From the NCBI GenBank assembly GCA_020891255.1, contig BQFW01000014.1, positions 620,001-684,000 on the forward strand: 64,000 bases of DNA. The letters are read 5' to 3'. This DNA comes from Entomortierella parvispora E1425 (lineage: Eukaryota; Fungi; Mortierellomycota). Below the pieces are notes generated by a model. That model was not told the DNA's origin. It ran no database searches and saw only the letters and a program-made list of their open reading frames with translations. The translations under genes were made by a program, and so were the position numbers. Shown in pieces: positions 1 through 64,000 of this stretch (the stretch's first letter is position 1; every line of letters starts with the position of its first letter).

Positions 1-1050
<1,050 letters not shown>

Positions 1051-1279
1051 ACGGAGTCGACACGGACGAGCTTCTATATCGAGGAACTTGCAGGAGAATG
1101 ATACCCTGATAATAAAGAAAACAAAACATCTACATTTATTTGATGAGCTACATCTCTGACAGACCAATATATATCAGCAATATCCGGCATGGAGATATCG
1201 AGGCTTTCTCTCCTTCGCTTCGTAGGCCAATTACAATCGAGAACTTCTCCGACCCGTCCCAGTTTCGATCATCACCGAG

Positions 1280-1837
1280 TCCCCAGAGCTCATTTTTCAC
1301 TACCAATCCAACGACTGAGATCTGGGTTTCTGTCAATACTACGAATTGAGCATGAGCGACAGCGATGCGGTCCGAGAGCTGTTCACTTTGACTGGAGAAG
1401 AGGATTGTTTCTTCTGCCCTCTCTGATACCTCAGTCGTGAGATGGCCAGGACCAAGCCAACTTGCAACTCTCGATTCAACTGTGGTCGTGATACGCCCTT
1501 GGTCGATGCAAGTTACAGCTCTTCAAGCACCGGCCGTGTTTGTCACTCTGCTGATAGCCAGCCCGTCTTTGGAAGTGGCGATGCTGTCCCTGGTTACTCA
1601 CAGACTGGAGACCATGCTCAGTTCTCCAGACAAGTGATTGATCGATGGACTACCTTTTCCAAGGGAGCCAGTCCAAATCCTAAGCCTAGCCAACAGGGGG
1701 TGTAGAGTTGACCTATCCCACTGAACAAGCATCAGCTAGTTGCCCAACGACAACCCGAACTCCTCGGCCTTCAGAGTGCAATGTTGAGCAATCTGGAGAA
1801 TGCCCCTTGCACGTGGCTCGATGCCGCCTTGCAATAA
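1280..1837 (+). pseudogene. Degenerate C-terminal fragment of a type-B carboxylesterase (alpha/beta hydrolase)
   Basis: Frame 2 reads D-x-FFCPL*YLSREMA..GRVCHSADSQPVFGSG..FSRQVIDRWTTFSKGASPNP..NLENAPCTWLDAALQ*, resembling the F-x-CP, catalytic-His H..D...VFG and W..FA..G.PN segments of COesterases. In-frame stops at 1424, 1703 and 1709; no upstream GESAG-containing part. Confidence 0.65.
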
Positions 1838-3134
1838 TTCTGGCTCCAGTCCCCGGGCAACACGTCTCAAAGCTGAATGAGCAAAGTCATTTATTTATCG
1901 ATATATTCTGCGCGGATAACAAAAGTCCTTTTCAAAACAAACCTCAGTACAACAGCGAACATGAAAAGGCCCGAAGATCCTGAAGTTACTGTCCTGTCAT
2001 TTGTTGCTGCCCGTCCTTTTTTTCCGTCTCTGATCTACGCGCCACCAATGCTTGATTACATTAGTTCAGCCACAATCGAATTGGATCCTACCTCTTGCAT
2101 TCCTTCATCCCTGCATTCCTGCGCTCTGTCTTTCCTGCACTGTCTTTCTGCGCTACAGCTTGCCAAAGGAGGCTCAACCGAACGCGTACTGCATTTCGAG
2201 CCTGGCCTCTGTGATATGCTCCTGATCCAATGCACGCGAATTGCTCATATTTCTTTCTGTTCACCTCCGGTCTTCTGCGACACTCCATCTTTCCTGCAGC
2301 AAAAACGTGTCATTCACTCTTATTTCGTAAATCTATTGAAACAAAGAAAGAAAAAGATGATTTTTCAGTCATGTCGCCTCCAAAATGCCCTCCAATGCCG
2401 AAAAAACGCGCGCAAAGGACGCGTCTTTCGTCCACTCCCTCGCAGACAGCATGCTCCCCTCCATCCTATGGTCACGCTTTCCCCTGCCAAGCCTCATCCG
2501 AGTCCCGAGTCAAGTTTTTTTTTATGACCAAACACGTTTTCCTGGCTCGAGATGCTCGCCATTGGCCGCCTCCAAGCGCAAAGGCCTTCTCCCGAGTCAT
2601 TTTTTGCCCTATGTGGGTTTGAAGGTGCCAGTTTCTGAAGGAATGCAACCAACCAGGACGTGAATGTAAATGAGCCAGATGAATCCTCGTCCACGAATGC
2701 GCCCATTCCGCCATGCGCCACTCATGTCTGCGACCATTCTTCGTCGAGATTCGAAGGAGAGAAGTTGCTTACATGGTTTACATGGTGCGTCATACTCAAG
2801 GCGCTTTTTGCCTTTTTGGGAACGCCGGGAGGACCTTACAAGACAACATGGGATTTGTGCATGAGGATGGAGGGGACATGGTGTGGGAAGGGAGGGAAGG
2901 ACAGGGAAGGGGAGGAGGGTATGTGGAAGGTGAAGGTGAAGGAAGTAGGTAAAAAAGAGAAATGCTTGCATGGGATTTATACGACAGGGAAAAAAACAAG
3001 GTTGATCGGGGTCCGTCCCTTTTCGTACAAATACCAGCCCTCGCCCACTTTTTTTTTGTTGTTCTTCATCGCATCTTGCCTTCTTCAAAGCAACTTCTCA
3101 AGCACAAAACACCACTGCAAAGCCCTTCCTCCTT

Positions 3135-3165
3135 TGCCTGCCTGCCTGCCTGCCTGCCTGCCTGC
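3135..3165. repeat. (GCCT)n microsatellite
   Basis: Direct reading: gcctgcctgcct... about 7-8 units. Confidence 0.9.
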
Positions 3166-3344
3166 CATGTTTGCCGTCTGCCGCCACCAAGAACTCAAGG
3201 CTCCCTGCCACGGTCCTAGTGACCCTCCTTGGTGATCAAGCATCCGACCACCTCCTGCCTTCAAGACCTCTGGTGCCTATCATCCTTGGCAACCAAGAGC
3301 AATCTCGTCCTTGGCCGGGCCTCCTTCCGCGACGATGCCTCTGC

Positions 3345-4315
3345 TCGTCCATCTGCAAGAACAGCCGTCTTCCATTCGGCTCATTGGCCTCTTCCATTCC
3401 GCGTCAAGAACAAGACATTGGCTCGAGCCCGCCACCAAGAATCTTTCGCGACTGCTCTCTGCGGTTGCAAGAAAGGAACAAGGTTCTCTACTTGGTCCCT
3501 CGGGAGGGTCTTGAGCTTCCCTGCTGAAGCACTACCCTCCAGATACCATGGGAGTTCCTGGCGTGCTCAACGGCCCTTTTGGGCCTTGAGCGACTACCTG
3601 CGCCTCCTTTTGCCGTTGCTGACATGGTTCTGTACCTGGTTCCTCGGCGGGTATTGAGCTTCCTTTGTTGAAGAACTACCTGCCTGATACCTTGATGAGT
3701 TCCTGGCGTGCTTCACCTGCGCCTTGCTTCTGCCTTTATTCTTGGTCTGGCCACCCCGTCTGCAAGAACAGCTGCCCTCCATTCAGCTCATTGGCCCGCC
3801 TCATTCGCGACCAAGTTCAAGACATTGGCCCGAGCCCGCCACCAAGAATCTTTCGCGACTGCTCCCTGCGGTTGCAAGAAAGGAACAGGGTTCTCTACTT
3901 GGTCCTTCCGGAGGGTCTTGAGCTTCCTTGCTGAAGCACTACCCTCCAGATACCATGGGAGTTCCTGGCGTGCTCAACGGCCCTTTTGGGCCTTGAGCGA
4001 CTACCTGCGCCTCCTTTTGCCGTTGCTGACATGGTTCTGTACCTGGTTCCTCGGCGGGTATTGAGCTTCCTTTGTTGAAGAACTACCTGCTTGATACCTT
4101 GATGAGTTCCTGGCGTGCTTCACCTGCGCCTTGCTTCTGCCTTTATTCTTGGTCTGGCCACCCCGTCTGCAAGAACAGCTGCCCTCCATTCAGCTCATTG
4201 GCCCGCCTCATTCGCGACCAAGTTCAAGACATTGGCCCGAGCCCGCCACCAAGAATCTTTCGCGACTGCTCCCTGCGGTTGCAAGAAAGGAACAGGGTTC
4301 TCTACTTGGTCCTTC
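3345..4315. repeat. Tandem repeat, 407-bp unit, about 2.4 copies, with nested 144-bp-offset sub-repeat
   Basis: Anchor ctgcaagaacagc at 3353, 3760 and 4167 (period 407); duplicated ORFs at 3594/4001 and 3665/4072. Within a unit, ggttctctacttggt.. (3482) recurs diverged as ggttctgtacctggt.. (3626). Confidence 0.95.
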
Positions 4316-6008
4316 TTTCCTTTCCTTCGTCTAGTAGCATGTGTGGTGTGTGGGGGGCCGTTTCTGTGGGCGCCAAGGGTATAACGTCTGGTTAGGAGTC
4401 AGGGCTCACGCTCTACAGTTACTTCCTTTGATACCTCACCTCGGGCCAAAGTGCAGAGCGGTGACTAGATAGCTGGGTCGGGTTGGGTCAATGTCATCGT
4501 CATCAATCTTTTAAATACATTCAATTTCCAAACGGGTCAAAGAACCCTTTGCAAACCAACACATCTTGAACAAACAATATGAGATTGAAGAACAAAAGTT
4601 TGAGGACCATGAACTTTTGAGCAAGATATTTTCGATGCAACATACATGTTTTACTGAGGGAGGCATTTTGCATGACACTGCTGGCTTGGAACCAAGCGCT
4701 GTTCATCACACCTCGGCAGCCCCAGATGGGGAACTCGAGCTGCTTGTTTCTAGAGAATAAAAAAGAATCCTACAAGTACGGATGATCAGCTCTGACGTGA
4801 TGATCATCTTTGGACCCTCCTCCTCCCAAAGTGCTGAAGTCCAGTACATGCCACTGACTGGATCTGGAGCCTGATCAATCTTGTCCGCTGGCTCCTTCGT
4901 TCAAGGATGATTCACTCTGTAAATGACATGTCTGCCATGGCGCAACCCTTCGGGGTGACAGGTTTTGGACACAAAATGACCTCCATCTCCACATTGGACG
5001 CTCCTTACTTCTCCTCACAAGATGCCCATCCAGCGAAAGGGCGAGGGCGACTCCAACGCTGGTGCAACAAAGACGTGTTGCGGTTACAGGAATCACAGTC
5101 CTTCGGCTGCGGTGGTGGTGCAAGGAAGCACACGACACATGGGCAGCGTTGAGGCTGGGGAGATCCAAGGGTCTGCCACGAATTGTGGGGCGCATCGAAC
5201 TCGCCCCTGGTGAGAGCCTTTGTCTTTACAACGTTCACAATTTTTTGTCCAACAATGTGGTTTGAGCCGAGGTTGCAAGTCATCAAGTGAAGCACCACCA
5301 AGAACAATTGAAGCTGAGATACCCCATCATTGACCTGGAGTTCCGGCAGAGGCTTTTGTAGGTAAAAAATGTCTCTCATAAAAGAAGGACGAGCACTAGA
5401 AGGTCGCTTCGGGTTGCCGTCTTTCTGAGCTTTCTAATTGCCTTTGTCATACCGCGTTGTTGAACGTTTCCATAAGTTCACAGGTCGATTTCTGACATGG
5501 TCCTCCCCCGGCCTTCCCAAATGGAGTGCAAAGGAGATTTGTAAGGCAGTTTTCCCCTTCTTGTTCTCCAGATTCTGTTGGTCCGAACAAACGTTTGTTC
5601 GGCTCCCTTTCAACCCCACATTGAGTCTCCACATTTTTTTTCTTTGTCAAAACATACACTCCTTCTCAACGTTTACTCAACCCTAATGGCAATTTGCTCT
5701 GCCGCACGTCCAAGCCAAAAGAGCCTTGGTCGCAAAACTCATTATCGATGAGCCGAGTTCGTAAGCGCGCTATTTTTTGATTTCAAATGGCTGCAGGGAC
5801 AATCTGAAAGCTCTGACCCTGGGAACATGCCCGTTGGGACAAAGTAGCAGCTCGGTGTTGGAAAGAGAAGAGGAAAAGTGTCTGCTATAAAAGCCTGAAG
5901 AGTTTCTGACCAAACTGCTTCCATTCTCTTTATCGTTCTGATCCCACTCATCTTTCTTTTCATCCACCTAACTCTTTCTTCTCTCCTTTGAAGCCTTTAG
6001 TGTCAGTC

Positions 6009-7031
6009 ATGCTTCTCAAGTCCCGTCTTTCCTCTCTAACTGTGGCAGCTTTAGTGATTGTCGGATCGTCCTCGCCCATTGCAAAGCGTTCGACTGGCGG
6101 CTACAATGACTTTTCTTGTAAGGCCACTTCTGAGCATCCTAATCCTCTGATCATGCTTCATGGCATGCTTGGTAACTCTGGCGAGTGGGCTTATATGGGA
6201 CCTCGATTCGCACTCAAGGGCTACTGTGCCTTCAGTCTGGACTATGGCCATCTTCCCAACATTCCCATCCTCGGCGGATTGGATGATTTAAAAGTCAGTG
6301 CCCAGGAGCTGTCTGACTTCGTCGACAAGGTTATGGCTGCCACAGGAGCTTCCAAGGTCGATATTTTGGGTCATTCGGAAGGTTCAACGCTGCCCCGAGT
6401 ATACTTTAAATATCTGAATGGTACCCAAAAGACGGGATCGTTTGCAGCTATTGGCTCGAACCAGTACGGAACGACCTTGGCCAACATTGTGTCGAGTCTG
6501 CAGCAAGTCAATCTGTTTGGACCCGTGCAAGGGGCACTCGACCCGATCTGCAAGGCCTGCTTCCAGTTGATCATCAATGCTCCGTTCCTGAACGATTTGA
6601 ATGCGGGTGGAGACACCTATCCTGAAATTAAGTACCTGATGCTGGTCAGCGAGTACGTTTTTTTCTCAAATGGTTGTGCAGTGTTTCTTTTTTTTTTTTT
6701 TGGTGTTTAAACTGACTCCTCTTCCCTTCCCTTCCCACCAGGTACGATGAGTTTGTGACCCCTTACACCAACGGATACTTGAGGACCTTGGGCCCCAATG
6801 TTCACAATGTTCGTCTTCAAGACCTTTGCAGCTTGGACCTGTCTGACCACCTTGCCCAAGCCATTGATCGTAAGTCCAGTAATCTGAATCGATCCATCAC
6901 AGTGACGATGACCATTGCTAATAGCTCTTCGTGGTTCTCCTCTTAAAACAGCCATTGCCTTCAACGCCATCGACTCATTCCTGTCGACTGGAGAGGTCAA
7001 GAACAGCGGCTGCTTGCCTGCTATTATGTGA
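6009..7031 (+). CDS. Secreted lipase/esterase, class 2 (Streptomyces-type alpha/beta hydrolase)
   Basis: Signal peptide; GYNDFSCK..HPNPLIMLHG; GYCAFSLDYG; nucleophile elbow GHSEG; YDEFVTPY; LQDLCSLDLSDH. Exons 6009-6652, 6742-6869, 6952-7031 with GT-AG introns. Confidence 0.9.
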
Positions 7032-7523
7032 TACTTATATTCTCTCTCATTCTTGAGAAAGAAGGGACGCGTCAGAGACGCGTGACCAAAAGATGATAAT
7101 GCATTCATCGGAATAAACAGAAAAAGAACACGGACACACGCATGAGTGGATCAAGATACGCGAGAACTAACGCGGGCAAACAGGAAAAGGGGACAAGAAA
7201 GGCAAGGGGTGGGTGAAGTCCCAGGGTTCTTTTTTTTGTGCCTCTACCTCATTTTCTTTCTTTTCTGCGCACGATCCTCCGTCCAGGGGGCGTGACTGTC
7301 TCGGCCATTTCGTTCTTATCACTTTCTCGCTCTTTCGTTGCCTGTTCACTTTGCTCTTCAATCCACTTTTACAAACTTCTTTCTATCATTGAACCCTTCA
7401 CTCCCCACTCTTCCCCTTGCTCCATCCCTTTGGCTATAGCCACATTCCTTTTCCAACCTTTTGCGTGTGTTTAGCGGTTCTCCATCTTCAATCTCGTAAG
7501 ACTCGCGTTTACCAGCTGTCATC

Positions 7524-9575
7524 ATGGGACAAGTCAATTCTACCCAGGCTTCCAGCAGCCAGCCTGTTGCGGACCCTCTCCCACCCACGCCCGCTGCGTC
7601 CTCTTCCTCCTCCTCGGCCTCTTTGCCCTCAGTGGACGATATGCGAAATCTCACGAACCGAATCCTGGCTGCGACGAATGACGCGTTAAAGAATCTCCGT
7701 GAGAATATGCCCTCCCTCGAGTTACCCACGGTCCTCTCGACTTCCTCCCCTACCTCTTCAGACACTCCCTTTTCCGAGGGATTGGATACAGCTTCAGCAG
7801 CCCAAGAAATGACTGCCGTGAATGCAGCCAATATGACTGACGGGCTTGGATTCTCGACCGACCCGACACCCACCTTGGTCCAGGCAGGCGCAGATCAACC
7901 ATTGTTGGTGTACCGATCGTTTGGTGATCGCAGCCAGGGTCGTGAGGCCTCGGTGACGGATCTGATCAAGATTCATTATCAGCTCTCAGTCGATTGGGTC
8001 AAGAACAATGCCATGACGGTGACGTTAGCCGCCGTGGGATTGGGCACTGTCTTGATCGTGGGAACGGTCGCAGTCCGAGCCGTGCAAGCCCATCGCCGGG
8101 AGAAGAGACGTTTGAGGGTCTTGAGGGGTCAGGATGGACGTGTGAAACGTGAGGTGGTGGTGATTACGCACCTGGGCACGTTGGAGGGAGCGTCCTTGGC
8201 CTTGTCCTTGGAATATGACGGCTTTATCGTCTTTGGTGGCGTGGCCGATGAGGCCAAGGTCGCAGAAATCGAGCAATGGGGTCGAGCAGACATCCATGCT
8301 GTGGTCGTGGATGAGACCAAGGTGAATAAGAACAAGAATGATGATATCCCCCAAAAGAATGAGCCGATTACGTCAAACTTACATTCTGAGCATCCCTTTT
8401 CTTTTGTTCATGCTAAAAAATCGTTGGTTTTTCGACCTGTCTCATCAGACCAATCCTGTAGAAGACTTGGTCAATGCGGTATCGAGTTTCCTGGACCAGA
8501 GCAACAGTGGTCTTCTTGGAGGCAGCCCCGTCTCATCTTCGTCCTCTGTCGTCTACGAGGAGGAGCTTTCGTCTTCAACGGCCAACATTCGTCTGGTAAG
8601 CCCCGAGCATGCTCTCAAGAGCGTGAGCGAGGCAGAGGCCAAGCGCCGACACCATGGCAAGACGGACCCACCTCTGTACCGACTTGCCGCCGTCATCGTG
8701 AACCCTCACCAGTCCGTTGTGGGATCGATCGAGAGGGTGGACCTGGAACTTTGGAAACAGTCCATTGACACCAACATTACTGGAACGGTCCTTGCCTCGC
8801 AAAAGTTCATGCCTCTCGTAAGTGACTTAATCATGTTTTTCATTTTGTGCTTCTCAATTACATCAAGATTCGCCAAATGTGGACACAAACATGATACTCA
8901 GTCACGGATTTCTTTTGAAAGTATAGTTGAGACGCACGCTTGCATTGGCCAAACCTAGACGTTCGCCTAGACTGGTCATTTTGTCGTCGGCTATCACAGG
9001 CAGTATCGGATTCCCTTACCAATCGTCGATCTGCGCCAGTCACCATGCTGTGGAGGCCATTGCAGACTCGTTGAGACGCGAGATCAAACATCAAGGAATC
9101 GATGTCATCTGCCTTCGTGTAGGGACCACAGAGAGATCCTACCGCAAGGAATGGAATGAAAAGACGAACAAGGTAAAAAAGGGCGTCGGTCTGGTCAGTC
9201 TTCTTTGTCCCAGTCAAAGGTCATTGTATATTGAACAGTGTGTGTTTCTTTCTTTTTCATTTTTCTTGCGCAAAAAAGAATGCTGGAGCCCTTGGACTGC
9301 TCAAAAGCGTGGACCCCACCAAGCTCTTGAAGGAGACATTCAAAAAGGCCTCGACGACAGGCGCGCTCTGTGACGCGACCTATGATGCCATCACGGAGAA
9401 GAAGCCAAAAGCAATGGTCCGGATCGGAAGCGGCAGTCTCTCGTACGCGTTTGTAGGCTGGGCTGTGCCTCGATCCATAGTAGACTGGTCTATCAAGCGC
9501 TCTCCACCAAAGGTCTATTCCAACGCTGCTCTCAAGGTCTCTACTACATCCTCAACTAACGCCCATGAAGAGTAG
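7524..9575 (+). CDS. DUF1776-like / atypical SDR Rossmann-fold membrane protein
   Basis: TM segment followed by REVVVIT..LALSLEYDGFIVF, DTNITGTVL and S..A...IADSLRRE. Exons 7524-8321, 8449-8817, 8927-9172, 9279-9575. Confidence 0.75.
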
Positions 9576-9789
9576 AATGAGAGAAGAAAAAAAGAGGGCC
9601 CTATCCTTTCTTTTTTTATTTTCTCCATGAAACTATGAGAGGTATCCTTCAAAATAAACAGCAATGCTTTGTTTGAATCACACGATTCCATGTTTATTTA
9701 GTTTTAGATGCAAAGGGGATGTTTATAGCAAAAGGCCGCAAGAGTCGTCGCACCCAGAGGAACCCTGCGGGGGTTGGTCAAGATTAGTC

Positions 9790-11238
9790 TTAACCAAAGT
9801 ACATGTGCAGCACCGTGGAGCTGACGTTGACTCCAAAGATCAGTGCAAGCACATAGAGGATGACAAAGATGGTGATGGGGTATAAGAACATCTCCGGGTG
9901 CCTCAAAAATGGGAGAGCTATTGTGAGAATAATGAAAAAGTTGAGTCTTCAAAGCTGAACAAACAACGGTTTGGTCGATCACAACTTGCACTTGACAGAT
10001 GTTTACCGTTGTATCCCAGGAAAGTAATGTAGCAATAGTACACGATTGCAACCATGTACAACGTGTTGCCAAGTGCAGAGCAAATCCAGGCTTCCTTGAT
10101 CAAGATCTTCATGAACACCATCTGGATCAGGTACAACAACACAATCACTGGCATGAACGCGTTGCAGTGAATATCGAATGCATATTGCCACTCTACTGAC
10201 TGATCCGTGGAGTATACACTCGCCCTCGCCAAGAAGCGATTCGCGATCGTCCTGTTATCAAGATAAAATGATAATTATTGTCAGAAGGAGAACTCACTGA
10301 CAACGTGCAAGATCTGCAATTTCAGCCTTACCAGCAGATTGTCGCGACAATGACTCCAATGACCACAAAGTCCACAAACACCATGTAAAGCATCATTCTA
10401 AGGATACCCACCATTCCATGTCCAAACACCAAGCCCCATGAGACTGCCGAAACTAAAAGGAAGAGACATCAAATATGGTAAGCTGGATCCGCTGCGAGTG
10501 CTCGAACAAGGGCCTCCACGTCATGATTCTGTTGCTTACAACATAGCAATCCAGAGAGAATCACCATGAAGGCTGGATCGTCTCGTGCCCACTGGTTCTT
10601 CGTTTCTATAAGGAGACAACGTCCATGCGCATCCCATGGTAAATACGTTAGAAAATCGAAGCTGCTGCATTCCAACAATATCACTGCTCAGTGTATGTCC
10701 TTGGCATTACGTTTGTGGTAATGAATGTTTCGATAGCTAGACATCAGCACCATGACAAAGCGAAGTAAGTTTTCTGAAAGATCGTAGGCCAAAGAGTTTC
10801 TGTCTTTCATGATCCTTACACTATCCTTGGAGATATACACAGATATGCCATCTGCCACAGCGCAAACTGATAGGGGAGAGACAGGGACAAGGGGTCAGAT
10901 TTCCATGGTCCTCGTGTAAAAGCCAATGATATTTTCCAGTGTCAAGATTCTTATCAATGTCCAACCTGAAAGTCCATGTGTGGGAACCGGAATAGTCTCC
11001 TGAGAAACAAGGGCACAAAGCCAGAGATGCCTCCTAGACCTTGTCCTGAATGGTGTCCATGCAACCGGCTGCTCGAACTTCCCATGTATCCTTCTGGTCC
11101 ATCAGACTTTCTTCTCCCGAATCCATTCTGGCCGGGGAGGCCGATTGTGGGCCCATTAGGTGCAGGGAATGCTGAAGAGTTTTGATAGGGGTTTGGAGAA
11201 TCCCGGCCAGGTGTTGTGCTCAGGGGGAGGATCGTCAT
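9790..11238 (-). CDS. GMH1: UNC-50/Gmh1 family Golgi membrane protein
   Basis: Spliced product contains LRRLFRFPHMDFQFALWQM, YRNIHYHKQTKNQWARDDPAF, VEWQYAFDIHCNAF and ALPFLRHPEMFLYP; stop TAA at 9790-9792. Confidence 0.92.
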
Positions 11239-11875
11239 GACTGAAGGGAAGATACGTGTCGCGGGTTGTCTGGACCGATGATTGTCTGCGAGTTGTCCGG
11301 GTGCGAATCGATTTCCTGCCAGCAGTAATAGATGGCCCGTTTGTCGAGAGTGCCAAGGGTAGTTGAGGAGCACGAGAGGCGTCTTATTGACGAGAATACG
11401 AGAGGTGAACGTCGAAGAAATGGAGGAGTGGAGAGCAAAGATGACCGAGTGAATGATGGAGAGATGCATTGTTGTGTGATCACGTGATCAATTTTAGCGC
11501 GACATGTTGCACTTCCTCTGCATGCCATTGACCAAAGGAAGACAGGCAGAGAAGAGGAAACAATCTGCAGTTGCACCTAAACAATGCTTAGATCATTTAA
11601 GATCGGGGGCCTCCCAGAGCGTGTCTTCTGTGTGTGGACACTGTGGAGCCATGACTGGCCAGATTCTTCATATCTTCCTTCCTGGCAGAGTGGCGGTCTC
11701 TCGCTGCCACTGACCACTGCCAGGCGCCAGCTGACATGGTCACGTGGACACTTTCGTGGGCCGCCCGCATGAAACGAATCTCTGTCAGCGTTGCATTCAT
11801 GCATGCATCAAACATTCCCTTTTGTTCAAACTGGTCTTATTCGCTGTCGGCCCAACCATAGTCGCTTTCACCCAA

Positions 11876-13951
11876 ATGCATGCATCCTCTCCCCATCCTC
11901 TCCGTCAAGTCTACATCAACAACGGCAACAGCAGTCAGAATAGCAGCTCTAATTCCCTCCTGCACCATCCTCACCCTTTGTACGCTATGGCTCCTGCCTA
12001 CGGCGCCCACTTGAACCAGACTCACCAAAGCCCCGTCAGTAGCGCTAGCAGCAGTACCAGCCATGGAGCCCAGCACTTCCAGCAAGGCGGCGCAGTTGTT
12101 GAGACGTCATTGACGCCTCGACTGACTCAGGGCGATCGAATGACCTGCATAGTGAACTCGTCCATCACTTGTGTCAATGCCAACGCTGTGACCGCGTGCG
12201 TCCAGGACTCAAAACGACCGGCTGGGCTCCAATATGGTCAGAGTGGCGGTAGCTTTTCTCAAGACTCGAGCGATGGCTCCACCACGCCATCCTCGCGCTC
12301 AAGGGCCAGCAGCAGTCAAGGATTTTATCACAAGGACGACACCAATCGAAGAGAGAGACTGGCGACAGATCGACTTCGACTATACGCTTTCGGAGGCTTT
12401 CACCAGTACACAGATGCTGTTAACAACGATCTCTACCGTTTGGATATCGACACTATGGTCTGGGAAAAACTCCTCTACACCAAAGGCGATCCACCATCCA
12501 AGAGAAACGACCATACAGCCACTCTATGGGGAGAAGATCGGATTGTCATCTTTGGTGGCAACGACGAGCTAAACAACTACTGCAACGACGTTCATGTGCT
12601 GCACGTCCGTACTCTCACTTGGGAAACGCCCAAGGTGAGTGGTAACATCCCCCTGGGCCGCGTCAAGCACGGGGCCACCATCTTGAACGATATGCTCTAT
12701 GTTTCAGGTGGTGTCTTGGATCAGGACGGCGTCTCTCCAGCTTTACTGAGGCTCGATTTGTTAACCTGGGAGTGGCAAGAAACTGTCCACTTTGTACCCA
12801 GATACACTCATACTCTCTTTGCATACCGCGACAAAATGTTTGCTTATGGAGGGTACAACGAGGAAATGGATCGAACGGACGAGATTGCCTACTTGGACTT
12901 AGAGACCAACCAGGTCACTAAGATCAACGTGACAAACGAGATCGCACCCAATGTGGCCGCACAGCAGTTCTCTCAGGTGTGTGGTCGGCATCTTGTCGTT
13001 GTTATCTCTCAGGGACTTCGATACGAACTCCAAAAGTTTACAGGAGGCATATGGACCTTAGACTTGGACTGTTTTCAATGGACTAAACATGACGACTGGA
13101 AAATCCTTGGAGAGAACCATACCTGGCACTACTTCTCGATGGAGCGTGATAGCGACCGGTTTTACCTGATTGGCGACGTAAATGATTCGGACGAGTACTT
13201 CAAGCAGGTTCTGACAGTTGACTTGCGTGAATACGGAACTTTCCAGGAACCTCCGGTGACGATTGGTAACGAGCTGGGCAGACTACTTCATGATCAAATG
13301 TCCTTGGCGGACTTTAGAATTATTTGCACAGGCAGGGACGTCTCCATCAACAACTCAATAGTGCTCGGCGACCCGATGGACGATTCAGACATGATCTTGG
13401 ATAACGAGTCCACAGTCCCGGGGAGCTATCGGAGGGACAGGCGACAGACCCCATCCTCTAGTCGAACTAGTAGTCCTCAGCAGGAGCCAATCCTATGCCA
13501 CAAGCTAATTTTGATGGCAAGGTGGCCTCATTTCGCCAGCATGGTTCAATCGGGCATGCAAGAGGCACAGACTAATACTCTGACTCTGCCGGAGCCTTAC
13601 GAGACGGTCAAGAACTTTGTCCATTATTTATACACGGACTCTATAGACGGAATGTCCACTGACACAGTCGCGGACCTGCTCGTCATGGGTAGTATGTATG
13701 TAATGAAAAGACTCGTGCAGCTGTGCAGTACGGCCTTACACCAACAAATCGACATTGAGACGGTGTCACGTATATACCACCGAGCGGGTCTCAGCGGTCA
13801 AATGGGGCTTCGTCAAAAAGCTTTGAAGTTCATGTTTCGAAACTATGGACCGGTGAGCAAGACTATCGGCTTTCGGTCCCTCCCAAAGGAGGCACTACTC
13901 GACTTTTGGGACTCGACTCCAGAAGGCGCTGTCATCAACGTGGCAATGTAG
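11876..13951 (+). CDS. Kelch-repeat + BTB/POZ domain protein (LZTR1/Mds3-like architecture)
   Basis: Single long ORF with Kelch repeats (LYAFGG, IVIFGG, LYVSGG, MFAYGG) and a C-terminal BTB (DFRII..HKLILMARWPHF..FVHYLYTD). Start placed at first suitable ATG. Confidence 0.88.
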   Translation: MHASSPHPLRQVYINNGNSSQNSSSNSLLHHPHPLYAMAPAYGAHLNQTHQSPVSSASSSTSHGAQHFQQGGAVVETSLTPRLTQGDRMTCIVNSSITCVNANAVTACVQDSKRPAGLQYGQSGGSFSQDSSDGSTTPSSRSRASSSQGFYHKDDTNRRERLATDRLRLYAFGGFHQYTDAVNNDLYRLDIDTMVWEKLLYTKGDPPSKRNDHTATLWGEDRIVIFGGNDELNNYCNDVHVLHVRTLTWETPKVSGNIPLGRVKHGATILNDMLYVSGGVLDQDGVSPALLRLDLLTWEWQETVHFVPRYTHTLFAYRDKMFAYGGYNEEMDRTDEIAYLDLETNQVTKINVTNEIAPNVAAQQFSQVCGRHLVVVISQGLRYELQKFTGGIWTLDLDCFQWTKHDDWKILGENHTWHYFSMERDSDRFYLIGDVNDSDEYFKQVLTVDLREYGTFQEPPVTIGNELGRLLHDQMSLADFRIICTGRDVSINNSIVLGDPMDDSDMILDNESTVPGSYRRDRRQTPSSSRTSSPQQEPILCHKLILMARWPHFASMVQSGMQEAQTNTLTLPEPYETVKNFVHYLYTDSIDGMSTDTVADLLVMGSMYVMKRLVQLCSTALHQQIDIETVSRIYHRAGLSGQMGLRQKALKFMFRNYGPVSKTIGFRSLPKEALLDFWDSTPEGAVINVAM

Positions 13952-14369
13952 ATATTCTCTTCCTTTTTTTTTTCTTTTTTTTGGCTTTAATAGCGGTTTT
14001 TATTTATTTCCTTTCGATATTCGACACGAGAATAAAGAAACAGGTACCTTGCTACATTCACGGAGGCAAAGCAGCCGTGCTGGCTCATTTGTGACCTGTC
14101 ATCACCCTCCCCGGTTGGCTGCGCCTCGAAATCGTGGCGAGCGGTTCACATCTATTGAGAGCACAGCCGAAGAACTGAAAATCTGTGGCTTGCAGTCGAC
14201 CGCACAAGCGCGGTATAAAGGCACTGGAACATGGGGGCAAAATTGCTTTGCCCTTCTCACAATTTATTTCCCCCTCTTCGCTACACATTCCTCACCACCA
14301 GGAAGGTCTTCCTCCACCGACACCTTACACAAATACCAATACTCAGCAAAAAAAAAAAAGCATACAAGC

Positions 14370-16313
14370 ATGGCAACTCTTCAGGAATTGTTCAACAAGG
14401 GCAGCGACTCATTTGTAGATGAGGACTACGAGGAAGCCCTGAGCTATTACTCAAAGGCCATCGAGATCAACTCAAGCCATGTCGAGGTTTTCTTGAAGCG
14501 GTAAGTCTGTTTGGTCATGCTTCATCTGCATTGACATACTTTGCTCCATGGATGCCTTGAAAACGCGCCCTTTCGCGTGAAGGGTTGTTTCGGACAAAAC
14601 GCCACCATTTTCATGGGAAGCGTCATGGCAGACAGACCCGCATGGGTGACACACCAGTGAGCTCAATGACCTTGTACTGACAAACCACCCACTGTTGCCA
14701 ACTTGGGCGCGCATGCTCGATCTTGTTTCCTCTTCACTTAGTTCGGCGACCTACCAAAAACTGAGCAAGTATCAGGAAGCATACGATGACGCTGTTCGGG
14801 CATTGGCACTCGTCAAAGAGAAACCCGGCTCGGATGTCACAGTGGAGGCTAAGGCCCAACTTCGCAAGGGGTAAGCCCAAGATCCCATGATGATTTTTGC
14901 TTTGGATAGTGGAAGTCAAGTGGATCAATGTGGCAAAGGGAAAAAAATGTTCTGTCAAGTTCTGTTGCACAAGCATGAGGAGCTTGCCGCCAACTGGCAC
15001 CGCCTCTCGCGCCTTCCCCGCGACTGAGTTGCTCTGTGATCCTCATTTTTTTCTTTGGTCTTTTGAATCTTAGAGTTGCGGCTTACCACCTTCAGGACTA
15101 CAACACTGCCAAGATCGCGTTGGCAGCGTGTCAGACCTTGAGCCCTGAGCAACGCACCTTGGAAAGCTGGATCCGAAAGAACGACCAAGAGCTGGCCAAG
15201 CTGCCAAAGCCTACCGTAGCCCCAGCTGCTGTGACTCAGACCGCGACCCCTGCTACGACTGCCAACCCTACTCCCGTGACCTCCCCTGTTGTCGCTAGTA
15301 CCTCGGCAATGGCGGCCACCCCTGCTCCCGCACCTTCGACTCCGGCTGCTCACCGAGTCAGGTAACCTTTTTTTTTTTTTTTTTGCCACCAAACGACATT
15401 GTACGGTTTAATGTTTTAATCACTAAGTTGAGCCTTTTTTTTGCTATAGACACGAATGGTACCAGAACGACGAGTATGTCACCATCAGCGTGTTCATCAA
15501 AAACGTCAAGCAGGATGCAGTCGATATCAACTTTACTGAGGATGCCGTAAGTGATCGATTAGATGGGTCCGCGCTCTGTGAAGTTTTGCGCCACCGGTTT
15601 AATGACGGGAGCTTCACGCTGACGTGTATTGCTTTGTGTGTATGGATAGTTATCGGTCTCTGTCAAGATGCCTACTGGAGCAGATTACTCTCTGGAGCTG
15701 GACCCCTTGAGCCACAAGGTCGTTCCTTCCGAGAGCAAGTTTGAGGTCTTGTCGACTAAGATTGAGATCCGATTGAAGAAGGAGCGCTTCGCTATCAAAT
15801 GGGGCGCTCTTGAGGGCGACGATACCAACGCAGGATCGATGGCCTCTGTTACTGGTATGTTCCTGTAGGTTAATTCTATTGCAGATATTAGCGCGGAATG
15901 CTGACAACTGTTCCATCTTTCTCTGTCAATCTAGCTTCGGCTCCTGCTTACCCTTCTTCGTCTAAGAAGGCCAAGAACTGGGATGCTCTTGAGAAGGAGG
16001 CAGCGAAGGACGAGGATAAAGCCGATGGAGACAAGGCCCTTAACCAGCTCTTTGCTACCATCTACAAGGACGCAGATGATGACACCAAGCGCGCCATGAT
16101 GAAGAGTTTCACTGAGAGCAATGGAACTTGTCTTTCGACCAATTGGGATGAGGTTGGAAAGGGTACTGTGGAGACTCGCCCACCAGAGGGAATGGTTGCT
16201 AAGAAGGTAGGGAGACACCACTTGATGATCGATTTTGTTCACGACCTTGCCACGTTGCGTTTTACTCACGCACTCTGCACACGTTCTTTGTCATCTGTTA
16301 GTACAACTCGTGA
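14370..16313 (+). CDS. SGT1: SGT1 co-chaperone (TPR, CS, SGS domains)
   Basis: TPR N-terminus; CS domain RHEWYQNDEYVTISVF..LSTKIEIRLKK; SGS NWDALEKE..ALNQLFATIY..KRAMMKSFTESNGTCLSTNW. Six GT-AG introns; ends KKYNS*. Confidence 0.95.
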
Positions 16314-16657
16314 AGATCAAAAGACGAGTAACTTGGAGAGCCTTCCCAAACCAACTTTGTTGCTATCGTTAGCTTGAGCGACACCCACCACGTTTGAAAC
16401 ACCATCTCGCGCCCAGGAACTACCCTCTCCTTTGTTTGTCAACGCACAGATGCCAGGAACAAACAAAAATAAATTTTCAAATTGAGATTGACGCTCGGAG
16501 TGGGAACCGATCGAGGTGGTTTACGTGAAGGAGGCGGTGACCCTCTGGAGAAGGTCGACCGATTCAACAGCAGAGGAGGCAGAAGCAACGCCAACAGTGG
16601 TCATTAGACACTGCCAGTTCGTCCCCAAGAACGTTATTTCTTCTTTACCATCTCCGG

Positions 16658-16930
16658 TTATCGAGTTGACAGAATTTTGCCGATGGAGGCAATTAACCTT
16701 GAAAAAAAAAGAGGTGGTTGGACAAAAAGAGTCGAACAGAGATATCCTTTTGTCTGGTCCATTTCACAAACTGCTCTTTTGCTGGCAGCGATTGTCCCTC
16801 TTTCCCTCTGTCTCTCTTTTTTTTTCTTTGCCACAAACAACATGAGCATTTGAGCAGGCTGTGGTTTGTTGTTTTGTATGCCTGGGTCCGACTCGATTGT
16901 CAGAGCGGGAGCAGGGACCGAGTCGACCAT
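16658..16930 (-). CDS. Candidate 43-aa spliced microprotein
   Basis: ATG at 16930, donor gtttgt at 16838, strong polypyrimidine acceptor ttttttttcaag ending 16698. Product MVDSVPAPALTIESDPGIQNNKPQPAQMLMLLIASIGKILSTR; no family recognised. Confidence 0.25.
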   Translation of the reverse strand: MVDSVPAPALTIESDPGIQNNKPQPAQMLMLFVAKKKKERQRERGTIAASKRAVCEMDQTKGYLCSTLFVQPPLFFSRLIASIGKILSTR

Positions 16931-17739
16931 TGAGGGAGTAAAGAGCTTTTTTTTTTTTTTTTTTGAGAGCAAAATTGGATGATAAAGTTGCAGGATGCAC
17001 GATTGGAGGGAGTGAAAGAGAGTGAGAGACTGAGGCTGAGGAGTTGCACGAAAGGTTTTCTTGCGGCTGATTCGTGCACGAGGGGTGGACACTTCATTTA
17101 TTTGCGCCGCCCTTTTGGCCGTTGAACTGGATTGCACCAGTGAAGGGAGAAGAAGAGTGCAAGTGAAGATGACATGGCAAGACAAAGAAGTGCAGAGTGT
17201 TGGAGACACAAGAGTCGAGGACCAACGGACGATGTGATCCGCGTCAACAAAGGAGATCTAAAAACAGTTTTACACAAGTTGCCACCAGTGCGCCCGTTAG
17301 GTGAGGAGGAACACAAGCAGGGACCCATGGACAGAACGTTGATAGAGCGAGAAGATACCCAAGAGAACAGGAGGACGGGCACCCCTGGTTGATATTGAAT
17401 GGCTGACTGACTGACCGACTGACTGGCTTGCGGAACAGTGGCCTATTTCTCGCACAGCGTGCCTCTTGCCCTGTTTTTGTTCTTTGCTTCCTTGCCCCTC
17501 TCCAACCCCTGCCCCTGCCCCTGCCCCTGCCCCTCCTCCTCCTCCTCCCCGAACCCCCATTCCCGCCTCAACGAACGGCACTCTCTCCATCCTCGAACTT
17601 CATTCATCCAAGACAGACTCTTCCTCCCTCCTGTCTCATCTCCTTCCTCATCTCTGCACCTGTCTCTTCACCCACCACTCCTTTTTTTCAGCTTTCCTCT
17701 TTCTCCACACCTTTTCCCAGAAAAGACTTTTCAGCAGCC

Positions 17740-18942
17740 ATGAAGTTCTCAAAGATCACGACTTCTTTGGCCCTTTGCACGCTTTTGCTACTGGTCGCTG
17801 GTCCCTCGGCGACCGTTCATGCCCAACTGACAGGTGACTCACCTATCGACGTCCCTCCTAAAGAACCAACTCCCCACACCCCGACAAAGGCGGCCGCTAC
17901 CACCACTGCTGCGATAACCACCGAAACGCACACTACTCTTCCCAGCTCAGCAGCACCAACACACCAAGCCACTACTTCGGCTGCTCCTCCTCCAGCGTCG
18001 TCTAAGACCACAGCTGCGCCTACGAGTGTAGCTCCCGTTGTCGCGCCACCTGTGCTCCCAACGTCTGCACCCACAGGAGGTAGTACTCTTCCACCCCAAG
18101 GCGGCACCCTGCAGAACTGTACGTCGACCGACACTTGCGGTACCGGTGGTCTCTGTGCGATCAATAATCCCAACACGACGCAGATGATGTGTGTGGCGAT
18201 GCCCTCCACAATCTGTGTATCAAGCCCGCTCAAGACCTGCAGCACCAACTTGGATTGTGATGGCACACCCTACACCTACTGTGGCCCCTATAATGGTGTG
18301 ATGAGTTGTGCAGGTCTGGGCCTTTATGGTAGCTGTAACCCCAATCCCGCCAAGAGTAACCTAAGCAACGTGATCAAGATTGCCGGAATTGCAGTGGGCT
18401 CGGTTGCGGCCCTGGCTGTGGTCTTTGCGATGGTCCGATGGCAGAGACGCCGTCAAAGATCCAAAATGCCCGCGGAGATGTTTGGAGAGATCGATTACGG
18501 CATGACGGATCGTCATTCGGGTGCGCCCTCTGCCAAAGCCGCGCCTCTTTCGGAACCGTACCCATTTTCGAGTCGTCCTCATGCCCACGGAAGCGATCGT
18601 CCTATGGGCGGAGGCGGGGGTGGATACGATAATCAGTACCATGAAGAGCCTGTTGGTTACAACGGACATCCCAAGGATCAATACTATGGCCACGATAACG
18701 GCGGTAGCTATGGATATGACCAGCATAGTGCACATGGTGGACATGGCGATGGTGGATTCTATGATAACAATCAATACGACGATTACAATCAACATCCTCA
18801 GAGCCATCATCTCTCTCCCCCGGTCGCGCCTGCAAGGGCTGCTTCTCCGCGTCATTACGACAACTATGGTGCAGAGCCAACAGAGCTGGACTTTGGTGGC
18901 CACGGTGGTCATGGAGGTGGCGGATACGGTGGTCGGTACTAA
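17740..18942 (+). CDS. Type-I membrane glycoprotein: signal peptide, T/P/A-rich stalk, 10-Cys domain, TM, Tyr/Gly/His-rich tail
   Basis: MKFSKITTSLALCTLLLLVAG signal; TM IAGIAVGSVAALAVVFAMV followed by RWQRRRQR; intronless 400-aa ORF. Confidence 0.85.
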   Translation: MKFSKITTSLALCTLLLLVAGPSATVHAQLTGDSPIDVPPKEPTPHTPTKAAATTTAAITTETHTTLPSSAAPTHQATTSAAPPPASSKTTAAPTSVAPVVAPPVLPTSAPTGGSTLPPQGGTLQNCTSTDTCGTGGLCAINNPNTTQMMCVAMPSTICVSSPLKTCSTNLDCDGTPYTYCGPYNGVMSCAGLGLYGSCNPNPAKSNLSNVIKIAGIAVGSVAALAVVFAMVRWQRRRQRSKMPAEMFGEIDYGMTDRHSGAPSAKAAPLSEPYPFSSRPHAHGSDRPMGGGGGGYDNQYHEEPVGYNGHPKDQYYGHDNGGSYGYDQHSAHGGHGDGGFYDNNQYDDYNQHPQSHHLSPPVAPARAASPRHYDNYGAEPTELDFGGHGGHGGGGYGGRY

Positions 18943-19210
18943 GAAAGCCAATCGCCGAAAATTTCCGTTACAATCCTCTTCCTTCTTTGAACAGAGCATG
19001 CATGATAAAGAAATAAAAAAAAATACATCTCTGGTAAGCCAACGGTCAACCAATGTATCGGCCAATTTGTGCATTTAAATTTCACGTCAGATGCCAACAC
19101 AAACAAAATTGCACAATAATCACGACGGGAAGAACGATAGGTATGTGGGGATATGGTTTTTTTTTGTGGGGTGTGAGTATTAAATACACAAGGGAAGGGA
19201 TTGAAGTTGT

Positions 19211-21033
19211 CTAGTTCTTGGCCAATTTGGCCTGCCTTCGCTCCTCGATATCAATCTGGGCCAAGGCCTTGCTGGCGTTAGCGAACTGGACGCAGCTGAT
19301 GATCTGCTTGCCAGCGCAGATGGGTCCAGTCAAAACGGCCAGGGTCCAGAGCAAAAAGGTGAAGAATGAGGAGGTATCCGAGTCCAGGCAACGGAGGAGA
19401 TAGAGGACCACAAAGAAAAGCTCATTGCCGAAGCAGAAGGCAAAAAGTACGAGCTAGAAGATGAAAGTAGAAAACAAAACGAATGTTCAGTCAAAGGCCC
19501 TCCCAATGAGCTCCCCGATAATTTGCCTCAAGGCGTGAATCTGTTGAGGATTCACAGATCAGCCCCTTTTGTATTCTTACGTTATTGTTGTAGTACGCGC
19601 GAAGGATGAAGTTGCCGCTTTCCGAGATCTTCTTATGGCTGGAGGATCCAGAAACGAGAGAGCTGGCGGCGAGTATATAAAAACAGCCAAGTATGAGAAA
19701 TGAAAAGTCAGGGTTTGGACAAAAGTGCGCGTCCTGCTCTACCATCGTGCCTGCTGGGATTTGAGAGCATCTTGCTAAACTGGTTACAAGGCCGTGATCT
19801 CCGCCCACATGTGAAATGTACGATCGGGCAAGAAAACAGCATTTGCCGGCAAACAATGTTTTTCTTGAATCGGATTGACATACCTGTACATGTGCATGTA
19901 ATGACTACTGACATCCAAGGCAATCAGGAACTGGAAGAGTAAAGCGTATTCGGGGTAGGCATGGGCGAGGTAGCAGAGAAGACAGGCGGTGGCACATCTA
20001 ACGGCCAAGATCAAACGGAAAAACAAAGTGATCGTCAGATGTTTTGATTCGTGATGCATTGTTGTTAGTTTGGACACCTGTGTCCATGTGTGCGCGACTT
20101 GCTGGGAGCGAGAGGAGGTGAATGCGTGGAGGAAGAGCGAATATTGGATGAAATGGAAGTATCGAGGATTCTTTCATTTCAAAGCAACGTGACGGAAGAA
20201 CCTTGACAGGTGCACCCACACGACAACCGCACACGACGGCCATCTTTGAGAGGAAAGCTGAAAAATGAAGGGGAAAAAAAATAGAGAGCCAACCCTTTCA
20301 CCCTCACTCCATGCGAGAGCCATGGTCCGATTTTTTTTCTTTCTTTTTGCAGAAGAGCAGCAAACTGACAGAGTAAACGCCGCCTGGAGCACTTGTCTGC
20401 AAACACCCACGTCCTGCCCCGAGTATCCAAACGAAAAAAGCTTCGCCATTCATATCCTGTCGTCGCCTTACCTGTCAGTGACCATATCCAAAATAGCGCC
20501 AAACTTGCTGCCTGGAAACATTCATGATCCATAAAGAAGGCAAGGAGAATTATCAGTCGCTGGCAATCAATTATGAGAAACCTGAAAGCTGACAGAGCAT
20601 GGTTATACTAGGTTGCAGGAGCTGATTGCAAACAATGTACGAAGGAGCTTACATTGGTTATAGTATCTGGCAGCCTGGCCATCGACGGCATCGAGCAGAC
20701 ACGAGAGCGAGTACATGAACATGCATGTCTTCGGGTGCGATGGCATGTAGTAGAGCGCGCCTGCAGCAAGGATAATACGAGTGTATCCTGCAAGGGTGGA
20801 AGCCGCAGAGAGGAAGGGGGGAGCAGATGTAGACAGAGATGCAACGGGTTAGCTCAACCGGGGGAAGGAGTGTCCAGGTTCTTGTGGATCGAGATGAAAA
20901 CAAAGAAGCAAAGAGTGGTTCATGCCACAGGTCCCGTACCGATCAAGTTGGGGATGAAGAGAAAGACATTCTCATCAGCAGGCACAGCCTTTGTGGCCTG
21001 GGCAGATGCAGCTCTGGTGTTCTTGGCGGGCAT
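19211..21033 (-). CDS. PIS1: CDP-diacylglycerol:inositol 3-phosphatidyltransferase
   Basis: ENVFLFIPNLIGYTR; CDP-alcohol motif DAVDGQAARYYNQ..FGAILDMVTDR; LDVSSHYMHMY; GNELF. Five GT-AG introns. Confidence 0.95.
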
Positions 21034-21413
21034 TTCTCTTTTTTACTTGTCCGTCGTGTCTGTGTCTGTCTGTCTGTCGTTCTGTCGTCTGTCTGTCTAT
21101 CTGTCTCTGCGCCAGGAAGAGGGGGATGGAGAGAAAGGAATGAAGGAAGAAGGGATGGATGACAGAGCGATGCGCCTTGAGTTGTTCTACTTCTCCCCTG
21201 CTCAAAGGCACAAATGAAAATGAAAATCAAAATCATCACGTGATTACATCGGTTCTCCCCTTCCTCCTTTCTCGGCGTGTCCATCCTCTTCGTCCATTCT
21301 CCCATTGCACCTCCTTCTCTCCTGGTCATCGAGCCGTCCCAAGGAAGCACATCTCGACCGGACCGCGTCTAATTCACCGCCAATCGACTCCACGCAGAAA
21401 GGCACTGGGCATC

Positions 21414-24400
21414 ATGGACACATACCCGCCAGAGTTTGTCATTCATCTGCAGCCGACACTTATCGTCACTGGCCTTCTGCCTGCCGAGGACGCGTCGAGC
21501 AATGCAGATGCCCTGTCTTCTCAGGAGAAGCGCAATGTCAATCCAACACTCGAGGCCCAAAAGGCGGCCTTGCTCCATGCTATGCTCTCACGCAACAACG
21601 TCTCATACTGGGACAACACCAAGGGACTAGCAGGGTCACTCTACTTTGTCGTGCCTGAGCAACGAAGCTACATCCTCCAACCCACGCGAAAGTTCCTGCA
21701 GCAAACCGGCCAGCAATATCAAGTCCCATCACTTTCGCCCTCATCACCATCCTCACCATTATACCCAGACGGTCTTATTTCCCCTGTGTGGTTAAGAAGA
21801 CACCGCGAGCAGATACCCTCAGTCTTTATTGCCATTGTGGATCTCTGGGACAGAGAATCTGTCATCAGCAACGCCAGTGATCATGGAAATCGCACCGTCT
21901 TCTCCGATAAGGGGCCACTAGGCGTCGTTGATCCAATGGAGCGCGAACATGACATTGTCCTTGCCCAAGAGCTACTCGAGCGCAGGTAAGCGATGAAATC
22001 CATAAAGGACGTCAAAGCTCAGCAAACAACTGACATTTTACTTTTTTTTTCCTCGATATTTTAGAAAGGTTGCCCAAGAACGGACAGTCAAGTTTGCCGC
22101 CGTCATTATTTTGCAGCGATCTCATATGGGTACAGTTCAAACCTTTGATTGCATCGCTTGAACCTTGAGTAGACACTATGGAGGTTGGTACTGACAAGTA
22201 TGACAAATCTCTGTTGACTGATAGAGGATCCGTCGATTGAAGATCGTCTGAACTTTGTGCGGAAATCGGCCGGCCTTGACATCAAAAACTCGTTTTATGT
22301 TTTGTCTCCTAGCAGCCCACAGGAGATTTCCGAATTTGCGATCAAGTAAGCGACACTCCACTTGGAGAACCAATTATCTCTTTATTGCATTGGATCACTA
22401 ACAATGTTTTGCTTTCTAGCCTGCAGCGATCACAATACGAAGGATCCATGAACTACTACAAGGAACAGATCAAGAGGCACAAAAAGAAAAAATCGAACCT
22501 TCCTTCAACATCAGCGAGTGTTCGACCCCAACAGGGCAACGGAGGATCTCAGCAGTTTCAACAAGATCAACTGCAGCAACAGCAAGGACTTTCAGTACAA
22601 GGGTGGATGCTACGATATGACTATAAAATGGGAATGTTCTCAGAGTGTAAACAGGATATCGATAATGCAGTCAAGTACTACGAGTCTGCCTATGGACTTT
22701 TAGTCGATATGTTTGCAGTTACCTCTAGTATTACCCCTGGAGCATCAGGATTGCAAGCTCGCACCAAACGTTGGGCTGAAGCCAAGGTCTTGGCAGATTG
22801 CCTCTGTCTGAAGGTGAGGTGGAGTTGTGCGCTCTTTACAAGTTCTGAAGGTAATAGTATCCTAACGTTGAATTTTTTCCCTATAGATCTGCAAATTTCA
22901 TTTGTATCTGGATGCTCCTTCGACAGCCTTCTTCCACTTCCGCCGTCATTTGATCGTCTTCAAAGCTCTTTCTACAAGCTGGCGCATGGGCGATGATTCA
23001 TTTGAGTACTGGGCATGGCTTGGAAAGCAATACCGTGTGTTAGGTGATCTCATCGACATTGGCACCAAGTCTGGGTTCAAACTCCCATCCCCATCACCAG
23101 GAAGTGTCGTCTATGGATCGTTTGCAGGAATGACTGATGGAGCCAAGGACTTAAGCAGATTCTCTGGTGTCGCTATCGGCGGCAGCTCAACAGGCTTTGG
23201 CATTGGGCCCAACGGCGATGCATACCCATATAATGGCAATGTAGGAGGAGGACGGGGAGGTGGCACGCATGGCCCTGGCGCGGGAATCAACCCCATGCTG
23301 GTGCTTCAGCACGCAGGATATTTTTATCACCAGGCTGCCAATTGTAGCGTACAACGACGTCTCCGCTTTGAGATTGCTGAAGAAGTAAGCTGCGTGCTGC
23401 TCTGATCTGCGTTGGATACCAAGCGCTGGGTTACTGACGACTCTTGTCTTTTTCTTTCTCTCTCTCTCTCTCTACCAAGGCGTATCCTGACTCCAATGTG
23501 GCGCCTGTACCATCAGCAAATATTCCACATCCGCCGTCTCTTCAGTCCATGAATGCTGAGCGCACGATCGACCATTTGTCGCTGACAGTCGAACTCTTGA
23601 CTAAAAGCTATGAACAGTTTAAACGCCACAAGGCAGGACGTATGACTATGTTCCTCGCCTCCGAGATCGCAGGCACCTACTACACTGCTGGGAAATTCGA
23701 GATGGCATTGAAGTAAGCCTGGGATTTTCATCTGGAGTCATGGAACTCTGCATGATAGGGGACTGCATCACGGGAGGTTGTGCTGACATTTATCGATATT
23801 CTAGGTTTTTCGAACGGATTGGCAAGACATATCGAAAGGAGGGATGGAATTTGATCTTGACATCCATCTTGAAGTGGTCGGTGCAGTGTGCAAAGGAGCT
23901 TGGATTCTGGGAAACTGTTGTTGAATGCTACATTGAGATGCTTAGTCCAGGTAAACACCCTGCATGTTTGGTCTTTAAATGATCGCCCATCGAGAGTCAT
24001 CCCGCAATGAAACTAATACATGATATTGACTATGTCTCCAACAGAAATGCCATCCACCCCAGCCAAGAGACAGAGCATTTTCGATGAGCTGGTCAGCATC
24101 CTTCACACAGAAATATCTCCAGCGAACAAAGTCAGCCATAATCCTGTAGTAGTGTCGATGCCACAGATCAATTCGTTTGGTAATCATCTCTCTTGACATC
24201 ATACACAACTTATTGGTGGAAAATCTGATATTTATTTAATTTTATTCTTTCCGTTTTCCTGCAGTTACCTGTGCAGTTCAGTTCCAAGGTAGACAGTCTT
24301 TTGTGTCTTCGCCGAGCAAGTTCCAACTTCAGCTCTTCACCCAGGGTGGGGAGGATGCTCTTCCGCAGCCCTTCCGAGTGTCATTTATTGACATTGAATT

Positions 24401-26731
24401 CACCGACCCAAGCCTGAACCATCGTCTGCAGGATAGCAGACCCTACGGAAAGCAGAACGATAGTTCAAATCCTTTCAGATTCAAAGATCGAACAGGGCGT
24501 CGTCTGTCCTTGCATGATTGCACTCATTCTACTTCACAGGAGATTGTCGGCCAGGACCCGGAACAGCGTTCCCGCCGTATCTGGGTGTGTGACGCGGATC
24601 TCGATATCCATCCTCATGAGGTTGCTGCTTATGAAGGCGTGGTGATCCCCCAGACGGAGCAAATTGTGAAGGTAATTCTTCAGTCTTTCAGTCATATTAG
24701 CATGTAGCTGTCTCTCAAGAAAGAATGGTATGACCACGGATGGAATTGCGTGCTGATAGCTCGATTCCTTCTAGATTACCAAAATCTCAATGGGCATTGT
24801 CACAGAGCACTGGAACGTCACTCTTGTGTTCCCCTCACCTGAAACCATACAGGAGGCGGACCCTGCTGGATACCATCTGCCTGCGGTTACAGAAGCCCCC
24901 AAGAGACAATGGATGGAAAAGACCGACGCCGCGGACTCTCCATCTGGCAGTCTTCGCCTCCGAAACTTGGACAGAGGTGTCAGGACACCACCATCACTTT
25001 CGTAAGTGGAGCCGAATGTACTTTGGCCCATGCGTGCCATATTGCTGAGAATATGTCATATTCTAATGTTCATGTTATTGTTTCTATTGGTTAGTGTTGT
25101 TCCAAGAGAGTCCAAAGTGGAAATCGAATCCATCTTCAAGTCGCCAGCGTATTTGGATGAGTACTTCCCCATCAAGATCAAGGTCCGCAATGGAGAGAAG
25201 TTTGCCGTATCTATGGAGATGGATGTGGAGTTGTTACCGATCGACCCCAGCATCGAATCATCAGATTTCATTTTCTTGGATCCAGCAGATCAAACGGATG
25301 CCAACCAGGCACTCCTTGGTCTTCGTCCTTCCAAGAAGGGAGCGGACTCTGACCCTATGGTTCCTGTGGGAGAATGGGCGGAACAAGTGATTTATGTCAA
25401 GGCCTGTGAGATTCCGACGCCAAGGACAGTGGTGTGCAAGGTCCGGTACGAGGTTGTGACTTCGGAAACAGATCAGACGAGATCTTGGACCGAGAAACAC
25501 CACTCGTTCAGGGTTTTGTTCATTCCGCCCTTTGATGCAGAGGTGGATTATTTCCATCAACCTGCATCCAAAATGACGGCGGATGCGGGCGAGTCGACGG
25601 CCATCGCACCGATTTTGGAACGGAATACAGTGGATGAGAAGCATGGCACGGTCCTGATCCCAGCGCTGACCCACAGGGAGCAGTATCTGATGTCGACCAA
25701 GGTGAACAACGAGGGTCCATGGCCTGTCCAGGTCAAGGAAGTCAAATTAATTTTGGGTTCGGCCATGGATGCGCTGTTGTCCGAGAGCGCGTCTAACACA
25801 AAGAGCCGTCAGGATGGGGCAGCCGCTCCTTTGGGGCTGTCCAGAAATCACAGTATCAGTCGTGCCAGGGACAGGAAGAAGAGCCTTCACGACGCCGGTA
25901 TTTATGTGGATCTTGTCGAGGATTCTGTACAGAAAGACAATGCCGGTGTCGCCTCTGAATCATCTGAAGGGAAGCTCGGTGGGTCAATCAAAAAGTGGGC
26001 CCCTAACAACTTGGTCAGCTTCAATCACCTTATCCAGGTCACGGCCGCGGATCTGGAGCTGGCGCCGGAGCAGGTCGACATTGGATTTTTGCAGATCCAG
26101 TGGCGAAGATATCAGGAAGACCCAAGGAAACAGACGCCATACACCATGGCACTTGTGCCTCTCCAGCCTCTGACATTACCCAAGGCGGAAATCTTCATGA
26201 CCGTTGGTATGGGTCTTGATTGCCCTTTTTTTTTTCTCTCTCTCTCTCTCTCTTTTTCCACCAAAAAGAAATGTCGGTCTCTCATACTTTGTGTTCCCCT
26301 TTTTATCTCTAGATTTGCCAAAGGACGCAAAGGTGAATAGACCTTTCACAGCACGATACAAGATTGAGAACCCAACTGGAAGAGTTCACGAATTGTCCAT
26401 GACGGTGGAACCTTCAGAGGGCATGGTCTATGCTGGAGTCATGCAGTCGACGCTCCGTATCCTGCCCTATGGCAGTCTTCCGATCCAGATGAATTGCTAC
26501 CCTTTGCAGGCGGGTCTGGTGCGTCTCCCTCGAGTCAAATTGGTTATTAACAAGAGGAAACCCATTGGACGCGCCGCCGCTGCTGCTGCTGCCAGGAGAG
26601 AAGCGCCATCTGAGGAGGTGCTGGTCAAGGTCAGAGGCGCCACTCGATTGGCAAATGGCTCAATGCCTGCAGGCGCTTCGAGTGAAGCAGTGGTCATTTT
26701 CGTCAAACCAGAAACTGGTGACATAGCTTAG
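21414..26731 (+). CDS. TRAPPC11: TRAPP III subunit TRAPPC11 (Foie-gras/Gryzun)
   Basis: MDTYPPEF start; PLYPDGLISPVWLRRHRE; WMLRYDYKMGMFSE; RWAEAK; FEYWAWLGKQYRVLGDL; YRKEGW; C-terminal Gryzun-like Ig region; about 10 canonical introns. Confidence 0.92.
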
Positions 26732-26961
26732 AGCGAGAAAATACCTGCGTATTTAGAAGAAAAAAAAATGAAAAAAAAATGATTCAATTCATTCGTTGTT
26801 TTTTTGCCTGGATGTGCGTTAAGAGAGCAAAAAAGTGGGTAGGTGGGCGTTTATGGACAGATGGGTGACAGAGACAAGGGTGCGTGGGTGAAGGAAAAAA
26901 GAGGCGTCTAATTTACTGAAGAAGAGAGGGGAGGGGGAAGGGAGTGGAGGGAAGAGAGATT

Positions 26962-29409
26962 TTAAACATCCAACAGCAAGCGAGCGGGATCCTCAATGAC
27001 CTCCTTCAGTTTGACCAAGAACGTCGTGGCTTCACGACCGTCAATGATGCGATGATCGTAGGTGAGGGCAATGTACATCATAGGGCGGATTTCGACCTTG
27101 CCGTTAATCGCCACAGGTCTCTCCTTGATGGCGTGCATGCCCAAAATGGCGCTCTGAGGCATGTTGATAATAGGGGTACCCATCATAGAGCCAAAAACAC
27201 CGCCGTTGGAGATGGTGAAGGTACCACCGCTCAAGTCCTCAATGGCAATCTGGCCACCGCGAGCCTTGGCACCATACTGGGCAATGCTCTTCTCAACCTC
27301 CACGAATGACATGCTCTCGGCGTTGCGGATCACGGGTGTGACAAGACCCTTGGGGGTTGCAACGGCAACGGAGACATCTACGTAATCATTGTACACAATA
27401 GAGTCCCCTTCGATTCTGGCATTGACCGCAGGAAGCTCCTTGAGGGCGTAGCAGGAAGCCTTGACAAAGGCAGACATGAATCCAAGTTTGACGTTGTGCT
27501 TTTTCAAGACAGCATCCTTGTAGGTCGATCGGAGGTTCATCAAGTTGCTCATATCCACTTCGTTAAACGTTGTCAATGAAGCAGCGTTCTCCTGAGACTG
27601 CTTCAGGCGCTTGGCGATGGTCTGACGCATGCGGTTCATTTTGACGCTGCGCTCCTCTCGGCTGAAGGCCACAGGGCGGCTGGCCGAATCTGAACTTGCA
27701 GATGATGAGGAAGGGGCGGGCTTGGGGGGTGCAGGTGCCGAGAACTTCTTAGGCTCCTCCTTCTTGGGTTCCTCCTTCTTGGTCTCTGCCTGCTTCTTGG
27801 GTGCCTCCTTCTTGGGCGTCTCTTCCTTCTTCTTAGATGTCTCTTTCTTGGGCTCAGCACCTAGGTAGAAAAGGAGATGGCTCATAAACAAAGGGAACTT
27901 TCAAAACACATTGTTTGCCCACACCCGTTCATTTCAAGCACTGGCGAATAGACGATGGTATCACGCCAAGTAAAGCTATCCAAGCACTCACCTCCGGCAG
28001 GGGCATCTCCAAGCTCGAGCTTAAAGAGATCAGCACCAACAGCAACCGTTTCGTCCTCCTTAGCGTACAATTCGAGAATGGTACCAGACTTTGGCGAGTT
28101 GACAGCCACATCGACCTAATGATTACGCATAGAACAGTGAGCATTACATTAATGCAGGTTTGGCTCCAGATGACCTCATTTTGTAACTGCTGATCCTCCA
28201 TCTCGTTTGTTTCTGCTTTCCGTGCGTTCTCCAAACACAATTTGGGAACAAAAGTGGAGCTGCAAGTCGGGAAACACGGTCCTTTTCTTTACCCCTGATC
28301 TCTAGTGAAAGAGTCTTCTCCCTTTGTTCCAATCGTCTGGTTGTGCAATCCCAGCAACCAATCTGTTACTCCCCATGCCGAAACGGACGCCGCACTTCCA
28401 GAATCTCCTGTTCCTTTGAACTTTTCAACTTTTTCTGTCTCTATCTCTCTCCTTGGCTCTTCTTTTTCCCCTGAGAATATCCCTTCGTACCTTGTCAGTC
28501 TCGATCGTAGCAATCTCCTCGTCCAAGGCAACAAAGTCTCCGACCTCTATACGTGATTCAATTGCAAATGACGAAAAAATACGAGGAGCGAGTGAAGTTA
28601 GTTTACAATTTGAGGACTTGTTCGTACCCTCTCCACTGCCTTTTGCCATCCATTTTGAGAATAAGAGGCAATTTTTCCCAGGGTCGATTTCCTGCCCCGC
28701 CTTTTTTATACTGTATCTCATGTATCTCCTTGAGCCCTTTTTTTGGCGCGATCTTTGGGGTTGTGGGGAAAGAAGGAGGGCTGGCCGCGTGAAAAGTGGA
28801 CCCTTCTTTCTTTCTTCCAGACACACAGAAAACGTACTCTTGTTCCATTGCTTCAAGGATCCTTCCGAGATCGAGTCCGCCATGTGGGGAACTTTGACCA
28901 CATAATCGGCTAGTGAATTAGGCGCGGAAAAAAGGTGGGGAAGGCGAAATGGAAATAAATACAAGGTTTGTCATTGTTGGATCATGAACGTCATGGACAA
29001 TTGGCGGCACAAAGTCTCCAGATTGCAAAGAGGTTCTTACCATAGAAACGGACTTGGGTGCGGTATGGAGAGCTATTGTTTTTCACCCAGATCAAAAGTC
29101 GTCAGGACGCCGAGGGAAGGCAAAAAGATGAAAGAAAGGGAGGGGGTCAGAAAAATCACCCACGCTTGGGCCCAAAGACCAGAGAATTGGAATTGCAATC
29201 AGGGTTACTTAAGCGCATTTCACTCTGGAGGTCGGTGGTCTTTACCTAAGGCGCTGGGATGCAACGGCAGAAGCGGCAGAAGCATTGATAGTGAGCTGGC
29301 GGCGGGCGACTTGGGCCACAGGGGAAGAGTGAAGAAGGGTCGTCCTGGAGGAGAGGGCGATCAATGGACGGACGAGGAGCGTGGGTTTTGAACGGACAGA
29401 AGAAATCAT
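26962..29409 (-). CDS. KGD2: Dihydrolipoamide succinyltransferase (E2 of 2-oxoglutarate dehydrogenase), mitochondrial
   Basis: Presequence; lipoyl domain [19 protein letters not shown]; catalytic domain with [13 protein letters not shown] and [10 protein letters not shown]; five introns. Confidence 0.96.
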
Positions 29410-30306
29410 GGTGGAAATAGCGGTCGCAGAAAGAATGTGATAGAAGGAAAGAGATATTAAAAAGAAGAGGAGAAAAGGTATGAATTGGTTGGGTCGATGG
29501 ATGGATGAATGAAGGAAAGAAGGAAAGAAAGGAATGCGCGTCCAAGCGGGGGAGCGTGGGACCCTTCCAAAAGGAGCGATGACAGGGGCGGGTCACGTGC
29601 GTCTCGGACTCGTCTCTCTGGACTTCATGCCCTCCCCTCCTTTCTTTCTTATCCCCCTGACCCTTTGAAGTACACATGGTCGATCATCCGGGATTACTTG
29701 CCACTTCCGCTCTGGTGATATTGTTTGAAGTGTGTCGTATCGTCGTCAAACAGAAGCGCTCTTTTCGTCTCTTAATTTTTGACTCTGACCTTGACATTGA
29801 CATTGATATTGATCTCGACCCTGCGGGACACTCAAGGAACCCATACTCTTTTCCTGAATCCCGCGGCAATACGGGTCATCTTTTTCTTAAAAAAAGGCAA
29901 CAGCACAAAGCCTCAAGGCTATTGCCCGCCTGAATGTGGATAGATGATAGATCAACCCGTCGCGCCAGCTCACGTTGTACGAATGACATCAACCAAAAAT
30001 GATAGATAGGAGAACCAGCGTTGTTGTGTTCGCGTGCCTTGACAATGACGATTGACGGAAGGCTGCAGGAATAGTAGCGCGGAAAAAGAAATCTATAAAA
30101 CCCTCTCCATCTGTGTCTTCCAGTTTTCACCTCCATCCTCTTCTCGCCTCACCTTCACTGCAACCCTTTCCTTCTATCAAAAACGTCGATTTTTTTTTCT
30201 GCATTTTGTAAGTTGAGAATCACGACTTTATATGATATTGGGTTCTGTCGCCACGTTTTTAACATTTCTTGTACCTGACTTCTTTGCTCATAGACTTGCT
30301 CCAAAA

Positions 30307-30690
30307 ATGTCCATGACCAATACTGCACCTTCTTCGGCCTACAGCAGGCCCACAAAGTCACCCAAAGTCTCTTCAGAACGCCGACCTTTCTTTGTATTGA
30401 GCATGCCAGCTCCTTGTCTGAAGACCCGGCCATTCAGCCTTCATAATGTCCGAAGCAGCAACGAGGCCACGACTACATATCCAGGGATGTTCCCCAACAC
30501 ACCATCCCCCGGAGAGGACGAGTCTGTAAGGCCTCGTAATGTTCAGTTTGTGCCGGAGAAAGAAAGACCGGAAAGTAAGGCTAACCCCCTGCCAAGAACA
30601 CCTTACCCTATGACGAGTCAGGATGAGGAGCGACTCCAGCGCCTGTTCTCTCGGCCAAGTGCTGGTGACCTTGAGCTGGTACCTGAATGA
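30307..30690 (+). CDS. Small disordered hypothetical protein (127 aa)
   Basis: ATG in aaaATG context preceded by a clean putative 5'-UTR intron 30208-30293 (gtaagt..cctgac..catag); S/P/T-rich product with RNVQF and LPRTPYP. Confidence 0.55.
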   Translation: MSMTNTAPSSAYSRPTKSPKVSSERRPFFVLSMPAPCLKTRPFSLHNVRSSNEATTTYPGMFPNTPSPGEDESVRPRNVQFVPEKERPESKANPLPRTPYPMTSQDEERLQRLFSRPSAGDLELVPE

Positions 30691-30990
30691 GCTGTACCTC
30701 TTGAACGGATCTTCGGCCCCGAAGGCGCTGAAAGAAAGAAATCACGTACAAACAACGCGGTGTCATCCTTGGGTCATATTTCACCTGTGTATATATATCC
30801 TCTCCTCTTTGAAAGGTCCCGTTTGCTGCATTAAGGCTGCATCCATTTATCACCTTGTCATCATATCCGTCGTCATTGCCGCATAGTTCGTCAGCCTCAA
30901 TAATAAACATGATACTTCACCATATGGCGCACGACATGGATGCACATTTTCTGTACGTGAAAAGCGAACCAGAGGTGGAGAGACCTGTTT

Positions 30991-30997
30991 TGAGTCA
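30991..30997. promoter_or_regulatory. Gcn4/CpcA-type response element TGAGTCA
   Basis: Perfect heptamer about 350 bp upstream of the tryptophan synthase ATG. Confidence 0.45.
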
Positions 30998-31228
30998 CAG
31001 CTGCCTTTCCAAGGACCCCAGAGCGGGGTCTATCGATCGCAGAAAAGAGCGATTGTCCATCCCATCCAGCAAGAAGGGACGAGAGAGGAAGAATGAGAGC
31101 AGGCAGGGCGTGGTCTGTGTTGTGTACCTGCCCCCCACAGGCGGACAAACAAAGAGGAGCGAGGATCGATCATCCAGATTTCCCTGCGCACAAACACGGT
31201 CTGGGCTGAGACTGCTCTGCACGTTGAT

Positions 31229-31235
31229 TGACTCA
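31229..31235. promoter_or_regulatory. Gcn4/CpcA-type response element TGACTCA
   Basis: Perfect heptamer about 112 bp upstream of the tryptophan synthase ATG. Confidence 0.55.
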
Positions 31236-31346
31236 CACCGAGCAATCCAAAGAAAAAGCACGGCGCAATAAAGTCCTTCACTGCACTGCGATCCTCCCTC
31301 CTTTCTCTCCCATTCCCCCATTCCTCCTCTTTTCTCCATCACAACA

Positions 31347-34032
31347 ATGTCTGCCCATCTTAGACAAGTCTTCAGCGACTGCAAGGCCCAACGTAAGGGC
31401 TCTCTTTCTCAACATTTCTCTTGTGCTGATGCAATCGAATGCACTTCCATGCTGAACGTCTGCTTTTGTCATTTCTGTTGCAACAATGACAATAGAACGC
31501 CCTGCTTTCGTTGCTTTCATTACCGCCGGATACCCTGAGCCTAGCGAGACCGTTGATGTCATGCTCTCTCTCGAGCGTGGAGGTGCAGATATCATCGAGC
31601 TCGGTGTACCCTTCACAGACCCCTTGGCTGATGGCCCTACTATCCAAGAGTCCAGTCAGGTATGTGATCAACAAATATCTCAAGGAGTGTGTTGCTGGCT
31701 CTAAAAATCGTCGGGAGATCCTTATCGGAGCAAATAGTCCCTGATTCACTCGATCCTCGCCCGTCTTCCTCGTCCCAAATGGCAACAGGGACCGGCTAGT
31801 TGACTAATGGAGACCACGTTTCGTCCTATAGGTTGCTCTCGGTCACAATGTCGATATCCCCATGTGCCTCAACATGGTCAGGGAAGCAAGAGCCAAGGGT
31901 CTCAAAGCCCCTGTCATCTTCATGGGATACTTCAACCCCATCCGCTGCTATGGCGAGGAGCGCATTGTCAAGGACTGCAAGGAGGCTGGTGTCAATGGAT
32001 TCATCGTTGTTGAGCTCCCCCCAGAGGAGAGTGCCGAGTTCCGTGGATACTGCACACAATATGGGTAATTCGGATTTTTTTTTTTTGGTGGCAATTTGTT
32101 GGGTGCCAGCTGATGAGTATTAACAAACGGCGTCTCTGCAGTCTTTCCTATGTTCCTCTGATCGCCCCTTCAACCTCGGACATGCGTATTGGACACCTGG
32201 CTCAGGTTGCCGACAGTTTCATCTATGTTGTCTCCAAGCTTGGAGTTACTGGTGCTTCTTCTACCGTCAATGTCGAGCTTCCTAACCTGGTCTCTCGCAT
32301 CCGTCGCCACACTGATTTGCCTTTGGCTGTTGGATTCGGAGTCTCTAACCGTGAGCAATTCCAGGCTGTCGGTGCTCATGCCGATGGAGTTGTCATTGGA
32401 AGCAAGATCATCACAGTCCTTCGCGATTCCGGTAAGCTCGCCAGAATTCTTAATACCTTGCCATGTTTGAGATGTATAGGAGAAAATTACTGACGTTTTC
32501 TGCTGGACCCAAACGATAATAGCTCCTGGAACCCGTGCTGAGGCTGCTTACCAATATGCAAAGGATGTCAGCGATGCCACTGGTGCCCCTGGTACGATAT
32601 CACTAGGACGGTTCTATGAAGGCTAGCTACAAGACATTATTTTAACAGCATTTGCTTTCACTATTAGCTCACAACATCATCCACCCTGACTCTCGCATCC
32701 CCGTAACCCCTGGAGTAGGTTAAACTATATGGCACTGGATCATGACCACCACTGTACTAGAAATCGCGAAGATTAACCGTTGATTTACTTTTTTAGCATG
32801 TTCACTTGTTGGACCCTCGTTTTGGAGAGTTTGGTGGACAATATGTCCCTGAGGCTTTGGTGGACTGCCTGAGTGAGTTGGAGGCTGCGTATGTGGAGGC
32901 CAAGAACGACCCCTCATTCTGGGAGGAGTACAAATCATTCTATCAGTACATCGGTCGCCCCTCCAACTTGACCTTTGCTGACCGCTTGACAGAGAAGACC
33001 GGAGGCGCCAGGATCTGGTTGAAGCGTGAGGATTTGAACCACACCGGATCTCACAAGATCAACAATGCCGTTGGACAGATTCTGTTGGCCAAGCGCCTCG
33101 GAAAGAAGAGAATTATTGCCGAGACTGGAGCCGGTCAGCACGGTGTCGCCACCGCAACTGTGTGCGCCAAGTTCGGATTGGAGTGCATTGTGTACATGGG
33201 AGCAGATGATGTCCAGCGTCAGGCTTTGAACGTCTTCAGGATGCGTATTCTTGGCGCTAAGGTTGTCACTGTCAACTCTGGTGCCAAAACGCTCAAGGAT
33301 GCCATCAACGAAGCCATGAGAGATTGGGTGACCAACGTTACCACAACCCATTATCTTGTCGGATCCGCCATTGGACCCCACCCCTTCCCCACCATTGTCC
33401 GTGATTTCCAGTCTGTAATTGGTACTGAGGCAAGAGGACAGATGCTCGAGCAGGCTGGTCGCTTGCCCGATGCTATCGTTGCTTGCGTTGGAGGAGGAAG
33501 CAATGCCATTGGATTGTTCTATCCTTTTATCGAGGACAAGTCTGTGCAGATGATTGGAGCTGAGGCTGGTGGATCAGGAACCAACACTGAGCACCACTCT
33601 GCCACTTTGGCCGCCGGTACCATTGGTGTCTTCCACGGAACAAGAACCTACCTGTTGCAGGACAACACAACTGGTCAGATCAAAGAGACACACTCAATCT
33701 CTGCTGGTTTGGATTACCCCGGTGTTGGACCCGAGCACGCGTGGTTGAAGGATTCTGGACGTGCCAAGTATATCCCCGTGGACGATAGCCAATGTCTCAT
33801 CGGCTTCCGTGCACTTTGCGAGACTGAGGGTATCATCCCCGCTTTGGAATCTTCCCATGCCCTCTACGCCGCTATTGAGGTCGCCAAGGAGTTGGGACCA
33901 GGAAAGGATGTGCTCGTCACTGTGTCTGGACGTGGTGACAAGGATGTGGAGTCTGTGGCCAAGGCGCTGCCAACACTCGGACCCATCATTGGATGGGAGT
34001 TGGAGCTCCCCAAGATCTCTGAAAACTTCTAA
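31347..34032 (+). CDS. TRP5: Tryptophan synthase, fused alpha+beta
   Basis: Alpha: [29 protein letters not shown]. Beta: [13 protein letters not shown] lysine [39 protein letters not shown]. Six introns. Confidence 0.97.
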
Positions 34033-37000
34033 ACATGAGGGCCTATCCTCTTTCTTCCCCTTATCTCGGATCTTGACTTTTTTGACCTAAACACATTTGC
34101 ACATTAAAAAACATCATAGAACGTTTTGTTTGCAAGTGCGTGTGTACGACATCATGTCAGGGCGCAAAAGGAGGAGGTGGAGGTGGAAGAGGGTGGAACG
34201 GACACAATGCTATTGAGATATCGGACTATTCAGAAAAGGCAGGGGAGAGGGCGAGAAGGCAGAGACTAAAAAGCAAATGGAAACGACGCGGTGGTAACCA
34301 GCGCACACGGGCACAGATAAGCAAGCACCAAAGTTTAGGTGCAACATGAAGGAGATACCCCAAACCTTTTCCTTTTGCGCGATCGCGACAAAGACAAGGC
34401 GAGACTAGCTCCTTGTTTCTTCTTCTCTGAACGGGAAACCGGTCATGAAAACTCTTCCCGCGTACTTGAGGAGGTTATTGGAAAAGGGAAAATAGGAAAA
34501 ACACAAGTCAAGGCATGGCTTTCCCATTGTAACTGTTGACTCGAGGGGAGGGGGAGGGGGGGTGGGGGGGGGGGGAGAAAGGGACCGGACGTCCCCATTT
34601 TTTGAATGATAGGGGGAAGAGCATGGGTGACAAGGGGAGAACGAACTGTTGTGCGGTACTGAAGCAATTGAGAAGTGAAGTGCAAAGAATTCAAAAGAAC
34701 AAAAAAAAAGATGAAAGAAAAAAATGGTTCGCCGAGGTGATGCATCCATGACAGCGAACGGAGAAAAAGATAAAGGGGAGAAGAAAGGAGGGAAGAGAGA
34801 GGGGACATGCATGTGCAGCGCCATGTGCGGCAACATGTGCAGCAGCAGCGACGGCAGTTTTTCATCCCGCAGAAGGCACAAAGGCGTAGGGAAAGAAAAA
34901 AAGGCGCAGAGACATTGGCAGCAGAGTGGTAAATTTTCCGGACGAACAGAGCGGTCCGTTGTCGGAGAAGTTGGAATCGCTTGGAAGGCAGAGGGCCCCT
35001 GTGCACGCCAAGCTCTGCAGCCAAAAGCGCGGCCCCTGCGTTGGAATCAGGTTCAAGGACTCGGAGGAGCGAGCAGGTACCGAGCCAAACTTGCCCAAGC
35101 ATGCAGTGTTTTTTTTCCTTTCCTTTCTTTTGTGCAAAAGGTGGGTCACTCTCGGCAGTATTGTCCTAGTCCCTCCCTCAACGCACCACAGAGAGAGGCG
35201 TTAATTTAGGTTACGCCTCAGTTCCAACTTCCAATGGTCTACGACAAGTCCCAACTGCATGCTCCAGTCCCAATGGATCTACGGGAAGATCTTTCATTAC
35301 AAAAAAGGCTATCAATATGAACTGTGCCTAGATCTTTTGTCTATTTTCTGTCTTCAAATTCGATTCAGGGTCAGAAGAAAGAGAACAAGGAACTAGAACG
35401 TTGATTTTGATTATTCTCAATGAGTCTTGTGAACATTCATTTGTCTTTGATCCTCGAGGGCTCCGTTGTCAATCGATCGAGGACACACTCTTTTGTCCTG
35501 TTGCTCTTTTCTTTTCTCCTTCCCATCTTTTTTTTTCCAAGGGTTTTCTTCGCAGAAACCTGATTTCCCGCCGTGAGGATTGACATTTCGACATTTGTTT
35601 CTGTGTGATCCTGAAGTCTCTCCTGTCGCCCCCCATTTTTGAATCCATAGCAGAAGGGAAGGAGAGGTGGAAAGAGGGAAATGTCGATCGCTGTTGACTA
35701 AAACACGACCCAGCGCTCAGCGACAACAGAGCGAGGTTCTGTGGTGAACGAGAAAGGGGAAGGAGCGAGGGAACTAAGTTGGTCAAGTGTCGCCGAGGCT
35801 CTAATAGTAAAAAAAAAAAAAAAACGCAAAAATGAAGTGCGAACTAAACTAGACGTGATGGTGATGATAAGGCAGAACAGAGTATATGACCTTTGTGTTG
35901 GTTGATCAACGGACTGCAAGCAGTGCAAGCATGAGTGCGTTAACGGTGGAGCGCAAGAGTGAGAAACGAATGGAAAAGATGTTGTTCAAGCAGAAAGGTG
36001 GATCTTCGTTTATATCTTTTTTTTTTACTTGACCGATCATTAATGTAAAAAAAGCGTGCCTCGGTGAAAAAGCTCATCATGGAGGTCTTCCATGTCTGAG
36101 CTTTCCTTCTTTTTTTTGTTTATTTTGTTGATCCAGGATGAAAATCAGCGGTTCACTTGATGGTTGCGAGATCAACATGATGTTGCCTGTCCTCAGTCCC
36201 TGTATCTTCTTTCATTCAGTCTCGATTTCTCCCCCGTCCCGCCGTTTTCGGGAACAGCAAAGACAAAGGGACGCGAAGTTCGCGTTTTGGATTAAAGTAG
36301 ACTGGATGGGTGTCTCTGCTGGAGGCTAACACAAGAAGACTAGCCCTTGTTGTTGCCTGTCGAATGTGAAAACGAGGATCAACATGTTGGCTACTGCCGT
36401 TTCCTTACTCTATCGCATCCTCACCTCTCGCCACAATTATTGACAATAGACAAAATATTAAGGGAAGTGATCGTGGAACGCATCCTTCCTCCTTTGGCAA
36501 CAGCTGTTTTCATGGCGACGGAGCAAACAAGACATTACCCTCGCTGTTTCATGATGTTGCTCGGCCCTCAGATTTAAATCGGTTTCTTTAGTGCTTTGTG
36601 GCGTTGGTGTATGAAAGAATGTGTGTTCTCGTCAAGTAAGTCGGGTCTGACGTCGACCAGCGGGCTCGTTGGGCACACAAAATACCTCGAGAAAAAAAAA
36701 GACCCTAGCCGTTAACAGCGGTCAGGTTAAGAGGAGACGGGGTCAAGCGCACTACTCCGGACAAAGCACCCTTGGATCTACGCACGGGCCCCGCACTCTT
36801 TGATAGTGCCTCATGCAAAAAAATGAGTCGACGTGGATGACATATTGTTGTCGCTGGTTAGACAGACTACTCCTTCTGCAAAATTGATCAGATGAAGTGG
36901 ATTGCCATGAAGTTTAGAATGGGGATGACCGTCATTGTTTCATTTTAGGGCCTGCTGGATGGGCAAGCGTTGGGCCTCTGTATTTCTCCCGGACGAAACG

Positions 37001-37873
37001 CGCGAGTTCACAAGAGGCTCCTAAGATCGGATCCGAGAGGCTCAGCGCGAAAGAATCTCCGCTAGATCGCATTTTGTTTTTGTGCGAGAGGGAGACTTCC
37101 TTATCCGTCCATCAAAGGGCTCTCTCTGCTCTCGTCTTCCCGCCTTTTGACAAAGGTGAGGTTGCAAAATGACACAGAACAAGAAATTTGGATGGCTCAA
37201 AGAACTACCTGCCGTGGTGGGGGACTGCAACTGTCCCATTTCCTTTTATCTTGAGAAATTGGAGAAGAGAGTGCAGCTTCAATTGTTACGCCGAGGCATC
37301 CTTCCAACGACATGACATGTGGGGCGGTCTTTAACCGAGGGATTTCTCGAGCGAGAGGCGGATGCAGCTGGGCCTTGTTCACACGATTACGATTGTATTG
37401 TTCTTGCAATTTTTCTCTTTTTTTTTTTTTTTTTTTTTTGGCCAATGACCCCTCCTTGAGTCCTAGCCTTGCTTTGTTCGCGAACTGTGGTCATGCAATC
37501 TCACTGTTGGATATCCCTGCTGCTCCGTTGGCAAGTCCAACATGGATGTAAGCGAAGAAGCAAGTATTGGATATTTGAAGTAGCAAATCAATTCAATAAG
37601 CTGCCCTTCTTCAACCCGCACGCCTCAAGACGCACAAAAGAGAGGTCTTCAGTTCATATTTTGATGTGCTGGGTTGGGAGAGGGGATCATCGCCCCCTTC
37701 TTTGGATGCACCATCTTTCGTGTAAGAGTGTTGCCAAAAGTACTTTGTTTCCTTTTGAATTGGAGAACAGCACCCAGTGCAAAGTGCAAACAAACAAGAA
37801 CATGACAGCAACTCAAGATTTGCACACTCTCCACCCTTGCCTTCTCTTGATTCCTCTTTCCTTCAGCCAGTCC

Positions 37874-37881
37874 TATAAAAG
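37874..37881 (+). promoter_or_regulatory. TATA box (TATAAAAG) heading an ATG-less candidate first exon
   Basis: Canonical TATAAAAG, then a CT-rich stretch and a CAG|GTATGA donor at 38061. Confidence 0.45.
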
Positions 37882-40800
37882 GGAGGACCCCATCTCCTTC
37901 TCTCATCTTCGCTCGATTTCTCCCATCCCCCACTCGACACCATTTTGGCCACAGCACCAGAAGCACTCTCCCATTTGTCCCCATTGCTTCATTCCAACGA
38001 CCGCCCCTCGCTATCGTCCCAAGAACGCCTCACTGACTTCGCAAAGACAGTACAGCACAGGTATGACGCCTTCATTTCTCCTTTTCTCCTTTTCACTCCT
38101 TCATCGATGACATCTGCACATGTGCAACTGTGAAGGCGTGGGCGCATGCAGTGCTTACAGATACAGTAGGATGCATAAAGTTAAAGATGCACCCCTTGTG
38201 CGGAAAAATCACCTAAGAAAGCAGGCGAGATCTTGCGCCGATGAGCTTGAAACCAACTCAAACAACACAAACCTCCTTTAAAATTTCATCTGAGTACTTT
38301 TATTTTTTATTCAAGGTTTCCTTTTCTAACAAAAACACCCACTCCACACCATCATCCGCCTTTGCCCCTATCTTTTTTTTTTGCCTCTATGACTTTCTAT
38401 TCCAATGGTATACTTGGTGTACTTCTCCATCTTCCACATCTATCTTTTCTATGCTACACATGGTCTACGCCTGGTGGTCAACGTGCTGTGGAAATGGCAA
38501 AATGTTTTTGCACGGAGCCACCGTTGACCCTCTCTCTCTTACTGAACATCCATCACCTGTCTTTCCTTCTCGCCTTTCCTTCCTTTCTCTTTTTACGCTC
38601 CTCTCTTACTGAACATCCATCACTTTTCTTTCTTTCCCGCCTTTCCTTCAGAAGGCACTTTGTTCAATTGATCACCTGATCCCGCAACTCTTCCCAAACC
38701 ACTCAAAGGTAAAGGAAACGTCCGTCTTTTGTTTTGCCTATGGGACGCGTTTCAAGAACCAGGGACGGATGGGAAAGAGAAGTATCGGAAGGCCTGGCAG
38801 TGCGGGAGGATCTATCCCTAGCTTCCCATACACACGGACAAACACATACACACACGCAGCAATGGCCATTTATACATTTGGCCCTTTTTCTTTCGGCACA
38901 TCTAAGCCAATTTTAGTGGGAGATGTTCGAGCTCAAACTCCTCTCTCTCCCCCGCTCTGTGCATCTGTTTGCTTCTCTTTATGAGAGCCTCATCGTACCC
39001 TGTTTCGAGAATTGCCTGTGTCCGTGCCACATATCTCATTTTTTCCTTCCAGCTGTTGGAAACCAACGAGCAGGACAGGCACGCGTTGGATCAGCAAATA
39101 ATACCCAGAAAAATGATGGACCCACTTTTCCCTGCCCATCAATTGCTCACGTTTTGCCCTGGGCAGGCTAGCTCGAAACTTGATGAACCTTACCTTTTTG
39201 TTCTGCCTCTGCTGAGATAATACTTCCCTTCCCACTTCTCCTGTTCATGCGCATGGCATGGAAATGAAGGAAGAGAAAAAAGAGTGTACGTACTGTACTG
39301 TATGGGAGAAAGCTCCTCGGGGAAATATCTTGGGCGTCTTTTTTCTTTTTTTCCTGCAGTTGTGTCAGGGGTCAAGTGTGGTGATCTTCATCTGTTTCCA
39401 CCTCACAGCAGAAAAAAAAAAAAAAAAATTGGACGTTGTTTGAGGAAGTCCAGGAACACAAGATATGAAAGATGAACGAGATTGTTCCTGTTTGTGGGTT
39501 CTGTTGCATTATTTGCTGCATCAATTGCATTTCGAGAGTGCATTGCATGGGTTACATGGGTCGCATGGCTTTCGTGGGTTTCGTGAGTTTGCGCGGGTCC
39601 TATCGCTTTCTTCCTGGTTGTTCTGTCCAATACTTATACCCCCTCGTTTGTCGCAGACTCGAGAACCACTGTATTCTCCATCTTGACCGTCTTTGCCAAT
39701 CAAAAATCAATTCAATCCTTCACCATCTCTCTCTCCTGTCCTCCCCTGCCCACTGTGCACAATCCCTTTTTTTTCTTTTCTTTTTTTTTCTTCCAAAAAA
39801 AACTGAGCACCACACACGGTAAGATCCATGGTCCCAAGAATTGGGTCACAATGACGGTCAATGGACCCAATTGTGGCGTGCGGGTCTTTGTTCAGCAACG
39901 AGCTGACGGGTGTGTCCCTTTTTTTTTATTTATATCCTTTTGATTCAGTCCATCATGATCTATTCTGACCATTGGGCATGGGGTAATACTCGAGTCAAGA
40001 AAGAACCATACTTGTGCTTTCTCCGTCGTTCCTCCCCTCCCCTTTGATTTCTGTGTGCGTTTTTTTTTTTTTTTTTTTTTTTTGGCGGTTGCTTTAATAA
40101 GGCGAGGACAAAAAATGAACTGCGACAGGATGATGAGGATGATGGCGATGATGAGCGTTGCACCATGAGACTTTTTTTTTCTATGGGATCCTCTTCCATG
40201 CTCCAAACTGACCATCTCCCTTGCTCCCCTCTACCTCCTCTTTTTCTCATCTTTCACGCGCCTCTTCTTTTTGCACAACCATCAACTGTCTCAAACGCTC
40301 GAACGCCCACGCAATCGAAACAACAACAAAGACGCGACCTACAGGCGGCATCTCACAAAGTCCCAAACATCCAGGACATCGATTCAACACCGCGGGAAGG
40401 CTGCTCATCACATCTTCCCAAACAACTGGCTCTACGCTCTTTATTTCTTCCTTGTGTCCCAGCCATTGGCAATCCTTGCACCCGGCCAACAGACAACAAA
40501 CGCATTCTACCCTTCCCCCCCCCCCCCTTTCCCTCCATTTGTGCGTACCAGAAGTGATCTGCGTCAGCAACCTCAACGCAAAAGTAGTAATCTGCTTTTT
40601 TCCCCTTCTGGATCTCTCGTCCACAACAATCCTAGTCACTCAGTCCGCAAGCACACAGAGACACACAAAACACACAAGTGTCAGCATCAACCCACACAGC
40701 TCCGACCCTAGCGCCTTTTTTTCCTTCTCTCTCCTCCTTCCCCTTTTGCCTCCTCGAGCTCGACCTCGACCTGTCTGTGGTCGATCGGCTGTCTTCCAGC

Positions 40801-41448
40801 AAAACCGTTTTCTTTTTTCTCTTTTTTCGTAATCATAGCAAGAAACCAAAAGCGAAAGAAAGGGAAAAGCATTCAATCCCTCGATCCCGCTCGAGACGCT
40901 TCTGGCGGCAGAACATTACAGGCACCAACTGCAACTCAACTCAACGTAACGGTTCATTTTATTTTACCTTCCCTTCCCTTCCCTCTCCTCCCGCATATAT
41001 ATAACCTGAACGTTGATCACCCTCCCCCCACTTCTTGCTTTCTTGCCTTTACTTCTGCACAACAACGCAAACATCACAACGCAAACACCAACATTGACAG
41101 CAACACAAACCGCTCAATTGCTCCACACTTGCACCTTTGATCCTCTTCCCCTCTCTTTCAACCGACAAAGCTACCACCACACCATCATCTTTCCCTACAT
41201 TGACTTCGACTCCTCGATCACTTTTCTCTCCTTGCTCCCTGACTCTATCTCGAGCTTTACCCTTTCTTCTCTCTCTTTTTTTTTTTTTTTTTTTTTTTTT
41301 TTGGTCCCTGTTGCTGCTGTGGTACCTTCCCTTCGTTTTCCCTCCCGAGAAACCTTTGACCCTTGAGCATCTCATTCTCCATTGCCACCCTTTCTCCCAT
41401 TTCGCATTCCATCTCTCCTCATTCAGTTTCATCACCCAAAGCAGCTCC

Positions 41449-42464
41449 ATGCTCGACAAAACTGACGGTGTTTCTCATTCCCTTCCTCTCTCTTCCACTC
41501 AGTTTCCTCCCGACCAACCACCCTTCCACAACACCGACACCACCACCACCAACATCATCACACACAGCAACTACTGCAAAATGACACCCTCAGTCCACAC
41601 CAATACCCAAGTCACACAACTGCCACACCTCGTCGACGGTGGCGCGTTGGTCCTAAAAGATATGTTGGGCGTCGGAGCCTATGGATCGGTCTATAGAGCC
41701 ATTGACACGCGTACGAGTCAAGTCTATGCCGTCAAGAGCCTGAACAACTCCGGTCTGAACTCTCGCCAGCGTGCCTTCCAGACCCATGAGGCCAAGCTTC
41801 ATGCCATGGTGTCGGGTCACCCCAATATTGCGACGTTACACAGGGTAGTGGAAGAAGACGATTGCCTGCACATGGTCCTCGACTGTGGGATGGAAGGCGA
41901 CCTTTTCTACACGATCACGGAGCGCGGAGGCTTCGTTGGAAACGACCAGGCCATCAAGTCGATCTTTGGCCAGATCACAAGCGCGGTCCTGCATTGCCAC
42001 TCCCGGGGGGTCTATCATCGAGATCTAAAGGTACGCAAGAGTCTTTCCTCCATCATGTCCAAGTCCTCCTTGCTTTTTCAACCCCCCAATCCGCATTCTC
42101 ATTCATGCTGGCTTGGCTCCGAGAAACGAAAGAGAAGGGAATGGAGGGACAAAGAAGAAGAGGGGAACGAACGGCAGAGATGCATCAGCCTCCTTTCCCT
42201 TGTCTCTGTGAAGTCCCTCTCCTGTGCCTTTGCCCCAACTTCACCCCTTGTTCCAAAAGGGTCGAGAGTTTTCACTCCAGAAGGATCTCTCGATTGACCT
42301 CTGCGCCACCCTTGGGATTGCACAACAGAATCGCGAATGAACGCGTGCAACATGAGGTTTTCTGACTCCGCTTTTCGTTCTCCATGGGTTTGGGGGGCTG
42401 GGCTCGGTGCATTTTACTATCTGTCCAACAGGGGGGAAAGAAAGAGAACTCCAGGCAGCTGACA

Positions 42465-42503
<39 letters not shown>

Positions 42504-43602
42504 ATTTTTTCTCTATCTCTCGACGTTTCTTGTCTTATTTTAGCCAGAAAACATCATAATGTTCGGTCAAACAGTCAAGCTGGTCGACTTTGGGTTGGCC
42601 ACGACAGAAGCCGAGTCGAGTGATTTCGGATGTGGGTCGACGTTTTATCTCTCACCGGGTATGTTTCCCCCTTCCCTCCCCTTCCTGCGTTGTTAATTGA
42701 TTTCATTTTACACATTCAGGACAAACAACATCCAGGGCAGGCATTGCAATATAAAAAAAAAACGGACGCAGGAACACAAAAACAACATGCGAGAAACAAT
42801 GTCTGTGTGAAAAAGAGAGGCACGCGGGCTTTCTTGTGGGCAGGGATACATTGAACAGGGGGGGAAGAGGAGATTTTTGTCGAGGGAATGGGCGCACACG
42901 GACACACGGATGCACAACACAAACAAACACATAATAACAACACCCTTGGCTCTTTTTTGCATTGAAACACATTAACTCACTAAGATCACAATACTGACCC
43001 ATCCTATTTCCTATTCTCGATCTCTTGATCCACCGTTTTTTTTGGGGGGGTTTTTTTTGGTCAATATAGAATGCCAAGGTGGATATGTCGAGATGGTCAA
43101 ATCATATAACAGTGCCGCGAACGACGTCTGGTCCCTAGGCGTGATTCTCATCAACCTAGTGTTTGGTCGGAATCCATGGAAGCAGGCATACCCAAGGGAC
43201 GAGACCTTTTCGGCTTATATCCTCAACAATGATTTCCTGCAGACTATCCTGCCCATGTCCAGTGAATTGAATGAGATTATCAAGTCTGTATTTTGCCTGA
43301 ACCCAAGGAAACGCATCGGCCTCGCAGAGCTCGAGCAGCGCGTGCTCGCATGCGGATCCTTTACCTCCCCCGATTTCTTGCCTCCCTCCGCAGGCTCTTC
43401 GAACCCGCCTGCTTCAGGAGCAGCAACAGCCGCCATGGCAGCGGGTCCCGGTGGTGCAATGGTCTCGGCCTCTGTGGTTGCTCAGGCGGTCACAGCTGCA
43501 CAGATTGCGAGGGCAGCCCAGCCATCCCCGCACCCAGACGATAAGCTCTACAACAATGGAGACAAGGAAGATTCGGGCGTTGACCTCCGGTCTATGGCTT
43601 AA
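41449..43602 (+). CDS. RAN1/Pat1/Sks1-Vhs1-family Ser/Thr kinase
   Basis: GVGAYGSVY, HRDLK|PEN, DFG, GCGSTFYLSPE, DVWSLGVILINLVFGRNPW. Exons 41449-42030, 42544-42658, 43070-43602; alternative start ATG at 41581. Confidence 0.92.
42468..42500. repeat. (CT)n microsatellite in kinase intron 1
   Basis: Direct reading. Confidence 0.9.
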
Positions 43603-44396
43603 ACTGCCTGAACAAGAAACAACAACAAAGGATTAGTCCCTTTATTCGCCAGCGAACCTGCCAACCAACCAACCAACCAACCAACGAACAACAACACCGC
43701 CCTCAAACGCCTTCTCCTCCTCTTCCCAAACAAGAATGAGGATTTTTTGTTTCCTCGCTGTCCTGTCGATTCTCTTTCTCCTCTGAGTACCTCATTTTTC
43801 GTAATCGCCCATCTGATATCTCGCGTCTCTCCGGGGTCCAAGCGGGAGGAGGAGTCTCTTTTTTTTTTTTTGGTCAATTGAGCCAAAGAAAACGAGCTGT
43901 CATTTTTTTCCGCGCCAGCCCAAAGAAGCACAAAGAAAATTTTGGAAACCCAAGAAAAGAAAAGTCTTGCCAGTCTTTGGACTGGAAGAGACAACCTCCC
44001 TCCCCTGGTTCTTGCCGCTACCCTGTCGATAGGTCGGGAGCAATCTTCTCTGGCTTGACTTGTGGTCTTTCCTCGTATTCTCCCACCCTCTCGAGGGCTC
44101 GAAGCAAAAGGGACCCGGGCCATCAGATGTTGGCCAGGGATGTTTTCTCTTTCTTTTTGGTCGGTCGGCTACTTTGTGTTACCCACTCGCATCTAGTCCC
44201 GACTCTCTCCCTCAAGCACTTGCCAACTGATCGATCTGCTTCTTCCTACCTCCCCTCCTCCCAACCCAAGTGCGCCCAAGCGCTTGTTAATGAGAAATGC
44301 GCCCACGAGAAGGTTGCAAGGAACAACGAAACACAAGGAACACAACGCGGAAACACAAACTCTCATCCCTCTCCCTTCTCCATCCGACACCAACCA

Positions 44397-44400
<4 letters not shown>

Positions 44401-44430
<30 letters not shown>
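44401..44430. repeat. (CT)15 microsatellite
   Basis: Direct reading. Confidence 0.9.
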
Positions 44431-44431
<1 letters not shown>

Positions 44432-46246
44432 ACCCCCACATTTGACTATACACCCATTGTATCGATACCCTACTCAGAAAAAACTTACCTTGAAGATTCC
44501 TTTCTATCCCTTTCTTTTCTTTCTTCTCTTTCTCTGCTTTTTTTTTTTTTTTTTGTGCCTTGTACTTTGAAGTTCACTTTTTTCATTGCCCGTTTTCGTT
44601 TGTCCTATGTCAGTTCTCTCGTTCGTTCCTTTCGTTTTGAAATTTGACCTCGTTTCCTTTCCTCCTTTACTTCCTTCTGTTGATAATAAAAATAAAAAAT
44701 ATTTTGAAGTCGATTTAAAAAAAACAGGCCCAGTGCGCTTTCCCTCCAAATTACCTTCCAGGGTTTTTTCGGTCAGCCCGTGTCTGTAGAGCAAACACGA
44801 GGCAATTGAATCGCCATTTTAGACTGAGAAGAGCCCTCCTTTTCGTCAATAATACTCCTTGGGCTATTGTAACCTCTCCCCAGTCCCACCCCTTGTACCC
44901 GTAACGCTGTTCCCGCGCCATTTTCCTTTTTTTCTCGTTCATGCATGGCTCTACAAGCTCATACTTTATTTATTTTACTGGCTTCCCGCTAAAAAAATAA
45001 AATAAAAGCCTCCAGAATGAGGGGATGATCAAAGGAACAGTCTTTCGGCGAAGTTCATTTTTGAAACTAAAATGAACAGAAAAACGAACAAGAATTGAGG
45101 CAACCCACAGGAGTAAAGAAAAAAAAAAAAGGTCGTTCGATAGAACAATCTTTCTTCATTGGGTGAGAACGAAGACGATGACGATGATCCTCAAACTGAT
45201 TGAATATAGGGTGATCAGACGGTTGGGGACGTTGCACCGCAGTTTTTTCTTTTAGGAAGGAGAGGATGATTTGCAAGGGACACGGGAGAACAGGTCCGAG
45301 CGTTTGGCATTCAGTTAGAGTCCTCCCCGCTTGCCGACCGAACTCTTGCCTCCCTCGGCCGTTCTTGACTAAGGTGCGAGGTGTGTGAGTTGCTGGCGCA
45401 GTATGGAGGAGCCTCGATTGGGCGGATTGATTCTCTCTGTTCAGTCCACTCAGTCCGACTCTGTCCACTTCATCCCGGCTCATTCAGTTCACTCAGTCCC
45501 ACAAGATGACTTTCTCAGTAAATGCAAGTCCTTTTCCAGCATCTCCTTGACGGGACAAGAGCCCTCCTTTCTTCCCCGACTGCACAAAGAAAAGTGATAA
45601 GGGATCAGAGGTTCAACACTCCGTGACTCCATTGCTTTTTGCACGAGGTTACTCAGTCTCTTCCTAGTTTGAATCATATCTCGTGTCATTTTCGCCTTTT
45701 TTTTAGATCTCTTCCCACAACCGGCAGCAGAAAAGAAGAACGCAGAGCAAGATGGGGCGATCGAAGTTGTCATGGCATGGCCAACAAGTGCGTGATTAGA
45801 TAGCGTCATAACAGAAGAATAGCGCACAAATAGGGCCACCTTTTTCCTTTTTCCTACGCACTTTCCTTCAGATCGGCGCTTTTTGTGGCTCTGACCCTCT
45901 TTCTCGACTTTCCTGGCCCATCCTCCATCCCCCTCGCTCGTCCCACAGAGACGCACATGCCATTTTCCCCCAAACAAAGGATGGAAAAGGGACAAGACAG
46001 ACCCTGGATAATCTTGCATCTTTTGCATGGCGGTGCTGAATCCAAACATGTTTGTTGTTCAGAGGGTGCATTGAGGAAAAATATTAATGAACCCGTCCTT
46101 TGTTCTTTTTTTTGTCTGTGTTGTTTGTGTTTGTCACAGATCGGTCATTTCTATTGCGATTAAGTACTAAAGGGATCGAAGGATAAGGTGAAGGGGAGTG
46201 GGGATGGGGATGGGGCATGATAGAAGAAAATACGGCTTTGTCTGTT

Positions 46247-49200
46247 CTAGATTTCCTTTCCTAATCCTTCAGGACCCTCCTTCTCAAGCTCTTTGATCTT
46301 GGATTCGACCTCTACTGGAGTTGATGTGACATCTTCATCCATCGCCTGGTCGTCCGGGTTCTGCTTCTCGCCTTGCGCCTGCTGTTGCGCAGGAGAATGA
46401 CTGTGTTCGTAATCATGGTCGTAATCGTGCTGGTGTCTATCGTCGTGGCGACTTGTGTTCTGAGAGAGATCGTCAAGTCCCTGCCCTTGGCCTTCGCGTC
46501 CGTCTTTAAAGTCTCCAAGGTCTTCATCCATGTCCATGTCTGTTGTTGCTGCTCCTGCATCCGCTGAAGCTGACGTTATCATGAGGGGTAGAGCGACCTC
46601 CATCTCTTCCTCTCCTTCCTTCTCGAGTTCCGGAGACAGCTGCTCGGTTTTGAGCCCCACTCCTTCTCCTCCACTTCTTAAGCCTTCGTCATCGCGATTG
46701 CTATCGTCCACCTCGACGTCGTCTACACTTTCGTGATGCGATGCAGACAAAGAAAAGGAGCGAAAAGATGTCGTCAAGGGAGACGACATCATTTTTCGCA
46801 AGGCACCACTGCTACTGTTGTTCCCTGCATGGCTGAGGTGGCTGGTGTGGTTGCTGTTGTTATTTGACCCAGAGCGTGCTCGAAAGTGTCGTTGCTGCTG
46901 CTGTTGTTGTTGTTCTTGTTGTTGTTGAATTGACGCCGGCAGAAAAGCCATAGGGGGATGGGGGAGTCGTGGGAGAGGAGGAGGCGTGATCGAAAACGTG
47001 CCTTCGCTCCTCTTAAACTCCGGGAGATCTGGCAACTCGTCCATAGTCAATCTTCCACTCGCCTAGAATTCAATTAATAGTAGTTAGTATCTGTTGATAG
47101 ATAGAGACAGGCGAAACTTTTCGGCGTCGGAGAGGAGAGAGAGAAACGTACCACAAGTCCAGCCCAATCCATGTACATCTTGATGGTCAATTCTAAATGA
47201 GGCTCTTCAGGTGATAGCTCAACACATCCCCAAGGATGATCTCGACAGCGTTTTCCATACTGAGTCTGAAGCCGCTGTGCGTACTCGACTACTTCTGAAA
47301 ATTGTACCGTGTTCTTCCCTGCTCCACCTGACAGTGAACTCGTAGTAGAGGATATCGAGGGTGGCTGCGTGGGGACTGGAGGAATTGAGTCTGAGGCTGA
47401 GGTGCCTCCCATAAAGGAGGGACCAGCTGGTAGTGTGATGGGTGAAGAAACTACCCCATTTGCTCTTCGATGTCGAGAGGTAGACGGACTGCCCGAATTG
47501 CGAGAAGAGCTTGGTCCAAAGAACGGAGAGGCTGATCCCAATGGCGGGGAAGCTGCGTTCTTTTGAACAAGAGCCACGTCTGAACTTCCCCAGCGGAAAT
47601 GTGCACCTTCATGATCTCCCTTGGCTCCAGGCGAAGGTGTCATCGGATTAAAATCTCTGCTGTTTGAGTGAGAATGCTCGGCCTAAAGCGATTCAAAATA
47701 TCAGTTATTCGATTAGGAACTTGCTAAAACCTACGGGCGCGCTCACGAGCTCTGTTTTCTTTTCTTGATTACCATTCCAGACGCTTTGGACTGCACTCGT
47801 AAGGTTCCCGCGGAGGCATGGCGTTTCAAATTCATGTGGGGTCGCATGTCGTCATCTTCGTCCATACGATGATCCCCGTCAAAGTCTTCGATCATTCCTG
47901 CTTGCAAGCCTCCTTCGGCTCCCTCATTAGGCAGGCCGTCTGACCCTCGTTCGGGACTTCTTGGAGATGCCATATTGCCTGCTATAGACAAGTTCGGATG
48001 GATAAGTTGGTTTAGTTTGTCAACGTCGTCAAAAAAAAAAAAAAAAAAAAAAAGACCGAAAATATACTCAAAATAAATCATCAAAGTTGACATACAAAGA
48101 TCCTGCCGTTTTCGCTTCACATTTGAGCCTTGATACTGAGGATACACGCTGATCTCTCCACTCGAGTACGGAGAGCGTGCAGCAGCAGGTCCTCCTGAAT
48201 AAACGGTTGTTGGAGGTGAGGAGGGCGAGGATTCATCTTGCTGAGTTGATGGTCCAGCAACACCCATAGACTGCGAGTGATAGGCGCTGTCGGTCCAGGT
48301 CGAGCTCCTTGTTTCTTGTGACCGAGACGAAGATGATGATGAGGGTAACTGAACTGGTGCAGAGTGATATGTGTTCCTGTGTCCATTAGAAGATGACGCT
48401 CTTTGACTCTGCGGGTATTGGTTTTGGCGATTATTATTGCTCATAGAAGGCGCTTGCTCCAGGAACGGGTACGCGTACGAGGAAGACGGTTGTTGCTGTT
48501 GCTGCTGAGAGGGTTCCAGTGATGATTGAGGTGAGCCGCCACCTGCTGTTGTGCCAGTTTCGCGACTTGATATAGACAAACTCGCAATCTTGGTGGTATC
48601 AATTGGCCCACTGCTGGTATAGTGACGCTGACGACCTCCGTTCTGGGATTGAAGTTGCTGTTGCTGTTGCTGTTGTTGCTGTTGTTGCTGCTGCTGCTGT
48701 TTTAATAGCTGTTGCTGTTGTTGTTGATGATGTAACGAAGGAAACTCGATCGTGACTGGATGAAGAGTCAACTCCTTCAACAACGCCACCACCTGGTCGT
48801 CATAGCGGATCGAATCCCAAGGGAATCCCAGGTTTTCCTGGTGCTTCTTCAGTCCATTGACATACCAATGCAGGTTGCTTGACTTGATCCGTTTTGCCTG
48901 ATGTCTCAAATATTTCAATATGGCATCTCGCGAGATCGGGTATAAACTTCCATCTGGGTTCAACAAGTTTAGCTCCTCGGCAATTTTGGAATACGTTCGC
49001 CACGCGGTAGCGTAAGGATCCTTCTTCTTCGGTCCAGTGGTTGCCGTCGTTGCTAATGGATCTGCAGCAGAGGCGACTGTATTGCTAACATTTGGACCAC
49101 TCGAAGGAATCGCTGCGGCCAATGAGGAGGAGGACATGAGACTTGATCGCTGTCCAGCAGCGGTCAAATGGCCTGCAGAGGTACTGTGATGTAGCCGGGG

Positions 49201-49911
49201 TTGATTGTAAGGGGGAGACGGCGCGTTGGAGGGAGAAGACGTAGATGAAGCAGACGAGGAAGGCGGTTTTGGGGGTGGGTATTGAGGTTGAGGATGGGTC
49301 AGGCTCGAAAACGAACGTGAGTGTGGCCTTGATGTAAATGACGGATCTGAAGTCCTCCCGGTGACTGCTAGATTGCGATAGTGGGATGGCTCTTGGATGG
49401 CGTAGCTCGAGGAGGAGGAGCGGTCGCGGTGATGGTGCGGATGGTGATGCTTCGAAGATGGGATCGCGTGAGCGGGTGGCGGTGGGGAGTCATACGCACT
49501 ACGGTTGTGGCCATTACTGCCATAGCCGTGATGCTGTGGATACTGGGGTGCCATCTGTGGAGGGGACGATATAGAGGGGGAAGAAGGCTCTGGCGGCGTT
49601 TGATAGTGATCATGGTAACGTGGATTGGTCGCCAGGGAGGACGATGACGAGGATCGAAGGGAAGAGCGGGGAGGGGGGCCAGGTGGGGCAGCCATTGACT
49701 GATCGGGTTCGGACCATTGTCCGTACGAGTCCCGAGGATCGGCAGAGGGACGGCGGTAGTCGTGCGACTGTCGATGTGGAGAGTGAGGTTGGTGCCGATG
49801 CTGGTGCTGGTGATGATCCTGGTACTGGTGATGATGTTGCTCCGGGGAGTAGGGAGGGTGGGCAAAGGACTGGTACGCCTCGGACGTGGACGCGTGGCTG
49901 GAGCGACTCAT
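46247..49911 (-). CDS. 1124-aa low-complexity protein with tyrosine-recombinase core-binding (SAM-like) domain, polyQ and C-terminal C/H-motif domain; putative DNA-binding regulator
   Basis: Exons 49911-48096, 47981-47747, 47659-47152, 47062-46247 sum to 3375 nt (in frame) with gtatgt/gtgagc/gtacgt donors. Folded islands at 48754-49020 and 47020-47316. Confidence 0.8.
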
Positions 49912-52900
49912 TCCTTGTTCAGGCAGAGGACAAGGGGACAAGGCAGGGCAGGGCAGGGCAGGGCAACTGGATGCAGACAGGTCGGGAGATAGATAAATGT
50001 TGGGTATTGATACAGAAAGAAAGGCAAAAGGAAATGAAGTCAGAAAACTCGCACTCTTAACTAACTCCGAGGGGAGCTTTCAGAAACGGAAGACAGATGG
50101 TGGGGGTACAAATAGTACAAATAGTACAAATAGAGATCCACACTGGTCTCTCGTTTGCCTGCTTGACACGGCTTCAGTGCGGTGCAGTGCAATTGGAGGG
50201 AGAAAAAGAGAAAGAGATGACAAACGCAGGCACCCCTCTCCTGGCTCTCTATAATAGCTTGCACGCACGCTCCAGACGCACCCAAAGGAACAATGGCTGG
50301 TGACCCGTGTAAGGAAGAAGGTACAATTGGATGACGATGATGTTGTCCACAAACTCCTCCCCCACAATCCACGCACCAATTAGCCTGCAGCAACCCTCAA
50401 AATCACGGCCGGCTGTCAATGGCAAGAGAGCATGGATCAAAGAGAGGGAGGGAGGGAAGGAGAGAGGGAGGGAGGAGAGAGGGAGGGAGGGAGAGAGATA
50501 GGGCAAGCAAGCGTAAATTACAGGGTACTTTTGCCTGGGTATAATTATTGTTGTTTTGTGGGGGTGTGCGTCTGGTGGATGTGGTCGGGATGGCTGACTG
50601 CAGCAGGCGATTGTGCCTGATTAGTCCGCATTGATAATTGGATTGATTGATTGTTGGGTGCGTGCAGTGGCCAAGAAGGTTAATTGTTTCAACACCCTCT
50701 GCATCTCTTGACCTCTTCTCTCTCTCTATCGCTCTCTTCGTCTGTCTATCCTTTATCCTTTCTTCTCTTATTCATCTTATTCATATCCCCTTCCCCTGTC
50801 TATCCCTAGAGTCTCTTCATTTCCCACTTTTTCTTCCTCTCTCTCTCTCGCTAATTTTATAACAGGCACGCACATTGTCATCCCACCGGATGCTCTTTTC
50901 CTTTTCATCTACCAAAATCTCCCCTGCCGCTCGTCCGTGTCAAGAGAAACCAAATAAGAAATTTTCATGGGCAGGGTGGAAAAGTGAGCCTGCAACGGTT
51001 GGACGGGAAGGGGGTGGGGGATTGTACTTTGTACCAAATTCTAAGCCTTTTTGGTGGTCGAATAGGTGGCTGGAGGGGAGGGTGACAAATGAAAGGACTT
51101 GTGCACTGCAAGGCGATGGGTTTGCCTCCAAATGAAATCCTGACTACACTTACAGCTACGAAGATGAAATCCTTGGTCGTGACGAAAAGAGGTGGACACT
51201 TGAAAAACAGACCCCTGTTTTTTTGATGGGGGAAGAATGGCTGAAAGTACGCCTTCAGCTCGGAGCAAAAGAATGTGATTCCCAGGTCGCGTGAGTGACC
51301 CTTGTGCAGCTGCAGGTGAGAAGATAGAGAAGGAGGTGAAGACAGGGGAAGGATATCGATTATCGGCCGCAATGCAACGCCCGTTGAAGGATGAAGGGGA
51401 AGGGAAAGGGCTGTTGCTTTAGTAGCAGGATGAGAATGGTTGGTGCGAGTGCTCAGAGGCAGAAAGTATTTGTGGGGGGAAAGAGTCGGTGTCTGGACGG
51501 ATGATCTATGAAAAAAATCCAGGCTACTGGTCCCCGATTGCCGAAAAAAAAAAGGTCCGCGAGAGCGAGGGGGGATGAGTGGAGAAGTGAGGAATAGATA
51601 TCTACACTAGAGATTCTATATCGGTCGGTGTGAAGGGGAGATCAGAAGGATTCAGAGTAAGAAGAGGTGAAGCAGTGAGTGGACAGTGAAGGAGCAATCA
51701 GGAATGGAAAAGGGGAAGAGTAAAGAAAAAGAAAGAGAGAGAGAAAGAAAGAAAAAGAGAAACATCGAGGACTGAAAGAACACCAAATCTCAGGAACGAG
51801 GGGACTGAGCTTTCTCTGGCTGCAGGACATGAGGGGAAGGCAGTCGAGTGAAAGGAGGCCCATGGCCCATCCATCAGTTATCAAACCAACACTGCCCATC
51901 GTTCTTTATTGCTATTGCCGTTACTATTGCCGAGATGGGTTACCTACTCGGGGGCCTGCCTTCCCCAGTGACACCTTGCTCCACTTGCCACTCACCCACT
52001 CATTCACAAACGACGCACACCCCCCTCTTTGCAGTCACCCGCCGCCCTTGGCTTTGGCCACTGTCCTCGCACATGCAGGCTGACAGGTCAGTCAAGACAA
52101 CAGATCCTCGTACTCTTCTGTGAAAACGAAGACCCGGCTTTGTTATTCTATATTCCTACTTTCGCTTCCAATGTTGATGTTACTCCTTGTTGATGTTGCG
52201 CGCTGAGCGAAGAAGAGGAAGAAAAAAAATGCAGAGGCGAAAAGCAACAAGACCAAGAGAAAAGAACCTTTTTTTTTTGTAATGGCAGGTGCCACAAGTC
52301 TTTGTTGAGTATGGCAACAGGTTCAACAGAAGAAAAAATAAAGGAATACTGGCGACAATACGATCCAAAGAGTACCAGGTGGGAACTAGCATGATATTGG
52401 CCCTCCTTCCTCTTCCATGGTCCTGGTACCCAGTGAGAAATAAAACATAGATTGAGCAGGAAGAGTCCACAAGCGCTACCAGTTGCAAAGTACCCGCGTG
52501 TCTTTTCCTATTCAATGGGTAGAGGTAAACTGTGTCCTACCCGGTCAAATAAAGCAAAGCGATTGAGTCAAAGAAGAACGGACGCCCAATGCTCAAAAAG
52601 CAAAGAAGTTCCGGGTGCGCTGCATCATTGGCCCTGGGGTCGGGAACGAAAAGATTCAGTCTTGTTTGGGAGCTGAGTGCTCTTGTGTGGCCCCGCCCCT
52701 CTTCCTCTCTATCTGCCTCCACTTCCGAGCGCCTTTTGTAAGGCGTCTACAAAAGATCGATTCAAGGTTTCTGAGATTGCTCTCTTGCAAGGGTGGTTGG
52801 GGTCAGGGAAGAAAAAAAAGTTTTTTTAAAAAGCATTCCCACATCTACCCGCTCCACTACGCCTTGTAGGTACTGAGGAAACTCTTGAGTTACTCTCAAC

Positions 52901-54918
52901 GAACTAGGCCACAGTGGTTTCTCCCCCTTCCCCTTCCTTTTCACTTCTAATTGAATTCCTTGGACCAGTTCAACAGAGGGAGATAAACACTTGATCGATT
53001 GCGACGCTCGTCTTGGTGTAGCAAGTGTGGAATAGAAAAAAAAACATTAGACCCAAAACTGGGCACAACGCTAAAAGGGCTTCTCGGGTTGCACAGCAAG
53101 AGCGCCGATGGCCGGCCTCTCCATGTTGGGTGAATAAGAGGGGGCTCACTGTTGTGGAGGAAGGGCGGAGGGGAGAGTCAAAACAAAAGAAAAAAAGAGG
53201 GCAGGAAGAATGGCCTGATGTTTTTGTTTGCTTGCCCTCGCTTTTCAGGCTGTGATTCCGTCCATTGGATTGCCCACTTTGCCGTTGCACTGTGTTCACT
53301 TGTAGCGCCAACTTCCAATGAATACAGCCGCCCTTCCAACGGTCTCGACCTCGGGCTGCGAGCGTGTGCATGTGTTTGTTCCCTCGAAACTCTTTCCCCT
53401 ATTGTCAAGAGGAGGTTGAGGAAGATCGCCCAGCCAATGACACCTGAAAGTCTGATCTCCAGAACGTGCGATCAACATTCATCTCCATCCTTCCTTCCTT
53501 CCACTCGCTCTTGCAGAACGTTTTTACGTGCCCTTTTTGCTGTGCCTGGATAAACTGTTGGTAATCCCGTTTTAAGTAGAAGGCGGAGCAGACCATCATG
53601 CACGGCCTCTTACACCAACTGCAAGTTGATGAAATGAAAAGGTACTTGTTTATCGAAAGAAAAGTGAATAACAAACACAAAGGATGCCATATATTTTTTT
53701 TTGTAGCGAAAAGTATTCTGTCAGCGATGACCTGTGGGATTCCTTGTTCACTTTCTCTGAGAGGGATAGAAAAAGAAACTGCTCTCAACTTGAAATCGTT
53801 TTCGTCAGCCTTTTCTTCTCCCTACTTTACTCCACACACTCGTAGCAGGACTTTTTGTACCCGAGTGGTCTGGGACGAACAACAAAAGCGCACGTTTCTG
53901 CTGATGAATATCAAAAGGCAAAGCGACAAACAGCATCAATAACAGTCAACAAGGCAAGGACGCCCTATCGCAACAGAGTTAATTCAAAGTGACAAGGCGC
54001 GGTATGTTATTGTTGTTGCCCAAAGAAACGAAGGCATTCCTTTCTTGTTTGCGTATTGTCCCCGCCCCGACCATTGAGCGCGTTTTCTTGTTTCTTTATT
54101 GTTCTGGCTCCTTTACTCCTCAAGCTCATGCTATCAATGCCTCGAGATTAATCTTCTACGACATGAGAGTCAATGAGATCTCCATCCCTTCCCCGATCCT
54201 GCAAAATGAGAAAAACGCGTCAAAGACGCGTCTGATACCCCTTCATTGTCCAGGTCAGGCCTTCATGGGAAAATGTGTTTTCCAGTTGATCCTGGTGCCA
54301 TCCGCCTCTCTTGATGCACAATACATGCAAAGAGATACGTTTTGAGCCATCGTTAAACTCGTTAGCAAAGGTCTACTTAAAATTCCTCGATCAGGTTCTT
54401 TGAAAGTAGAGAAATGGTGCAAAAAGGGCGAAAATTCTATTTTTTTTTTTTTTTTTTTGTCGATGAGCACACTGGACATGTGCTTGGCGGCCTTCGGGTT
54501 GTAAATAAAAACAGCAAACGAAACACACCGAGCAGACGAAGAAGAGAAGTGTGGAGCAACGACTCTTGCATACGAATTGTGCTGACCATTCTGTGCAACC
54601 GTGGGTCTCCACATTGTCCACTGAGCAGAACCTCCACAATTTCCTCCTCCGACTCTATTTCTCTTTCTCTCTCACATGCCAGAGTGGCAAGGTTCGAGCA
54701 ATTGGATCCACCCTTCCTGCACTCTTTCTCTCTCTCGTCTTCTCCCTCAATTCTTTCAAAAGTACGATGCTTTTCTCTCGAGCTTTCATCCAAGGTGTAT
54801 AGTGCATTCATGATCCTCCAGTTGTCTGTTCACTTTTTTTGTTCTTTGCAAAATGGTTCGAATGATTGTGATTTTTTTAAAAGACAAAGCGTTTTTTTAT
54901 GACTAGAAAAAAACATTT

Positions 54919-56484
54919 TTACTTGGAGCCAAGGGTGGGGAAAAGCTCGGCGTCGGCAACATCGACAACGGGTCCACGGGGGGCACGGGGAGCACGGGGA
55001 GCAGCGGCACCACGGGCACCACGGGCACCACCGCGGGCACCACGCTCACCACCACGACCACCACGGGCACCGCCGCGGGGAGCAACGGGCTCGCGAGCGG
55101 GCTCGGTGTAGCGGACCTCGATATCCTTGATCAAGACCTTGGTCTCCTTCTTGCCCTTCTTGGCTTTGGCGACAGAGTCGGCGCGCATCTTGATGAAGTC
55201 ACCGGTCTCCTCGACCTCGAGGACCTTGGCGTTCTTCCACTGGGAATCGTCAGCGCCAGCGTTGGCGGCACGGGCCTCAGGGAGAGCGATCTTGAGGGCC
55301 TTAGCAGCCTTCTCCTGGAGGTAGTCATCAAGAGTCTTGACAACGGGCTCGGGGACGGCGGGCTCAGCAGCCTCAACGGCAGCGGCCTCAGCGGCGCTAA
55401 AAAAAGGGCATTTACAAAAAATGTTGGCAACACGATGAGTTGGTCGATCTTTTTCTTCCATGCCATGAAGACCCTGTCGTCTCTCGATTCCGGTACTGTG
55501 GTTCATAGTCAATAGATGTTCAACTTACACCTCAGCATCCTTCTCGCCCTCAAGGGGAGCGGTGGTGGCATCACCCATCACGCGGTGCTCCTTCTTGTCG
55601 CTGTTCTCAATACCGGTACCGGAGTGACGGTCGAGACCACCGTGGCGACCGCCACGGGGAGCGCCGCGGGGGGCACGGGGGGCACGGGGAGCACCCTCGC
55701 CGCGGGGAGCGCGGTCGAAACGGGGTCCACGAGCTAAAGATGAAGGTGAAGATCGGTTGGCGTTAATGGTTTTGACCTTAAAATTGTTGTTCCCTGTATG
55801 CTTGCGATTTCCCTGTCCGTGCGACTGTTCCTGAAGAGTCCATGGCAATGCATTCGGGGTTATCGAAGAGTTGAGTATCTTTCCGAACAGAGAGCATGTG
55901 CCTTTCCCCTGTTAACTCACTATGTCTGGTTTGTGCTGGACCGAAGTTGAAATATCGGCCAGCCTTCCAGCACTACAATTTGAGTTGGTCGGGCGTTTGC
56001 TGAAATAGTGTTGGGAGTTGGAGTGACAAGAGTACTCTCAGATCTACATTACTAGATCAAGGGTTCCTCCTAGAATGCAAGCAGTACGGTCCATCGGTTC
56101 CTGAAGAAATGACTGTTCCCCTAAATGATCTGTTGGTCGACCATGGCCTGATCAAGGACTCTCTCCATTGTCAATGTCGGTTGTCTGCTCCTGACACACA
56201 TTCGCTTTCGTTGCCTGTCCAAGGGTCGGTTGGTGTCTTAAGGTCCACTCGCACTGGGCTGAAAACTCTTTTCTCCGGTGAGGTGACCAGCTCTTACCAT
56301 CACCCTCTCTGGGCTTGTTGTTGCGGGCACCCTCCTTGCGGGGGGCCTTGTTGTCAACGGGCTTGGAAGCAGTGGCGGGAGCCTTGGCAGCGACCTGCTT
56401 GACTTCCTTCTTGACGGCGGGGACCTGGATCGTCTGATCCTGAGCGTCGTCGTTGAGAAGGTCAAAGATATTTGTAGACGCCAT
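54919..56484 (-). CDS. STM1: Stm1/SERBP1-like ribosome- and mRNA-binding protein (289 aa)
   Basis: MASTNIFDLL N-terminus; LDRHSGTG; KTLDDYL; RGG-rich tail; DAELFPTLG end. Exons 56484-56298, 55733-55529, 55396-54919 total 870 nt. Confidence 0.9.
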
Positions 56485-57337
56485 TGCCTGTTGATGAAGA
56501 TTGAGATCGGCCGAGAAAAGGGAGTCATCGAGATGTTAATTGATTGGTCTACACAGGGGGAGTTTTCTGATCGAGTTGATTTCCTGTCCATGATCTCCCG
56601 TCGCATTCCCAGCGAAATCAATTCAACAAAAAAAAATCATAATAAAAAAGTCTCTCGGTGGGTGCAAATCCGTCGATCAGTCCCTGGGCGAGTCAGCAAG
56701 TCCATGGGTCGATCAAGAGTTGGGAGGATGGTCCCGATGCCGGGGATGAAGTCGCACAGAGCCAGCGATACCGATGGATGGTATCCTCGCAGACCATGGA
56801 TGGTCTGTTGGAGCAATGGATGTGTGTCCAGGAAACGGGTCCAGAGCAAGCAATGCGGCGCTATGATTGGCTCCTGAGTGGGTCGTAGAGTACTCTGTCC
56901 CGATTCAATCGCAGCCACGGTCTCGCTGCAGGCGTGGGGTCGCACCTTTTTATAAATTTGTTGAGAAGGAGCGCAAAACTTGCTGGCTTGCAGGCCGCAT
57001 TAAGTCCCTGCTGGGCTGGACTGGGTCCAGATATCTGTGGCTGAGCCACCTATCTCGCCTGCCTTCACTTTTTGCTCTGCACGCTCACTTCCATGCTCCC
57101 CTTTCTCTCTATCTCTCTTCCTCCCTCTCCTTCTTTCTTCCCCTCCGTTCTACAGCCACGTCCTCACTGACGGCATCCCAAACGACCATCAATTGCACCC
57201 AGAGAGAGGAGAGAACTTCGATTTTTATGATTTTTTTTTTTTTGAAATTTATTTTGTTTGTTTTCTGATCATGACAGAGTGGGAAGGAGTCGTAACAAAA
57301 AAAGAGAGCGAGAGGAGAATGCAACAAAAACAATAAT

Positions 57338-60305
<2,968 letters not shown>

Positions 60306-61452
60306 TGCGAGAAAGAGTATGAAATGAGAGAAATGGGAGAGAAGGGATGGAGGAAGGAATGCACAAAGAGCTGATCAGCTAGGAACAGACAAAAGTGGAG
60401 TGGGGAAGGAGGCGAGAGAGTGGAGAGGGAAGAGAAGAGAGGAAGGAAGAAGAGTATCGAGGAGCGGATGAACGTAGAAGCCAAGAAGAGGAGAAAAGAG
60501 AGGAATCAGCCTTGTTTTGGTTTCTTTTTATTTCCTCTCAAATGTCTGACAGATAACAGAAACAGCGCAAACCAGGACTCAATACCCTTGACCATTGAAT
60601 GGCACACAAGACTGTGGGCGACTTGCCTCTTTTGGGACTCACTCGGCCTCATCATCGTCGTCACCCCTCTTCCCCACCTCCACGCTGTGCCATTTGCACG
60701 CTTTGTTTGTGTCGAGACAGGCACCTTTCTCCAAATGGTGCGTCTTCCCCGCCGGAACAAGCAGGGTGGCCACGCTGGTCTTGCTCAAGGGAAAACCGAT
60801 CCAAGGAGGGGAGCTGGCGTTTCTGCCACAAAGATGAAGTGATCGATTGCTCGACTTGATGGAATCGATCCACAAAAACCAATTGGAGCACAAAGACAAA
60901 CAAACCGAGCTGTCTGTCTGCTCCTTCCTCTTGGTCCAAGCAAAAGGGCACACAGGCCGTGGAGAATTACGGAAAGAGGGTGAGTGCTCTCACCCACAAT
61001 TGGAGTGATATGGACCGATTTCACAAAGGGCTTCTTTATTTTTACTCCACCTTCTTTTTTGCCCTCCTCGTTCATGCCCGGAAGCCCTTACGCTTCAAAC
61101 TTGCCCGTCCTTCTCGCCTCGACTCTCTTTGGGCCTGAATCCGCATCCCTTCCGAACTGTGTTGACCAGTAAGCCTCGGACAATTGCCTCTGTTCCTAGT
61201 CCATCCTTAGCGCGTTGTGGCTGTTTGTTTTCTACTGTAGGTTCTTGTTCAGGTCTCAAGATATCGCTTCACTATCAATCACCCCACCTACATGGCCACA
61301 CTCCGTACTTGTTGTCTTTTTTCGCTTCTTTTACTCGTTCCTGACATCGTTCTTTTTCGTGCTCTTTTTCCCAAAACTACTCTCTTCTCCTCTCGCTGCA
61401 CTTACGAGTCATCGTACACCCTCCTTTTGCTTGAAGAAAGTAATCTTCAGAC

Positions 61453-61722
61453 ATGGAAACCGCAAGTCTGGCAAACAATTTGTCAATCGAAATAAGAATG
61501 TCGCTCAAAAATCATCTAGACGCGCTAAGCTTCGCCTCGGGATTGACTGCACGAGAAATATCACATACATCATCGCCACCTGAGAATCAACATTACCCTT
61601 CATCCGCTACGAAACTTTGGACAGCAATGGAGGAAACGGCTCTTCGAGATCGAAAGCGACCAGCAATGATGAGAATCTACCCACAGCTTCGTCCACAAGA
61701 ACAAATAATTGACACTTCCTGA
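61453..61722 (+). CDS. Candidate 89-aa hypothetical protein
   Basis: True ATG in gacATGG context after a pyrimidine-rich leader typical of 5' UTRs here; protein-like composition; no family recognised. Confidence 0.3.
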   Translation: METASLANNLSIEIRMSLKNHLDALSFASGLTAREISHTSSPPENQHYPSSATKLWTAMEETALRDRKRPAMMRIYPQLRPQEQIIDTS

Positions 61723-64000
61723 CTCCGTGTCTGGTGGACAAGTTGAAAGAAGTCCCGCAACTGAGTCCGTGGGACAGGGTCTGGGCTCCATATGATGAGG
61801 GACCAGAGAAGAGCTGGACACCAGCGAGATCCCGCCTTCTTGCTGCGACCAGTGCATTCATCCAGCCTGTGATGCCCCCGTCCGGAATATTCATCGACAG
61901 ACATATTCTTAAAGTGAGACGCCCTCTTGTCTCCCAAGTTTCTTTTGTGTTTGCGGTCGTCCAGTGACAGGCCGGCAGGACAAAACCCAAAAACGTGGAG
62001 AAAGTCGTAAGACGAAAATGAAAAATAGGGCGGTTGATCTGCCCGAAAATTTTAAAGACAGCTGGGTCTGAATTGAGATAAGGATTTTCGTCCTCCTCCA
62101 CGGCGGTTGTGCAGGGGCAGGCTGGTGCACAGGGAGGGTTTGTGAAGAAGAAACGCAATCAAGCCACCATTGCATTATCCTCGAAAGCGGCTTAGACTTA
62201 TTTTCATCACATGATCTGATGCCTTTTCAAATTGGTGGCGCATCAGGCAACTTTTTTTGAAGAAAGTCATCCACCCATTGTTGGTGCGACATTTGATATC
62301 TTGAGATCGCTCGCTCTTCATCGGACACATTCTTTTGCAATTTACAGTCAATACTAACCCACATGGAGGCGGGGTGCACCCGGCGTGGATGACCAACCTT
62401 TTTTTATCACTTTGCAGCCGAGCAGTTGCACTTGGAACCTCCTACTCCTACTCTCCCGCTCTCTCCGTGTCAGCAAGAATGATAGCGTCAACAGACATTG
62501 GGCATTGGGACCCCGAGTGCCTTTGAGCAAGATGACGAAGTTTCCAAAGAAATAAAAAGCGTCTTCAGAAGAGCACTATCTACATGCGCTTCGAATTAGT
62601 CTGGAAACTAGCCCTGTGCGCCATCTCTATTCAGGAACGGACGCGTTCATCAGAATTCTCTGGGTCAATAAAAGGTGCTGATCGCGTTCAGAACGCGACT
62701 CTAATTTCCTTCCCATATATCCCGAGATCCTTGGCAGCGGGAGTGATCAAAGTAATGGGCACCTTCTACAAAGTCAAACTTACATGTGCAAACGGTAAGA
62801 ACAGCAAATATGGCGAGGCGATGGCGCCCTGCCCTGAAGTCAAGTTATTTTTTGACTCGATTGTGAAATGAAGGCTCTCAAGTCGAGACAAGGTGCAAAT
62901 TCCACTAAGGACATCAATTGCCTGCCCCCGTCGTGCGCTTGAATCCAATAGGAGCGCGGGTGGAGGACGAGCAGGCAAGCAATAATACTTGAGAGCTTTG
63001 TGTCCCTGTTGTTATTGTCCTTTGTCTCTTTCTTCTCTTTCGGTTGAGGAAGCACAGAAGGACTGGACTGGACCCACAGGGTCATGATGACAGACATCAC
63101 GGAAGCACTATAACATCTCGCTGCATCTGCATTTTGCATCTCTTTGTGCCTCTTCTCTCTTCTGGTTCCCCTTCCCTTCATTCGACCCACGCAGTGCTCG
63201 TGAACCTGCAATCCTTTTCCCTCCATCCCCTCCTCCCCCTTCCGTCTTCGTCCTCCCCTGCTCATTGCACTTGGTGCCTTGCCAATGCTCAGCACAACCA
63301 TCATCCACAACCCCTACTCGACTTCAACCTTCACCATCTCACTCTAACCGACTCAACAAACAGCCCATCAGAAGAAGAACAAAATAAGAACCGCACTCAT
63401 CCTTCCTCATCGTAAGCCCACCATTCATCCAGCTCGTTCTCTTTCCATCCCATCTTCCGCCCTCCTCGCTTGTCATCTCCATATATTCCAGTTATTCCTC
63501 GACTCTCTAGCCGTGGGCGCAACAGGCTTCATGTTGACATTTCTGTCCTTCTACTTACCCTAGCCATCGACACAACGACAGGAAAGTTCGCCACCTGTCC
63601 CATTCATAAACACCAAAAGCACACGTAATTGCGAGAAACCAAGTGCCCAATGAGAATCTCGTGGGCCCTCCAGACCGCGGCCGTGTTCTGCCTAATTGCA
63701 GTTCATCCAGGTAACACAACCCTCACAGACAGCACTACCGACCTCCCTCTCCTTCTTCTTCCTCTTCCCGATATGTTCTCAGCAATTGTGGTATCAGCTG
63801 TCTTTGGGTCACCGTCAACAACACCATCCGCCCAGTCTCTCTTCCCTTCCCCATATCGTTTCATGGGCAGCCTATTCACACCGTGGACACGAAAAATAAG
63901 AAACATGTTCCGAAGATCATTGCTATTTTGACAAACAAATTTAAGGGAGAAAAATGCAACGGTCCATCTGCCCATGTGGATCGGTCTTTTAGCGGTCGAC

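Follow-up and report, generated by a model that had tools for sequence, protein, structure and literature searches.

Within the 64-kb stretch of Entomortierella parvispora DNA analyzed here (the window), a protein of low complexity contains a helical island that a first-pass annotation had read as the lone core-binding domain of a tyrosine recombinase and, by extension, as a new regulator domesticated from a DIRS or Crypton element. This raises the questions of whether the gene belongs to the host or is the remains of a transposon, from which kind of element the domain may be derived, and what its product may do. We consider it likely that this is a host gene of the Mortierellaceae whose core-binding domain came from a Ngaro/DIRS-type retrotransposon and whose product serves as a nuclear transcription regulator. 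The gene probably represents an undescribed family of regulators made from a retrotransposon part: proteins that combine this domain (domain 1) with a second conserved domain (domain 2) bear no family name in NCBI and UniRef, and no earlier description of them was found in the literature searched, in line with the novelty that the annotation had claimed.

Such reuse has known precedents in plants (ALOG), yeasts (Ndc10/Gcr1), and animals (QRICH1/ZMYM), and transcription factor families that arose from the DNA-binding domains of transposons have shaped regulation in plants, through ALOG, and in animals, through QRICH1/ZMYM. According to a 2026 paper on Glomhopper and Glomeromycota Cryptons, analogous fungal cases are little explored (PMC13465315), and domestication is not mentioned in a 2013 survey of fungal DIRS and Ngaro elements. 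Being conserved and having identifiable donor-like elements, the family provides a clean example of domestication that can be dated, as well as a candidate regulator for two groups of ecological importance, the Mortierellaceae and the arbuscular mycorrhizal fungi. It also brings out a further fungal domain, likewise unnamed, in which a C-H-C-H pattern is fixed.

Gene model and protein architecture

The island, of 89 codons, is encoded on the minus strand. Translation of that strand at 48754-49020 yields exactly the peptide that had been reported, without a strand, in the first-pass annotation, plus the residues TLHPV; the plus strand of the same interval contains many stops. The peptide lies inside a 732-aa open reading frame (47743-49941, minus), and the predicted gene runs on the minus strand from the ATG to the stop over 46247-49911. 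Its four exons (49911-48096, 47981-47773, 47682-47152, and 47062-46247) together encode 1123 aa. Each of the three introns has GT-AG borders and keeps the frame, so that the three ordinary introns described earlier were retained: intron 1 (47982-48095, minus) reads GTATGT...AG with a T-rich tract inside, intron 2 occupies 47683-47772 (minus), and intron 3 (47063-47151, minus) interrupts domain 2. The prediction of the introns draws on their splice consensus, on the reading frame, and on positions conserved among orthologs. Along most of the 1123-aa model, annotated orthologs (890-1400 aa) can be aligned, and the match to the domain-2 profile breaks at one and the same profile position in the window and the loci L003-L006, from which it follows that the position of intron 3 is conserved.

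Much of the protein is compositionally biased. The residues S, P, Q, H, T, G, and N make up 62-66% both of the first 294 residues and of the linker, which is 415 residues long; this bears out the S/P/H/Q-rich surroundings noted before, and the polyQ tracts and the basic KKK and KRKR patches are all present, the KKK patch directly N-terminal to domain 1. Domain 1 itself (aa 295-386; 48754-49029, minus) is basic, with a pI of 9.5 and the conserved KKK arm ahead of it. The last 164 residues (aa 960-1123; 46250-46741, minus) form an acidic tail containing 48 D+E against 13 K+R (pI 4.1), which by its composition is a candidate activation region. Upstream of the gene lies a stretch of about 5 kb (49942-55101, no strand), to which we return below.

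The island had been taken for the only structured part of the protein, a view that did not hold, as a second domain (aa 801-872) is conserved as strongly as domain 1. Its first part (aa 801-852; 47152-47307, minus) lies at the end of exon 3 and its second part (aa 853-872; 47003-47062, minus), which reads ASGRLTMDELPDLPEF and was located through the split profile match, at the start of exon 4. Across 43 sequences the domain has ten invariant residues (L, Y, C, H, G, C, H, L, W, and A), the cysteines and histidines being spaced as C-x2-H-x3-C-x8-H. In an AlphaFold2 model (pLDDT 77) the domain consists of a helix, a beta hairpin spanned by the C-H-C-H residues, and a second helix. Because these four potential ligands are invariant, domain 2 is probably zinc-binding. 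Pfam assigned no family to domain 2, including with the 43 sequences, and comparison with solved structures in Foldseek and VIA-align returned no credible match (best Z 4.3). In libraries of predicted structures, similar folds were found in uncharacterized proteins of Glomeromycotina, Basidiomycota, and Ascomycota, some of them with SAM domains. DUF6649, a weak lead from a language-model search (score 0.79), was set aside after Pfam gave no confirmation.

Fold and kinship of domain 1

Domain 1 was modeled with AlphaFold2 from a 33-sequence alignment (pLDDT 82, core above 90). The model comprises four helices at positions 14-27, 41-52, 57-73, and 85-96 (model numbering) and a short turn at 79-82. 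When this model was searched with Foldseek against the PDB, ranks 1-26 were all taken by Cre or its engineered variant Tre, below which only unrelated noise followed. The Cre matches were uniform (TM 0.59-0.64, rmsd of about 2 Å over 83-87 columns) at weak E-values of 0.05-0.3, and sequence identity to the domains of the Cre/Xer/Int type is 11-15%. Among the AFDB clusters, the matches are named core-binding domain, tyrosine recombinase, integrase, and reverse transcriptase. VIA-align, which is independent of Foldseek, placed residues 32-136 of Cre first (Z 12.1), followed by QRICH1 (Z 8.5), the integron integrase IntI, and domain 1 of Ndc10 (Z 6.7). XerA, DNA-bound ALOG (Z 6.6), lambda Int, and several N-terminal domains of phage integrases were also matched. 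A language-model search likewise pointed to Phage_int_SAM_1, QRICH1, and ALOG. As a general caution for VIA-align, small helical bundles easily reach middling structural scores.

The predicted structure thus has the fold of Cre and not an unrelated one, as the first-pass annotation had expected, and on this model domain 1 is a tyrosine-recombinase core-binding domain. The comparison with PF02899 and PF13495 that had been proposed gave no match: the Pfam models of SAM-like domains (PF02899, PF13495, and PF13102), of ALOG, and of QRICH1 all stayed below threshold on the window protein. Pfam searches with the open reading frame, each exon, and both domains found no family at E-values up to 10, and when PDB sequences were searched with profiles of both domains, only chance matches appeared.

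Kinship to recombinases is nonetheless significant at the level of sequence. When 1.84 billion proteins were searched exhaustively with phmmer, 45 matches to domain 1 were returned, those outside the family Mortierellaceae coming from Glomeromycotina, chytrids, and metagenomes. Two recombinases, P0074 and P0073, were matched at E-values of 7.5e-5 to 9.1e-5; BLASTP aligned domain 1 of the window protein to P0074 with 30% identity (E 4e-14), and a profile built from host proteins only matched the recombinases in hhalign with a probability of 98.8% (E 1.3e-16, 95 columns). Domain 1 and the recombinases share the signature W-x-N-x-D-G-S-x-F/Y-P-I-S as well as LSAL-H-LGF-W. In P0074, P0073, and a third protein, P0072, a recombinase catalytic region lies C-terminal to the domain, with Box I visible as GLGRVYEL, GLARLRE, and GLARISEL, respectively. 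P0074 and its relatives also contain the Lys hairpin, FRAGGATH, and GRWTSQAWELYI. The catalytic positions R, K, R, W, and Y are present in P0074, which has a Ser at the usual site of the first catalytic His and matches PF02899 with an E-value of only 0.045.

That a four-helix bundle of other origin has come to resemble a recombinase domain by convergence appears very improbable in the light of these links. It would fit the ease with which small bundles score in structure searches and the failure of the Pfam SAM-like models on the window protein, but the proteins matched significantly, both among 1.84 billion proteins and in the profile comparison, possess the complete catalytic region of a recombinase, and the W-x-N-x-D-G-S-x-F/Y-P-I-S signature is common to both sides.

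The matched recombinases also give an indication of the donor. P0074 belongs to an element (L001) on a 5-kb metagenome contig, where it stands directly after, and overlaps, an open reading frame of 1068 aa. The direct repeats of L001 are ordered A1 ... B1 A2 B2 (1-220 equals 4619-4838, and 4454-4508 equals 4950-5004), an arrangement that we take to be the split-direct-repeat layout of Ngaro/PAT-type elements. For the 1068-aa frame, a language-model search gave clusters of RVT_1 and RT_RNaseH (score 0.97), on which the ten best named matches agree, and searches of Pfam and PDB sequences found no reverse transcriptase in it; its assignment as such is based on the language-model search, on motifs read by eye, and on the RVT_1 frame in a second element, L007. 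In L007, P0072 directly follows an open reading frame with a recorded RVT_1 match. As read from its sequence, L001 leaves no space for a methyltransferase between RNase H and recombinase. Two of the matched recombinases therefore follow reverse transcriptase frames, one of them within split repeats, so that the donor looks Ngaro/DIRS-like rather than Crypton-like. P0095, a more ordinary recombinase, was not matched by the host profile, which limits the link to one particular lineage of retroelement recombinases. Word-based protein searches with P0074 and with domain 2 of the protein P0070 returned close relatives only.

The DIRS/Crypton derivation that had been put forward is thus upheld on its DIRS side, the closest recombinases residing in retroelements of the Ngaro/DIRS order, and a Crypton origin was rejected, as no link in sequence between domain 1 and Cryptons was found. 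Ndc10/Cbf2 and the Gcr1 family of yeasts as well as QRICH1/ZMYM of animals are Crypton-derived host genes (PMC3212892). The likeness of domain 1 to Ndc10 domain 1 and to QRICH1 is structural only. A degenerate catalytic-like domain survives in Ndc10 and in QRICH1/ZMYM, where in the animal genes it is DUF3504, and factors of the Gcr1 type use GCR1_C, whereas Ndc10_II, GCR1_C, DUF3504, and QRICH1 Pfam domains have no match in the window protein at E-values up to 10.

A close parallel is ALOG (LSH1/G1, PF04852), a lone core-binding domain of DIRS-type origin that, like the window gene as we read it, became a host regulator; ALOG proteins are sequence-specific transcription factors of plants (PMC3537659). 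In ALOG, helices 2 and 3 are separated by a zinc-ribbon insert, HxxxC ... CxC (PMC3537659). Domain 1 lacks this insert, its helices 41-52 and 57-73 being connected by a four-residue stretch without Cys or His ligands. Furthermore, ALOG is a plant family of short proteins, whereas the family of the window gene occurs in Mucoromycota, its member here measuring 1123 aa and containing a second conserved domain. Membership in ALOG was rejected, as neither the zinc-ribbon insert nor a match to PF04852 was found.

Host gene or transposon relic

Although the N-terminal domain of Cre, XerC/XerD, and lambda Int (PF02899, PF13495) has the same fold as domain 1, a catalytic domain follows in those enzymes and the window protein has none. 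Phage_integrase and DUF3504 gave no Pfam match, and what remains besides domain 1 is low complexity and domain 2. Likewise, domain 1 has its nearest relatives in sequence in the Ngaro/DIRS-order retrotransposons L001 and L007, but the proteins of these elements possess a catalytic region and are preceded by reverse transcriptase/RNase H frames, in one case within split direct repeats, none of which accompanies the window gene. Around the gene, no terminal or flanking repeats were found, only coding microsatellite runs of the CAG type, and no reverse transcriptase was found at the gene. The absence of a catalytic domain, reverse transcriptase, and terminal repeats stated in the first-pass annotation was thus reproduced by Pfam and repeat searches. 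Profile searches detected one copy of each domain in the 64-kb window.

Unlike those elements, the window gene keeps its neighbors across genera. Syntenic loci were found in Linnemannia elongata, Entomortierella parvispora, Gamsiella multidivaricata, and Mortierella hygrophila, so that gene order is held in four genera, as a check of ortholog synteny had been proposed to reveal. The recurring order begins with malic enzyme, followed by a gene encoding about 300 aa, 3-7 kb devoid of genes, the domain gene, and a convergent protein kinase; malic enzyme was seen only in the Gamsiella locus, which ends before the kinase. The upstream 5-kb desert is genuine in the sense that, by tblastx against four orthologous loci and according to the gene tables, it contains no conserved coding sequence: the 5 kb are unmatched, the flanking genes are matched, and a gap of 3-7 kb recurs at the same place in the orthologous loci.

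A tree of the two concatenated domains comprises two clades, each extending across the same genera, and the window gene clusters with P0011 of L. elongata and P0015 of Gamsiella. The loci of both paralog clades share neighbors, which suggests that an old block duplication lies behind these two ancient clades.

Between loci, domain 1 differs at 46-57% of third codon positions against 4-12% of first and second positions, and 3-11% of its amino acids differ. The dN/dS test proposed earlier could be followed in part: dN amounts to 0.02-0.10, and because synonymous sites are saturated no ratio is given, the codon-position differences being used in its place. Identity in domain 1 is 80-95% across the Mortierellaceae and falls to about 40% in the flanking low-complexity regions. 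Judged by these substitution patterns, the gene is under purifying selection.

The gene is a host gene and not a transposon relic. The latter was rejected on the grounds of synteny, a single copy, purifying selection, and the lack of a reverse transcriptase, catalytic domain, or repeats; the earlier claim of a host gene is borne out in that the locus is syntenic, not multicopy, and present once in the window. That the gene is a decayed transposon fragment or a misjoined model without an independent function is hardly credible. One might object that the introns are predictions from consensus, frame, and comparison and that open reading frames of low complexity can arise by chance. Such an origin is countered by synteny in four genera, two old paralog clades, a conserved intron position, and strong purifying selection, and again by the missing transposon parts.

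Putative function and range of the family

What the protein does can be approached through its parts. A role as a DNA-binding transcription regulator is favored with fair confidence, by analogy, because of the ALOG precedent, the basic domain 1 with its KKK arm, the polyQ tracts, and the acidic tail; from these features we infer DNA binding, nuclear location, and the regulatory role alike. An ancestor would have acquired solely the N-terminal core-binding domain of a Ngaro/DIRS-type tyrosine recombinase, the catalytic half being lost, and this domain would now be embedded in a long Q/S/P/H-rich protein together with a second conserved module and an acidic tail. The core-binding domains of Cre, Xer, and lambda Int make direct contacts with the major groove at core sites (PMC3537659). 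The four helices of domain 1 with the basic KKK arm may insert into the major groove of DNA in the manner of Cre, XerD, and ALOG, while the disordered regions and the acidic tail may recruit the transcription machinery and domain 2 may add a contact to protein or nucleic acid.

Domain 1 need not read sequence alone, as the title of the QRICH1 PDB entry describes a complex with a zinc-finger protein on DNA. The protein could accordingly be a co-regulator or chromatin adaptor, in which domain 1 holds DNA irrespective of sequence or clamps a DNA-bound factor and domain 2 and the disordered regions contact proteins. We regard this as rather unlikely. QRICH1, in its complex, is the second-best structural match (Z 8.5), and the predicted fold of domain 2 recurs in many fungal proteins, several of which have SAM protein-interaction domains; yet Cre, Xer, lambda Int, and ALOG contact the major groove directly through such a domain (PMC3537659 and the ALOG-DNA structure), and 80-95% identity across genera suits a fixed DNA target.

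Less probable still is a repressor of transposons, in which the lone core-binding domain would act as a dominant-negative decoy, sitting at the recombination sites of related Ngaro/DIRS-type elements and blocking their recombinase. The closest relatives of domain 1 are indeed DNA-binding domains of such elements. Targets of this kind change fast, however, and domain 1 is nearly constant across the Mortierellaceae and common to the Glomeromycotina; moreover, no related element was seen in the 64-kb window, and the polyQ tracts and acidic tail resemble those of an activator.

The preferred reading, a transcription regulator, can also be considered in view of the range of the family. It is present in every genus of Mortierellaceae sampled, and the first-pass reading is refined in that the family reaches the Glomeromycotina and contains the second conserved domain. 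In the Glomeromycotina, proteins of 250-580 aa consist of domain 1 followed by domain 2, and such two-domain members occur in Geosiphon, Ambispora, Acaulospora, Gigaspora, Funneliformis, Paraglomus, and Diversispora. At single-sequence sensitivity, phmmer detected no members in Mucoromycotina. As the two-domain layout is common to Mortierellaceae and Glomeromycotina, the fusion is older than the split of these lineages.

A bolder extension, which we put forward tentatively as more doubtful than the reading itself, is that the two-domain gene is an ancient regulator specific to Mortierellomycotina and Glomeromycotina, formed before their split from a retrotransposon DNA-binding domain and an unnamed fungal C-H-C-H zinc module, and that the lone-domain proteins of chytrids stem from the same donor lineage. 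If this were true, fungi would possess an entire, so far hidden class of DNA-binding factors derived from recombinases, a counterpart of ALOG in plants. The chytrid proteins contain domain 1 without domain 2, and one metagenomic protein with a lone domain 1 is encoded among ordinary host genes. In a protein of Clydaea/Lobulomyces, domain 1 is present in five or six tandem copies.

A donor-like retroelement

Positions 1-5004 of L001, a metagenome contig (ERZ19400609 scaffold_5243), look like a complete tyrosine-recombinase retroelement. It carries an ORF of 1068 aa for gag, reverse transcriptase, and RNase H, an overlapping recombinase ORF of 379 aa, and split direct repeats, in which 1-220 recurs at 4619-4838 and 4454-4508 at 4950-5004. 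On these ORFs, both the reverse transcriptase and the integrase escaped detection by Pfam, and the first catalytic His of the recombinase is replaced by Ser.

Relatives of the two domains in other fungi

The core-binding domain is found five or six times in tandem in the 886-888-aa chytrid proteins P0061 and P0083 (Clydaea vesicula and Lobulomyces angularis), which contain no further recognized domain and lack the C-H-C-H module (domain 2). Such an array of recombinase DNA-binding domains is unusual. When the AlphaFold2 model of domain 2 (m7c8e8b64ca4f) was searched against AFDB and the ESM Atlas, its predicted fold was matched in many uncharacterized proteins from Basidiomycota, Ascomycota, and Glomeromycotina, and several of these proteins also contain a SAM domain. 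The fold seems to represent a fungal module that has yet to be named.

The upstream gap and the neighboring gene

Upstream of the gene, window 49942-55101 is gene-free, and the counterpart gap spans 3-7 kb in four other loci, with which no conserved coding similarity was found within this stretch. This stretch could represent a large regulatory region. In one orthologous locus, L004 (Entomortierella parvispora), the gap harbors a 1496-aa gene (3193-8112) with a Cas12f1-like_TNB (Fanzor/TnpB-type) match, a position that is empty in the window and the remaining loci. Next to the gap lies a gene of ~300 aa (window about 55102-56491, minus strand) that has no Pfam family and is conserved in all loci. 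Here, G-rich coding repeats with a 9-nt period (window 54956-55732) deliver a Gly/Pro-rich product.
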